The notes under the pieces were generated by a model. It worked only from the letters and a program-made list of their open reading frames with translations. It made no database searches and had not been told where the DNA came from. 64,000 bases of DNA from Asterias rubens. Taxonomy: Eukaryota. Within the stretch, counting starts at the first letter, position 1. Every line of letters starts with the position of its first letter. The stretch covers positions 24,056,001 to 24,120,000 of the forward strand of contig NC_047062.1 of assembly GCF_902459465.1 (NCBI RefSeq), written 5' to 3'. The position numbers and the translations under genes were made by a program. Positions 1 to 64,000 of the stretch are shown one piece after another.

Positions 1-46
1 CGATCCGGCCGTAGCCGTAGCTGTAGCTGCCAATTCGGATCTGGCC
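1..46. mobile_element. Right end of a small PIF/Harbinger-like MITE (truncated by window edge)
   Basis: gtagccgtagctgtagctgccaattcggatctggcc followed by TTA; same end motif as the MITE at 438-563. Confidence 0.5.
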
Positions 47-437
47 TTATTCATGTTTTGATATTGTACCATCTTCATTACTATCTGGTGGAAATCTGTT
101 GTGGGCAGCACATTGTTTTTGCTTAGAGTGCTGGGCGAAATGTTTTAGTTCTGGGAGACCTGCCTGGAACCGTCCGCCATACCTCAAAAAAGGCTTATGG
201 TGGGCGGTGATACGCGCGCGTCACACGCAGCGACTGATGCCACGCTCACCATGTTTGTGGTCATTAGGTTAACGTGTAAGCGCCGCGTCGCCTAAAATGC
301 GCACTTCACAGAATAACACACGTTCTATTTCTAGTGCTCAATCACACAAATTTACCCAAACCTTATAATAGTGTTGTTATAGCATTGTGTCCGCCATACC
401 TCAAAAAGGCTTATGGCTACAATGCTGGTTAATGTTA

Positions 438-563
438 GGCCGTGTCCGAATTGGCGACTTCGACTAGCTACGGCTAGGGCACGCGCGTCTGCTATTCTTC
501 AACACTGGCAGACGCGCTGATCTAGCCGTAGCTGTAGCCAAAGTCGCCAATTCGGACACGGCC
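438..563. mobile_element. PIF/Harbinger-like MITE (~126 bp) in a CHAC2 intron
   Basis: 22-bp terminal inverted repeats GGCCGTGTCCGAATTGGCGACT / AGTCGCCAATTCGGACACGGCC, flanked by TTA and TCA (imperfect 3-bp TSD). Confidence 0.65.
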
Positions 564-672
564 TCAGGCTCTTCAACTCTATGGTGAGGTTATACACACA
601 CACAATGTATTTGACCTTGGCAAAATTAGCGGTCTAGGTACATGTATGCAGGGGTTAGGTTCTATTGTTTAC

Positions 673-1262
673 CTGAGAGTCTGGCAGCAGCGTAACTACA
701 CGTCCAGGCTGAAAAAGAAACACACACAAAACATTGTAAGCTAAACTTGAAAATTTACTAATAGAAATAGGGTGGTGTTGAGTGTTTGAACTACAACATA
801 GAAATTGTTTAGTAGCTGAGGTGACATTGAGGGTCAAACTCATCAAAGACAATAGCCATGTTAAGTGTAACCTTCATTATTTTTAACTTGAAAGTTGAAT
901 TGAATGGCAGGTACATTTAGTATGTAATTCAAAACTGAATGACCATAAAACTAAGTTGTAGACGTAGGTAGTACCTCCATGGGCTGTTGGCATGGTAGGT
1001 TGGTGCTGTATAAAAATGACGAGTCATCCTCATTTCTCTACCGACTGCGATTGGTCATGGATCCGTGGATCCGTATTGGATGGGATTATTTATATTGTAT
1101 AAACGGCAAAGAAACGAGTGAGCTTACCTTCCTTGGGTTTCCCCTGTGATCTGGGCTTCCTTGCCAAAATCGTCTTGCATATCCATCGATGTATCCTGCT
1201 ACTTTTCGTTGGTAAGGAAAGTTCACTTTCCATATCAATGATCCGTAGCCGAAAGCCCACAT
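673..1262 (-). CDS. CHAC2: Glutathione-specific gamma-glutamylcyclotransferase CHAC2-like, exons 1-2 (1262-1128, 708-673); remainder lies outside the window
   Basis: [45 protein letters not shown]|[12 protein letters not shown] matches the ChaC N-terminus (FGYGSL, RRFWQ.S.DHRG, PGRVVTL); GT-AG introns in phase 0. Confidence 0.93.
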
Positions 1263-1303
1263 AACCGTGTCCTTTTTGAGAGTTTTCTGAGGTAGAGTGT
1301 TGT

Positions 1304-1445
1304 ACCAGACTGAAGTGAGCACCAAATTTGGGCCCAACACCAAATTTGGTGATGGCAAAAAAATTTGGTGCTAGCACCAAATTTCGATATAACTGTCGAC
1401 GACCGTCATTACCCGTCGAAGACAGTGCGGAAGGATTGTACACGC
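1304..1445 (+). repeat. Left terminal (non-tandem) TIR domain with nested palindromes
   Basis: Reverse complement of 17479-17620 with no difference seen by eye; perfect palindromes CACCAAATTTGGTG (1338-1351) and AAATTTGGTGCTAGCACCAAATTT (1361-1384). Confidence 0.9.
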
Positions 1446-4400
1446 GTAAGGTATGGGTAGATTCAAAGCCAAGAGTTCTATCTTAATTGGGCAATATTAT
1501 TAATTTTTATTTCATAAATCTATTCCTCATACCCCTGGCTAAATCAGATTAGCGCCCCAGTGTTTGAAGTCTGCTAATTAGCTTAGCCCAATTAATTTAG
1601 TCAATGAAGAATATACGAATTTTTGTACTGTATGCGCTGTATGCGTAAGGTATGGGCAATTACAAAGCCAAGAGTTCCATCTTAATTGGAAAAATTTATT
1701 AATTTTTAGTTCATAAATCTATTCCTCATACCCCTGGCTATATCAGATTAGCGCCCCAACTTGTTAAGTCTGCTAATTAGCTCAGCCCAATTAATTTAAT
1801 AAGGGAAGAACTTGCTAGTTTTTGTACTTTATACGCTGTTTATATGCTATGCAAAGAACAAGCGTATAGGTACGGGCATATACAAAGCCAAGAGTTCCAT
1901 CTTAATTAGCAAAAATTATTAATTTTTATTTCATAAATCTATTCCTCATACGTCTGGCTATATAAGCCCGGCGCCCCAATGTGTTAAGTCTTCTAATTAG
2001 TTCAGCCCAATTAATTTAATAAGGGAAGAATTTACGAGTTTTTCTACTTTTTACGCTGTACATTATGCTGTACACAAAGAACAAGCGTAAGATATGGGCA
2101 ATTACAAAGCCAAGAGTTCCATCTTAATTGGAAAATATTATTAAATTTTATTTCATAAATCTGTTTCTCATATCCCTGGCTATAATAAGCCCGGCGCCCC
2201 AATGTGTTAAGTCTTCTAATTAGTTCAGCCCAATTAATTTAATAAGGGAATAATTTACGAGTTTTTCTACTTTATACGCTGTACATTATGCTATACACAA
2301 AGAACAAGCGTAAGGTATGGGCAATTACAAAGCCAAGAGTTCCATCTTAATTAGAAAATATTATTAATTTTTATTTCATAAATCTATTCCTCATACCTCT
2401 GGCTATATAAGCCCGGCGCCCCAATGTGTTAAGTCTTCTAATTAGTTCAGCCCAATTAATTTAATAAGGGAAGAATTTACGAGTTTTTCTACTTTTTACG
2501 CTGTACATTATGCTATACACAAAGAACAAGCGTAAGATACGGGCAATTACAAAGCCAAGAGTTCCATATTAATTGGAAAATATTATTAATTTTTATTTCA
2601 TAAATCTATTCCTCATACCTCTGGCTATATAAGCCCGGCGCCCCAATGTGTTAAGTCTGCTAATTAGCTCAGCCCAATTAATTTAATAAGGGAAGAACTT
2701 GCTAGTTTTTGTACTTTATACGCTGTTTATATGCTATGCAAAGAACAAGCGTCTAGGTACGGGCATATACAAAGCCAAGAGTTCCATCTTAATTGGAAAA
2801 TATTATTAATTTTTATTTCATAAATCTATTCCTCATACCTCTGGCTATATAAGCCCGGCGCCCCAATGTGTTAAGTCTTCTAATTAGTTCAGCCCAATTA
2901 ATTTAATAAGGGAAGAACTTGCTAGTTTTTGTACTTTATACGCTGTTTATATGCTATGCAAAGAACAAGCGTCTAGGTACGGGCATATACAAAGCCAAGA
3001 GTTCCATCTTAATTGGAAAATATTATTAATTTTTATTTCATAAATCTATTCCTCATACCTCTGGCTATATAAGCCCGGCGCCCCAATGTGTTAAGTCTGC
3101 TAATTAGCTCAGCCCAACTAAATTAATCAGGGAAGATTTTACGAATTTGTGTACTTTTACGCTATACTTATATAACAAGCGCGTAAGGTATGGGAAATTA
3201 CAAAGCCAAGAGTTCCACCTTAATTGGAAAATATTATTAATTTTTATTTCATCAAATATGTTTCCCATACCCCTGGCTATATATGCCCAGCGCCCCAATG
3301 TGTTAAGTCTGCTAATTAGTTCAGCCCAATTAATTTAATAAGGGAAGAATTTACGAGTTTTTCTACTTTTTACGCTGTTTATATGATATGCAAAGAACAA
3401 GTGTATAGGTACGGGCAATTACAAAGCCAAGAGTTCCATATTAATTGGACAATATTATAAATTTTTATTTCATAAATCTGTTCCTCATACCCCTGGCTAT
3501 ATAAGCCCGGCGCCCCAATGTGTTAAGTCTTCTAATTAGTTCAGCCCAATTAATTTAATAAGGGAAGAATTTACGAGTTTTTCTACTTTTTACGCTGTAC
3601 ATTATGCTATACACAAAGAACAAGCGTAAGATACGGGCAATTACAAAGCCAAGAGTTCCATATTAATTGGAAAATATTATTAATTTTTATTTCATAAATC
3701 TGTTCCTCATACCCCTGGCTATATAAGCCCGGCGCCCCAATGTGTTAAGTCTTCTAATTAGTTCAGCCCAATTAATTTAATAAGGGAATAATTTACGAGT
3801 TTTTCTACTTTTTACGCTGTTTATATGATATGCAAAGAACAAGTGTATAGGTACGGGCAATTACAAAGCCAAGAGTTCCATATTAATTGGACAATATTAT
3901 TAATTTTTATTTCATAAATCTGTTCCTCATACCCCTGGCTATATAAGCCCGGCGCCCCAATGTGTTAAGTCTGCTAATTAGCTCAGCCCAATTAATTTAA
4001 TAAGGGAAGAACTTGCTAGTTTTTGTACTCTATACGCTGTTTATATGCTATGCAAAGAACAAGCGTATAGGTACGGGCATATACAAAGCCAAGAGTTCCA
4101 TCTTAATTAGCAAAAATTATTAATTTTTATTTCATAAATCTATTCCTCATACCTCTGGCTATATAAGCCCGGCGCCCCAATGTGTTAAGTCTTCTAATTA
4201 GTTCAGCCCAATTAATTTAATAAGGGAAGAATTTACGAGTTTTTCTACTTTTTACGCTGTACATTATGCTATACACAAAGAACAAGCGTAAGATATGGGC
4301 AATTACAAAGCCAAGAGTTCCATCTTAATTGGAAAATATTATTAATTTTTATTTCATAAATCTGTTCCTCATACCCCTGGCTATATAAGCCCGGCGCCCC

Positions 4401-7400
4401 AATGTGTTAGGTCTTCTAATTAGTTCAGCCCAATTAATTTAATAAGGGAAGAATTTACGAGTTTTTCTACTTTTTACGCTGTACATTTAATGCTATACAC
4501 AAAGAACAAGCGTAAGATATGGGCAATTACAAAGCCAAGAGTTCCATCTTAATTGGAAAATATTATTAATTTTTATTTCATAAATCTGTTCCTCATACCC
4601 CTGGCTATATAAGCCCGGCGCCCCAATGTGTTAGGCCTTCTAATTAGTTCAGCCCAATTAATTTTATAAGGGAAGAATTTACGAGTTTTTCTACTTTTTA
4701 CGCTGTACATTATGCTATACACAAAGAACAAGCGTAAGATATGGGCAATTACAAAGCCAAGAGTTCCATCTTAATTGGAAAATATTATTAATTTTTATTT
4801 CATAAATCTGTTCCTCATACCCCTGGCTATATAAGCCCGGCGCCCCAATGTGTTAAGTCTTCTAATTAGTTCAGCCCAATTAATTTAATAAGGGAAGAAT
4901 TTACGAGTTTTTCTACTTTTTACGCTGTACATTATGCTATACACAAAGAACAAGCGTATAGGTACGGGCATATACAAAGCCAAGAGTTCCATCTTAATTA
5001 GCAAAAATTATTAATTTTTATTTCATAAATCTGTTCCTCATACCCCTGGCTATATAAGCCCGGCGCCCCAATGTGTTAAGTCTTCTAATTAGTTCAGCCC
5101 AATTAATTTAATAAGGGAAGAATTTACGAGTTTTTCTACTTTTTACGCTGTACATTATGCTATACACAAAGAACAAGCGTAAGATATGGGCAATTACAAA
5201 GCCAAGAGTTCCATCTTAATTGGAAAATATTATTAATTTTTATTTCATAAATCTGTTTCTCAAACCCCTGGCTATATAAGCCCGGCGCCCCAATGTGTTA
5301 AGTCTGCTAATTAGCTCAGCCCAATTAATTTAATAAGGGAAGAACTTGCTAGTTTTTGTACTCTATACGCTGTTTATATGCTATGCAAAGAACAAGCGTA
5401 TAGGTACGGGCATATACAAAGCCAAGAGTTCCATCTTAATTAGCAAAAAAATTTAATTTTTATTTCATAAATCTATTCTTCGTACCTCTGGCTATATAAG
5501 CCCGGCGCCCCAATGTGTTAAGTCTTCTAATTAGTTCAGCCCAATTAATTTAATAAGGGAAGAATTTACGAGTTTTTCTACTTTTTACGCTGTACATTAT
5601 GCTATACACAAAGAACAAGCGTAAGATACGGGAAATTACAAAGCCAAGAGTTCCATCTTAATTGGAAAATATTATTAATTTTTATTTCATAAATCTGTTC
5701 CTCATACCCCTGGCTATATAAGCCCGGCGCCCCAATGTGTTAAGTCTTCTAATTAGCTCAGCCCAATGAATTTAATAAGGGAAGAATGTACGAGTTTTTT
5801 TACTTTTTACGCTGTACATTATGCTATACACAAAGAACAAGCGTAAGATACGGGCAATTACAAAGCCAAGAGTTCCATCTTAATTGGAAAATATTATTAA
5901 TTTTTATTTCATAAATCTGTTCCTCATACCCCTGGCTATATAAGCCCGGCGCCCCAATGTGTTAAGTCTTCTAATTAGTTCAGCCCAATTAATTTAATAA
6001 GGGAAGAATTTACGAGTTTTTCTACTTTTTACGCTGTACATTATGCTATACACAAAGAACAAGCGTAAGATACGGGCAATTACAAAGCCAAGAGTTCCAT
6101 CTTAATTGGAAAATATTATTAATTTTTATTTCATAAATCTGTTCCTCATACCCCTGGCTATATAAGCCCGGCGCCCCAATGTGTTAAGTCTGCTAATTAG
6201 CTCAGCCCAATTAATTTAATAAGGGAAGAACTTGCTAGTTTTTGTACTCTATACGCTGTTTATATGCTATGCAAAGAACAAGCGTATAGGTACGGGCATA
6301 TACAAAGCCAAGAGTTCCATCTTAATTAGCAAAAATTATTAATTTTTATTTCATAAATCTGTTCCTCATACCCCTGGCTATATAAGCCCGGCGCCCCAAT
6401 GTGTTAAGTCTGCTAATTAGCTCAGCCCAATTAATTTAATAAGGGAAGAACTTGCTAGTTTTTGTACTCTATACGCTGTTTATATGCTATGCAAAGAACA
6501 AGCGTATAGGTACGGGCATATACAAAGCCAAGAGTTCCATCTTAATTAGCAAAAATTATTAATTTTTATTTCATAAATCTATTCTTCGTACCTCTGGCTA
6601 TATAAGCCCGGCGCCCCAATGTGTTAAGTCTTCTAATTAGTTCAGCCCAATTAATTTAATAAGGGAAGAATTTACGAGTTTTTCTACTTTTTACGCTGTA
6701 CATTATGCTATACACAAAGAACAAGCGTAAGATACGGGCAATTACAAAGCCAAGAGTTCCATCTTAATTGGAAAATATTATTAATTTTTATTTCATAAAT
6801 CTGTTCCTCATACCCCTGGCTATATAAGCCCGGCGCCCCAATGTGTTAAGTCTGCTAATTAGCTCAGCCCAATTAATTTAATAAGGGAAGAACTTGCTAG
6901 TTTTTGTACTCTATACGCTGTTTATATGCTATGCAAAGAACAAGCGTATAGGTACGGGCATATACAAAGCCAAGAGTTCCATCTTAATTAGCAAAAATTA
7001 TTAATTTTTATTTCATAAATCTATTCCTCATACCTCTGGCTATATAAGCCCGGCGCCCCAATGTGTTAAGTCTTCTAATTAGTTCAGCCCAATTAATTTA
7101 ATAAGGGAAGAATTTACGAGTTTTTCTACTTTTTACGCTGTACATTACGCTATACACAAAGAACAAGCGTAAGATACGGGCAATTACAAAGCCAAGAGTT
7201 CCATCTTAATTGGAAAATATTATTAATTTTTATTTCATAAATCTGTTCTTCATACCCCTGGCTATATAAGCCCGGCGCCCCAATGTGTTAAGTCTTCTAA
7301 TTAGTTCAGCCCAATTAATTTAATAAGGGAAGAATTTACGAGTTTTTCTACTTTTTACGCTGTACATTATGCTATACACAAAGAACAAGCGTAAGATACG

Positions 7401-8615
7401 GGAAATTACAAAGCCAAGAGTTCCATCTTAATTGGAAAATATTATTAATTTTTATTTCATAAATCTATTCTGTATACCTCTAGCTAAGTCAGATTAGCGC
7501 CCCAACTTGTTAAGTCTGCTAATTAGCTCAGCCCAATTAATTTAATCAAGGAAGAATTTATGAGTGTTGATACTGTATGCGCTGTATGCGTAAGGTAGGG
7601 GAAAATAAAAAGGCAAGAGTTCCATCTTAATTGGAAAATATTATTAGTTTTTATTTCATAAATCTGTTCCTTGTACCTTTGGCCATGTCAGATTAGCGCC
7701 CCATTGTGTAACGTTTTCTAATGAGCTCAGCCCAATTAATCCAATTAGGGAAGAAATTGCGAATTCCGTACTGTTTATACGCTAATATGCATAATACATC
7801 ATGCGTAGGGTATAGGCAAAAACTAAACAAACGAATTCCATCTAACTTTGAAAATATTAATATTATTTATCTCATAAATGTGTTCCACATACCCATGGCT
7901 AAATCAATTTAGTACCTCGACGTGTTACCTTACCTAATTAGCTCAGCCCAATTAAATTAATAAAGAGAATCATTCATGAATTTCTTACTATACGTTGTAT
8001 GAACACACGCGTAAGGTATGGGCAAATACAAAGCCAAGAGTTCCATCTTAATTGGTAAATATGATTAATTTTTATTTCATAAATCTATTCTTTATACCTC
8101 TAGCTACGTCAGATTAGCGCCCCAACTTGTTAAGTCTGCTAATTAGCTCAGCCCAATTAATTTAATCAAGGAAGAATTTACGAATGTTGATACTGTATGC
8201 GCTGTATGCGTAAGGTAGGGGAAAATACAAAGCCAAGAGTTCCATCTTAATTGGAAATTATTATTAATTTTTATTTCATAAATCTGTTCCTCACACCCAT
8301 GGCTATATCAGATTAGCGCCCCAACTTGTTAAGACTGCTTATTAGCTCAGCCCAATTAAATTAATAAGGGAATAATTTACTAGTTTTTGTACTGTATAAC
8401 GCTATTAATATGCTATACAAAGAACAAGCGTAAGGTTTGGGCAAATAAAAAGGCAAGAGTTCCATCTTAATTGGAAAATATTATTAATTTTTATTTCATA
8501 AATCTGTTACTCATACCCCTGGCTATATCAGACTAGCGCCCCAACTTGATAAGTCAGCTAATTAGCTCAGCCCAATTAATTTAATCAGGGAAGAATTTAC
8601 TAGTTTTTGTACTGT
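1446..8615 (+). repeat. Left arm: ~33 tandem units of ~200-223 bp
   Basis: Anchor CAAAGCCAAGAGTTCC recurs at 2105, 2328, 2550, 2770, 2990 etc. (period 220-223); edge units more diverged. Confidence 0.95.
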
Positions 8616-8911
8616 AAGATGTAGCCACTTGCACGAACTTGTTCTAATATATGAAAAAGACATGTTACCCCTTCACAGAGAGTTTGCAGACGGTTTTTGC
8701 AAAAAAAAAAAAAATATGTAATAAAAAGCCTCTAAAATTAGCGAGGGAAAAATGGTCTAAAAGAGTCCGTCAGCCAGGTACTCAGGGAATATACCTAACG
8801 CCACCAACAAAAGAAATTAAATTTAAAGGTCTTTCAACGAATACGACAAATACAAGAATAAACACTAAAACATGCTCCCAAACGTAAAAATGTCAGTGAC
8901 CCCTCGCATGA

Positions 8912-10750
8912 ACCAACACAGCCAATCATGACGAAAAAGCCTATAAACACGAACACCGGCCATCACTTTTTCCAGTCGGCAAGGGCATATGTAACAACTC
9001 TGTTTCATGTTGGTGGGTATCATCAATCCAGGCTCTTTTTCCTGTTTACATAACAGTTCGTAGAACTGCAAGTCAAATTCCGAATTTAAACGCTTTCAAG
9101 CGTGAATTAATTCTTACTTTTGAAAAACTTAAAAACCAAGTGTGTCAAGCAGTTCCTTTCTATTCCGTTAAACAAAGTATTAGAACGTGTGCAAGATTTT
9201 GTTCAATAGATCCACTCCAACAGCAGGATGCAGCAGAATTTTTAACCTGTCATGAGGTTTGTAGCTTTTTCCATGATGCTGGTGTGTCGCCCTATATAAT
9301 TAGTAAACAGACACGGCGATGTGATCGATGTAAAGACATTTCCACAGTCAATACAAGGACCCCAATTTTGCCAGTAACAGCAATGGACCAAATAATAGAA
9401 TCTGGCATACGAGAGTATTTTCGCTCAAACGACTTGTGTAATGTTTGTAATCGGGGAGTAAGATATAACGAATCAGTAATAACCCTTGCACCTCAAATTG
9501 TCATTGTTCAATTAATGCGCTTTAGATGGGAAGACGGGAGAGCTTCAAAAGTATTGGACAATGTTTATGTGGAAGATGTAATTGATCTTACCCCACTTTG
9601 TGCAGATCAAACATCGAAATCCTTGTATCATTTAATATCAGTCGTGGTACACCGTGGAAACAGTGTTCAAAGTGGTCACTATGTTACTTATGTTAATGAT
9701 CGCATTAACCAGAGAAAAATATTGTATGATGATCATGAAGTTGACCAAGTGACTGACCAAGAATTTCAACAATCTGTTGATGAAGGCGCCTACATCCTCA
9801 TTTATGAAAAATGTCATGATTTAACCAAATATACTGATGAGCATGCAACAGATGGGGATTCGGCAACGCCTTCAGGTTCAAGTACCCAGCATCAAAACAA
9901 TGACAACCGTAACAATGCTCCTCTTAACAGTAAACATTTCTCAGTTACACCAAACGAAAAAGTCTTTGTTGAAAATGTGTGGGGTTACATTGACGAAAGT
10001 ATTGTACACAAAGATGCACTCAAATTAAAAACAAATAATGAAACTATTACTTTCTGCCATCTTGCCATACTCAATTTTCACATACCTAATACATTATTTC
10101 AAACCTTGCAGACGACTGGAACAGAATATATAAGGGGATGGACGAGTAATTTTTTTGTTGATTTTTACCTCCAGCAGTTAGCCGACAGCAATGAGGTTAC
10201 GTCAACCATTGGTGCACTTCTGTGTTCTGAAACACTGGCTATAGTTGATAGAAAAGAAAGTGTTTCAACTTACCGTTCAGTGAAGCGCAAATGTATACAT
10301 AACAATCGGTGGTGCGATTTGATACTCTGTCCCCTTTTGAAGAGCAACCATTTTGTATTGTACGTCATAGATCAAAATAAACAATGCATTTTGTCTTATG
10401 ATCCACTGCGTCCATCATTATTCACATCAATGCCAAAACACGCAAAAGCTTTTGCAGATTTTTTTTCTTCTGGTCTGAGCCTCGTTCACTGGGATAAACT
10501 ACCAAATATCATACAACCTGGAGGCAAGGTAGCAATAACAAATTCTACGTCGGTTTCTCAAAATGATTTTTCCGCATGTGGTCTGTATTGCTGCGTTTTT
10601 GCTGAAGAGGTCGCTTTGGGAAAACGAAAGGTGAGACACATTGATACAAGTGAAGAACTTAGATTATACTTAACAATGAACGTCATTCGTAGAGCTCACA
10701 TATTAGATGTCGGGCTAAAACAGCTGTTTGGTCAAAGTTTTCATAATTAG
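8912..10750 (+). CDS. Element cargo: USP (peptidase C19) domain fused to Ulp1/SENP-like (peptidase C48) domain; start codon uncertain
   Basis: Frame open from 8912. Cys box GICNNSVSCWWVSSIQAL (Cys 9008-9010), QQQDAAEFL, two CxxC pairs, APQIVIVQLMRF, His box VVVHRGNSVQSGHYVTY and YDD; then NHFVLYVID...YDPL and QNDFSACGLYCC. Confidence 0.82.
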   Translation, partial: TNTANHDEKAYKHEHRPSLFPVGKGICNNSVSCWWVSSIQALFPVYITVRRTASQIPNLNAFKRELILTFEKLKNQVCQAVPFYSVKQSIRTCARFCSIDPLQQQDAAEFLTCHEVCSFFHDAGVSPYIISKQTRRCDRCKDISTVNTRTPILPVTAMDQIIESGIREYFRSNDLCNVCNRGVRYNESVITLAPQIVIVQLMRFRWEDGRASKVLDNVYVEDVIDLTPLCADQTSKSLYHLISVVVHRGNSVQSGHYVTYVNDRINQRKILYDDHEVDQVTDQEFQQSVDEGAYILIYEKCHDLTKYTDEHATDGDSATPSGSSTQHQNNDNRNNAPLNSKHFSVTPNEKVFVENVWGYIDESIVHKDALKLKTNNETITFCHLAILNFHIPNTLFQTLQTTGTEYIRGWTSNFFVDFYLQQLADSNEVTSTIGALLCSETLAIVDRKESVSTYRSVKRKCIHNNRWCDLILCPLLKSNHFVLYVIDQNKQCILSYDPLRPSLFTSMPKHAKAFADFFSSGLSLVHWDKLPNIIQPGGKVAITNSTSVSQNDFSACGLYCCVFAEEVALGKRKVRHIDTSEELRLYLTMNVIRRAHILDVGLKQLFGQSFHN

Positions 10751-10799
10751 TGATCAAATCAAACACAATATGCTTTTTAATTAATCAAATATTATGTAA

Positions 10800-11830
10800 C
10801 AAGATAGATCTCTCGCTCTTGTAATTACCCATTCCATACGCAGCATGTGCTAGCGTATACTGAATAAATATGTGAAATCGTCTCTCGATTAACATGATAA
10901 CTTGTTTCTACTTAAGCTGGAACTCTTATTTGCCCATACCTTAGTAGGCATGTATTTAATAAAGAATATTAGCCCACGCAGTAGGAATTTGTGAGGTATT
11001 AATTTGGCTGAGCTAATTAACCAATGTTACATGGTATATAGGGTGACTAGTCGAATATTAGCTCCCCTCGGTATGGAAATTGAAAAACTAGTTTGTCAAC
11101 TTCCAATACCTCGGGAAGCTATTATCGACTAGTCACCCTCAAACCATATAGAGCAAGTTCAATCAACAGACTAAAGTTGACTACTGTTGACCATTTGGCG
11201 ATTTCGCCTGTTTGTGAATCTTCAATCTATTAAATAAATTTTGCTGAGCTAATTAGCCAATGTTACATGGTTTATTTAGGGTGACTAGTCGATTAGTAGA
11301 ACATTGACTATAGTGGTTGAAAAATGGTCGCTGATCGAACTTGCTCCATGTTATCTTTGTATAGTACATACCTCATACATATTCATGACCTAGAGTCGAG
11401 TTCTCATTGGTCCATTCATAACCAGGTGTTAATTTTGCTAATTACCAAGCGGTACGTGAGTATTCACGCAAGTGGTAGATGCGCATGACAAGTAATAGCT
11501 CCCCGGGAGCTATTCTACTTGTCATGCGCACTACCATTGCGCGACGTCATCCCTGGGCGATATTGATCGTGGCACCGTTTGTATACACGCGCACGAACAG
11601 CGCTCTCTAAGCGACATCCAACACATGAACAAACTTATAATGTGCATTTTGTTTCAAAGTCATCATTTTCTCTTGCACAAAACTCATGTTCCGGTAACTG
11701 AATATGTACGAAGTATAGTAAAACAAATAACATGATTTATTTCAGGTGACTAGTCGACGAGAGGCCCCCGAGGTATTGGGTAAACTTCCTATACCTATAG
11801 GGGAGCTAATATCGACTAGTCACCGTCAAA
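10800..11830. repeat. Degenerate inner right-arm zone with short palindromic cassettes
   Basis: Decayed arm-unit fragments (gctgagctaatta, ttgcccatacc) interleaved with hairpins at 11040-11139, 11473-11536 and 11745-11824. Confidence 0.6.
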
Positions 11831-14800
11831 CCATGTTTTGTATATAACAGCCAGGGGTGTGTGTTACAGATTTATGGATTAAAAAATTGTACCTTCTTTC
11901 TATTAAAAGATGGAACCATTGGCTTTGTATTTGCCCATTATGTTACACACGTATTAAGCATGGCGAATTAGAGCATACAATAGGAAATTCGTGTTGTGAA
12001 TTTAATTGGGTTGAGCTAAGTAGCCGATGATTAACACGTATGAGCACTAATCTGATATTGGTTTCAGATTTATGGATTAAAACATTGTACTATTTTTCAA
12101 TGAAGATGGAACCATTGGCTTTGTATTCGCCCATACCTTAAGCATGTATTTATGTATAGGCAAATAGCACATGCAGTAAAGTATGAAGTTCGTTAATTAT
12201 AGACTTGTTTACATTAATTGGGCTGATTTCTGATCAGAGTTGTGAAAAGATTTGAGAAATAAAACATGATTATTTCTTCTAAAGAAGATGGAACTCTTGC
12301 CTTTGTAATTACCCATTTAATACACAGCTTGCAGCTTGTATTAGCCCAACGAGTAGAAAATTCGTAATTTTTCCTCTTGACTAAATTAATTGGGCTGAGC
12401 TAATTATCAAACGTAAACACGTCGGGCGCTAATCTTCCAGGGGTATGATGATATTTTTTAATTCGTAATCTCTTCCTTGATTAAATTAATTGGGCTGAGC
12501 TAATTAGCAGACTTAACAAGTTGGGGCGCTAGTCTGATATAGCCAGGGGTATGAGGAATAGATTTATGAAATAACAATTAAAAATATTTTCCAATTAAGA
12601 TGGAACTCTTGGCTTTGTAATTGCCCCTTACTTACGCGCTTGTTATCTATAAGTATATACAGCGTATATATACAGTACAAAAACTCGTAAATTCTTCCCT
12701 TATTAAATTAATTGGGCTGAGCTAATTAGCAGACTTATCAAGTTGGGGCGCTAGTCTGATATAGCCAGGGGTATGAGGAATAGATTAATGAAATAAAAAT
12801 TAATAATATTTTCCAATTAAGATGGAACTCTTGGCTTTGTAATTGCCCATTACTTACGCGCTTGTTATCTAAGTATATATAGCGTATATATACAGTACAA
12901 AACTAGTAAATTCTTCTATTATTAAATTAATTGGGCTGAGCTAATTAGCTGACTTATCAAGTTGGGGCGCTAGTCTGATATAGCCATGGGTGTGAGGAAC
13001 AGATTTATGAAATAAAAATTAATAATAATTTCCAATTAAGATGGAACTCTTGGCTTTGTAATTGCCCATTACTTACGCGCTTGTTATCTATAAGTATATA
13101 CAGCGTATCTATACAGTACAAAAACTAGTAAATTCTTCCCTTATTAAATTAATTGGGCTGAGCTAATAAGCAGACTTATCAAGTTGGGGCGCTAGTCTGA
13201 TATAGCCAGGGGTATGAGGAATAGATTTATGAAATAAAAATTAATAATATTTCCTAATTAAGATGGAACTCTTGGCTTTGTAGTTGCCCATACCTTACGC
13301 TTGTTCTTTGTGTATAGCATATAAAATGTACAGCGTATAAAGTACAAAAACTCGTAAATTCTTCGCTGATTAAATTAATTGGGCTGAGCTAATTAGCAGA
13401 CTTATCAAGTTGGGGCGCTAATCTGATATAGCCAGGGGTATGAGGAATAGAGTTATGAAATAAAAATTCATAATATTTTCCAATTAAGATGGAACTCTTG
13501 GCTTTGTAATTGCCCATTACTTACGCGCTTGTTATCTAAGTATATACAGCGTATATATACAGTACAAAAACTAGTAAATTCTTCCCTTATTAATTTAATT
13601 GGGCTGAGCTAATTAACAGTCTTAACAAGTTGGGGCGCTAATCTGATATAGCCAGGGGTTTGAGGAATAGATTTATGAAATAAAAATTAATAATATTTTC
13701 CAATTAAGATGGAACTCTTGCCTTTTTATTTGCCCAAACCTTACGCTTGTTCTTTGTATAGCATATTAATAGCGTTATACAGTACAAAAACTAGTAAATT
13801 ATTCCCTTATTAATTTAATTGGGCTGAGCTAATTAGCAGTCTTAACAAGTTGGGGCGCTAATCTGATATAGCCATGGGTGTGAGGAACAGATTTATGAAA
13901 TAAAAATTAATAATATTTTCCAATTAAGATGGAACTCTTGGCTTTGTAATTGCCCATACCTTACGCTTGTTCTTTGTGTATAGCATAATGTACAGCGTAA
14001 AAAGTAGAAAAACTCGTAAATTCTTCCCTTATTAAATTAATTGGGCTGAACTAATTAGAAGACCTAACACATTGGAGCGCCGGGCTTATATAGCCAGGGG
14101 TATGAGGAACAGATTTATGAAATAAAAATTAATAATATTTTCCAATGAGAATGGAACTCTTGGCTTTGTAATTGCCCATATCTTACGCTTGTTCTTTGTG
14201 TATAGCATAATGTACAGCGTAAAAAGTAGAAAAACTCGTAAATTCTTCCCTTATTTAATTAATTGGGCTGAACTAATTAGAAGACCTAACACATTGGGGC
14301 GCCGGGCTTATATAGCCAGGGGTATGAGGAACAGATTTATGAAATAAAAATTAATAATATTTTCCAATGAGAATGGAACTCTTGGCTTTGTAATTGCCCG
14401 TATCTTACGCTTGTTCTTTGTGTATAGCATAATGTACAGCGTAAACAGTAGAAAAACTCGTAAATTCTGCCCTTATTAAATTAATTGGGCTGAACTAATT
14501 AGAAGACTTAACACATTGGGGCGCCGGGCTTATATAGCCAGAGGTATGAGGAATAGATTTATGAAATAAAAATTAATAATTTTTGCTAATTAAGATGGAA
14601 CTCTTGGCTTTGTATATGCCCGTACCTATACGCTTGTTCTTTGTGTATAGCATAATGTACAGCGTAAAAAGTAGAAAAACTCGTAAATTCTTCCCTTATT
14701 AAATTAATTGGGCTGAACTAATTAGAAGACTTAACACATTGGGGCGCCGGGCTTATATAGCCAGGGGTATGAGGAACAGATTTATGAAATAAAAATTAAT

Positions 14801-17478
14801 AATATTTTCCAATTAAGATGGAACTCTTGGCTTTGTAATTGCCCATATCTTACGCTTGTTCTTTGTGTATAGCATAATGTACAGCGTAAAAAGTAGAAAA
14901 ACTCGTAAATTCTTCCCTTATAAAATTAATTGGGCTGAACTAATTAGAAGACTTAACACATTGGGGCGCCGGGCTTATATAGCCAGGGGTATGAGGAACA
15001 GATTTATGAAATAAAAATTAATAATATTTTCCAATTAAGATGGAACTCTTGGCTTTGTAATTGCCCATATCTTACGCTTGTTCTTTGTGTATAGCATAAT
15101 GTACAGCGTAAAAAGTAGAAAAACTCGTAAATTCTTCCCTTATTAAATTAATTGGGCTGAACTAATTAGCAGACTTAACACATTGGGGCGCTGGGCATAT
15201 ATAGCCAGGGGTATGGGAAACATATTTGATGAAATAAAAATTAATAATATTTTCCAATTAAGATGGAACTCTTGGCTTTGTAATTGCCCATATCTTACGC
15301 TTGTTCTTTGTGTATAGCATAATGTACAGCGTAAAAAGTAGAAAAACTCGTAAATTCTTCCCTTATTAAATTAATTGGGCTGAACTAATTAGCAGACTTA
15401 ACACATTGGGGCGCTGGGCATATATAGCCAGGGGTATGGGAAACATATTTGATGAAATAAAAATTAATAATATTTTCCAATTAAGGTGGAACTCTTGGCT
15501 TTGTAATTTCCCATACCTTACGCGCTTGTTATATAAGTATAGCGTAAAAGTACACAAATTCGTAAAATCTTCCCTGATTAATTTAGTTGGGCTGAGCTAA
15601 TTAGCACACTTAATACTCTGGGGCGCTAATCTGACATAGCCAGAGGTATGAGGAATAGATTTATGAAATAAAAATTAATAATATTTTCCAATTAAGATGG
15701 AACTCTTGGCTTTGTATATGCCCGTACCTAGACGCTTGTTCTTTGCATAGCATATAAACAGCGTATAAAGTACAAAAACTAGCAAGTTCTTCCCTTATTA
15801 AATTAATTGGGCTGAGCTAATTAGAAGACTTAACACATTGGGGCGCCGGGCTTATATAGCCAGAGGTATGAGGAATAGATTTATGAAATAAAAATTAATA
15901 ATATTTTCTAATTAAGATGGAACTCTTGGCTTTGTATATGCCCGTACCTAGACGCTTGTTCTTTGCATAGCATATAAACAGCGTATAAAGTACAAAAACT
16001 AGCAAGTTCTTCCCTTATTAAATTAATTGGGCTGAGCTAATTAGTAGACTTAACACTATGGGGCGCTAATCTGATATAGCCAGGGGTATGAGGAACATAT
16101 TCATGAAATAAAAATTAATAATATTGTCCAATTAATATGGAACTCTTGGCTTTGTAATTGCCCGTACCTATACACTTGTTCTTTGCATATCATATAAACA
16201 GCGTAAAAAGTAGAAAAACTCGTAAATTCTTCCCTTATTAAATTAATTGGGCTGAACTAATTAGCAGACTTAACACATTGGGGCGCCGGGCTTATATAGC
16301 CAGGGGTATGGGAAACAGATTTATAAAATAAAAATTAATAATATTTTCCAATTAAGATGGAACTCTTGGCTTTGTAATTGCCCATATCTTACGCTTGTTC
16401 TTTGTGTACAGCATAATGTACAGCGTAAAAAGTAGATAAAATTGGAAAATTCTTCCCTTATTAAATTAATTGGGCTGAACTAATTAGAAGACTTAACACA
16501 TTGGGGCGCCGGGCTTATATAGCCAGAGGTATGAGGAATAAATTTATGAAATAAAAATTAATAATATTTTCTAATTAAGATGGAACTCTTGGCTTTGTAA
16601 TTGCCCATACCTTACGCTTGTTCTTTGTGTATAGCATAATGTACAGCGTATAAAGTAGAAAAACTCGTAAATTATTCCCTTATTAAATTAATTGGGCTGA
16701 ACTAATTAGAAGACTTAACACATTGGGGCGCCGGGCTTATATAGCCAGGGATATGAGAAACAGATTTATGAAATAAAATTTAATAATATTTTCCAATTAA
16801 GATGGAACTCTTGGCTTTGTAATTGCCCATATCTTACGCTTGTTCTTTGTGTACAGCATAATGTACAGCGTAAAAAGTAGAAAAACTCGTAAATTCTTCC
16901 CTTATTAAATTAATTGGGCTGAACTAATTAGAAGACTTAACACATTGGGGCGCCGGGCTTATATAGCCAGACGTATGAGGAATAGATTTATGAAATAAAA
17001 ATTAATAATTTTTGCTAATTAAGATGGAACTCTTGGCTTTGTATATGCCCGTACCTATACGCTTGTTCTTTGCATAGCATATAAACAGCGTATAAAGTAC
17101 AAAAACTAGCAAGTTCTTCCCTTATTAAATTAATTGGGCTGAGCTAATTAGCAGACTTAACAAGTTGGGGCGCTAATCTGATATAGCCAGGGGTATGAGG
17201 AATAGATTTATGAACTAAAAATTAATAAATTTTTCCAATTAAGATGGAACTCTTGGCTTTGTAATTGCCCATACCTTACGCATACAGCGCATACAGTACA
17301 AAAATTCGTATATTCTTCATTGACTAAATTAATTGGGCTAAGCTAATTAGCAGACTTCAAACACTGGGGCGCTAATCTGATTTAGCCAGGGGTATGAGGA
17401 ATAGATTTATGAAATAAAAATTAATAATATTGCCCAATTAAGATGGAACTCTTGGCTTTGAATCTACCCATACCTTAC
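11830..17478 (-). repeat. Right arm: ~26 tandem units, inverted relative to the left arm
   Basis: GGAACTCTTGGCTTTG recurs every ~200-224 bp; reverse complement of the left-arm unit. Confidence 0.95.
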
Positions 17479-17620
17479 GCGTGTACAATCCTTCCGCACT
17501 GTCTTCGACGGGTAATGACGGTCGTCGACAGTTATATCGAAATTTGGTGCTAGCACCAAATTTTTTTGCCATCACCAAATTTGGTGTTGGGCCCAAATTT
17601 GGTGCTCACTTCAGTCTGGT
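17479..17620 (-). repeat. Right terminal TIR domain
   Basis: Reverse complement of 1304-1445. Confidence 0.9.
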
Positions 17621-17878
17621 GAGTGTTGTTGTTAGTTTGTTCGTTTTTAAATAGCGCCACCAATAAACCAGAATTGTTTTGAAGCGCCCTCTTGCGTCCA
17701 AAACGAATGCTCTTCGTACATTACATAAGTTGCATTGAATCCCCTGTCCTTCATGCACTGGTACGAAATTTTCTTCCTCCAGGACGTAAATAGTGTTCAA
17801 AATACACAGAAAATCACTGCCGGCAGAATGGAACAAAGTTGAAGTTTTTGTTTTATGCTGTAAATTGGATTTGCCGAG
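17621..17878. promoter_or_regulatory. Probable divergent promoter / 5' UTR segment shared by CHAC2 (-) and UQCC3 (+)
   Basis: Lies between the right TSD and a GAG|GTAAGT donor at 17879 that can splice to an acceptor at 18298 just upstream of the UQCC3-like ATG; promoter role inferred from gene geometry. Confidence 0.55.
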
Positions 17879-18319
17879 GTAAGTGTAAAACTAATTTGTA
17901 AATTCGATTACTGACACACTACTGCTGAGCAGCTGACTGGGTTGTCAATCTGAATCTGTATTGACTGACTGCGTGTTTTCCCTGAACATGCTAAATGGCA
18001 TCTATTTTTTTTTTTGGGGGGGGGGGGGGGGGGTTTCCTATAAACTCGTTTCCTATAAAATCTATGTGATTAAAATAACGTTGTATTCTTTAAAAAGTAA
18101 CATAGATGTGATGTTTCCATTAGGCATTATTAATATTATTAGGAACTTTTGGCGTAGTACTACTACTACTTACTAGACAGTTCAGAGATTCTATTTTACT
18201 GTAGTGGATTGCGGTTCAGTTGCAGCTGCTATTTATTGACGGATATACAAAAGAAAGTTATTGTCATTTTTGGTTGAAATTGTTGTAATCTTTTACAGGT
18301 GTACACACCGTGGTTCATC

Positions 18320-19197
18320 ATGTCCGGCAAGCTTACAAGAATGTTATTAAGTCTAGGTCTTATTGGAGCGTCTGGTGCAGTTGGTTGGGGACTTCTCAAA
18401 CTTGTCTCACCAAGTCCTGAAGTTCTACTGAAGGTATTTTAACATTTCCCAAAGAATGGAGGTAGAACTACCTTCATCCTCAAAGTCGGGATGTTTTTGC
18501 CAAAATGTTCTGCGAACTGACCACAGAGACCGAGACTCTTGAATTGCTCACCTGCAACCCCTACATGTAAATTAAAGTAGGATAATGGCCAATTTCAAAA
18601 CAGGGCGTCCACAAGACACCAAGATACCCCTGCTGGATTTTGGGGGAAAAGTGTGTCCAACTTTGAATTGCTCACCTGCAACCCCCACATGTAAATTAAA
18701 GTAGGATAATGGCCAATTTCAAAACAGGGCGTCCACAAGACACCAAGATACACCTGCTGGATTTTGGGGAAAAAGTGTGTCCAACTTTGCTGGCAAATTA
18801 AACAATGGTTGTCAAAATTGATACTAAGTGGTGTAGTTACTAAACATTTACAGATAAAACAGGGTGTCCAAAAGACACTCCTCTGTCACACACAGAGGTA
18901 CTTTTCTAGTTAAATACATGTACTGTGTTTTTAAGTTTGTTCACATTAAAAACTTTGTTTTTAGGTAAATTTAATGAACACTTAAAAGTATTGTATGAGT
19001 ACGTTAGCAAGCATCATTCACTGTCATATAATTCTGTGCTTTACACTCCATTGATTTGTCAACAGCAACTTCCAGAAAACAACCCATCAGTAATGAGGGA
19101 GTCTAAACAGAAAACCCAGGAGTGGATGGATGCATTGAAAGCTGCTGCAGACGACCCCAACCCAATCTATAAGTCATTCGGGGCCAAGAAAAACTGA
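18320..19197 (+). CDS. UQCC3: UQCC3-like complex III assembly factor, 81 aa (exons 18320-18433, 19066-19197)
   Basis: MSGKLTRMLLSLGLIGASGAVGWGLLKLVSPSPEVLLK|QLPENNPSVMRESKQKTQEWMDALKAAADDPNPIYKSFGAKKN; Gly-rich TM then SP...LP....P pattern as recalled for UQCC3; phase-0 GT-AG intron. Confidence 0.75.
18537..18788. repeat. Tandem duplication, 2 x ~124 bp, in the UQCC3 intron
   Basis: gaattgctcacctgcaaccc...gtgtgtccaacttt occurs at 18541 and 18665. Confidence 0.9.
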
Positions 19198-19337
19198 AGA
19201 TGTTATCAAGAGTGTAGAAGAAAAACCAACCCTATCTTATATGTAAGGCAGTTGTGCCTTAGGGAAGAAAATGAAGATACATTCATTAACTCAAAAAATC
19301 TATTGGATTCGAACTGCCTCTAGCTTCCGGGCATTCT

Positions 19338-19495
19338 TGGTGGTCTAAGTTGGATGCTGCTCTATATTTGTAAAGGTCGTCGTGGGTTCGAATCCCACTC
19401 AAGTAAAATGCATGTGAGGTTTTTCCACGGAGCACGGGAAAGTGCTGACTATACAGTGCTTACACACATCAGTGTTTATTTGTAAACCAAAGTTA
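19338..19495 (+). mobile_element. tRNA-derived SINE remnant
   Basis: A-box-like tggtctaagttgg, B-box ggttcgaatccc and tail ...tatacagtgcttacacacatc; shared in reverse with 58905-59080 and ~36785-36880. Confidence 0.6.
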
Positions 19496-20409
19496 ATATA
19501 ACTTTTAACTGTTCAACCTTTTAATGATATCGTCAGAAAATGCTTAATGTTGGTAAGGAGTGTCTTGAGACACATTTTGTGAGTGTTGGTGCAGTGTTGA
19601 TGCAGTTACATTATACATGCACAATGGAAGAATGCGTTGAAAACTGCCATTAAGAGGGATGTTCTTTCTTTCACTGTACATGTATGTTGACTTAAAAAAT
19701 TACAAAAAAAAATAGAGCACACATCATGTTTACATATGTGTTTTGATTGAGGTTATTTATGATTAAATAATCAACTTTATCACATCCCACAATCTTGTTT
19801 ACCTGAAATAAAAATCTGTACTGAATAATGTATCAGACTCGGATGGGATTATGTTGCTATATTCCAATGAGGTAACAAACACAAACATTTTGAACAAAAT
19901 TAATTTTAAAGAATGCTGTGAAATTAGTTTCAATAATTTTATGGTAGTTTTTATCAATACAACAAGGACAAGAACTTTTACAAGTTAAACAAATTATTTT
20001 AGTAAATGGATAGTTTGGATAGTTTCTGATTTAACAAAGAAATGTAAATAAGAAGGAACAATAAAGAATGAGGAGAGAATAGTGAAAGTTAATGTTTCTT
20101 TTGTGTGTTATTAGGTAGCTGAATGTGAATTAATTCCCCCCTTCCCCCACTCTTATTCCTTTATTAGAAGTAGATTGCACCTACTGCACATGTAATTAGA
20201 ACCATTGTCAATTTCCACAATATCGCTTTATTTTGTTTACAGTTTATTTGATTGGGTACACCTTTCAAGCAGTGATTACCATTACTGATTTTGCTTCATA
20301 TAGTATCTAGTGTGGGAGTTCAATGACCCGACCAGTCGGCAATCGATCAACTATAAACCTCTGCAAGAATGGAGGTAACCCTGCTGCAAAGCAATACCCA
20401 GTGACTTAA

Positions 20410-20791
20410 AGGCAGGGGACAACTTTGGTAATTGTCAAAGACCAGTCGCCTCACTTGGTAGATCTCAACATATGCATAAAAAAACAAAACTGAAAATTTG
20501 AGCTCAATTGGTCGTCGATGTTGCGAGATTATAATAAAAGAAAGAACGAAAGAACACCCTTGTCACACGAAGTTGTGTGCGTTTAGATGGTTGATTTTGA
20601 GACCTCAAATTCTAAATCTGAGGTCTTGAAATCAAATTCGTGGAAAATTACTTCTTTCTCGAAAACTATGTCACTTCGGAGGGAGCCGTTTCTCACAACA
20701 TTTTATACTATCAACCTCTCCCCATTACTCGTTACCAAGTAGGGTTTTATGCTAATAATTATTTTGAGTATTCCAATAGTGTCCACTGCCT
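20410..20791. mobile_element. TTAA-flanked MITE, abundant ~350-390 bp family (Kolobok-like termini, inferred)
   Basis: TTAA|AGGCAG...CTGCCT|TTAA; internal sequence shared with at least 10 copies in the window. Confidence 0.8.
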
Positions 20792-20795
20792 TTAA

Positions 20796-21160
20796 AGCCA
20801 TTGGACCCTTTCGGTTCAGAAAAAAAAAAAAAGTTCACAGATTTACAAATAACTTACAGGGTTTACAGAAGGCAATGGTGAAAGACTTCTCTTGAAATAT
20901 TATTCCATGAAATGCTTTACTTTTTGAGAAAACAGCAAAACAATATAAATTCTCGTTAACGAGAATTACAGATTTATTTGAAACACATGTCATGACACGG
21001 CGAAATGCGCGGAAACAAGGGTGGGTTTTTCCGTTGTTTTCACCCGACTCCGATGACCGATTGAGCCTAAATTTTCACAGGTTTGTTATTTGATATAGAA
21101 GTTGTGGTACACAAAGTGTGGGCCTTGGACAACACTGTTTACCGAAAGGGTCCAATGGCT
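20796..21160. mobile_element. Second TTAA-flanked MITE family abutting the first
   Basis: TIR AGCCATTGGACCCTTTCGG / CCGAAAGGGTCCAATGGCT with TTAA on both sides; left TTAA shared with the previous MITE. Confidence 0.8.
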
Positions 21161-21303
21161 TTAACCCAGTAATGAGATACAAAAATAATGTATAACTTGA
21201 CTGCCAACAATACTGGCCAATAATTTTTAATTCTGATAGTTCAATAGATTTATTTCATATTCCTCCCTTCTTATCCTCTAAACATGTGTAGGCACTAGGC
21301 ACG

Positions 21304-21696
21304 TTATGTGCTCTGTTCAGTTCGTCTAGCAAGCACCTGGGTGTTAAACTCGTGCATGAATTCTGACGACAGCTCTTGGAGTTGAGTTAAAAACAGTGTT
21401 CTTTCCACTTCGCTCCATTCCTGAAACCAATCCGTGAAGAGTTTGAGCTGGCACTGGTATATACTTGGTGCCTTGTCGTTTACTTTCAGAGTCTGCATGG
21501 CATCAAATAGGGTTGTAACATCTGGCGGCACTGCCTTATTCACAAGGTCCGATAAAAAGTCCTTTCTTTGGTAGTGGCTCCAAGTTGAGAACCAGTGAAG
21601 GACGGTTTTCAGCTCCTGCTGGAATACGCTGGCAGCCATTTCTTCTCTAGTTGGTGGTGCTGCAGCTGCCATAGTCACATCATGTCCTTGTGTCAT
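21304..21696 (-). CDS. C14orf119: C14orf119-like protein, 130 aa, single coding exon
   Basis: QELKTVLHWFSTWSHYQRKDFLSDLVNKAVP and PSIYQCQLKLFTDWFQEWSEVER match the family pattern as recalled; acceptor just upstream of the ATG. Confidence 0.85.
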   Translation of the reverse strand: MTQGHDVTMAAAAPPTREEMAASVFQQELKTVLHWFSTWSHYQRKDFLSDLVNKAVPPDVTTLFDAMQTLKVNDKAPSIYQCQLKLFTDWFQEWSEVERTLFLTQLQELSSEFMHEFNTQVLARRTEQST

Positions 21697-22758
21697 AGAC
21701 TTGAAATGTTGATGGCTCTGTTATAAATACAAAAAGGAAGAAAAAGTAACATTGCATTGAGTGTTCCTAGAAAGGAGCTGATCAATTTTTTCATCAAGAT
21801 CAAGCAGTGTATGGTGAAAAGTCAGTTTATTAAATACATGTAATGATTGTCATTTGATCTCAAATTCTGCAGTCACTTGTCTTTTTTATTTTTGTTTACT
21901 ATTAAAAGAGGTTTCACAGTAATGAAGACACTCTATAAAAATAATACAATTAATTTCCAAAAGAAGATTTCAAAAAGCCTGTGAGTGTGACTGTGCTCTT
22001 TAAATATATATATATATATATATATATATTTGAAAATTAATAATTAATTAAGCGGGCTTCCCTCTTTACTATTATATTTTAAAGGAGAAATTGTGTCGCA
22101 ACTTTTCTTGCACCATCAATTTCATATCAAGATATTTATTGAATTGACTTACACAGTGTCAGGAAAACACTTGGTGGAGCATCATCAAGTAAAATCATCT
22201 GCATATTATATTGAACTAGTAGTCTACATACTACAGACTACAGCTCTTTTATTAATAATTCTTTTTGAAAATAAGACTGATTACGATCATACACAGTCTT
22301 TAAAAAAATAATATCACTATCACTTTTCTTTCAGTGCTCAGTCTAGTTTATTGCTCCATGGTTTAGTGCAAGCATGGAGCTATAATTTATAAACATTTTT
22401 ATAGCTCCATGTGCAAGCATGGAGAGAGAGGCAATGGCAATTGCTGGCAAAGAAAAGACCGCATGAATTTGATTACGAAACCTTCACAAAAACACAACAA
22501 TACTTACATTTTCATCTTGATTGCATCACGTATCCGTCCAGATCATTATACACCATTCAGAGAGAGACAATGGGCACTAATGATGATCAAAATAACAGCG
22601 CTCCTTTCCCCATGCACAACGCCTGACTCATTGAGACAGTTATTTTCAAATAAGTGGCCTTGCAACCTCGTTTTCAAGTAACGAGTGAAACGCCTGCGAC
22701 GTGTAGATCGATAGCACGTAAAATTACCCCCTGAGAACGTCAATGTATTTCGATAAAG

Positions 22759-23535
22759 ATGGCGGCGCCCATGGTGACATCTACGGTCTCTCTTCGCACT
22801 GGTGAAAAGCACAGCTTCAGCAATCAAATTGAACTCACAAATGGTCAGATTACGAACGAGAAATTGAGAGAATCAGTGCAGGGAATCCAGAAGGAGTTAA
22901 ATGATTTTCTTACCTCACAAGTTGATATTGCAAAAGGCTCAGCAGTCAACCGAAAAACCAACGCTGGAGATGCATCGCAGGATGACGATTTAGGTATTAT
23001 TTTATACAAAAGAGGGCGCTATGATAGTTTGTCTTCCTGTCATTAACACTGTGCGTAGAAACTAGTACTTCTTGAACCATATTATTCCGAGCAAGGATAT
23101 GCTTGAACTATTTTACATCTTGTGTTACTCGTCAAAGCCTGGTTTCAGCAAATTTTGTCAAGGAAGTAGGACCCCATATTGTCAGAATTGCCCAGTAGTA
23201 ACATTACATTGAGTTTCCTAAAAAGAGCATGGCTGCTGTCGGTACTTAAAAAGTAAACAATGCAATACATGCATTTCATTACTGAGTCTGTGGTAAGCCA
23301 AACAATTCTAACCAAAAGAAAAACACAAGAAGTTTCTTCCATTCAATACAATGTAAGCAGTATGTCAATTGGTCACGAAAATTTACTGGTCTATGAAAAT
23401 TATTTTTATATGAATGTTTATTTCTCCATAGATGAAAGTGACGATGACGGTGATGACCTTAATGATGAAGATCAAGAACCTTCCGCTAAAGAGCAACCAA
23501 CTGAAGAACCACCTGACAAGAAACCTAAAAAGTAG
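22759..23535 (+). CDS. GON7: GON7-like KEOPS subunit, 112 aa (exons 22759-22993, 23432-23535)
   Basis: Small two-exon protein, helical middle, acidic stretch DESDDDGDDLNDED and PPDKKPKK end; phase-1 GT-AG intron; assignment by architecture. Confidence 0.6.
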
Positions 23536-25312
23536 ACCTTCCATGAAGATTTTTGTAAAAGCATCATGTTCTCTAGCCCTGTTATGGTAGGACGTCAGTC
23601 AGTGCCTGCAACGGAGGAGTCCAACCTGGGCTACAGGTTCTCTATTGTACAAGGCATAATGAGAGCTGCACAGTGGGACGGAAAGCATTTTGCAGAAGGT
23701 ATGAAGTTGGCCCAGAAGCTGCTGAGTAATGCGGAAAACAACTGTGGAAGAGCACTGGGAATATATTTTCATTAATGAGTGAATGAACTTCAGCAGATGT
23801 ACATGTACTACCATGGAGCATCTCCATCATTGTGGTCCATATTAAGAAGTTGATGAACCATTAATGTACAGATGACCTTCCAGCTGTGTACCAACTGGTG
23901 CTTTGGGTATAAATAATGTTATTTAGGTTGCCTTCTAAACCGATTATAATGTGTTATATTTTAGATATGTGTGCCCTCTCTTGTACTCTGTTATTTTCCC
24001 AGTCGTGTGAAAATAAATCTGTAGCGTATCACTCGGGCTATATGCAAATGTTTTCGGTCTTTTTTAAGGTCCTGGGGGGGGGGGGGGGGTATACAGTATA
24101 CAGTGCAAGGGTAAAAAAGCAAATATTGGTCCTACGTTTAAAATTGTACTAGTTCTAGTGAGACGTCAGAGTAACATGTGCCCCAGTTGGAACTAATGGG
24201 GTACGTGTGGCCCCTTCGTCTCATGGTTGAACATTTCCACATAATTAAACTGATTAAATCAAGTAAAATGGAGCTGGTAGATTTAGTTTACTATGGAGTA
24301 CAATAATGTCTGCAGTTAAACATCAATAACAAATTATACCAAAACAAATAAATCAAAGAATAACTACTAAAAAAGTAAAAACCATTGTGCAAATAAGTTT
24401 TTACTTTCACGAGGTGACTGTTTAATAGCAAAATATTAATATTGCCACAGTATTCTTGTAGCAAGTGTTTTTTTCAGTCCGCGTTTTTTGCTAAAGTCAA
24501 TAAGTCCCGTTTGTATGATTTGGCCTATAGTTGACACACCTGCTCCGAGCAAGTGCCATACTTGTACAGGATTATGTCAACATTTAACGACATATATAAT
24601 TACATTTTTACTTAGACGCTTTATATTTCTGGGGTGTTAAGTTGATTCTCTTGGTATCTATGTGACAACACCGACACGGTGTTAATTTCACCAACGGTAA
24701 TGGGGATGATACATAGATACAATAAAGAATTACACAACTGTTTTTGCAGTGCATGTTTACACAGCTTTAATACTTATGTACCCCATTTTTTAAATGTCAA
24801 ACCCCAACAACTGGGAAAATGGCCGCTCAGGGCTATAATAAAAAATAAAGTAAAGGATACTGTTTCTGTTTCTTTTCTTTCGTGTTGCTCTTATTTTTTG
24901 TTTTGGTTTAATGTCGTTGTTGTTTTGAGAAAAGGGAACTCCGTCCGAGTTTTTGAGTCGACCATGTTTTAAAAGTATCGATGTTGCAACCGGACCCTTT
25001 GCTTGCAGGGCCCAATTTTATAATGTAAGCACACAGATTTGCTTAGCATGAAATTTCTTCCTTAGTAAAAACAGGATTACCAACCAAATTTCCACCTGAT
25101 TTTCAGGATAAGCAAACAACAGCTGAATACCAGTATTAAGCAATATGCAACAAACTAAAATTTGGTTGGTAATATTGTTTTTATCGAGGAAGAAATTTAA
25201 TGCTATGCAAATTTTTGTGCTTACAGGCTTTATGATTATAGTCTATACAACTACATTTATGTAAGAGTTAAAACAACCGAACGGTATAAAAGGTTACACA
25301 CTTTGCCTTTAA

Positions 25313-25696
25313 AGGAACACGTTGCCTTGGATCGCCTTGGGTCTTTGAAAAGAGTTTGTAACCGTTTGTTATAAAATGCATATGGGTAGAAAGATGTTGT
25401 AAAGTAGAATACAATAATCCACACAAACATGCCTCGAAATTGCACGGTTTTTCTTTTACATCGTCAAATAACACCGTACGGTCGGCCATTAATGGGAGTC
25501 AGATCAAATGTTTGACTCCCATAAATGACCGACCGTGTTAGTCAAAGTAAAAGGACAACCACGCAATTTCGAGGCAAATTTGTGTGGACCATTGTATTCT
25601 ACTTTTAAAACATCTTTCCAGCCATATGCATTTTATAACAAACGGTTACAAATGTTTTTTATAGACAAACTCATCCAATCAAGGCAACGTGTTCCC
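25313..25696. mobile_element. Palindromic (foldback) TTAA-flanked MITE
   Basis: AGGAACACGTTGCCTTG / CAAGGCAACGTGTTCCC ends, arms inverted over most of the length, central hairpin gggagtca...tgactccc (~25494-25520). Confidence 0.75.
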
Positions 25697-26268
25697 TTAA
25701 TCAATCCGCCATCCCTTAGCAATTCCTCCCTCGGTGGGAATAGCCGCAGATGTTCCGCTGAAAGCAATTGAGCACAAGTCAAAGGTTGATGGGGTTTTTA
25801 TACAACAGTCTTTAGAGATGATAAACCCGGTTAGAAATCAGCCGGATACAGCGAGGGAATGGTTATTAATTATTAATTAATCATCCATTGATTTTTAACA
25901 CTAATTCTCCAGCGAAATGCTAATCATTGGCTGCAGTATCAATACGCATTGTGCTTGCAGTTTGTAGTGAAGACATTTTTAAAAAGTATTATTAATTCTC
26001 TATACGTCATCCAAACCCGTAACAATGTCTCAATCGTCTATAAAGAAAATATTACTGCCGTGAAGCCTACTTGTACAATGTCTTGAAAAACCAGTGGATA
26101 CACACTCCAAGCCCAAGAAAGCTATAGCATATCAGTTGAATGAGGTAAATTATAAAGACACATAAAAACGGCTGTTTGCAAGACGGTTTGGCGTGAAGTC
26201 GACAATGGTAAGTTGAAATGAATCATTTCATTGATTTACAAAAGTGCTAATAGGTGACGGTTGATTAA

Positions 26269-26608
26269 AGGCAATGGACACTGTTGGTAATTACTCAAAA
26301 CAATTATTAGCACAAAACCTTCTTTGGTAACGAGTAATGGGGAGAGGTTGATGGTATAAAACATTCTGAGAAACGGCTCCCTCTGAAGTACCATAGTTTT
26401 CGAGAAAGTAGTCTACTTTCCACGAATTTAAACACACATCTAAACGCACACAACCTCGTGTGACACGGGTGTTTTTTCTTTCATTATTATCTCGCAAGTT
26501 CGATGACCGACTGAGCTCAAATTTTCACAGGTTTATTATTTTATGCATATGTTGAGATACACCAACTCTGAGGCTAGTCTTTGACAATTACCAATAGTGT
26601 CCACTGCT
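26269..26608. mobile_element. Copy of the abundant TTAA MITE
   Basis: aggcaatggacactgttggtaatt...aattaccaatagtgtccactgct with TTAA flanks. Confidence 0.8.
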
Positions 26609-27106
26609 TTAAAGGGTCTTGCCAGTGCTCGCATGGGATTTTTAACTTTTAATTTGTTTTCTTCTTCTTCTTGTTCTCCTTCTTCTTCGTTTCGTTATAT
26701 ATGCATAGGCTAGATTATGGAATTACGGAAACAAAATGTTTCAAACATCTCAGCTTTCTTGAAAATTGTCATTGATACCAGGCATGTAGTGGAGTTGCAA
26801 AGATGTGCCACCGATTCATAAAAGATATAGGATATGCCATTACAGTAATAGCTGTCTGGGATTTTTTTCATGCGAGCTGTTTACAATAAAATAAACTCGT
26901 GGGTGCATGGTTGATTTGTTTACTAGACGTGATCATATGTTTCTTGTACAAGGCCGTCAACATCGATACTTCTTATATTTATGAGCTCAATTGAGTATAT
27001 ACGGTGATGTAGGAAATGCACGTCAGCTGCGAAGATTTCAAGAAAACGAATGCATCATATAGACATATGCTTCATAGACATTGATGTATTTAGACAGACA
27101 TCAGAC

Positions 27107-28926
27107 ATGGAGGAGTATTTCTACCTCCAAGATCAAACCAAGCAGGTAAAGTCATTGCATCTTGGTCATTGGAGGTTGTTGGTCATTGTTTCAATCGCTT
27201 ATGGTTTATCAAATCTCTAATGTATAGGAGCACCGCTAAGATGCAGTAATTGTACCTTTGTGGAATGCTGAATTCAAGCACAGATTTGACAGGAGTGCCG
27301 ATGATAAAGTTTGGTGTAAAAAATGTTTTTTTCCCCATGCTTTACACAGGATTCGGACGCACAAGAGCGCGATGAAGCTGTGTTTGAAAACGCAAGTCAG
27401 TTGTTTTCTTGGGACGCTGTCGCACAGAGAGAGATTAAAGAAGGTGTCATGGCCCTTCAAGATCGACTAAGGGTAAGTTGGTTCTTTGTCTTCTTGTATG
27501 TTTTAACTGCGCTTCAAAACACTTTAAAGGCACTGGATACTATTGGTATATACACAAAATTATTGTTAGCATAAAACGTACTTTGTAACGAACAATGGAG
27601 AGCTGTTGATAGTATAAAACAGTCGGAAACGGCTTCTTCTGAAGTAACGTAGCCTTTTTAGATAGAGGTAATTTCTCACAGAATTAGTAATAAAAGACTT
27701 CAGGCCAGAAGCCTTTTATGAGGCATCTACAAGCCCAAAGATTTTTGCAACACGGTTTTTTCTTCTTTCACTTTCCTTTTGCAACTTTGATGAACAATTA
27801 GTCAAAAATGTTATGTTGTGCATATGTTGGAATACCCCTTCAACCATGAAACCGCATAACAACTCACTAGATAATATAGTATATGAATAACTAAAAGAAA
27901 CAGGTAGACAAGTTAATAAACAATAACTTTATCAACACGGTGTGGTCTTATCCATCTAATGAAATAGATCACGAAGGCTGCTATGACCTAGAAATGAATG
28001 TCAACTTACCGCCCACATATTCCCATCGGGGGTTCTGATCCGGTTTGTTTTAAACCCTTGTATCCGGGCGAGTCAGCATCGACTCCCAGTTCTGTCTTGG
28101 TATTTATTTAAGCAACATACCTAAAGGACACATTATTGAAACAATGGGTTAACATTCCGAGTAATTTCTGTATAATGGCATTATATTCTATGTTCTAATC
28201 TCAACATATTATACAATTGCCAGTGATTGTTTTGCTCAGAACTCGGGAAAGCACTCATATAGGTGCAAACACACATCGGTGTAAGGGTAAAAACCAAAAT
28301 TAATATTCTTTATCCCAAATGCAAATTTAACATCTTAATCTATATTGGTAAGGCTCCTGAACAGTTTGTTTCGTGTGGAACTATACATAGAAAATCAAAT
28401 TGAGGTACAGACGCTCAAAATGTAATTGTTGTAAAAAAATCTATATATATTTAATGTTCGTATCACTTTTCCTCAGGGATCAACTCCTTTGTGTTTTGTG
28501 GAACACCCGTTAGTACGGATGCGTATAAAAGGCCGCTACATGTATCAAATCTATCTTATAATGTACGTACACGTAAACTTATCGTGTACGTACATGATAA
28601 GTTTTGAAGTTATCGTGTACGTAAACACGATAAGAGAGATTTTGTGTTATTCATGGGGCGGCAATAAAATGCGCTTCCGTAAGTTAAGGCCTAATTCAGT
28701 TTTTTCTTCTTTTTTTCCATTATTTTTCCAGCAGCTTGAGATGAAGCTAAGTGACTGTGCTGAACTGTACGAGAAACGACGTGAGAGGCTAGTACTAAAG
28801 CACAGAGACGCACGGACAGCTCATGTATGCAACCGTATCTTGATTTGCTCCTGTCTTATGGTCTTAATATCATACATCATAAGATGCCTGCAGACTCCAC
28901 ATGAACTTTGTTTCCAAGAACATTGA
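27107..28926 (+). CDS. Orphan coiled-coil protein with C-terminal hydrophobic segment, ~118 aa (exons 27107-27145, 27350-27472, 28732-28926)
   Basis: Three phase-0 exons with canonical GT-AG sites and strong polypyrimidine tracts; ...VMALQDRLRQLEMKLSDCAELYEKRR...ILICSCLMVLISYII... Confidence 0.6.
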
Positions 28927-29694
28927 CTATGAAGGACTCCAGAGGGAGCCCTGTCTAAGCTACAAGTAAACTTTCTTTGGTTTATAAAGGTATATGCCAA
29001 TGCTTTATAGTTTTCACACCAAACAACAAATCTATGACATGTTTTACCATGTCTTCGAGAGTTGAAGCCAAACATACAACGTGTTCTTTGTGTAAACATG
29101 TATATGCCCATACACGCTTATCTTTGAGAAACTGGCAATTGAAATAAAAACAGAGGGGAAGGACTCATTTTCTCTGACACAGTCCTACGTAAAGGCCTAT
29201 ACGGAAATTATTTCTTATTACCATAACGGTACTTGTGCATCAAGTTTATTAAAAAGTAAGCTGTATAGGATTGCAAATCGGAATTGTTTTTGTTTTAGTC
29301 AATACCATGCATGTGTTATACCTTTAAAGGTTGATCATTTTTGGCATATTATTTTGAGTTGTAGATATCTTGAAGGTAACGTGAAAAAATCAGAATTTTG
29401 ATAATCTAGAAATTTAGTATGAAAATATTAATGCATATTATATCAGAGGAATTCTTTTTACAAAACAACTTAAAAATTTGAAGAGAATTTTTCTTTTTTA
29501 TTATAATCTGGTATATTTGGTTCACTGATAATAAAGCAGAGTTCAACCAGGTCAGCTTATCGGTGAAGTTTGCATAGTATTTGACACCGGGGACCCCTGG
29601 TATAAACACAGCAGCTATAAATACACCAACGTCACGCTATAGAATTTTGAATAGCGGCTGTATTGGATGACTGTAATAATGCACTCTGTTGGAT

Positions 29695-30000
29695 TACAGA
29701 ATTGAGACACATTCTCGGTTGACTGTATACTCTACCATGGGAAATAACCTATTTTACAACTGCATTGCAAACGGTGTGTAGCATAGTTTCTAGGACAACC
29801 AGTGATAATTATCGTTTAATGAAGCCGGTAGATATATAGTTGTACTGCTTTTCCAGATCATTTAGAATTGAGACACGTTCTCGGTTGACTGTATATAACT
29901 CTACCATCGGAAATAAACTATATCACAACTGCATTGCAAACGGTGTGTAGAATATCTAGGACAACCAGTGATAATTGTTGTTTAATGAGGCCGGTAGACA
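29695..30000. repeat. Tandem duplication, 2 x ~165 bp
   Basis: agaattgagacac.ttctcggttgactgtata...gccggtaga at ~29698 and ~29864. Confidence 0.85.
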
Positions 30001-30526
30001 GTAGTACTGCTTTTCCAGATCACTTACTACAGCCGAACATGACAGAACACTCTCAACTTGGTAAATCGACTGGTTGTGATGAGAAGCGAGTGTTGCGGAG
30101 ATCCCATAGCAACGTTGAGATTGCTGACATCAACAAGGTAAAACAAGTGACGATACATAGGCCTATTTATTTTGTATTCTTATGGGATGACAATGATGTA
30201 TTGAAGGATGCAATGCTTTTATGTCGTACGCTCATTTGCAGGTAACTGTTTGATTTTGAGGACTGTTTGATACAACATTGTTAAAGTGAGGTCCCAGTGA
30301 TGAAAACTGTTTTGGACGACTGCCTATGTACTTTGTACGAACCGTTATACATCGTGTACATACACACAGTTGTATAATATTATGACGACTCGTTTTTTTT
30401 TTTATATCAAAAGTGAATTGCATATATCACAAGGGGAGTTAAGGGCACGACTTACTCACTTTTGTCACAAAACAAAAACCATTTTGCGCGTGAATATTGT
30501 ATCAATCCGCTAACACTTTCTTTATA

Positions 30527-31253
30527 ATGAGCCAGGAAAATCGGTCCGCCGTAGAATCTGTCCCCCAAAGGGAAAAAAACGTACGCCGTAGAATCTGTCC
30601 CCCAAAGGGAAAAAAAAACGTAAGCAGTAGGATGGCGCTATCAGAAGTAGTTTGTAAATAGTTACCCGTATTTGGAGGGGGGGGGCACCATAATCTCCGG
30701 GAGGGGGGGGGGGGCGGGGCTGAATCTCCTGCCAAATCTACATAGATTTAATTTCACTCTTCTATAGGTTCGTCGACGTCGGCGTAGGTCGTCCGACATC
30801 CAGCGAGAGTTCGTACTCATTAGAGAAGAACGACAGCTCGCTCTAGAACGAGACTCCCTCAAGGACACCCTGCTACAACTCACGGCAAAAGTTAAAAAAC
30901 TAAAAGTTCAACTTGGGCGTCAGCAGCACCGCCCCCAACGCTCCGAATTGGAGATCCCACTTAAAGGGAGCATCCTTGAGTGTGATGACTGGACGGGGCT
31001 AATGGACTCTCTGTCCCATTTTTTCCTAGTGAGTCTGACAGTATTAATCCTTGTTTGGTTCACCGTCTGTTTGAGCAGATTCGCTGCCATTTTTATCTTG
31101 CCGGAGCTCCATCTAGAATGTGGCATCTTTCCGATGACGACAGAGGGCGCTTTAGATGTAAACCAGGGGAGGACAACATTGTCATGGCAACTAATCACTG
31201 GACAGCATCCCTGCCAGCCTGCCTATTTGCAATGCGATGACCTCACTAGTTGA
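30527..31253 (+). CDS. Candidate orphan gene, ~192 aa: Arg-rich basic stretch, leucine zipper, hydrophobic segment (exons 30527-30619, 30768-31253)
   Basis: Phase-0 join AAC|gtaagc...ctatag|GTT; VRRRRRRSS...QLALERDSLKDTLLQLTAKVKKLKVQL has Leu every 7 residues four times; then FFLVSLTVLILVWFTVCL. Confidence 0.4.
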
Positions 31254-32467
31254 GTATCTCCATCATGGTATGGTTGCATGGTTTACCAGAAATAACCACA
31301 CTATAATGAGAGAACGGGCATTTCAAGTTTCCAATATTGATGGTGGATTGTTGTTAGCTACTTTAGCGTCTTTAAACGAGTTACAAGCAATCTGTTGTGA
31401 TTCAGTTTGAACTGGAGCATGGAAACAGTGCGTAGAACGAACGCAGCCATGGTATTTTAGTAGTACAAAGAAACGGCGGTTACTTCTTTCCAAGTTGACA
31501 TAAACACACCCATCCTTACAAATCAGGTTTGCCGAGCCAGGAGTTGCCGAAAAATGGCGTGAAACCGTTATGGTCATAAATACGGTACAGTATGAAATGA
31601 GATTATGCATGACTTGGTTATGTAACTAAACCTTGCTCAACAGAATACAATGTTCAGTGTACAACTGATCTGCAGAAACATTTAGGGCAAAGGGATATTT
31701 GTTTCCCCTTTTTAAAATTCTATTCATATTTTGTTCATCTTGACTTGACCTTTCCCCTCCAATCAACTCTGTTGAACTCGTCCATACACATCTGACAATA
31801 GTAAAGCTTTGTACATTCTGGAAACTAACACTCATGCATCACAGCCTGACTTTGTTTTCACTTTTATTCAATTATAAAAAATTGAGGTTTCACGGTACAG
31901 CCATTGCAAAACTCAATGAGAACGAAGTACTTGACATGTATGTACATTCGGAAATAACAACAAACAAATTACTCATTGCTACAACAAAAGGATAGTTTTA
32001 AAAGGCTAAAAAATACTTAAACAATGTAATTTTTAAAAGCTGTGTTGTTAAATATTTACATTACAAATATGAAAATCAGTTAAAATTAACAATATTTCGT
32101 AACATCGTAAAAATCAGCACCCCTATAGAAAACCATTCCATACGCAAACTTCGCCGCACTTTCCATGTTTCTGATTTCGAATCACAAGTTTATGATTTGT
32201 CAAAAATTTATAGCAATGAACAAGTACAAAATGTTTTATTTCGAATTACTGACGGACCACTTGTGAAAAAGAATTGGTGGTAACGTTCAGAGCAACACAC
32301 ACTACATTGGTTTGATGAGTACAGTGTATAACTTATGTGGAAATCGTCAACACGGACCAATTGCATAAACATGATAGGAAATAAAGGTGGCCAGAACGAA
32401 AATTGCAGCCATCCAAACTAGACCACTAGATCACTAGTAGCTTAGACAAACAAGACTTGAAACATCT

Positions 32468-32620
32468 CAACCAATCAGATCACCAGTAGCTCAAAGACTG
32501 AGACACATCAACCAATCCGATCACTAATAGCTCAAAGATTGAAACACCTCAACCAATCAGATCACCAATAGCTCAAATTAACATAAAATGAAGGCACCTC
32601 AACCAATCAGATCACCAGTG
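32468..32620. repeat. Four imperfect 41-50 bp repeats spanning the GALNT-A stop codon and proximal 3' UTR
   Basis: CAACCAATC(A/C)GATCAC at 32468, 32509, 32550 and 32600; the last copy contains the stop (32607-32609). Confidence 0.85.
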
Positions 32621-35600
32621 TGTCCAAAAGGAAAGGATCATCGAATGTCCAGAGCTGAGGATCATAATTCCTCCCGCATGAGGATACTTGTATCTTGAGA
32701 CCAGCTCGTTCAAGACACTTGTGTTGACTTCGTCGCATGAGGGTGCTCTTCTCCTATAAGAAATAGACCGATGCAATTACTTAGAGTTCAAAATTATGTG
32801 GTGATCTGGCTTCGTTTTATTTTTCCCTTTAAGTTATGACAGTCTAGCCCAAAATTAGTGTCAACCTTCTTGTTTTAACCCCCCCCCCCCCCACCCTTTC
32901 CCTCTCTAATCTACAAACTGTAAATTGTATGTAACATTTATTTGCGTGCCATTTTCATGTCAGTTTACATAAATTTGTATTTTGTGTACAAATAGTTCTC
33001 TGAATGGTATATCACATTTCTGGAAAGTACATTTATTTCCGTCCTCCACTTTTAATAAAACGTTAAAAAACATACCCGGGACTGTGTGCATATTTTGAAT
33101 GTGTTCGTTTTGATTTCCGCAATTGGGCAGTTCAATTTTCTCGCCCTTTACAGAAATGCAGACTCGGTCAGTACCGTTGAGGAATTGTTTGTTTTTCTTC
33201 TCAGTAAAAACCAATCGTTAAATTATCTGTAATAACTATTTTTGTGTTAAGCCAATTAGTGAGATTAATGCCATTAATTACCTGATTATATTGCCAATCT
33301 GTGATGACATTTGGACTATTACAGGCTGTGATAATTACAGTTTGTGCCCTCTGTCCAAGGCAGAGATCGTTAACTCGTATATCACCAGCAGTGGTCAGGC
33401 GAAAGAACTAGGACAGCAAAAAGATTTAAACAAACAGCTATTAAATTTATCATTGTGACGTCCGTCCACGAGCATAACTGCATTTACTTCGTGTTATGAG
33501 GTCCATTTATCATAGTTATGGTACATGTACATGTATAATGTCAAACTATCAAACAATTGGCATGCACATCATTTTAACATCATTAAAAACACAAAAGGTA
33601 GATAATAAATTTAATAGCAGTCGATTGAAAAATAGATAATCCAAAGAGGGGAAAAGTACATGAAGTTATTTCTTTACTGCATATCATAAGTTTTACCTGG
33701 TTCCCACCCATGCCGTGACATTTGTACATAGTTAACTCCACTCCTTCGTTGACGGGTACCTTGTTTTTTGTATCTAAACAAAACTCAGTGTCAAGTCCAC
33801 GAATCTGGAAAAGGAAATGAAAAATGCAAGTGCGGTAATGGAAGGAGGAATACATGTATATCCAATATCATTTAAGTATAATGGAGTTTAAATCATCACC
33901 TCCCCCAAAAAGGAGAAAGGAAGATAGGATCTAGACTAAATCAAAGTGCTCCATATACAATGATCTCATCACGCTGTGCACCTTAGAGCCATTAAATACA
34001 CGGACAAGTAAGAAGTGTCTGTGTTAAAATGGTAATTGGAAGTGGAAAACAACAAGTTTCACTCAACAGATTGTTGCAAAAGTGAGACTGTATTCTCAAT
34101 GTTGTATCTGGACTCAGATGAATTAGTTTGCCTAGGGTGTTAACAAGATTAACGTATTTGTATGTTGAATCGCATAAAGTAATATAACACATTTACCTTT
34201 AAAAACTTGGTAGTTTATTTTCAAAATTTACTTTTCTTAACAGCCGGGTACACAATACCAAAATGTATGTTTAGCATAAGACCTATATCTCTTACCTCGC
34301 CAGTCACAACGAGTTTAGGTGGTAGAGGGTAGTTACTGGTCAAATCATACGCCACTTCATTCAGGTACCACCCAAAACTCTGACATTTCTTCTCGCGACG
34401 TAGTAGAACCTGCCTGCTGACGTCACCGATATTGAAGGAGGGCGCCCTCATGTAGGGCCTGCTGGCATACAGGTAGTCCTTGTACTCGTCCATCCATACC
34501 TCGGCAACCCTAGCAATGTTCTGTTAAAACACGATTGACACTATGAGTCAGTATACATACAAGTACTTTCACATTTTAAGCCAAATCAAGGTCAAGTTAA
34601 CATCACCTCTAAGAACGAACTGATTGAGAAGTTGCTCACAAGTCAGTGACTCTCAGATCAGAACTACGCCTCACATTGTCTGAGGACTCTGCCCAGGTGA
34701 CCCTACCGGAGGTCAATGACCTTTCCTCACTACTAAAGAAAAAGCTTCGATCTTGAGTCATCGAATGACAATAAGTTCACAATAGATGCTGTACATGCAT
34801 TTCTTTTAAACTAAATGACTTCATCTTTTCTTTTACCTCATCTTTAGCCTTACCATCCGACAGAGATACTGAGCATGGGAGTTTGACATTGCAGCTGGGT
34901 TAATTCGGCAACCCCTTACTCTCTTGTCAACCTGTCTCAGCGTATGACTCCAGTGTGGAACCACCAAGCATCTTGGGGAGCAAAGCGCTCAGTCACCACA
35001 ACTAAGACTTACCAATGGCACTGGCAGAACACACTGCGTCAGCGTCGAGACGACTTTCTCAACGGGCGTGCCATTTATCGCCGATGGGGAAATCAAGATG
35101 AGTGTGAGTAACTCTTTCTCAGTCGGTGAAAACAAGGGTAGTTCCAACACCCAATCTGATGAGTGGAGCTTTAATCTGCCCGCTACGGTCAAAGCTCAAA
35201 CCATGCTGAGAGTTCAGGTGAACATCCAGCAGGGGAAGATTGATGTTCCTTTCACTGCGATGTTGAGGAAGGGGAACCGAACCTGGAAGGAGATCGGGAC
35301 ATTCAAGGGAACCCAAAGCTTCAATCTGAAAGTAGACTACACAGAGACACCACTGTAGACCTTCACGGCTAAAGCCCGGTTAATTTTTCCTACGAATGCG
35401 AATGCGATAGGAATTTTGACATCATAAATTCGCAACGAATAACTCACGTCAGTTGACTTGTGATCAACTCCTGCGAAAAATTCGCTGCAACATCACATTT
35501 GCATTTCGCAAGAAGTATGAACCGGGCTTAAGACGTGGATCCCATGGGGGTAGGTCCAGCGGTCCGGATCCCTCTTTGCCCTCGGCGACTTTTGTTTTTC

Positions 35601-38600
35601 CTTTTAAATTTGCGCCATCACACCTTATAGCTCCAAACTTGCTGCAGACCATAGCTCACAAAATGGCAGGAAATTGACTGAAGTTGAGTCCCTTGCATAA
35701 CTTGTATCGCTGCTGGTACGCTTTAGAATGTAAAGCGCTTAGAGAATTAAGTGTTAGTTATTAGGCGCTATATAAATCGAAAGTTATTATGTTATTATTA
35801 TTAATGTTAAAATAGTGACCGCAAGAATATGTCACATCAATGAGACACGTTACAATTACAGATAAACGTAAACAAACCATCCTTTTATCGACTTTTATGA
35901 ATAAGTATAATTTCAATTTCATAAAATGAGAACAGTTTCGTCTCCAGAGTTTACCATTTTTGTAAAAATTCTTTGTTTTACGCAAATACGCAACATAATT
36001 GTTTACAACATTGAAGACTATCAAATAAAGACAGTAATAAAGACAATAACATCATGTATACCCTTGATAAAGGGGGTGGTATGTTTACTTAGCATAACAA
36101 TTGAGTGGAGTCTTAGCCGTTAATCTTATTTTACTAAGCAAATATTTTTTGCCTAAGCAAAATTTGGGGCTTGAACAGCTCTATGAAATTGGCCCCTGTG
36201 GGTTTTTAGTTATCAGAATGTGGGTTCGAATCCCCATCATGACGCTTATGTTTTTGAGCAAAACACCTTTACAGGTCGGTATGTGTTTGAAAAAAACCTT
36301 TTGAGTGCCACAGCAGCCCTGGTCTGTATACTTTCAAGGGAGCTTAGCAATATTACATGAATATTATTGGCCCAACGACAAAGGCACTAGCCGAATGAAA
36401 AACGCATGGATAAGTTATTGTAATGTGCGCTTTGTAAGAAATAATTATGATTATTATATTTTATCACAACCGCGATGTTTACCTTCAGAGACAGCTCGAA
36501 GTTTTCTCCTCCGTACATCTTCAGCCCGAGGTCGAAGCCTCCGAGCTCAAGAAAGTAAGATTTGTACATTGCAAATACCGTCCCTGAAAATGCAGGAGAC
36601 CTGATGGAAGAAAGATAAAAGTTCAAAATCAAATGCTATGCTGAATGTTTAGTATACAGTCGACTCTCGTCAAAACAAGGTCACCTGGACTCGCCTAGTG
36701 ACCTCTATAACAGGAACAACGTTATAAGAGGACGATACAACAAAGAACAAAGCGAAATTGAGATTATTTACTTAAAAACCTTAGAATTAAACACTGTATA
36801 CTCAGTACTTTGAGGGAAAAAATCGACAGGCTAATTACTCGGTGGGATTCAAACCCATGACGTTTGCGTCGCTTTGTAGAACAAACTGTTGTTGGCATTC
36901 TCCAAAATAATTCAAGAAAATTTAGTCCAATATATATCTATTTTTTTTTTAAATAGAACCCTCTGTGAGGGTCCATCTGGTTTCATATTTACCTGTAAGG
37001 TTCTGTTTTATACCGACGAGCTTTCCTCTCTCTATCTGGTAATTTTTGGACCCGTTTATAATCCATATTCCAATCGAACATCCCACGGGCCAGCCTTCCA
37101 CTACCTTGTGGGTATAGTCGATAATCCATGTTATCAATTATATCGATTATTGGTACAGCTATCGATGTCCTGACGTGGGATAAAGTTAAATATGAATTGA
37201 TTAACATGTGTTACACATAATATTGAGGTAATGCCCGCAAAACTTGAATAAAATTCTCGTTATTGAACACGGAACGAGATCAGGGAGAACATAAGTGCTA
37301 GAGAAACTTTGACTAGATGCTTAAAGGCAGTGGACTCTATTGGTAATTACTCAAAATAATTATCAGCATAAAACCTTACTTGGTAGTGAGTAATGGGGAG
37401 AGGTTGATAGTATAACAAACTGTGAAAAACGTCTCCCTCTGAAGTGACGTAGTTTACGAGAAAGAAGTAATTTTCCACAAATTTGATTTCGAGACCTCAA
37501 GTTTAGAACTTGAGGTCTCGAAATCAAGCATCTGAAAGCACACAACTTCGTGTGACAAGGGTGTTTTTTCTTTCATTATTATCTCGCAACTTCGATGACC
37601 AGCTGAGCTCAAATTTTCACAGGTTTGTTATTTTATGCAAATGTTGAGATACACCAAGTGAGAAGATTTGTCTTTGACAGTTACCAATAGTGTCCAGTGT
37701 CTTTAACAGCTATTTGTTTTGAGATTGTGATGAACAACCCTCCAACATACACAAATACAAAGTAATAACTTTCATGCGAAAATTACTATATGGTTATTCA
37801 TCTAGATTATCAATTGTTTTGTTTTTGGCCCAGCAGCTTTTTCTGATAGCAGCATGCTTCTATAGCAGACGAGAAGGCGGTGAGATGCGTACGATCCTGG
37901 CCAAACATTTGAAGAGCTTAGATGATGGCCTCGAAATGTTAATATTTCATCCTGCAGTAACTGGAAAACAATAACCAACTGGTTCGTGTATAATATTTAA
38001 TCCTCTTAACCGTGTATCTGTAATTTCCAATGGGACTTTCTTTTTCTTAAGCAAAGTGTTCCTATAGCTAACACTCACCGATTCGTAGCCAAGACAGAGA
38101 GCAGTGGAGCAAGCCAGTTTGTTCCGACCTCGCAGTGAGCGTCCATGGATACGATGACCGGGGCTGAGGCTCGAGTGAACCCATACATCCTTGCCCCGAT
38201 CACACCCTCTCGTTTACGGGTACGGATCAGTTTGACTATCCCTGCTAGCTTCACAGTTTTTATGTAGTCATCTAACTGCTTACGCAGATGCTCTGCAAAT
38301 AAATTAGTAAAAGGTCATAATCCATCATTGTTATTCTTTTAAGAAAACAAATCATTTATCTAGCAAATCTAGCTTTTAAGAAAAGAACCCCCCCCCCGAT
38401 AATTGTTTTTTAATAGAATTTGTGAGCGCTTGTTCACAATGTGAATACTCGTGCAATATTCCTGCCAAAATTATACTCTCATCAGGGTATTAAAAACTGA
38501 CCATTGTTCTGCGACAGTGTAGGTTTAAATATCAGGGTGAGTGATACTTTTACAGTAAGTCGTCTTTGTGAGATTTTTCACGGCAAGTCGCCAGCTGATG

Positions 38601-40409
38601 TGCAGTAAGTCAACTAACAACGCATTCAATGGCGAATGCTGACAAATTTGCTTAACATTCTTTTGCTAAGCAAAATTTGTCAGCTTGTGATTATGACATT
38701 GTAATTTGGCTGAAATCATATTGTGGCAAGCATACTGTTGTTGTGTTTAAGCCGCTCTATGAAATTGGATTTACGGATTCAATAAGACACTGCTTCTTAT
38801 GATCCATTCATCAGGCCCAATGATTTTGCTCCAAGATCATAGTTTCTCATCATCACCCAAACTTACTTCTCGTACTGTAGTCATCCACAAGTAAGATTTC
38901 CTTAAGGAGGTATGGGGGACTTCTGTTGATGACACTGTGCACAGTACGTATGAGTGTGGACCACCCTTCATCATGGAAAGCTATTACCACTGAGACCTGT
39001 GGTAGATCTTCAAGATAGTGCCAATGCTTGCATCTGATATACGTGGGAAAATTAGATCAGAATGAACAATAGTCGGATGGGATCATTCAATTCAATTCAC
39101 TTCAATACGTTTATTCCGTACTCTTTTTGGAAATAATTTCAATATGAGAATATAACAGTACATAGTAAGGTAACGAAATAGAGCATACAAGAGTGTACAA
39201 AAGAGTAAGCCGATGCTTGTAGAGAACAGTCTATATATTCAGACAAACAGACAAATCATCAATTATATATATGTTGAGCAAAATGTATTTGAAAGAGCAT
39301 TTCAGGGGGCCCAAGGGTGTTTGAAATAACCGACTTACAGGTAGGGCCATATAGACCGGTAAATACTCCTGTGACTTTTCCATGTTTACATTTTTCGTAT
39401 GAGAAGGACAGATTACTGTAATACTCACTGCGGGTCTCTGAGATCAGGTAACGATCTATCTAGTGAGATCTTATCACTGCCGTACATATTCATAGCGTAC
39501 TCCCGTACGCTGTTTTCCACAGCAGCCTTCTCCCAATCTTCGAAGGTGACGGACATCCCCATCTCGCCCACGCCGTGTCTTGACGGCTCCCTCGGGGGCT
39601 CGAAGTTACCCGTGATGTCCCGGTAGATGGCACCGTAGACGGCACCCGTGGACTTGGGTTTGGAACCGCCACCAAATTTAAAAGATTGGAGAAAACTGAA
39701 GATTCCTCTCTATAGTTTAGGAAAATTGAAAAGATGAAATAGTTTTAGCTGTTACCAAATGCACACAAACCAAAATGACCTGACGTGGTTTTCAATTCAA
39801 TTCAATGTGACGATGGGTGCATAGAAGTCATTACAAAATAATATAGTGTTATAGCAAATAATAAATAAATGTGTACAAGAGATGAGGGAGAGCTGGGGTT
39901 GTTAGCTAAATTCCAAAAACAACATTTGTTTGTGTGTAATGTGTGGATCGATTTTTTTGCATGGATAGATGTAATGTAGTGTACTATTCATGGTTAAGGT
40001 GAAAGATTGGATTTTGTTTAAAGGAAGTTGTCTTCATTTGGTAAATTTGATCTATATCTTCTCATAAAAAAACCTAAAACATGAAGGCCAGCCATGTTGC
40101 AACCTATATTCCCTGCGCAGTGGTAATGTTAGGCCTATACACTGTTTTAACTATACTGACGGGTAAATGATAACACGACAATTGGCACTAGGTAGAACTA
40201 CTTACCTCTGACCTCCTTTGTCTTTCTGTCTGGCCATCATATGACTCCGATATCTTCCCATGTAAGAAGAACAGACACACACCGCATACTATGGCCATTA
40301 GTACCGTCTTCTTACGGCCGCAGGAGCCGTACATGCACCGTATCCTCATCGTTGTAACCTGCCGTCTCAGTGACTGAATACACCCCGTACCGTCACGACT
40401 GCTGCCCAT
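32607..40409 (-). CDS. Polypeptide N-acetylgalactosaminyltransferase, GALNT7-like copy A, ~588 aa, one expected catalytic exon not found
   Basis: Exons 40409-40206, 39709-39429, 39033-38867, 38292-38079, 37169-36993, 36600-36483, 34520-34296, 33804-33697, 33407-33282, 32753-32607 splice in frame; TM anchor, CKHWHY, DAH (DxH), [19 protein letters not shown], three ricin-B repeats. Confidence 0.85.
34848..35358 (+). pseudogene. Aerolysin/natterin-type beta-pore-forming domain remnant, antisense within a GALNT-A intron
   Basis: [16 protein letters not shown], frameshift near 35036, then [54 protein letters not shown]...IDVPFTAML...[20 protein letters not shown]; further disruptions at 34878-34950. 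Confidence 0.7.
35372..35529. mobile_element. Small MITE (AAGCCCGGTT...AACCGGGCTT termini)
   Basis: Inverted ends; related copy at ~55348-55500. Confidence 0.6.
37325..37702. mobile_element. Copy of the abundant TTAA MITE
   Basis: TTAA|aggcagtggactctattggtaatt...ttaccaatagtgtccagtgtct|TTAA. Confidence 0.8.
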
Positions 40410-41894
40410 ACCTTGGGAGTCTTTAAGTCAATCTTGAAGGAATCCCTCCCTACGAAACTTAAGAGTCTAAAGTTCCTCGTTATGTTCCTTATGGACACAG
40501 CTTTGAAAGAGCCATCTTTGTAAGGTTTTCACAGTCAACCGAGCATTCTCAACTGGATCCTATTATTAACAATGAAATAATCCACGTTGAATGGTGTGGT
40601 TTGGGGGGGCTCCAGGCGTGACTCCAACTCTCACAGAGAGACACTACAACCACGACCCTAAGGAGATAACGCTGTGTAACTGAAGACCAATGTGCCCCTA
40701 GAAACTGGCAATGATATGTAATGTGATAAGACTAAGATGACATTTCCTACATAGCTGTCTCGGCCTTTATTTCAAGCTAATGCAGTGATTTATTTAATGT
40801 ATGTAACGTGAAAAATCGATCATTAAATCAGTGTTGTGTGTACACTGCCCCAGAAGGCTGGCTGTATGTGTGTGTGCACACTGAGCGGTGACGTAATATT
40901 TTCCTTTGTTGACAACACACCCGTCACTGCACCATGGTAACGGACTGTGAAGCCAAAACTTGACGGTCCAATAAACCCCCTTGAAATTTCTAGTTATTAA
41001 AAATATTTGAATATTTGAATTCTAATCGAAGACTCCTCAAAAAAGGTGACCCCACTTTGACCTTTCCTTCCGGCCCAAACAGAAAGTTCAAAATGTAAAT
41101 AATGCAATTTCATGAACCATCTGCATGCACCGTCTGTCTGTTTTTAAGCACACTTCAAGTCAAAATAAAGGGCCTCTCAAAGATAAAAAGCTTGATGTCT
41201 CAAAATCAGCCTGACTTTAAAATTCTGAAGTGATTAATCAAAGTCAAACAACACGGAACAGCTTTGTACTTGATCACAAACACCCAATGTTGAGTTATTA
41301 TTAGTAAATGTACCACTTTTTTTTAAATTAATAGTATTTTTGATAATAATTAACGAAATATACGTAAACGTGATCGACTTTACTGATAAATTTGTAAAAC
41401 TTTGTTTTTAATAAATTGCTTTCGTAAATTCAGGCAAGATGTTTATAAAAGTGTACATACAAACATAGATAACAACAACAATATTTTATAGGATTTGAGG
41501 CATTGCATGGTGAGGTATCAATGTATGTTTGTTTTGCGGTAACACCATGTGTGTATCTACTTGCCATGCAGAGTTGTTCTTAGGGAACTGTCTTGCTTTA
41601 TTCTACTGCCGTGGAGTAGATAATCGGAGGGTCGGGAGACTGCTCAGTTCTGAAAAGAACTGTCCTGCTTTTTAACTATTACCAGGGCGGATGGTATAGA
41701 AATTAGACTGGACTACTACTTTAGCTTGTAGGGTCGTAATTAACTGTACTGCCGCGGAGTCAGTTCTGAAATTGGTCTCAATATTTTAGAGAGAAACATT
41801 CACTTATTTATGCTTTACATTCGTATGTGTGACTTTGTGCTCCCCCCCCCTGAAGGTTCGAGGACCATTCCCCCCTCATCCTCTTCCTAATTCA

Positions 41895-41995
41895 GATAGT
41901 AAACAAAGGTCAATTCGATAGTAAACAAAGGTCAATTCGATAGTAAACAAAGGTCAATTCGATAGTAAACAAAGGTCAATTCGATAGTAAACAAA
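41895..41995. repeat. Minisatellite, 22-bp unit x ~4.6
   Basis: GATAGTAAACAAAGGTCAATTC at 41895, 41917, 41939, 41961 and partial at 41983. Confidence 0.95.
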
Positions 41996-42907
41996 CAATG
42001 AACCCAATTAACACCTAAACTGCTCTTGCTTGAATGTAAGTGTGTATCGTTCGATATCACAACATTTTTACTGAAAAACAAAAAGGAATACTACTCAAAC
42101 AAAGGATAATTAATTAAAATAACTTAAGCCTCATATGTTCAGATAAATAAAAGGAAAGAAAAATAAAACTCTGAAAACTGAAACTACGAAACTGTGTAAT
42201 GAACACTCACAGAATTAATTCAAATTTGCTCGCCATCGTGGTTGAATATTATCCACATTGAGTATAAACTGCATGTAATTATTATAATTTGATGTTTTCT
42301 GGATGTTGGCGAGTACTGCGCTTATTCTGACCTTCGGTGAGAACAAATAAATCAAACCCATTTGTTATTAATGTTTATTCATAAGGAAAACCATTGAAGC
42401 AGCAACCAAATAGTATATGGGGGCTTTTTTTAATCAACTAAGGCTAATGGTGGACACAGTTTGGCATATGTGTATAATGTGTTTGTACTGCCCGTCAATA
42501 AAATAGAAAAGAACAAACAAATTAAATTATAAACAGTCGAGGCAAACGTGAGTTTTTTAGATTTCATCAGGCTGTTTTGGGTATAACACCATGTGTAATA
42601 TCCAATATCGTTGTACAAGGTAGACATTCACTGTAGAAACCTATGTGAATATCCAACATCCAATATCAAAAAAAGCAACATCGATATTTGCTGTACAAAC
42701 CTATGGGACTGTCCAATATCCAATATCGATGCACAAGGTAGACGGTCACTGTATAGAACTCTATACTCTAATATCCAATATCAAATTTCAGACGAACTTT
42801 ACTGTCATTACTAAACAGCCATATTTCAGACTTTCTGTGTTATGTCGAAGCAGTATGGTTATACGTTTGCCTTCCCAATCAGTTCGTCCAATGGTGATAG
42901 GCTTACT

Positions 42908-45900
42908 TCAAGCCACTTTATTGGCGGTAAATTTTTGCCGTTTGCTGTTTGGGTCACACTCTTTGAGATTAACGTCATTTGTCTTGCTTGTATCAACGTC
43001 TATACACAAATTGGTCTTTTTCAAACGAATCAAACCATTTTCCTGAAAGTGTAAATGGAAAATAATGATGGTTTTAGACTACAAAATCCTCGATGAAATG
43101 CAAGTCACAGATTTTACCGAAGAGTGACCCGTGAGAGTTATGTACGACACTGTTAATGTAGCCAACGATCATTAATCATGCGTTGAACTTCAACAACTGA
43201 AATCCCTGCTCTATTCCTTCTATAAACAGCAACATTCATTTTTGTTTAATCAATGTTAACTCTGTCCTTGTATCTTCTCACAATAGCTGTTTTGGGGGTT
43301 TCATAAGTGTTTCATAGGCCCTATTGTCTTATTTACAAATATCCAAATGTGTCCACATTTAAGCGTGTTTAGGTCTGTTGATGTACGTGTAATTTGGTCT
43401 AGTAACAAATGGTAAAGTTCAAAATGAGTTCATGTGTAACTGGCAAGCTAATAATGCGTCTTGAAATGTGTTTCAGACCTGTATGTGCTTTGTTTTTGAA
43501 AGGACATTTTCTCCTTGGCAAAAGGCACCCGTGATGAATTTTTTTTAATTTCTACTGGACATTTAAAGGGCACCGAGGCATTGACTATAGGGGGCATGGG
43601 GGAGGTAATCGCCTTCGTTGCCTTCGTGTGAAGTATCAGGCCTGGCATTCTGTGTGTGGATAACATCATTCAGCTTACCTCGCTAAAAGACCAGAAGTCC
43701 ACGTCCCCAACGAGTCGGTGACTTTCCCTGCAGCGGCTCATTTTAACGTAGGTATTGGATGCCGACGGCATCAGGCAATCCTCGCCGTACTGAATCCTAC
43801 CAGTTGTACCTAAGCGGAATTCTTGGTTGCCGCCAAAACCGTGACAGCCACTCACACCAATCCGTAGATTGGGGAGTTTTTGGCCCATTGAGTCTAAGCA
43901 CAATGATGTTCCAGTTAAGCGAAACTGATGGGGAAATGTTTTAGAGTATTATGAACAATGGTTATATAGTTCTCGAAGGACTTGCATTTGAGTAAAAGGT
44001 AACGGGAAAATGTCAAGAGTATGAACACGTTAATGATCAGAGGACTTGTATTTTACTAAAAAGGAAATGACTCTCATAAGATTAATGATTTAAAAAAAAA
44101 AAATATTGCCTGTTTTACCAACAACAAAAATTGTTTTGTCTAGATTTACTTAAAGACACTGAACGTTATTGGTAATTGTCAAAGACCAGTCTTCTCACTT
44201 GGTGTATCTCAACATATGCATAAATGACAAACCTGTGAAAATTTGAGCTCAATTGGTCGTCGGAGTTGCGCGATAATGATGAAAGAAAAACACCCTTGTC
44301 ACACGAAGTTATGCTTGATTTTGAGACCTCAAAATTATAAATTTGAGGTCTTGAAATCAAATTCTTGGGCAATTACTTCTTCCTCGAAAACTACGTTACT
44401 TCAGAGGGAGCCGTTTCTCACAATGTTTCATACTCATTATTTAACAATTACTTTGAGTAATTACCAATAGTGTCCAGTGCCTTTGAACTACAAATTGTAG
44501 TCAATACCAATTTATTTAATTCAAATTTACGGTACTCACCTCACCCCAAAACCGATTTGGTGGCGGTGTAGGAAATAATTCAAGTGAATCAAATGCTACA
44601 TTCTCCATGAACCAACGGAATGATCTGGGACAGTTTTTCTTCCTAAATTCCACCTGTTTGGAGATATCCCCGCATGATTTCCCTCGTAATCTAGGCTTGA
44701 ATGTATAGAAATGTTCTTTATATTCATCCATCCAAACTTCAGCCACTCGCATGTAATTCTGCAAGATAAACACACACATTTATTAACATAGAAACAGTTT
44801 ATAGGCAGTGGACACTATTGGCAATTACTAAAAAATAATTATTAGCATAACACCTTACTGACGAGTCATGGGGACAGGTTGATAGTATATAAAACATTGT
44901 GAGAAACGGATCCCTCTGAAGTGACATAGTTTTCGAGAAAGAAGTAATTTTCCACGAATTTGATTTCGAGACCTCAGATCTAGAAACCAACCATCTAAAA
45001 CTTCGTGTGACAAGGGTGTTTTTTCTTTCACTCTTATCTCGCAACTTCGATGGCCAATTGAGCTCAAACTTTCACGGGTTTGTTATTTTATGCATATTAT
45101 GTTGAGATACACCAAGTGAGAAGACTGGTCTTTGAAAATTACCAATAGTGTCCACTGTCTTTAATTGCCTGACGTTTCGACCCTAGAGCAGAGTCTAGAA
45201 AGAATCTGTTGGGTTGAAACGTCAAGCCATTAACTATTTTTTTCTCGCATTTTTATACCATACGTCCTTTTGGTTGGGAAGCAGTTTGCAACAGGTAATT
45301 CAATGTTTGTTCACGTTAATATTATGTGAGGGTGAAACTATAACTTAACCAGGATATTACATAAATTTCCTTTGAGGTTATTCCATTAACTCAAACTTCC
45401 ATCCTTTCTTCTCTACATTGGGCCCTTGGCTATAGTGATTAGGTTTTATCTGCATCGACTGAGTGAAAACGAAACTGAATTTGAGAGTCCTTGCCTTCAC
45501 AACCAGAATTATTCATTTTCTCGGCATAATAAAATAGAGCTGGCTGCAGCTGTTTTATCAAATTAATTCGCTACGAGATTAATTGTCATTTTGTGTGCGA
45601 GGTTTCCCCTGCAAATTGCACGAGAGTAGTCTGTATATCCATGGAGGAAGAAAATGGTTTGTCTAATAATCATCCCATCAAGGGAACCAAGTAAACTCAC
45701 ACAAGTGGGTATAAACAACAAGCTGGCAACGGCCAATGCTCTCATACAAACATTGGTTTAACGTATAAGTTGCACAAATCACGACATTGTGATTCAGTAA
45801 CTAGACGACAATACTTATCCTAGTCAATGTGAAATCAGCGGTTAGCGTGGTAGGATTTGAACCCACAACCTTGTGATTGCAAGTAAGTCATGTAGTCTAA

Positions 45901-48900
45901 CCACTGCTTACTATAATGACATTTTACACACTTCCATAGTCTTTGTGGTTGGGGAACAATACACACTGCCATTTTGTCACAATTGGTGTGTGTGGTTTTT
46001 TCCCGGTTTTTTTCTGTTTAGAATTGTCATCCTTAACAATTTTCCTCCTTTTTTCCTCCAAATTTCTACTTCGAGAAGCACCACGACAGTGGCAATTTCA
46101 TAGTGCAGAAAACAAAATAGCTGGCGGACTCACCCTATCTACGATGCTGACATCACCGTCAATGGACGGATACTTATAAGGAATACCGTGGCGATAGATG
46201 TGACCTACTCTGGAGCAAGGTACGAACTTTAACCGACCGCCACACATCCATATCTAGAATGAGAAGTTCACAAAGCAAAGTCTTTATTAGCCACAATAAA
46301 GCCAACCATCTCGAAGTTGGACTCAAGGAAACTTAGACAACCGGCTGGTGTACGAAAAACTTAGCATTTTTAGATTTAAAAGAGAAAGAAGTTCTGAAAA
46401 GTTTAAAATAGGGAGACTGCCAACATAGGGATGGATAGCTCAGTTGGTTTAGAGTGCATCATAATCCGGAGGTCGTTGGTTCAAATCACGCTCTAGTCAC
46501 TGTTTCTTGGTTTAACCTAAAATCTTTTAAAATGTACACAAAACAGTCAGTTTTCCTTTAGTTATCATTATTTTGAGACCTGAAAAAAAGGTTGCATCCC
46601 CTTAAGGTGATCCCCTGGCTGCACGGCTGAAGCGTAAACTTGAGTCCCTGGCTACACGGCAGTTACACGGCAGTTGACGGTCGTATGGTTTCTGACTTGC
46701 ACTCCCACAAAAAATATTGATTAATATTAGTGACCACCACCACGGGACTAGGTAGTAGAACGCCGGCGAGTTTATCGGAAGGTCTTTGGTTCAAATCTCG
46801 CTCAATTAAATGTTTCTTTGTTCAACCCAAAATTAATTAAAATTTACCCAGTCAGTTTCCCCCTGATTATTTGAAGTTAATTTGCTAGACAATTATTGTT
46901 TTTACATACTTTGAAAGATATTTCGAATTGTTCTCCGCCCCAGATGAAGAGTCCTGGATCATAACCGCCAAGTTCTAGGAAGTAGGACCGGTCCATTGCG
47001 AACAAACCGCCAGCCATTGCAGGAGAACTAATAGAAATATAACATATTCAGCACTATGATAATTAGTGTTTTCGATTTTTAATTTTTCATTGGGGGAAAA
47101 ACCCTCCAAACACTGTTTAACCAGACAACAATACTCGATACAATAATTGTTACCATAACAACTTAATTGGTCACGGTAACGAGTAATGGGCAACTGTTGA
47201 TAGTATCAAACATTATAGGAAACGAATCCCTATGAAGTAACATTGTTTTTTTGTCTTTCATTATTCATTTGCAACTTTTGTGACAGGTTGAGTCTTAATT
47301 TGCACAGATTTGTTATGTTATGCCTTTGTTGGGATACACCAAAAGAGAGTACTGGTGTTTGCAAATTACAAAACGTGGCCAGTGCCTTTTAACTAACCCA
47401 TACGTGAAAAGAAAAGAACACGTAACCATGACAGTAAAGTTGGTTTGATATTGGATGTTGGACTTTCCCATAGGTACATACAGCGAATATCGATGTTGCT
47501 TTATCGATATATGACAATCCCACATTGGATTAAAACACTGAGCAGTAGGGACAACTTACTCGTAAGCCTGACTTGTATACTTCATGCCAATTCGATCCAT
47601 GGTGTTACCCCACGTTACTGCAATCCGCTTATACCAGAATCCCCAGTCGAATGCCCCACGCGATAGATCACCTTGCGGATGATAGGATAGATCTTCAGCA
47701 GTGATTGCATCAACTGTTGGACAAACTACGGTAGTCCTACAGGGGGGATAAAAACCAAAGGGTGGCATGTTGTAAAAACTTGTAATTCCATACTTGTTTA
47801 GAGGCAGTGCACACTATTGGTAAATTACTCAAAACAATTATTAGCATGAGACCTTACTTGGTAACGAGTCATGGGGAGAGGTTGATAGTATAAAACATTG
47901 TGAGAAATGGCTCCCTCTGAAGAAACGCAGTTTTCGAGAAAGAAGTAATTTTCCACGAATTTGATTTCGAGATCAAACATATGAAAGCCCACAACTTCGT
48001 GTGACAGTGGTGCTTATTTCTTTCATTATTATCTCGCAACTTCGACGACCAATTGAGCTATGATTTTCACATGTTTGTCATGTTATGCATATACTGAGAT
48101 ACACCAATTGATAAGGTCTTTGACAAATACCAATAGTGTCCAGTCTCTTTAAAGCTATGTGTGTGTTTACAAATGCAGTTTGGTTAACCTTTATGGGCGT
48201 GTCAGCCTCCCACTTATCCCGACGCTACAGCGCGCTGTGGCGTACTCATCCAAGATGTTTTAATGTGTATTTTCCAATTCTTATACATGAAATGACTTTA
48301 CATTCGCACACCTGTATATTACAGACCAATATTGGTATGTTTTTTTCTTCTTCTCTGGTTTAATAAGTAAACTTTACAAAGAGCAAACGGAATTATTGTT
48401 GTAAAAGTGTATCTCGTTTTCTTTTAATTTAGATGAGTTATACACGTCTTTAGCGATGCAAGCCAACGCAGTTCGTAGCATTGGGGGTTAACATTACAAG
48501 CACTTTGCCATTCGTCTTCTGTATAAAAACACAGACGGCTCCACTTACCAGAGGGTTAGATCTTGTGTTTTCGACATAGGATATTTATATGATAAGTGTA
48601 AGTGCAAATAGTGTTCTGCCCCCCAAAAAATCATCTCTGAGACCTGACCCCATATTAGAAATGTGGAATGACCCTATTAGGGATGGCAATAAATTGGACT
48701 CCCCAGGTTAATGCACTCTGTAGAAATGGATTAATTAGTCATTAAAGGATTGATTAATTGGTACTCCATTTTCATGGATCGGGTTTAATTACCTGTCATG
48801 TGCGATCTCGGCTAACAGGGGCACCAACCAATTCACGCTACACTCACAATGAGCATCCAGGAATACGACCACTTCTCCTCTAGCTACCATTGCACCGTTT

Positions 48901-51900
48901 GTTCGAGTTCTGGCCAGGCCCTCTCGTTTGGTATTGCGGACGATTTTGACTTTACCAAGAAACCTTTCTTGTTTGATGTAATCCTCGAGTCTTTCCCCGA
49001 GATGTGCTGAAGAAGAAATTCAAACCAACACAAATAACTACACAAGGGCAACTCCACCAGTAGTGTGTTATATAGTGATTATGGGCACAACGTTAAAGGC
49101 AGTGGACACTATTGGTAATTACTCAAAATAAGTACTAGCATAAAACCTTTCTTGGTGACGAGTAATGGGGAGAGGTTCGTGGTATAAACAAATGTGAGAA
49201 ACGGCTCCCTCTGAAGTGCCATAGTTTTCGAGAGAGAAGTAGTTTTCCACGAATTTGACTTCGAGACCTCAGATTTAGAACTTGAGGTCTCGGAATCAAC
49301 CATCTAAACGCACACAACTTCGTGTGACAAGTTTTTTTTTCTTTCATTATTATCTCTCAATTTCGATGACCAACTGAGCTTAAATTTTCACTGGTTAGTT
49401 ACTTTATGCATATGTAGAGATACACCAAGTGAAAATGCTAGTCTTTGACAATTACCAACAGTGTCCACTGCCTTTAAGTAAACAAATTTTCTCGTTTAGT
49501 AAAAATGCAGTCATAAATATTATGTATACCAGATGTTAGCATAACATTATTTCAATTCTAAATATTACCAAGCAGTAACTCGTTCACTTTATGAGTTTAG
49601 TACCAACAACAAAACAAGCCAATTCAAGCTACTGAGAATAGATCATGGGCACGACGAAGTGCCGAGGCTTTATTACAGAGATGTCCACTTAAAAATGTTG
49701 ATTGTGTGAATGTGTGCGTGACCCGTTTGTTATATGATGGATAGGTGCTATTTTCCCAATTGCCACATACTATTCCCTTTGGGTTGTATCTTAGCTACAC
49801 TCGTACAGCCGAAATCTCTAATTTGTTTTAAGTTACATCAATTAGTTTGGTATTTTTAAAGACACTGGACACTATTGGTAACTGTCAAAATCCAGTTTTC
49901 TCATTTGGTGTATCTCAACATATGCATATATCACAAACCGGTGAAAGTTTGAGCTCAATTGGTCGCCGGAGTTGCGAGATAACTATGAAATAATAAAAAA
50001 ACACCCTTGTCACACGAAATTGTGTGCTTTGAGATGCTTGATTTAGAAAACTCAAATTCTAAACTTGAGGTCTCGAAATCAAATTCGTGGAAAATTACTT
50101 CTTTCTCGAAAACTACGTCACTTCAGAGGGAGCCGTTTCTCACAATGTTTTATATACTATCAACCTCTCCCCATTACTCGTTACCAAGTGAGGTTTTATG
50201 CTGATAATTGTTTTGAGTAATTACCAATAGTGTCCACTGCCTTTATTTACACCGAAATGAATGAATAGACTTGCCTTTGTCACTCATATCATCTACCATG
50301 ATAACTTCAGCTAGCAGGTCTGGCGGTGAGGTGTTCATAACACTGTGAACCGTTCGCAAGAGTGTGGAGAACCCCTCGTTGGAGAAGGCAATTACTACAC
50401 TTGCATTGGGTAGTTTTTCCGGATAGTGCCAATATTTGCATCTTTCATAAAGAACACAAATCACTTAATTTTAAACCGTTTATCAAGACGGCTTGTGAAA
50501 ACCTGAACTTGAAAATGAGATTTTTTTCGCTACAGTCATTATGGTATTTTTGTGCCGCATTTTTAAGGATGCATCAACAGTCTTGGGGCTAAATTGGTGA
50601 TCAAAATGATTTGTATTAAAGCAAGTTACACTCTTCCTTATTGGACATTCATTTAGCTTTGGTACAGTAAAAGTCTCCCTTATTCATCGATATTGGACAG
50701 TTTTGTACAGTGAAATCTACCTTGTACATCGATATTGGATATTGGACTTTTTGGCTACATTGTACATCGATATTGGATATTGAACATTCCCATATGTTTG
50801 TATGTCAAACAAACTTTACTATCACAATCACGTTTTTAAACGTGATTGTCTTAAAAGACAATCCTACAGTAAACCTACTGTTTATCTCTGATGTCGGGTG
50901 CGGCTCGGTCTAGTGATATCTGGTCACTTAGTGCCACGTTGAACCCGTACTCTTTCATACTCTGTGAATACTCGTTTCTCTTTTCTTCTGCCCATTTGAC
51001 CGGAACTCCGGACTCCCCTAGCCCGGTGCGAAACGGAGGGGGTACACGACTCTCGTAGTTCCCCAGTATACCCTGGCGAAACTCCGGTGGACTGACCGAG
51101 AGTTTGATGGACTCCTGCTGCCTGCGTGGAGGAAGTTGTTCATGTTTCTGTTCATGATTCTGCTTATCATCATGGCGTTCAAAAGGTCCCTTTTTGATAC
51201 AAAAGAAACTATATTTTAATTGAACAATACAATTTGCAATTGTTACTGTCAATACTCGCACAGATACAATGTAGGCCTACTCAACGAAATTCGTCTTTAA
51301 AATGTGTTTTTTGTTGTAAGTGAAAATTTATTACGAAAGTCACCTGAACTTTCTATAAAAAATGTCCCAACAAATAAAGACCAGTAAAAAACCTATAATA
51401 TTGCCTAATACAAACTCACACTCATGGTCTTCCCTCATTGAAACTTGGACAACTTCTAAAACACCACTGACTCCATGTGAACAGGTTGAATAACATTCGT
51501 CGTTTGTTTACAGTTTATAAAATAAAAATAAAATAAAAATGAATAATTGTTAGGTTTATTTGATAATACGAAAAGCTAATGTAAGCCGAGGACGCCACCT
51601 TAGAAGATTCACATAAATATATAATTGTTTACATTATATTCTCTTCAACCAACAACCTTTGCATCTGTGTTGTGTGCTAGGCAAAAATTACATGGGTTTT
51701 GTTTAACCACAGTGGCAAATCGATATTGGCCTTCATTTTGTTCGAAAGTAGGCATACACGTGTTTTATTACAGAGCATTCCACACGTCCAACCTCTGCGA
51801 TCACATCAAATGATTCCAGGTGTGATCAAAATTGCGGATGCGGAATACATCTAAAAAAAATAAAAAATGGAACCGCCCACGATAAATCGATTTGTTGTTA

Positions 51901-53202
51901 TCCTTTCTTGAAAACACAGCACAGTAAAAAATAAAACAACAGTGCCACTTTAAAAGGCTGCATAGTAATGAGCTTGAAGCTTACATTTTGATCTAGGCAC
52001 AAGGGTATTTTGAGTGAAGGCTAATTGTGATACTTCTGGTCTCACATCTCTGCACATGGAAATTTGTACTTTTACCGAATTATCATTTTATGGTAAACAT
52101 TCACCTGCACTGGACATGGATACCAACCATAATGATCAAATTATAGGCCGTTATAACGATGCATACGACTGAGTTATAGAGTATGAGTTTCTTTTAATTT
52201 AATGCTGACATGAAGTATTGCTCGTAAATGGTAATAGATAAGCACTCTAATTTTGTAATTAAGCGCTTCCAACATTATTACCCCTGAGGTCACTGAGCCA
52301 TTAAATTCATCCCTTAAACCATATCAGCTCCCTGGGGTGTATCAGCCTGTGAAAAAAAATACGCATACTAAGCTAAACTAATCACAAGAACCATCTCTGC
52401 CCTCACAAGTACCAATTTACCAAAGGGTGGAGACAAGCAATTATGTTTGAAGACAGTGGACACTATTGGTAATTGTCAAGACCAGTCTTCTCACTTGGTG
52501 TATCTCAACATATGCATAAAATAACAAGCCGATGAAAATTTGAGCTCAATTGGTTGTCATCGAAGTTGCGAGATAATAATGAAAGAAAAAACACCCTTGT
52601 CACACGAAGTAGTGTGCTTTTAGATGCTTGATTTCGAAATTCTAAATATATGAGGTCTCGAAATCAAATTCGTGGAAAATTACGTCTTTCTTAAAAAACT
52701 ACGTTACTCCAGAGGGAGCCGTTTCTCACAATGTTTTATACTACCAACAGCTCTCCATTCCTAATTACCAAGTAAGGTTTAATGCTAATAATTATTTTGA
52801 GTAATTATACCAATAGTGTCGACTCAGGGACTCGAACCCACACTGTGCTGAACTAAAACACCAGAGCTTGTGTTTGGGTGCTCTTATCCGCTCGGCCACG
52901 ACACTCCATTTTTGTCATACAGAGTCGCGACCCGACCTGTATACTATCAGTGTGAACGTTTTAGCAAATGAATTTTCCATGAGAATGTTATCGCGTATGC
53001 ATGAACTGCACCCATCAAGCAAGTTAACTTTATGTTTAAAATAAATCGACCCTTGTTTCCATATCAAGAGCAATTATCCATCACTAATTTGCTCATCATT
53101 GTGAAAATAAATAAATAAATAAAATTATTGGGAGGAATCGCCTCAAGTAGACAATGCAACATGTATATGTTTAACTAGCCCTATAAAGGACTCTCTCTCT
53201 CG

Positions 53203-53233
<31 letters not shown>

Positions 53234-53542
53234 TACACATACTGTAGTATAATACGAAAGTCTAAGACCGACAGGGCCAAGGTTTAAACGAGCCTATATA
53301 CAATGCATGTTTCAAAATTACTTAATGAACCGATTTAGGTATAGCTAACTAATAGATTTAAGATTGCAGTATAGACCCCATGTGTAGTTTTTCAAATAAT
53401 TTCCAAATATATTTACCATGAGGTTCGAAGAAGACTCGTACTTGTCCGTGCTCATCAGTAAAACAAGTGCGACGATGAATATACAGCCAATGGCAAGGAC
53501 TACTTTGTATGTCCTACACCTCAGAGAACGCCTGCACCTCAT
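42908..53542 (-). CDS. GALNT7: Polypeptide N-acetylgalactosaminyltransferase, GALNT7-like copy B, ~610 aa, complete
   Basis: Exons 53542-53417, 51189-50879, 50441-50275, 49006-48793, 47736-47560, 47027-46910, 46253-46134, 44758-44540, 43924-43679, 43042-42908 total 1833 nt; [51 protein letters not shown], ricin-B lectin; subfamily by recalled motifs. Confidence 0.88.
44154..44482. mobile_element. Copy of the abundant TTAA MITE
   Basis: Same TIR and internal sequence as 20410-20791. Confidence 0.75.
44803..45160. mobile_element. Copy of the abundant TTAA MITE
   Basis: Same TIR and internal sequence, opposite orientation. Confidence 0.75.
46428..46500 (+). mobile_element. tRNA-like SINE head
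   Basis: A box TAGCTCAGTTGG and B box GGTTCAAATC without a convincing full cloverleaf; similar heads at ~46755, ~52820 (-), ~56700 and ~59400 (-). Confidence 0.5.
47802..48148. mobile_element. Copy of the abundant TTAA MITE
   Basis: Same TIR and internal sequence. Confidence 0.75.
49097..49473. mobile_element. Copy of the abundant TTAA MITE
   Basis: TTAA|aggcagtggacactattggtaatt...gtgtccactgcct|TTAA. Confidence 0.8.
49860..50242. mobile_element. Copy of the abundant TTAA MITE
   Basis: Same TIR and internal sequence. Confidence 0.78.
52451..52820. mobile_element. Copy of the abundant TTAA MITE, right end interrupted by a SINE-like sequence
   Basis: TIR ends at caatagtgtc and runs into gactcagggactcgaaccc (reverse B box). 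Confidence 0.7.
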
Positions 53543-54804
53543 CGCTTCCTATAATACGATTACTAGCATCAGCAACGGAGAGAAAATCTCTTCCGGTATC
53601 GGTAGTGGTGATCACCAAAAGAGTGAGCGAATACTGGTAGCTGCTGTGATACTACATGCTCTGAACTTGTTGCCTGCAAATCACGCACGGGCGCTGGTCC
53701 ATCTAATTGTCGTCAAATTACACACAAAACCTTTTTATCATGGCAAAAAAATCGATACTTCCATAACGCGTTCATTAGTATCGTTGCCATGCTGCCACAA
53801 AATATTGCTTGAAAAGATACTGTTCTGTATTTTGGCCTTCATTGTTGTCACTTTGGTACAATTTTCCACGGTACAGTGGTTTTCTACTGCGGCCCAGAAT
53901 TGACGTGGCACATTTTTTTCCCCCTTGCACTTGTTAAGAGATTGCGTAGTCCTACATAATTTATACACAACATGATGGATAATATGGATGCACAAAATAT
54001 GAATCTCGAAACCACATGAACACAAACCCTCATATCGGTTTGGGTGCTACCCATAGTTTAACAACCGTGCCATATTTCATTTTTGGTTGGATGGCCGGGC
54101 TTGCTAAAGATAAGCCCGTGTCCGAAATAATGGCTTATGCAATGACTTTGGCTGAGTCGCTCGCTAAAACGTTATTCCTGCAGCAAACTTATCATAGCCG
54201 TAGCCGAAGTCGCTTGATTCGCACACGGCCTTATTATTCTCTGCTGCTTAATATTAAATCGTGTGTAATTTCCAAAAATTTGTCACAGTGGATGATGATT
54301 ATGATGATGGTGATAGTGATGATAATGTTCATAATGAACCTTTGGGAACGTCCAAATGGATAGCTAACGATAAATGGATAGCTAACGATAAACCGTATAC
54401 TACATTGAAGGTCAATATAGTTCATGATACAATGCACGTCAGTGCATAATGAAATTGAGAGGTTTCTTTTCTGCAATCGTTGGTAGTCTGCATTTAGACT
54501 GATATCGTTTGCAGCGCATTGTTTGCTGTATTACAACCTGTGCAGTGAACTGTAGTTATTCAATTCTGTCATGGTGTGGTAGACAGCAACGCTAAACTGT
54601 GAAACCAAACTCCTAGATTTGTGTAGCGCCCTCTCACTAACCTTTCCCAAATGAACTTACGTATGTAGGCGTACTTAAAAAAATTGTTGGGTCTAAACTA
54701 AAATGAAGGGACAAAATTAAAAAGTGGCTGTCGACAAACATTTGGATTTGACAAAGTGCAGGTCAGCCGAACGATTTATTAAGTCTGATGTCAACCACTA
54801 AGTT

Positions 54805-55683
54805 ATGAATTCAAGGTGAGTTTCCGGCCACTTTTCAACCATAACGTCTCCTCTCGTACTCCTGAACTATGCATGGTATAGAGAGACACTATTTCTTTCC
54901 CGACTGTGCTTTACAAACTCATATATTCTGGGCCACTTTGTGTCATTTTCAGACCAGAACTGACCAGCGAGATAGAGGATACTCCGATTGCTCATCTGAG
55001 CATGTTCAACGGGGCCGTACAGTTTCGTGGCAGAGGTGAACTTTCATACACGAAATTATTTTACTTTAACTTAAGTCAATCTCTGTCTTTCTTCGGGATC
55101 AAGAAATACGATGTCAAACAGTCTTCGGAGACTAATAGGGGCGATAAACTGACAGGGCGCTTTCTTTGGAACAGATTCAAACAAAGCTCATGTACTTGAA
55201 GTTAAGATAAAGCAAAGATTACAGTGGCCGTGTGTTCTTGATAAAATGGACATCTTGAAGCATTTTATACTTCGACAAAAAAATGAGCAAAATACACCCC
55301 ATTTAACGTTGATCAATCTTTCGCCTTTGATGCACCATTACGACCGTAAAGCCCGCGGCCCCCGGTTCATGCATACTTGGTGCGAATGCTTTGTGTGAGC
55401 GATTATTCTTGCGTCACGCTGGAAAGGGATGGCGTACCGAATATTGCGTCACCAAAATTGGCTTCACATTCGCACTCGCAGGAAGTATGAACCGGGCTTT
55501 TAAGACGGCATTGAATGCTATGATCAATATCTGATTTATTGATTTGACTGTTTTCTTTTGATCTGATCTTTATGTCATTTTTATGCAGTTGATGTCAATA
55601 GTCAAGAGGCAATACAGGAGACAAACATGAACGCCACAGCAGGACGAGGATACCACTATCATGCAGACATTATACATCCCTGA
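54805..55683 (+). CDS. Candidate 62-aa microprotein (exons 54805-54815, 54953-55035, 55589-55683)
   Basis: Phase-consistent GT-AG joins give MNSRPELTSEIEDTPIAHLSMFNGAVQFRGRVDVNSQEAIQETNMNATAGRGYHYHADIIHP; AATAAA at 55705. Confidence 0.4.
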
Positions 55684-55778
55684 ACTCAAAGTAACACGTT
55701 TATCAATAAAAGATTCACGATGGCTCTATTGGGTTACTGCTTCACCAGAAAGTGTGTTTTTGGTATCGTTAACAGATG

Positions 55779-56069
55779 TTCTAGATTTCGGTGCCGCATA
55801 GCGTGTGCCATTTTTCGGCATTTACTTTAGATCTAACTAAAATGGCGTCTATTCTATCCTTCCTATTTTTACCAGGAATTATTTAGGGTTGTACTACGAG
55901 AATAAACGCAGACAGATAAAACAGATGGTCTAGATTTCGTTGCCGCATAGCGTGTGCCATTTTTCGGCATTTACTTTAGATCTAACTAAAATGGCGTCTA
56001 CTCTTTCCTTCCTATTTTTACCCGGAATTATTGTGGGATTGTACTAAGAGAATAGGCGCAGACAGATAG
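55779..56069. repeat. Tandem duplication, 2 x ~149 bp
   Basis: tctagatttcg.tgccgcatagcgtgtgcc...gcagacagata occurs twice. Confidence 0.9.
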
Positions 56070-57545
56070 ATTTCACACACACAGCTCTGAGATAATTGCA
56101 CTGTCCAAACGGCAAACGTTTGACGCGTCATCCGTTTGCACTGTGTTTAGATTGTGTTTGGGCAAAGCCTTAACATGTCAAATAGGCTGATACTTTACTT
56201 ATGTTTGCAGAAAGTTGTTTATAACCGTTCGCCTTATCATGGTTGGCATGAACGACTTGCCGTACGTATGAGCAGTGGTCAAGGAGTTAGTTCGACATGA
56301 TTCAAAGACCACTCTGTTGAACAGCAGTGCTCAGACGGACTTCACCCTGGCTTGCTACAGCTTACCAAAATGCACATGACTCAAGATCAATATATGTTAA
56401 ATATTCAAGAGTAAACATTAGAACAATCAACAACAGTTTCAAAGGTTTAATCTGACCAAACAAAAACCCTAATTTTTTTACATTAAATGTGTGCGATACA
56501 TTAAACAATATTATTAGCATCGTGGCATTGTCTCGGGATTGCTTACAGTAATTATGTATTTTGTTTTATTAGTCATAAGTCAACTGTACGATCCATCCCC
56601 TATCTTCACACCGAACACCCTGTACCTCTTACAGTCTATATTTATATATGGGGTTAAGAAACAAACAAATTGACTTGAGTAAGATTTAAACCAACGACCT
56701 CCGGAACAATCATCCGGACGCCGTTGGTTCAAACGCCACCCCAATTTTGTTTTCTGTGTTCAACCCCCAACACTTTTATAATGACATTATAAATAAATAT
56801 TTATTCATTTAGGTAATACATTCAATAAATATTACTCCCACCATAATCTGTGCGATAATACAAGGCATGTATTGCTTATGATAACCATCTATTTCACATT
56901 ACGATCCCAAACTACCTTCTTTTAAAGTCTAAGTTGTGATGTGTTCATGTAAAAAGGGAAAAAAATAAAAACATACATGATTTTTTAGGTTTTTTCCAAC
57001 CGCTTGTGTCCTTCCAGTTGTTCATTTTGTTTATCGATACAGTTTCCTCACCAATATTTCAACTCACCCCCAAAATGCGAGTTTCCATTTCATGTCTACT
57101 TTCTCGTTCATTATCCTTTTCGTTTTCGTCCCGTCCATTCTTTCGCATTTTAAAAATAATATCGCACTATACCTTGGTGAGTTATACTATTACTATGATA
57201 AACCCTAAAGACTTGACACTAAAACTGTTTTTGATTTTGTTTTGTTTAATGTTACATTTAAAAGGGATTTTATGTAAAACTGCGATCAGTAGTAAACTCG
57301 GCACATTTCCCCCTTACTCGACGTTGTCTTGAGGGCGCCCTTTTAAACGTACAGAGAACCCTATCAATGTTGTTGTTGTTGTTGTTTTTTTGCCAGAAGA
57401 TAATAATACTGCAATATAGAAAGGTTTGCGGTAACACCATGTAACGATAAGCTCTAATTGAGTTGGGGTGGTTCTGAAAAGAATCGTAGGTTTTAACTCG
57501 ACGTTTCGACCAGGGTGCTCCGATCGACTTTGGGAGAATTTTGTT

Positions 57546-60500
57546 TTACTGCAGGTATACGGATGAGTAGGAAGCCGAAAATCCACTTTTCTGGATAGAC
57601 TCATCCGACTGAAGCCAAACCGTCATCTGGTTGCCAGAAGAGACGAAAGACCCCACAACAGACCCCGATCCACACATCCTAAAGAGACACGCGGGCATGG
57701 TTATACTGTCACTTATCACACCTGACCAAACGAGTCGTAACTAACTAAGAGTGTAACGAAGCCATGCAATGTTTTTTTTCTACGTTTAATTTTTCAAGAC
57801 AGCATGCACGAAGTAACACCTAATCTTTAATCATTACCCTCACCGAATTGATATCGAGAGAAAGGAATACTCTCATTTTTTTTCTCGAGGAAATACATTT
57901 GAAAAATTTAAAAAGGAGAAAACTAGTCTATATTATAATTTCGAAGGAACATTTCTATCCCAAGGAAACGAAATAAAGGGTATTTAAAAGAAAAATTAAC
58001 AGAGGAAATTTCGACTACTTTGAGTGAACGAGATAACATTGTGAGCACGAATAATTCATAATAATGATGCTGATGATGATGATGATGATGAACTATTATG
58101 AAGGATTCAGAAAAATGAATTCGAGGGAAGAAAATCACTTCTACGATCCCTACTATGTTTGATTATGTCCACATCATTTTCCGTACAATTGTGTCAGGGT
58201 TACTATAGGTAAGCCAGTCATTGGTTGATATTGTGACTGCCGGAAAACTAGGAGTATTGAATATATATTTTTGTATCATGTTTTTACATTAACAAATAAA
58301 TTGTGCAATGAATGTTAGATTTGAAACTGTTTGAGTGACTCACCCTGCTGGTACATATTCATTGGCCACCTTGATGGAAAGTCTGTCCCATTCACATGTG
58401 CTCCCATCTTCGATATCAAGGGTGTCAATGCTCAACTCCACGTGCTGTCCCGCTGGTGCCTGTGTGTTGGACAGATCAGAGTGGACCAACCATAAGGAGC
58501 AAAACCAAATAGGTATCCAATATGCTTGTTTAGCGTGATGTTCTTGGTCAATTTTGAATCTTAATTAATTTAACAAATACAAAATAAACAAAATCAAAAA
58601 CACACATTCCCTTTTCTGGAAACATCTTGTGTTCTTTCCCTTGTCCCTGTTAGTCCAAGCTCCAGACCCCAAAAATTGAGAACAACCTACACAAATTGCT
58701 CCCCTCAATATTTTGCCGGGTTAAAATGTTATACACCACCCTGATTCATGATCAGCACGTCTTACCACACATTTTCATGTACAAATATTGAGGGGAGCAA
58801 ATAGTGTAAGGTAAAAATGTTTAAAAAAAATTTTGGCACTGTAGAGCTTGGACTATAAATAAATAAATAAATATAAAGAGAACATTATTTTTTTTTTCCC
58901 CATACACCGATGTGTGTTAGTACTGTATACTCAGTACTTTCACGAGTCCTGTGAAAAAAAAGTCACATGCATGTTACTCGGGTGGGATTCGAACCCAGGA
59001 CCCTTGCAATTCTAGAGCAAGGTCTTACCAACTAGACTACCGAGGTTGCCTAGAATAGCTGGAGGCAGTTCGAATCCTATGTTTTGGCAGCGGGTACCGC
59101 GATATAAAGCCATTTATTAAAACAATGTAAATTTAATCTGGTGGAAAATCATAAAAGGTTACGCTCCGGAAGTGTCAGGCATTCAGGCGCCGGTTCAGTT
59201 AATGGCACACACTGGCCCCTCCCCATTGCCATATAGGACCCTTCAGGACTTGCATCCGACCCAGAGCACATCCCCCCCTGCCTCGAACCCTAGCCACTGC
59301 GCGGGCCCTGTCCCTTTAGGGGAGAAAACAAGGCAGATCCCAATCACACTGTCCCATCAGGGGCAGCAAAAAGCCTTGAATCTATATTAGAGACAGACGG
59401 TATTCGAACCCGGACCGGATGATCCGAGTTACTGAGACAGTCCCACCACCCTTAACCCACTGGGCTAATGTGTTGGTGCTTAAAAACTGGTGTTTTCATG
59501 GTCATAATCAATAGACCGTTTGCGCCCCGTGCCTCAGGTGACCAATAGTGGGTAAAATGTAAACAAACACGGCGTACTGCATATAAACGTGCGTTAAGAA
59601 GACATGGTTACTGTTAAAAGGTGATTAAGCTGCGGTTGCTTTGTGTTTTTGTGCTAGGGTTGGTGCTTAAAAACTGGTGTTTTCATGGTCATACTCAATA
59701 CACCGATTGCGCTCCGTGCCTCACGTGACCTATAGTGGGTAAAATGTAAACAAATACGGCGTACTGCATATAAGACATGGTTACTGTCATAAGGTGATTA
59801 AGCTGCAGTTACTCTGTGTTTTGTTTGCTATTTACTCTCAATTTTTCGCTCAATAAACCCTCAACTCTCGAAATCACTTGAGAGTATTCCTGAGTTTGTA
59901 AGATGAGACCTTACCCGTGGCTGAACAATGCCAGTATTGGGTTAAACCAACAGTCCACCAACTAGGAAATTCCACGAAAATGTCCACAGGATGTCATGTG
60001 TATGTGCACGGAAAGTGTGGTTTTACAATGCCCTCGTTGTAATGATATTGTTGCCAATATTTTCAATAAAAATCTCATGAAGAAGCTGCAAATTTGATTT
60101 ATTTTCACCCTCAAATTATTTGATTTCAAGGGGTATAGCTGTCACACAGCGTAAAATCCACGGCGCGTGAGCTCGCTCAAACCTCATTTATAGTCTAACA
60201 AAAGAAGCCTTTTTTGTAGTACAATACTTAAAATATCAAACAGCAAAATGTGATTTAAATCAATATCACAACATTCAACTTTAGAAAAAGGGCTTCGTTT
60301 TTATAGTAGGAGTTTTCTCATGTCTTTATTTTGTAGCTGTGATTTTCTATACCCACTATAGGTCACTTGAACACATGTGAACATTGATAGCGCGATCGGT
60401 CTATTCCACATATTGAGGTGAAGCGCCCAAGTATGGGGAGAAAACGTTAAAAGGCACTGGACGCTATTGGTAATTACTCAAAATAGTTGTTAGCACAAAA

Positions 60501-63500
60501 ACTGACTTGGTAACGAACAATGGAGAGCTATTGATAGTTTAACAAAATGTGAAAAATGGCCCCCTCTGAAGTAAAACGTAGTTTTTGAGAAACAAGTAAC
60601 TTCTCAGTAAAATAATATTTGAAATGATTTCTAGACTTCACGCGTAAAAAACACATATATAACTGTAGTGAGAGAGAGACAGACAGATTGAATTTGGGTT
60701 TTTTCCCGACTTCATTAAACAAATTATTAAAGTGAAACGCAGCAAATGTTTGAACATCAGGTAAAATCAGTATGTGTGTGTTTACACACCATTCGCAAAG
60801 GGGCTCCATAACTTGGCCTCTGACAATTCCAAACTACAACATTTATTTATACATTAATACAAGCGAAACATAAGGTCTAACAAACACACGGCACTGTGAC
60901 GAATAGAAATAAATACAAATATTTACTGGGAAAAATGGCCCCTGTAAAATATTTCTTTCAGCCAAACTCTTCAATAACTCTGGAACTAAAATTGCTAAAG
61001 AGACGCAGTTTGTAGCTGAGTCATACTGGCATGTCCCAGTATCATAATTTCAATGTTTTAGGGCAACTTCCACACTTCTTGATGGCGAAAAGGACAAGTA
61101 GGCGTGTATGTTCCGAACCGATCTTAACATCCTCCCCAATAGGAATTTTGTGCACATATATGTCGGAGAGAAAATCAAAAGTTAGCACGGGTAAGTTCGA
61201 CCCCAGTTTAATTCTCATTCTTAACAAGTTTTGCATCATCGGATGGCCATTTTCAAGGCTTACTCGTATAAAACTTAAATTTATGACGATTTGTATGGTG
61301 GTGCCAGCGGCAAGGGAGTGGAGCTGCTACCCTCTCCAAAATTGGCGCATAAACTGGTGTATATGGTCTAACAAACACAGAAATACAGAAAAAATACACA
61401 CTGGAAAAATGCCCGGGTAAAATAAATCTTTCAGCCAAACTCTTCAATAACTCTGAAACTGAAATTGCTAGAGAGACGCAGTTTGTACCTGAGTCATCCT
61501 GGCATGCCCTGTATCATAATTTGAAAGTTTTAGGACAACTTCCTCACTTCTTGATGGCACAAATGACAAGTTGGCGTGTATTCTCCGAAACGATCTCAAC
61601 AGCCTCACTAATGGGAATTTTGTGCACAGATATGTCGGAGAAAAAAATTAAGCTAAAACGGGTAAATTCGACCCCAGTTTAATGTCATATATAAGATATA
61701 ACTTATGAGCTTTCACATGATTGTTGTTTCTTTTAAGACACTTGACAATGGCCCCGGTAAAATAGTTCTTTTAGCAGCAAAAATGCACTTTCGCCGGGTC
61801 AACATTTTATACACCATCTTGATTCATGTCTTACCACACATTGTTATGAACAAATATTCGAAAGTGTATTTTTCACAACATTATTCTGTTCAACCAATAT
61901 TTAATTTTGATCCTGACCAAATTTGCCTTAAAATGTTCCCCCAAATTGTCTGTTTCCATTTTATGTTATGCAAAATGGCGGCCATATTGAATTTTGAAAC
62001 ATTTAAAATGTAAAATTGACAAACCTATAACCTTCAGCCAGATTTGGGCTGAATCAGTCTCTTAATATTCTAGTTATGTCAATGGGAGTATTATTTCAGG
62101 GGGAAAACGGCGGCCATTTTGTTTTTGACCCAAAAAAGCACTTTTGCCGGGTCAAAATGTTATACACCACCCTGATTCATGATCAGCACGTCTTACCGCA
62201 CATTTTCATGTAAAAATATTACGGGGAGCAAATAGTGTAAGGTAAAATAGTTTTAAAGCATTTTTGGCACTGTGGAGCCTAGACTATGTACTTATGATTT
62301 GTCCATAGACTTTGTACACAAAACCCCTTGTGGAGCACCCCGGTCGTTATATATATCCATATGGAGTCCTTTTATTTTTCGTTTTTTGTTTTGTCCTTGG
62401 TGTCCAGAAGGTACCGAGTATGAGAGCATCCACACCAGCAAACAAAAACCCAAATTCAAAATAACTACTGAATTTGATAATGAACTTGAATCACATTCAA
62501 CGGAATTTTTTTTTTTGATAAAACGAGGATAACAAAGTTATAAGTCAAATGTTAGATAATAAACTTGACAGCTCACGATTAACTGTACATTAAAAGACAG
62601 TGGACACTATTGGTAATTGTCAAAGACCAGTCTTCTCTACTATGGTGTATCTCAACATATGCATACAATAATAAACCTGCAAAAATTTGGTCGTCAAAGT
62701 TGCGAGATAATAATGAAAGAAAAACACCCTTGTCACACGAAGTTGTGTGCTTTTAGATGGTTGATTTCGAGACCTCAAATTCTAAACTTGAGGTCTCGAA
62801 ATCAAATTTGTGAAAAAATACTTCTTTCTCGAAAACTATGTTACTTCAGAGAAAGCCGTTTCTCACAATGTTTTATACCATCAACCTCTCCCCATTACTC
62901 ATTACCAAGTAAAGTTTTATCCTTATAATTATTTTGAGTAATTACCAATAGTGTCCACTGTCTGAGTACGAAGACTTACAGTTATGGTCCAGAGGCAGTC
63001 AGAATCCGGCGGATAATCACCTGGATATGCCGGCGAGGTGAGGGTTCCAGACCCACTCAACGATCCCCCACAAACTGATAAAATACAATATTATAGAATA
63101 ATGTCTTAACTACAAGTAATCAAGTATACAAAGGCCGGTTTTAAGCTAACGAAAACAGGATATTTATTCACTGGTGACGTCACGATCACTTTATCAGGTG
63201 TTGAATTATATTAAATTTTGTTTTGTGTCGATTGTCGAAATATTTGGTTCGTTTGTTATCAATCTTTTGATGGATTTTAATTAATCTAGGTTTATCTTTT
63301 TATTTATTTAATTATTTTGGGTTTTTCCTCCTTTCACTTTTCTTTGTTGCAATACACTCAGTTTGTCCAAGGAATAAATGTAAACAACAATAAGAACCAA
63401 ATATGAATCTTATTTCAGCGATAACCATTCAATTTTTCGTGTTTTTCTCTACTCAATTTATAAATGAAATGAAACGTAAATGACAAGGGAATTCTCACCT

Positions 63501-63736
63501 GCTCTCGCGACTTCTCGTAAGTCTTCATCCTGCTCACGGACTATGAATGGTCTGGACTTTCCCTTTTCCACCACCTCCTTTAAGTGTTTGAGAGCCTCAT
63601 CCTCTGTCATCTGGGCCGTGCGTTGTTTCTCTGGCCCGTTGATGCTTCTTGTGGCCAATTCATCCCCATGGACTGATTGGCAGGTCACAGCAAATGCTAC
63701 TAGAATGACAGTAAGGGCCACCGCTGCACACGCCAT
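57546..63736 (-). CDS. Secreted single-CUB-domain protein, 193 aa (exons 63736-63499, 63074-62980, 58459-58344, 57678-57546)
   Basis: Signal peptide [84 protein letters not shown]...|MCGSG...SSGNQMTVWLQSDESIQKSGFSASY; 582 nt in frame. Confidence 0.88.
58651..58857. mobile_element. Small TIR element related to the 60900-62290 repeat
   Basis: Inverted ends tagtccaagctc...gagcttggacta; internal ~150 bp shared with 62145-62285. Confidence 0.6.
58905..59080 (-). mobile_element. tRNA-derived SINE (same family as 19338-19495)
   Basis: Reverse B box gggattcgaaccc and shared tail. Confidence 0.6.
59472..59825. repeat. Tandem duplication, 2 x ~188 bp
   Basis: gttggtgcttaaaaactggtgttttcatggtcata...gctgc.gtt.ct.tgtgttttt occurs twice. 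Confidence 0.85.
60925..61690. repeat. Internally duplicated repeat (2 x ~300 bp, ~480 bp apart) in a CUB-gene intron
   Basis: gaaaaatg.cc...tctttcagccaaactcttcaataactctg...ttcgaccccagtttaat occurs twice. Confidence 0.75.
62594..62962. mobile_element. Copy of the abundant TTAA MITE, ending ~16 nt from a CUB exon donor site
   Basis: Same TIR and internal sequence. Confidence 0.75.
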
Positions 63737-64000
63737 TGTATCTGCAAGACAAACAATTTGGTGCAAGTTTAATTTTTTCGTTCAACAAAACTCGATTAAG
63801 GTTTCACTATATAGTTGTAGTTTATATAAGCATGAGATGCACTTATCTTATGTCGAGGACTCCTTTCCAATCAAACAAGGAGTGATACAAATGAGTAACA
63901 CGATTGGTTAATAGACTTCGAAGAAGATAGTTTTTTTTTAATGTTCATTGTGGAGACAATGTTATGGGTAATTGGTGCAGGTCTCCCACCACCCTATTAA

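Follow-up and report, generated by a model that had tools for sequence, protein, structure and literature searches.

The 16.3-kb structure at positions 1304-17620 of the window (the whole stretch of 64,000 nucleotides of Asterias rubens DNA that was analyzed) is, with a probability of roughly 85%, a genuine, very recent and non-autonomous member of the Foldback-type Mutator elements (MULEs), in which the protease frame is the tail of the element's own transposase gene. The family is unusual, but it is a known kind of element.

Ends, satellite arms and core

The element spans 16,317 bp and is flanked by an exact 9-bp target site duplication (GAGTGTTGT), which cannot be extended to 10 bp on either side. 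The chance odds of a 9-bp match at fixed positions are ~4e-6. The following features were assigned in and next to the element (window coordinates).

1128-1262, minus strand: first coding exon of a ChaC-family gene (ORF list; Pfam ChaC, E 3e-18)
1295-1303, no strand: left 9-bp target site duplication, read directly; same letters as 17621-17629
1304-1443, plus strand: left terminal non-satellite segment (depth and flank variety in public runs)
1444-8616, plus strand: left arm, ~33 tandem units of 199-224 bp (mode 222) with 442-bp dimer periodicity (TRF, anchor scan, unit spacing)
8617-8911, plus strand: out-of-frame (frameshifted) remains of the transposase region's last ~90 codons and of the linker (three-frame translations, sister-copy alignments)
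8912-10750, plus strand: USP-Ulp1 open frame of 612 codons (Pfam, ORF list, family alignment A2)
10751-12462, no strand: non-coding inner segment common to the sister copies (99.7-99.9% identity in L002 and L007)
12463-17484, minus strand: right arm, ~23 tandem 222-bp units in inverted orientation (TRF, anchor scan, unit spacing)
17485-17620, minus strand: right terminal non-satellite segment, mirror of 1304-1443
17621-17629, no strand: right 9-bp target site duplication, identical to the left copy

The ends are reverse complements of each other. The left end begins with ACCAGACTGAAG, the right end closes with CTTCAGTCTGGT, and GAGTGTTGT directly adjoins both. The terminal inverted repeat (1304-2184 and 16740-17620) comprises 881 nt on each side and is 100% complementary. 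An 18-bp palindromic motif (AGCACCAAATTTGGTGCT) is present in ~3.7 copies at 1318-1384, and the terminal segment 1304-1443 is likely the transposase binding end. TRF revealed tandem arrays with a period of 222 bp and a dimer pattern of 442-445 bp. An anchor motif of the arms was found 32 times on the plus strand and 23 times on the minus strand, and nowhere else in the window. Counted inward from either terminus, the first four units agree in register to 99.5-100%; the units further inside are shuffled variants. These measurements bear out an earlier note on this DNA, which had described an exact 9-bp duplication, reverse-complementary ends and inverted arms of ~220-bp units. Both arm lengths are those of the genome assembly. 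The left arm has the 7.3 kb given in that note, while the right arm contains 5.2 kb of clean units and reaches the proposed ~5.8 kb (~5.75 kb as assembled) only if the degenerate units from 11870 are included. The "~2-kb unique core" proposed there is approximate, since the gene remnant (8617-10750) accounts for just ~2.1 kb of a non-array core of 3.8 kb (8617-12462). In the inner segment, degenerate satellite-like units begin at ~10800 and become clearer from 11870, and hairpin modules of roughly 100 bp with GGGTGACTAGTCGA ends are found.

The USP-Ulp1 frame and the transposase gene

The sole long frame of the core encodes a cysteine-protease fusion, as had been read from the sequence before. 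Pfam searches with this frame yielded UCH (E 1e-23) and Peptidase_C48 (E 4e-5), corresponding to a USP/UCH (C19) and an Ulp1 (C48) domain. The catalytic Cys/His/Asp and His/Asp/Gln/Cys motifs are present, and the catalytic columns of the protease domains are invariant in family alignment A2. In the ORF list, no in-frame ATG, GTG or TTG occurs between 8912 and 9140, and thus there is no start ahead of the USP Cys box. Read in the downstream frame, the upstream relic is broken by three stops. The deletion meets the satellite at the breakpoint 8616/8617, and alignments to L001/P0002 and to the contig L006 start exactly at 8616-8617. Changes specific to the window copy are a 2-nt insertion at 8942 and a 3-nt deletion at 8826. 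The DDE/CxxH transposase motif is absent from the window copy, for which the statement "no transposase" is true. Lacking a transposase, the window copy must be moved in trans, as proposed earlier.

Two independent metagenome contigs (L002 and L007) have the same deletion breakpoint as the window copy, at 99.5-99.8% identity, and each carries its own frameshift. It is unlikely that the truncated frame is still expressed and useful, by way of an upstream exon or an internal start, either as a protease supply in trans to the family or as a frame on its way to domestication by the host. The 612 open codons with all catalytic motifs would be compatible with such a role, use via splicing is conceivable, and the element termini were found in RNA-derived contigs of run X5. 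However, no start precedes the Cys box, the frame is closed by three stops a short way upstream, and the relic found there is frameshifted. The frameshifts of L002 and L007 fall inside the protease domain, and the substitutions in the deletion-class copies look neutral (nonsynonymous to synonymous differences of 6:2, 4:1 and 2:1). Copies of this class differ by 0.2-0.5%, and at this divergence an open frame is expected without selection; they are too young for it to imply selection. Judged from the sequences, the protease frame of the deletion class is probably decaying neutrally.

The connection to the transposase was found in a Logan contig (L006), which matches the window at 8616-11109 with 98.7% identity over a shared stretch of 2.5 kb and carries 1.42 kb extra that the window copy lacks. 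At its positions 1-80, L006 shares the satellite (90-92% identity). Its frame contains, in this order, the DDE/CxxH catalytic core, USP and Ulp1, with a single in-frame stop codon. The motifs YLDATGS, LIMIDGS, HQCASH and RTQGIIEKS are present, and from there no stop occurs into USP-Ulp1. Comparison with family profile A1 by hhalign gave E values of 9e-62 and 2e-39 and covered profile positions 182-707 of 727. In the A1 alignment the columns for D, D, C, H, N and E are invariant or near-invariant, and the block NPYC..F..H...C.F..C is conserved in distant relatives. L006 also lacks its 5' part; in the window copy, which is devoid of a start codon, the 5' deletion is larger. The earlier note had also predicted a transposase-bearing master copy, but the search among relatives gave none. 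Looking for longer sequences close to the L006 protein yielded only relatives at 48-60% that are similarly truncated, nor did the relatives searched include a full-length autonomous copy with an N-terminal DNA-binding domain and the same termini.

Among more distant relatives, the transposase region together with UCH and Peptidase_C48, with or without PHD, was observed in P0017, P0067, P0026, P0033 and P0126, and partial versions of this layout in seven further proteins. The fused relatives originate from fish, sea cucumber and metagenomes, and a PHD finger is often added (P0007, P0017, P0033, P0083 and P0152); the truncated copies of the window's family have none. Some relatives have a Macro or PHD domain instead of the proteases. 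The order transposase-USP-Ulp1 is kept in proteins that are just 18-20% identical over the protease part.

These data bear on the suggestion of the earlier note that the protease is cargo as in plant KAONASHI, in other words that a Mutator-like element picked up a cysteine-protease gene from its host and carries it as a passenger with no tie to any transposase (Pack-MULE style). This reading is very improbable and largely refuted. The window copy, with the protease fusion as its only long frame and no transposase domain, would fit it, and Ulp1-like genes in plant MULEs are documented in work cited in PMC2836005. However, the protease sequence of L006 continues in one frame with the DDE/CxxH core, the distant proteins keep the fused order, and the frameshifted remains of the transposase tail lie directly upstream in the window copy. 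USP-Ulp1 is therefore regarded as part of the transposase gene, and not as captured cargo. In Pack-MULE and KAONASHI-type elements with a captured gene, the internal gene comes from the host and stands apart from the transposase, and the ULP gene of KAONASHI is a gene by itself. Here the proteases are in frame with the transposase core in L006 and fused to it in relatives from several animal groups.

Copies of the family and the insertion site

In the public runs X1, X3 and X5, contigs join the terminus to differing flanks exactly at 1303-1306. Read depth in public runs rises from 25-306 in the flank to 3,600-7,500 over 1296-1353, a 10-300 fold increase. Because the terminus adjoins many different flanks, the family is multicopy, and other copies had indeed been expected. 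The perfect 881-nt ends, the perfect duplication and the close similarity of the sister copies likewise support the claim of a recent insertion. L002 and L007 reproduce the junction of left satellite and core, the core in its full length and the right arm in inverted orientation. That the assembly joined satellite-rich reads wrongly into a palindrome, and the structure is not one inserted element, can be practically dismissed: mis-assembly is common in long inverted satellite arrays and the arm lengths are as assembled, but the 9-bp duplication is exact at ends that bound a multicopy repeat, L002 and L007 are independent contigs, and the flanks with the element removed form one coherent divergent promoter.

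The ATG of the ChaC-family gene, at 1262, is located 41 nt from the insertion point, and the intron of this gene (709-1127) is spliced in run X5. The 64-kb window contains no long host ORF. Exact-protein look-ups with a UQCC3-like ORF and with a 52-aa ORF inside the terminus found neither on record. The predicted empty site consists of ...GGTAGAGTGTTGT directly joined to TGTTAGTTTG, with a single copy of the 9-mer. The geometry of one contig suggests that an empty allele exists, and the insertion appears to be polymorphic. Exact scans of JGI metagenome contigs gave 0 matches to the predicted empty site and 0 to the 28-nt terminus; of the empty site anticipated earlier, the contig geometry speaks in favor and the exact-pattern scan of these contigs does not.

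Placement among Foldback and Mutator elements

In P0002 and the full-length relatives, Pfam assigned no family to the sequence upstream of USP, and the Pfam MULE family was matched by only 1 of 26 family members, weakly (E 8e-4). Since a profile search of PDB sequences with the transposase region gave nothing meaningful, a fold comparison was carried out with a model of the family's transposase region from a medaka relative (AlphaFold, pLDDT 84). The best fold match was the Drosophila NOF-FB protein P16320 (E 3e-29, TM 0.68, 649 residues aligned), followed by the K. lactis alpha3 protein, FAR1/FHY3, ZSWIM proteins and IS256-family transposases. ISCth4 was the best match in the PDB. Among Atlas clusters, the best match bears the name NOF-FB (45% C48, 34% PHD). 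The model also matches a WRKY DNA-binding domain (probability 0.99, 56 columns); an N-terminal zinc finger of WRKY/GCM1 type (FLYWCH, FAR1-like) is a mark of the Foldback group (FB-NOF/Phantom/Rehavkus-like). The 9-bp duplication falls within the 8-10 bp, typically 9, of this group. The terminal motif (140-bp segment with 18-bp palindromic repeats) and the inverted subterminal arrays correspond to its long terminal inverted repeats, and L006 has a MULE/IS256-type DDE triad with (C/D)x2H after the second D (DATGS, MIDGS, CASH, IIEKS). Duplication, arm structure and transposase fold of the family all agree with the Foldback/Mutator-type identity proposed before. Foldback elements of the P superfamily (Galileo type) have a 7-8 bp duplication and a THAP-domain P-like transposase. 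This candidate was rejected, as the duplication here is 9 bp and the fold match to the P-element transposase is weak (E 2e-3 versus 3e-29 for NOF-FB).

Drosophila FB elements produce a 9-bp target duplication. FB-NOF (FB4, with the 120.7 kDa NOF protein) resembles the element in this duplication and in its long inverted arms of tandem repeats; NOF is the best structural match, and one fish relative (P0199) bears its name in NCBI. Sequence identity is only 17%; the unit here is 222 bp versus short repeats of tens of bp in FB-NOF, and the family here has USP and Ulp1 after the transposase. Rehavkus, of the Mutator superfamily (Repbase Rehavkus-1_TC/-3_TC), resembles the element in the satellite of the inverted termini, and a PHD finger is present in several relatives here. 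In Tribolium, Rehavkus-like elements are foldback DNA transposons with satellite repeats of up to 50 monomers in inverted termini of >11 kb (bioRxiv 10.1101/2024.12.02.626372), which gives the arm size a published precedent; the earlier note knew of no described element with this arm size and this cargo. By its description, the Rehavkus transposase contains a PHD finger, and a minisatellite precedes the 3' inverted repeat (PMC6446971 Table 1); both arms carry tandem arrays here; its listed hosts are arthropods and annelids only, and USP and Ulp1 are not mentioned in the Rehavkus descriptions (bioRxiv 10.1101/2024.12.02.626372, PMC6446971).

Muta1 of Aedes aegypti, a Phantom-type MULE ("type 2 foldback"), has a terminal motif with subterminal tandem repeats, 8-9 bp duplications and non-autonomous deletion derivatives moved in trans (PMC5499845). 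Its terminal motif and subterminal repeats drive binding, and more repeats lead to more excision (PMC5499845). It differs in its size of 3.2 kb, its 145-bp inverted repeat of 12-bp repeats and the lack of protease domains. The Tm1 Mutator/Foldback family of root-knot nematodes likewise has composite inverted repeats that vary in length and are built of tandem motifs, and its duplications are 9 bp; some members are MITE-like, others deleted or transposase-bearing, and empty paralogous sites occur (PMC3169594), but its repeats are 14 bp, its elements ~1 kb, and its transposase is of the FLYWCH type without proteases. A ubiquitin-like-protein protease tied to a DNA transposase is also found in Ulp1-bearing Mutator elements (Hydra and lancelet MuDR in Repbase, plant KAONASHI/VANDAL-type) and in Ginger1 with Ulp1, OTU or PHD tails (PMC2836005). 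Ulp1 and PHD were aligned between Ginger1 and Mutator transposases, and a C19 ubiquitin hydrolase is fused to an IS5-like transposase in Trichomonas (PMC2836005). Ulp1 and PHD in animal Mutator transposases were reported in 2010 (PMC2836005); what differs here is that a Foldback-type transposase is followed in a single frame by two different proteases, first C19 USP, next C48 Ulp1. A literature search for foldback with Ulp1, or for a transposase with a USP and Ulp1 tandem, found no paper.

The autonomous form would encode one long frame with a WRKY-like zinc-finger domain, a DDE core with CxxH, a linker, a USP deubiquitinase and an Ulp1 SUMO/ubiquitin-like protease, with inverted arms of tandem 222-bp units on both sides. 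In the window copy, a deletion adjoining the inner end of the left arm has removed all sequence 5' of the final ~90 transposase codons, and what remains of the gene is a protease tail with no start codon and with frameshifts and stops upstream. If the Muta1 experiments are a guide, this copy can move only when a full-length transposase produced elsewhere recognizes the terminal motif and the repeated subterminal sites, cuts at 1304 and 17620, and reinserts the element via a staggered 9-bp cut. The element landed 41 nt upstream of the ChaC-family start codon, in a short divergent promoter.

Tentatively, and at somewhat less than even odds, the conserved USP-then-Ulp1 "eraser" tandem is a functional transposase part in a Foldback-type Mutator clade of several animal groups. 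It is plausible that this tail would strip ubiquitin or SUMO marks of host repair signalling or of SUMO-dependent transposon silencing. A participation of ubiquitin and SUMO pathways in DNA transposition is an old suggestion (PMC2836005), for which the tail, fixed to Foldback-type transposases across distant animals, offers a testable handle. The family has moved very recently in the Asterias rubens genome and carried kilobases of satellite DNA into gene promoters, and hence provides a concrete case of transposon-borne satellite seeding and possible regulatory disruption. It also illustrates that what looks like a "cargo gene" in a deleted element can be the remainder of its own transposase gene. 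At the locus of a 2,110-aa relative (L005, 253-kb contig), no inverted arms were found within 10 kb, and only a 319-bp tandem repeat lies downstream. The L008 locus is a decayed relic among MITEs.

Structure of the element and its insertion site

The Foldback-type element measures 16,317 bp and is bounded by a 9-bp target duplication, GAGTGTTGT, with no further base matches on either side. Its ends are mutually reverse-complementary (ACCAGACTGAAG... and ...CTTCAGTCTGGT), each lying immediately next to GAGTGTTGT, and the outermost 881 nt (1304-2184 and 16740-17620) are 100% complementary. At each end, a terminal segment of 140 bp precedes the tandem array. There is no N anywhere in the window.

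Features of the element and its flanks (window positions)
1128-1262, minus strand: first coding exon of a ChaC-family gene (Pfam E 3e-18)
1295-1303 and 17621-17629: 9-bp target duplication
1304-17620: element
1318-1384: 18-bp palindromic motif, ~3.7 copies, inside the terminal segment
1444-8616, plus strand: left arm, tandem array
8617-10750: gene remnant, part of the non-array core
8912-10750: open frame, 612 codons
10751-12462: non-coding inner segment, degenerate units and hairpin modules
12463-17484, inverted orientation: right arm, tandem array
18925-19197, plus strand: UQCC3-like ORF (weak match, E 2.5e-3, below the Pfam cut-off)

The arm arrays have a period of 222 bp with a dimer pattern of 442-445 bp. 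A 25-nt anchor taken from the 222-bp unit was present 32 times on the plus and 23 times on the minus strand, with no occurrence outside the arms in the 64-kb window. Units 1-4 from either terminus match in register at 99.5-100%. The inner units comprise the same variants in both arms, in shuffled order and in different numbers, which fits mirror-image arms later altered by unequal exchange. Direct reading bears out the 9-bp duplication, inverted ends and inverted tandem arms described in the earlier note; its core of ~2 kb holds only for the gene remnant, the non-array core being 3.8 kb (8617-12462). Within degenerate satellite-like units of the inner segment, ~100-bp hairpin modules with GGGTGACTAGTCGA ends were found at 11040-11139, 11279-11292 and 11744-11826. 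The GGGTGACTAGTCGA motif occurs five times in this inner right segment and nowhere else in the window. The modules are old within the family, because sister copies share them.

The insertion interrupts a short divergent promoter (1128-1303; 17630-19197) between the ChaC-family gene and the weak UQCC3-like ORF. The insertion point is 41 nt away from the ChaC-family ATG (1262, minus strand). The public sequencing run X5 splices out 709-1127 (GT..AG, minus strand) and is evidently RNA; its ChaC-family contig stops at 1291, 12 nt short of the insertion point. Mutator elements are known to insert near gene 5' ends (PMC6446971). Just downstream of the element, close to the UQCC3-like exon, a 124-bp unit is present in two tandem copies with 97% identity (18539-18789).

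The protease frame and the transposase gene

The open frame matched the Pfam families UCH (USP, a C19 deubiquitinase domain; E 1e-23) and Peptidase_C48 (Ulp1, a SUMO/ubiquitin-like protease domain; E 4e-5). Alignment with relatives of just 18-20% identity revealed that the window keeps all invariant USP columns, namely the Cys-box cysteine, the QQD..EF block, two CxxC pairs, the His box (GHY) and DD. In the Ulp1 part the His column is invariant, and the window also keeps the Asp as well as the Gln and Cys of the Q.D..(S/A)CG motif. No in-frame ATG, GTG or TTG was found in 8912-9140, ahead of the Cys box. Three stops lie immediately upstream of 8912 in the same frame, and the ~300 nt from the satellite to 8912 are readable by frame switching only.

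Database relatives of the window frame came solely from metagenome or run assemblies. One of these, P0002 (985 aa, 48% identical), has 420 additional N-terminal residues, and its contig DNA starts to align with the window precisely at the left arm's inner edge (8617). The Logan contig L006 carries a sister copy, whose protein falls into the same 90% cluster as the window protein.

Segments of L006 compared with the window
1-80: the window's 222-bp satellite, 90-92% identical
81-1504: no counterpart in the window
1505-4012: window 8616-11109, 98.7% identical

The extra 1.42 kb of L006 is an upstream continuation of the same frame, one stop codon excepted. Along this frame the order is YLDATGS, LIMIDGS, HQCASH and NRTQGIIEKS, followed by a linker, USP and Ulp1. 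Searching 1.84 billion representative proteins with P0002 gave 3,645 matches, and its first 400 residues had many matches within proteins of 900-2,100 aa. Named members are from medaka, killifish, many further teleosts and the sea cucumber Apostichopus japonicus. The order transposase region, UCH, Peptidase_C48 was present in five tested relatives (P0017, P0067, P0026, P0033 and P0126), with a PHD finger in addition in P0017 and P0033; other tested relatives carried UCH alone, C48 alone, C48 and PHD, or a Macro domain. In an alignment of 26 transposase regions (A1), the D (in DATG), D, C and H (CxxH), N and E columns are invariant or near-invariant. Pieces of the L006 protein matched the A1 profile with E 9e-62 (positions 182-465) and E 2e-39 (496-707 of 727), indicating that the window retains just the last ~90 profile positions, frameshifted, and the protease tail. 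The transposase domain is lost from the window copy.

The frame had been read as cargo carried by a MULE, like that of plant KAONASHI elements. This was not borne out, since L006 and distant relatives join transposase and proteases in a continuous frame or fusion. Judged from these sequences, USP-Ulp1 is the tail of the family's own transposase gene.

In four relatives (P0106, P0182, P0183 and P0270) a Macro domain (ADP-ribose binding or erasing) and a PHD finger replace USP/Ulp1. These transposases seem to exchange one modification-removing domain for another in their tails. P0017, encoded on contig L005, is an intact-looking protein of 2,110 aa with PHD, transposase, USP and Ulp1 within one 6.3-kb ORF. 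No inverted arms were found within 10 kb of its gene, and a 319-bp tandem repeat lies 1.4 kb downstream (L005:17764-18556). P0017 may represent a domesticated copy or one that no longer moves.

Transposase superfamily and proposed mechanism

A Pfam search with the transposase region gave a single weak MULE match, and a PDB sequence search with this region returned nothing. A structure model was built from A1 with the medaka relative P0008 as first sequence (pLDDT 84, pTM 0.72). Among Swiss-Prot models, by far the best match was the Drosophila '120.7 kDa protein in NOF-FB transposable element' (E 3e-29, TM 0.68, 649 residues), followed by the K. lactis alpha3 protein, the FAR1/FHY3 family, ZSWIM proteins and IS256-family bacterial transposases. 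The best PDB match was the ISCth4 transposase (IS256-family), with weaker matches to P-element, Hermes, Transib and RAG1; a WRKY DNA-binding domain matched a 56-column stretch of the model. The best ESM Atlas cluster bears the NOF-FB name, with Peptidase_C48 in 45% and PHD in 34% of its members. AlphaFold DB cluster entries comprise transposase, MULE transposase domain, USP domain, ubiquitin-like protease domain and PHD-type domain proteins. Taken with its 9-bp duplication and arms built of repeats, these matches assign the family to the Foldback branch of the Mutator superfamily. Besides NOF-FB, the other near neighbour, going by published descriptions, is Rehavkus: its duplication is 9 bp long, it has a PHD finger and its termini bear satellites (PMC6446971; bioRxiv 10.1101/2024.12.02.626372).

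By analogy with Muta1 (PMC5499845), a full-length transposase would bind the terminal motif and subterminal repeats, make double-strand breaks that leave the flanking DNA with a hairpin, and join the 3' OH ends to the target with a 9-bp stagger. Higher repeat number would raise binding and excision, so that arm growth would be favoured. Putative binding sites are the 222-bp units or the 18-bp palindromes alone. For ubiquitin-pathway proteases borne by transposases, a role in repair after transposition was proposed by Bao and colleagues in 2010 (PMC2836005); we speculate that USP/Ulp1 counteracts SUMO-dependent silencing.

Mutator-superfamily foldback elements with satellite arms, among them termini >11 kb, have been published (bioRxiv 10.1101/2024.12.02.626372), as have animal Mutator transposases with Ulp1 and PHD domains and an IS5-like transposase bearing a C19 hydrolase (PMC2836005). 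The apparently new feature is a Foldback-type transposase that carries USP followed by Ulp1, a combination for which a search of 8.4 million papers yielded no description.

Sister copies and a possible insertion polymorphism

Contigs L002 and L007, from two separate marine metagenome assemblies, have the whole core and the left breakpoint in common with the window, and L007 extends into the inverted right arm. The gene remnant is 99.5% (L002), 99.8% (L007) and 99.6% (L006) identical to that of the window.

Private lesions of the four copies (window positions)
Window: 2-nt insertion at 8942; 3-nt deletion at 8826
L002: two 5-nt deletions, 9409-9420
L007: 1-nt deletion at 9551
L006: one in-frame stop

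Nonsynonymous and synonymous differences number 6:2, 4:1 and 2:1, small counts that match neutral change. Given these ratios and the private lesions, the open frame of the window is better explained by youth than by selection. The window copy belongs to a group of deletion derivatives in decay. The sister family of P0002 type (48% identical protein; L003 and L004) has inverted tandem arms of ~213-bp units (L003, 1-592 and 5355-6516), unrelated in sequence to those of the window. Its transposase is 5'-truncated and begins ~100 nt from the arm, the same deletion style as in the window. Deletions from the inner left-arm edge into the gene seem to recur among these elements.

Logan contigs from four public runs were aligned to window 600-1460. 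In X1, X3 and X5 the terminus is joined at 1303-1306 to several different upstream sequences, which shows the termini to be multicopy. Summed contig depth rises over 1296-1353 from a flank value of 306 to 4,300-5,300 in X1, from 25 to 3,600-7,500 in X3 and from 378 to 570-730 in X5. Depth is far greater for the outermost ~50 nt of the terminus than for the following 100 nt. Some contigs diverge from the window after 40-50 nt of terminus (1343-1354), which implies additional subfamilies sharing the extreme end only; these are probably MITE-like. A 544-nt contig of X3 spans 822-1303 and continues with 62 letters unlike the element. In X1, where the stretch is best represented, a contig stops exactly at 1303 with a depth of 618, twice that of its left neighbour (306), as expected of a filled/empty allele branch. 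By contig geometry rather than letter-by-letter reading, the X3 and X1 contigs point to a polymorphic insertion.

Follow-up and report, generated by a model that had tools for sequence, protein, structure and literature searches.

The open frame at positions 8912-10750 of the window (the whole 64,000-nt stretch of Asterias rubens DNA analysed here) encodes two complete proteases, a USP deubiquitinase (peptidase C19) followed by an Ulp1/SENP-type protease (peptidase C48), and all the catalytic residues of both are present. The frame lies within the 3.2-kb core of a foldback transposon and, judging from related sequences, the two proteases are not separate cargo but form the C-terminal part of the transposase polyprotein of the element itself. 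The joint explanation that we favour, and regard as highly probable, is therefore that of a two-protease C-terminal module of a transposase gene, seen in the window in a dead young copy, with a putative role as an eraser of protein modifications.

Two complete proteases in one open frame

In the translation of the window, the frame runs through 612 open codons to a stop at 10748-10750 on the plus strand, a length expected by chance with a probability of about 4e-19 given the base composition of the window. The earlier note had seen it open upstream of the ORF start with which it was supplied and had read from it a USP fused to an Ulp1/SENP-type protease, both with apparently intact catalytic sets. 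This observation was borne out, including every position that it had given for the USP Cys, QQDAAEF, CxxC pairs, His and Asp and for the C48 His, Asp and Cys, and the profile and structure-prediction checks that it had proposed, now run, agree. In Pfam, UCH (PF00443) matches residues 25-298 over the full profile (E 4e-26; 92.6 bits for a cut-off of 23.9), while Peptidase_C48 (PF02902) passes its cut-off of 20.7 bits by a small margin when the whole ORF is scanned (23.7 bits) and reaches 26.3 bits in a scan of the C-terminal half by itself.

The AlphaFold model of the ORF (pLDDT 87) consists of two confident domains joined by a disordered linker, with the limits listed in Table 1. Its USP half (residues 20-307) matches USP2, USP14 and USP12 at Z 27-29 (VIA; 28.6 for USP2), and Foldseek retrieves USP36, USP18 and USP30 (E 5e-19, TM 0.72-0.79). 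For the C48 half, the matches over residues 340-596 are yeast Ulp1 (1euv; Z 21.8, with an alignment of 218 out of 221 residues) and SENP1 (Z 20.9). A NEDD8 protease scores Z 17.4 against Z 21-22 for Ulp1/SENP1, and these scores do not settle the substrate.

In the USP domain, the catalytic Cys33 (TGT at 9008-9010) lies in the sequence GICNNSVSCWW, five residues after the oxyanion residue Asn28. QQDAAEF occupies residues 104-110, with the Gln-Asp pair at 105-106, the fingers carry zinc-ribbon CxxC pairs at 9320 (residue 137) and 9437 (residue 176), and the remaining catalytic residues are His256 in SGHYVTY (9677-9679) and Asp273 (9728-9730). A different register, in which a phmmer alignment to USP18 puts Cys27 close to the catalytic position, was rejected, Cys27 being replaced by Ser in the longer related protein P0002 and unconserved in the family. 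The Cys33 register is preferred because both Cys33 and Asn28 are conserved in the family and match the canonical spacing of the USP Cys box, GLxNxGNTC. In the C48 domain, the residues follow in the order His480 (10349-10351), Asp497 (17 residues further, at 10400), Gln550 and Cys556 (10577-10579), as in this family of proteases, and all of them align to the catalytic residues of SENP2. The N-terminal Trp motif is found at Trp410 (RGWTSNFFVDFY), and RGW410 is conserved in the family alignment.

A foldback transposon with satellite arms

The element that houses the ORF spans 1304-17620 (16.3 kb) and has inverted arms of 6-7 kb made of tandem repeats of about 222 bp (Table 1). Over 881 nt, its two ends (1304-2184 and 16740-17620) are 100% complementary, it is bordered by an exact 9-bp TSD (GAGTGTTGT), and a 19-nt motif (TTGGGCTGAGCTAATTAGC) recurs once per left-arm unit on the minus strand. 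Perfect palindromic ends of such a length brought an assembly artefact to mind, which was rejected because the host flanks are unique, the TSD is exact and the core also occurs in independent contigs of other samples. This copy of the element adjoins a host gene, 41 nt upstream of its start codon.

Table 1. Coordinates of the foldback element and of the protease frame that it contains (positions in the window)
Feature	Position	Strand	Basis
Left TSD copy, GAGTGTTGT	1295-1303	.	Read directly; identical to 17621-17629
Left terminal unique segment of the inverted terminus, beginning ACCAGACTGAAGTGAG	1304-1443	+	Complementarity to right end
Left arm: about 32 tandem units of about 199-222 bp, higher-order period about 442 bp	1444-8616	+	Repeat analysis
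Broken remnant of the coding region linking transposase and USP, with frameshifts and three stops in the main frame	8617-8944	+	tblastn of P0002, translation, sister copies
Frame encoding USP, linker and C48, 612 codons plus stop	8912-10750	+	Translation, Pfam
Orphan ATG (MTKKP...)	8928-8930	+	Out of frame through the TA insertion; stops after 41 codons
USP (peptidase C19) domain, residues 21-305	8972-9826	+	Pfam, model, fold matches, family alignment
Polar linker, residues 306-338, predicted disordered	9827-9925	+	pLDDT <50
Ulp1/SENP-type (peptidase C48) domain, residues 339-612	9926-10747	+	Pfam, SENP2 alignment, Ulp1 fold, family alignment
Internal non-coding 3' segment with short palindromes, common to sister copies	10751-11860	+	Sequence comparison
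Right arm: degenerate units, then about 23 units of about 222 bp, inverted relative to the left arm	11861-17484	-	Repeat analysis
Right terminal unique segment	17485-17620	-	Complementarity to left end
Right TSD copy, GAGTGTTGT	17621-17629	.	Read directly

A dead copy among young sisters

The transposase part has been deleted from the window copy, with a breakpoint at 8616/8617, where the left satellite arm adjoins. In tblastn, homology to P0002 sets in exactly where the array ends and continues through stops. Because the DDE transposase is missing, the window element is a non-autonomous deletion derivative, a young fossil, and a complete autonomous copy of its exact family was not recovered among the copies found. 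Further lesions are private to the window copy: near 8701 a polyA run has one A too many, 3 nt are deleted at 8825, and TA is inserted at 8942-8943. A 14-nt stretch at 8867 is absent from the window copy as well as from two sister copies, L004 and L005. In these sisters the ATG at 8928 is in frame with the USP, and the protein P0171 proposed by the gene caller starts there with MTKKPKHEHRPSLFPVGKG. In the window, the private indels cut off this sole upstream ATG, so that no in-frame start codon precedes the Cys box; Met158, at 9383, is the earliest Met of the frame. An intron removing the frameshifted 8868-8944 was considered and rejected, since the only GT...AG pair spans 13 nt and the splice sites are implausible. 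From its sequence, the window copy is a 5'-truncated, frameshifted and start-less remnant, from which active USP is probably not produced.

The third sister, L001, is 98.7% identical in DNA to the window copy and holds in one frame, with a single stop, the transposase motifs D1 (DATG), D2 (IMIDGS), HxCxxH and E (RTQGIIE) followed by USP and C48; the N-terminal DNA-binding region is missing from L001 as well. In the ORF, the copies are 99.7-99.9% identical. The comparison of copies that had been suggested for detecting neutral decay yielded just six substitutions in 1.8 kb among the four near-identical copies (five nonsynonymous, one synonymous), so that dN/dS is uninformative, and found every copy lesioned, with a disabling lesion of its own in the window (the TA insertion), in L004 (a 62-nt deletion) and in L005 (a 1-nt deletion). 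Relative to L001, the ORF differs at 5 of 1806 positions and the flanks at 8 of 687 (Fisher p = 0.01), a lower divergence that could hint at constraint on the proteases, which the 5:1 ratio does not support. The frame thus owes its openness to the youth of the window copy and not to selection on it.

These copies also bear on a different reading of the locus, in which a separate USP-Ulp1 protein (about 606 residues) would start at ATG 8928 and act in trans for the element family or the host, an ability that the window copy would have lost lately through its private 2-nt insertion. This would be consistent with the MTKKP... ATG being in frame with the entire USP-C48 region in L004 and L005, where P0171 was called, with three of the four copies having in common the 14-nt difference by which the transposase frame upstream is uncoupled, and with the ORF having accumulated fewer differences than its flanks. 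However, a separate lesion disables each of three copies (window, L004 and L005), nonsynonymous substitutions outnumber the single synonymous one by five to one, and the equivalent Met of L001 is merely internal to a long frame. We consider such a stand-alone protein unlikely.

The proteases recur at the C-terminus of a transposase

That the two proteases belong to a transposase is indicated by their relatives. A profile search over 1.84 billion representatives, in which architectures were split with local HMMs, found nine transposase-USP-C48 proteins (and at least one more by Pfam), together with nine transposase-C48, six transposase-USP and one transposase-C48-USP. The relatives come from a shrimp, sea cucumbers, a rotifer and metagenomes and span several animal phyla (named sources being Palaemon carinicauda, Holothuria leucospilota, Apostichopus japonicus and Adineta steineri), and some are about 2,000 residues long. 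The order in intact relatives, within one polypeptide, is zinc-finger DNA-binding region (in some with a PHD finger), DDE core of the transposase, USP, C48. The earlier note was right in having the two proteases carried by a mobile element, in that they lie inside a foldback transposon with a 9-bp TSD, but they are not an independent cargo gene, as L001 and at least ten distant relatives hold transposase, USP and C48 in one frame.

Although overall identity within the family is only 15-30%, the USP alignment has the Cys in 17 of 19 members and the His and the Asp/Asn in all 19, and its Cys box bears a family-specific C-W-[FWL] signature in 17/19. In the C48 alignment, the His is present in 24/24 members, the Asp in 22 (Asn in the other two) and the Cys in 23.

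Because Pfam scans of the transposase part were uninformative (nothing significant in the N-terminal parts of P0002 and 16 relatives, apart from a weak MULE match on P0041 with E 1.4e-3), the family was placed by structure prediction. The best match of the transposase model is the NOF-FB 120.7-kDa protein of D. melanogaster (E 1.8e-25, TM 0.62), followed by FAR1/FHY3, ZSWIM and IS256-family transposases, and its best match in the PDB is ISCth4 (Z 11.7). The motifs DATG, DxS, HxCxSH and RTxGxxE..LK are found in L001 and in the relatives. Distant relatives also carry a PHD finger, above the cut-off of 24 bits in P0021 (25.4 bits) and sub-threshold in P0006 (22.1 bits). A related family, L003, has a like design, with inverted termini that contain tandem repeats, and the 19-nt motif of its arms is found 60 times in those of the window element, once per unit. 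On a TARA scaffold (L002) that encodes a 2074-residue relative, neither tandem arrays nor clear TIRs were found within 13.6 kb. Together, these features suggest a Foldback/Rehavkus-like element of the Mutator superfamily, the choice between Rehavkus and Foldback proper being guided by shared features rather than by a reference tree.

Two other superfamilies known to carry such proteases were rejected. Helitron-like elements, some of which carry UCH or OTU domains, use a Rep/helicase protein and have neither TIRs nor a TSD, whereas TIRs and a TSD are present here and a Rep/helicase domain is absent from all relatives. Zisupton/KDZ elements, which carry Ulp1, have a TSD of 8 bp (PMC12730594) and not 9 bp as here, and the transposase fold in the present family is that of the FB-NOF/FAR1/IS256 group.

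What the proteases may do for the element

The module is likely to serve as a transposase-tethered eraser of ubiquitin and SUMO; the evidence for a function lies in the conservation of the catalytic residues across the wider transposon family. In an intact element, the transposase would bind the sites that recur in the satellite arms and thereby keep both proteases at the element's DNA, chromatin and transpososome. Proteins in the neighbourhood would there be stripped of ubiquitin and SUMO (or a related modifier). Such stripping would blunt SUMO- and ubiquitin-dependent silencing, or else the SUMO-targeted ubiquitylation by which DNA-bound complexes are extracted and degraded. A role in anti-silencing or in protecting the transposase is plausible.

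The proteases might instead mature the element's own polyprotein, i.e. the transposase and accessory parts, and leave host ubiquitin and SUMO conjugates alone. Clan CE proteases do process the polyproteins of adenoviruses, poxviruses and asfarviruses, a precedent echoed by a weak Peptidase_C5 co-match on P0017, and it would suit such a task that all domains share one frame, that some relatives reach about 2,000 residues and that the linker between the domains is disordered. Nevertheless, the C48 domain matches Ulp1/SENP1 over nearly the whole fold, including the region of the N-terminal Trp motif, and the USP fold has zinc-ribbon fingers suited to gripping a ubiquitin-like fold. Moreover, neither a ubiquitin-like domain nor a conserved Gly-Gly site was found in the linkers, and relatives with a single protease or with the reversed order occur, which makes self-maturation quite improbable. 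As for a piece of host USP and SENP genes captured in Pack-MULE style and without a role for the element, Mutator-superfamily elements do pick up host gene fragments (PMC6446971, PMC13317346), but here each domain is complete, lacks introns and continues the transposase frame. Moreover, both are found with members of this transposase family in several animal phyla, the catalytic residues being retained, and the USP Cys box bears the family-specific signature in 17/19 members, so that capture is very improbable.

For the window itself, the outcome is modest, in that the domains of a dead copy were called correctly. The family to which it belongs is more rewarding, since as a test case for a transposase-tethered eraser it combines two erasers with conserved active sites, a Foldback-type transposase and elements that have been active recently, with ORFs 99.7-99.9% identical among copies and a perfect TSD. 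Should the proteases prove necessary for mobility or for escape from silencing, SUMO/ubiquitin genome defence would be linked directly to a transposon countermeasure, and the seeding of large satellite arrays by foldback elements could become easier to explain.

Comparison with known systems

Rehavkus elements are foldback relatives of Mutator with a 9-bp TSD, a PHD finger and tandem repeats that lie within inverted termini of up to more than 11 kb (PMC6446971, PMC12581902). The window element shares with Rehavkus/Foldback (FB-NOF) the 9-bp TSD, the foldback layout and the subterminal tandem repeats, and its relatives share the single large ORF, the DDE core with CxxH and, in P0021 and below the cut-off in P0006, the PHD finger. 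However, its arms (6-7 kb, made of 222-bp units) are among the largest in the range, and Rehavkus has so far been reported in arthropods and annelids only, whereas the window element comes from A. rubens. In the literature searched, neither USP nor Ulp1 domains were found described for Rehavkus or FB transposases, nor was a USP-plus-Ulp1 module found in Foldback, Rehavkus or MULE transposases.

Taken singly, Ulp1 and C19 domains are known from other transposases (PMC2836005, PMC11417382). In KI-MULEs and other plant MULEs, Mutator elements of hydra and lancelet, Ginger1 and Zisupton, a C48 domain is fused to or lies beside a cut-and-paste transposase, as here, but these have one protease and the window family has USP and C48 in tandem; Ginger differs in addition by a 4-bp TSD and an integrase-type core, compared with 9 bp and an IS256/Mutator-like core. 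A USP-type domain is likewise tied to a transposon protein in the Helitron-like HLE2 and, as Peptidase C19, in an IS5-like transposase of Trichomonas (PMC11417382, PMC2836005). There, the machinery is a rolling-circle Rep/helicase or of IS5 type and not IS256/Mutator-like, and a tandem C48 in the same polypeptide is not reported in these sources (PMC11417382, PMC2836005). Ulp1 in transposases has been suggested to take part in transposition or anti-silencing (PMC2836005). Ubiquitin/SUMO proteases recur in unrelated superfamilies, Ulp1 being found in MULEs, Ginger and Zisupton and the OTU and UCH domains in Helitrons.

Compared with cellular USPs (USP2, USP12/46, USP14, USP30, USP36 and USP18) and with SENP1/2 and Ulp1, the domains of the window ORF have similar folds and catalytic residues, but they are only 15-22% identical, their Cys box reads SCWW where cellular USPs have TCYMN, and they are appended to a transposase. 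We know of no cellular protein of this kind in which the USP and SENP types of enzyme are joined.

More tentatively, and as a proposal that we would not ourselves expect to hold, metazoan Foldback-type transposons may use a deSUMOylase and deubiquitinase, tethered to DNA by a transposase that docks on dozens of sites in the arms, to disarm in cis the host's SUMO-then-ubiquitin cascade, which comprises SUMO-dependent heterochromatin formation and the STUbL/p97 extraction of DNA-bound complexes. This would amount to anti-silencing at the level of proteins. The logic of such a double eraser acting in cis would be comparable to that of VANC in VANDAL elements and of the TET/JBP genes of fungal transposons.

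An earlier note, made from the sequence alone, had read the ORF at 8912-10750 (+) as a two-headed eraser, a USP deubiquitinase (C19) fused to a Ulp1/SENP-type protease (C48) and carried by a mobile element. The frame is indeed open, with 612 codons on the + strand from 8912 to the stop at 10748-10750. An equally long chance frame has a probability of ~4e-19 at the base composition of the window, which is otherwise typical eukaryotic DNA and contains only two ORFs of at least 150 aa across its 64 kb. Both domain identities held up against Pfam: PF00443 (UCH/USP) matches at full length (E 4e-26, residues 25-298, profile positions 2-254 of 254), and Peptidase_C48 (PF02902) scores 23.7 bits over the whole ORF (curated cut-off 20.7), rising to 26.3 bits when the C-terminal half is scanned alone. 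Every catalytic and motif residue that the note had named is found where it was placed (see the table). A shifted Cys-box register, from a phmmer alignment to USP18, was rejected; the original assignment stands because the family alignment conserves Cys33 and the oxyanion Asn28, not Cys27.

Structure prediction agrees. From a 43-row family alignment, AlphaFold (mean pLDDT 87) predicts two compact domains (21-305 and 339-612) separated by a disordered linker. The first resembles solved USPs (Foldseek E ~1e-18, TM up to 0.79), including USP2 (VIA-align Z 28.6), and the second resembles yeast Ulp1 (VIA-align Z 21.8, 218/221 Ulp1 residues covered), SENP1 (Z 20.9) and a NEDD8 protease (Z 17.4). In a residue-level alignment, the catalytic His, Asp, Gln and Cys of the C48 domain fall on the catalytic positions of SENP2.

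Coordinates of the element, the catalytic motifs and the lesions in its copies
Feature	Position	Strand	Remark
Left arm	1304-8616		140-bp terminal segment, then ~32 tandem units of ~222 bp
Right arm	about 11861-17620		left-arm design in reverse
Direct repeat GAGTGTTGT	1295-1303 and 17621-17629		exact, 9 bp, flanks element
USP Cys33	9008-9010	+	read from sequence
QQDAAEF	residues 104-110	+	read from sequence
CxxC pairs	9320 and 9437	+	read from sequence
USP His256	9677	+	read from sequence
USP Asp273	9728	+	read from sequence
C48 His480	10349	+	read from sequence
C48 Asp497	10400	+	read from sequence
C48 Gln550 and Cys556	Cys at 10577	+	read from sequence
Extra A in polyA run	near 8701		linker lesion private to window copy
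3-nt deletion	8825		linker lesion private to window copy
TA insertion	8942-8943		linker lesion private to window copy
Absence of 14 nt	8867		common to window, L004, L005
62-nt deletion	10661-10722		L004
1-nt deletion	9551		L005
One stop and 5' truncation			L001

A transposase gene in a foldback element

Judging from its homologues, the ORF forms the 3' end of a larger gene that also encodes a transposase. A word-indexed protein search matched two clusters only: P0001, nearly identical to the window protein, and P0002, a 985-aa protein that is 48% identical and has ~400 extra N-terminal residues. The end of this extension aligns upstream of 8912, tblastn matching P0002 residues 318-345 to 8617-8700 in a different frame and residues 356-970 to 8735-10531, reading through three stop codons. 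The homology starts at 8616/8617, precisely at the end of the left satellite array. The 90% cluster of P0001 includes longer members of the family to which the window copy belongs. A contig with one of them, sister copy L001, is 98.7% identical to window 8616-11109 and extends the gene by 1,424 nt. Its frame (1,167 sense codons, one stop inside) encodes in order DATG (first Asp), IMIDGS (second Asp), HQCASH and RTQGIIE (Glu), then USP and C48.

Barring one weak MULE match, Pfam recognised no transposase domain, and language-model features point to MULE clusters. The family alignment displays a Cys/His-rich N-terminal region followed by DATG, DxS, HxCxSHxM..K and RTxGxxE......LK, the last of which we take to be the Mutator-type Glu motif. 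For a model of this region (pLDDT 80), the best Swiss-Prot/AFDB match is the Drosophila NOF-FB (Foldback) 120.7-kDa protein (E 1.8e-25, TM 0.62), twelve orders of magnitude ahead of the others. It is followed by K. lactis alpha3, the FAR1/FHY3 family, ZSWIM proteins and IS256-family transposases. Among solved structures the model is closest to ISCth4, a transposase of the IS256 family (Z 11.7). The N-terminus of the model weakly resembles WRKY-type domains.

The mobile-element setting proposed in the note is borne out by the inverted arms and the exact direct repeat: the ORF sits in a ~3.2-kb core of unique sequence with a very large inverted arm on either side, and the whole is a 16,317-bp foldback transposon. 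The combination of transposase fold, 9-bp TSD and satellite-bearing inverted termini places it with the Foldback/Rehavkus relatives of Mutator. Published descriptions give Rehavkus a 9-bp TSD, a single ORF, a PHD finger as well as minisatellites (PMC6446971), and class it as a foldback element whose tandem-repeat inverted termini can exceed 11 kb (PMC12581902).

The outermost 881 nt of the arms (1304-2184 and 16740-17620) are 100% complementary, whereas interior units are 60-98% alike and alternate between two variants (higher-order period 442-445 bp), a pattern that points to a recent insertion or to continuing homogenisation of the arms. A related family 48% identical in protein (L003) has the same layout, with units of 208-213 bp. 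A 19-nt motif from its arms (1-454, 5355-6516), TTGGGCTGAGCTAATTAGC, is common to the arm units of both families and occurs 60 times in the window (1573-17351). Its distribution, with one occurrence in each unit, opposite orientations in the left and right arms and none in the window outside the element, makes it a likely transposase-binding site.

Within the core, the non-coding 3' segment has short near-perfect palindromes (11040-11139, 11464-11544 and 11745-11834), several built on GGTGACTAGTCGA...TCGACTAGTCACC, which could be miniature insertions or structural elements. Insertion took place 41 nt upstream of a start codon (1262-1260) that belongs to a ChaC-like gamma-glutamylcyclotransferase exon (1086-1358, -), and the element therefore cuts this gene off from any promoter sequence beyond. 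Just outside the element, 18539-18789 is a 124-bp tandem duplication (two copies, 97% alike), and a 130-aa ORF at 21304-21696 (-), running from ATG to stop, resembles a host gene or exon.

Decay of the copies

The window copy was compared with sister copies on contigs L001, L004 and L005. Its sole upstream ATG (8928, MTKKP...) is split from the protease frame by the TA insertion and leads to a stop after 41 codons, and the protease frame has no Met of its own before residue 158, which lies past the catalytic Cys. Because no usable Met precedes this Cys, the window copy cannot produce an active USP by ordinary initiation. Relative to L001, the ORF (8945-10750) has 5/1806 substitutions and the flanks (8617-8944 plus 10751-11109) 8/687 (p = 0.01), about 4 times fewer per site in the ORF; four indels lie in the 5' flank and none in the ORF. 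Of six variable ORF positions among the four copies, however, five are nonsynonymous and one synonymous, which argues against protein-level constraint as the cause. Each of the four copies carries a disabling lesion of its own. The frame stays open through the extreme youth of the copies, not through selection on the window copy.

A wider transposase-USP-Ulp1 family

A profile of P0002 and the window protein, run against 1.84 billion representatives, gave 30 matches below 1e-30, and many proteins match its N-terminal part. Architectures were counted among 50%-identity representatives with the profile divided into three local HMMs and a refined C48 model. The order transposase-USP-C48 was found in nine representatives (plus P0060 by Pfam), transposase-C48 in nine, transposase-USP in six, transposase-C48-USP in one, and C48-USP in one. 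Pfam confirmed UCH and Peptidase_C48 on the relatives P0018, P0019, P0021 and P0060. It also detected PHD fingers close to the N-terminus in P0021, where a scan restricted to the N-terminal part passes the cut-off, and in P0006, which falls just short of it. Named members come from the shrimp Palaemon carinicauda, the sea cucumbers Holothuria leucospilota and Apostichopus japonicus and the rotifer Adineta steineri, with transposase-only relatives in the fishes Oryzias latipes and Nothobranchius furzeri; the remainder are metagenomic. On a TARA metagenome scaffold, L002:4495-10719 encodes an uninterrupted 2074-aa relative in the order PHD, transposase, C48, USP. The swapped proteases mean that the module was evidently rearranged during family history.

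At 15-30% identity, the family keeps the USP Cys (17/19), His (19/19), Asp/Asn (19/19) and Gln-x-Asp (19/19), and the C48 His (24/24), Asp (22/24, plus two Asn) and Cys (23/24); its USP Cys box has the signature C-W-[F/W/L]. The case for the proteases being functional parts of the elements stands on this conservation.

Possible role of the proteases

In intact elements, the transposase would dock on many arm sites and so might concentrate a deubiquitinase and a SUMO-type protease on element chromatin and the transpososome. Plausible targets are SUMO-/ubiquitin-dependent silencing factors, histone ubiquitin marks, and the SUMO-targeted ubiquitylation that clears tightly bound DNA-protein complexes; together, the two activities would cover both steps of the SUMO-ubiquitin cascade. 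A role in DNA repair is another option, put forward by Bao and colleagues for the Ulp1 and OTU domains of transposons (PMC2836005).

Such recruitment by a fused transposase has three rivals. A stand-alone, trans-acting protein made from an internal ATG seems unlikely to us, and self-processing of a polyprotein by its proteases somewhat less likely again. That the domains are inert captured host fragments is very improbable given the family-wide retention of catalytic residues.

Comparison with known transposases

In the literature searched, with Repbase entries outside its scope, neither a tandem USP-plus-Ulp1 module nor either domain alone was described in Foldback-/Rehavkus-type transposases. 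The interest thus lies at the family level, the broken copy in the window being ordinary. Precedents elsewhere include Ulp1 in transposases of Mutator, Ginger and Zisupton elements, C19 on a Trichomonas transposase and, in Helitron-like elements, UCH and C48 (PMC2836005, PMC11417382).
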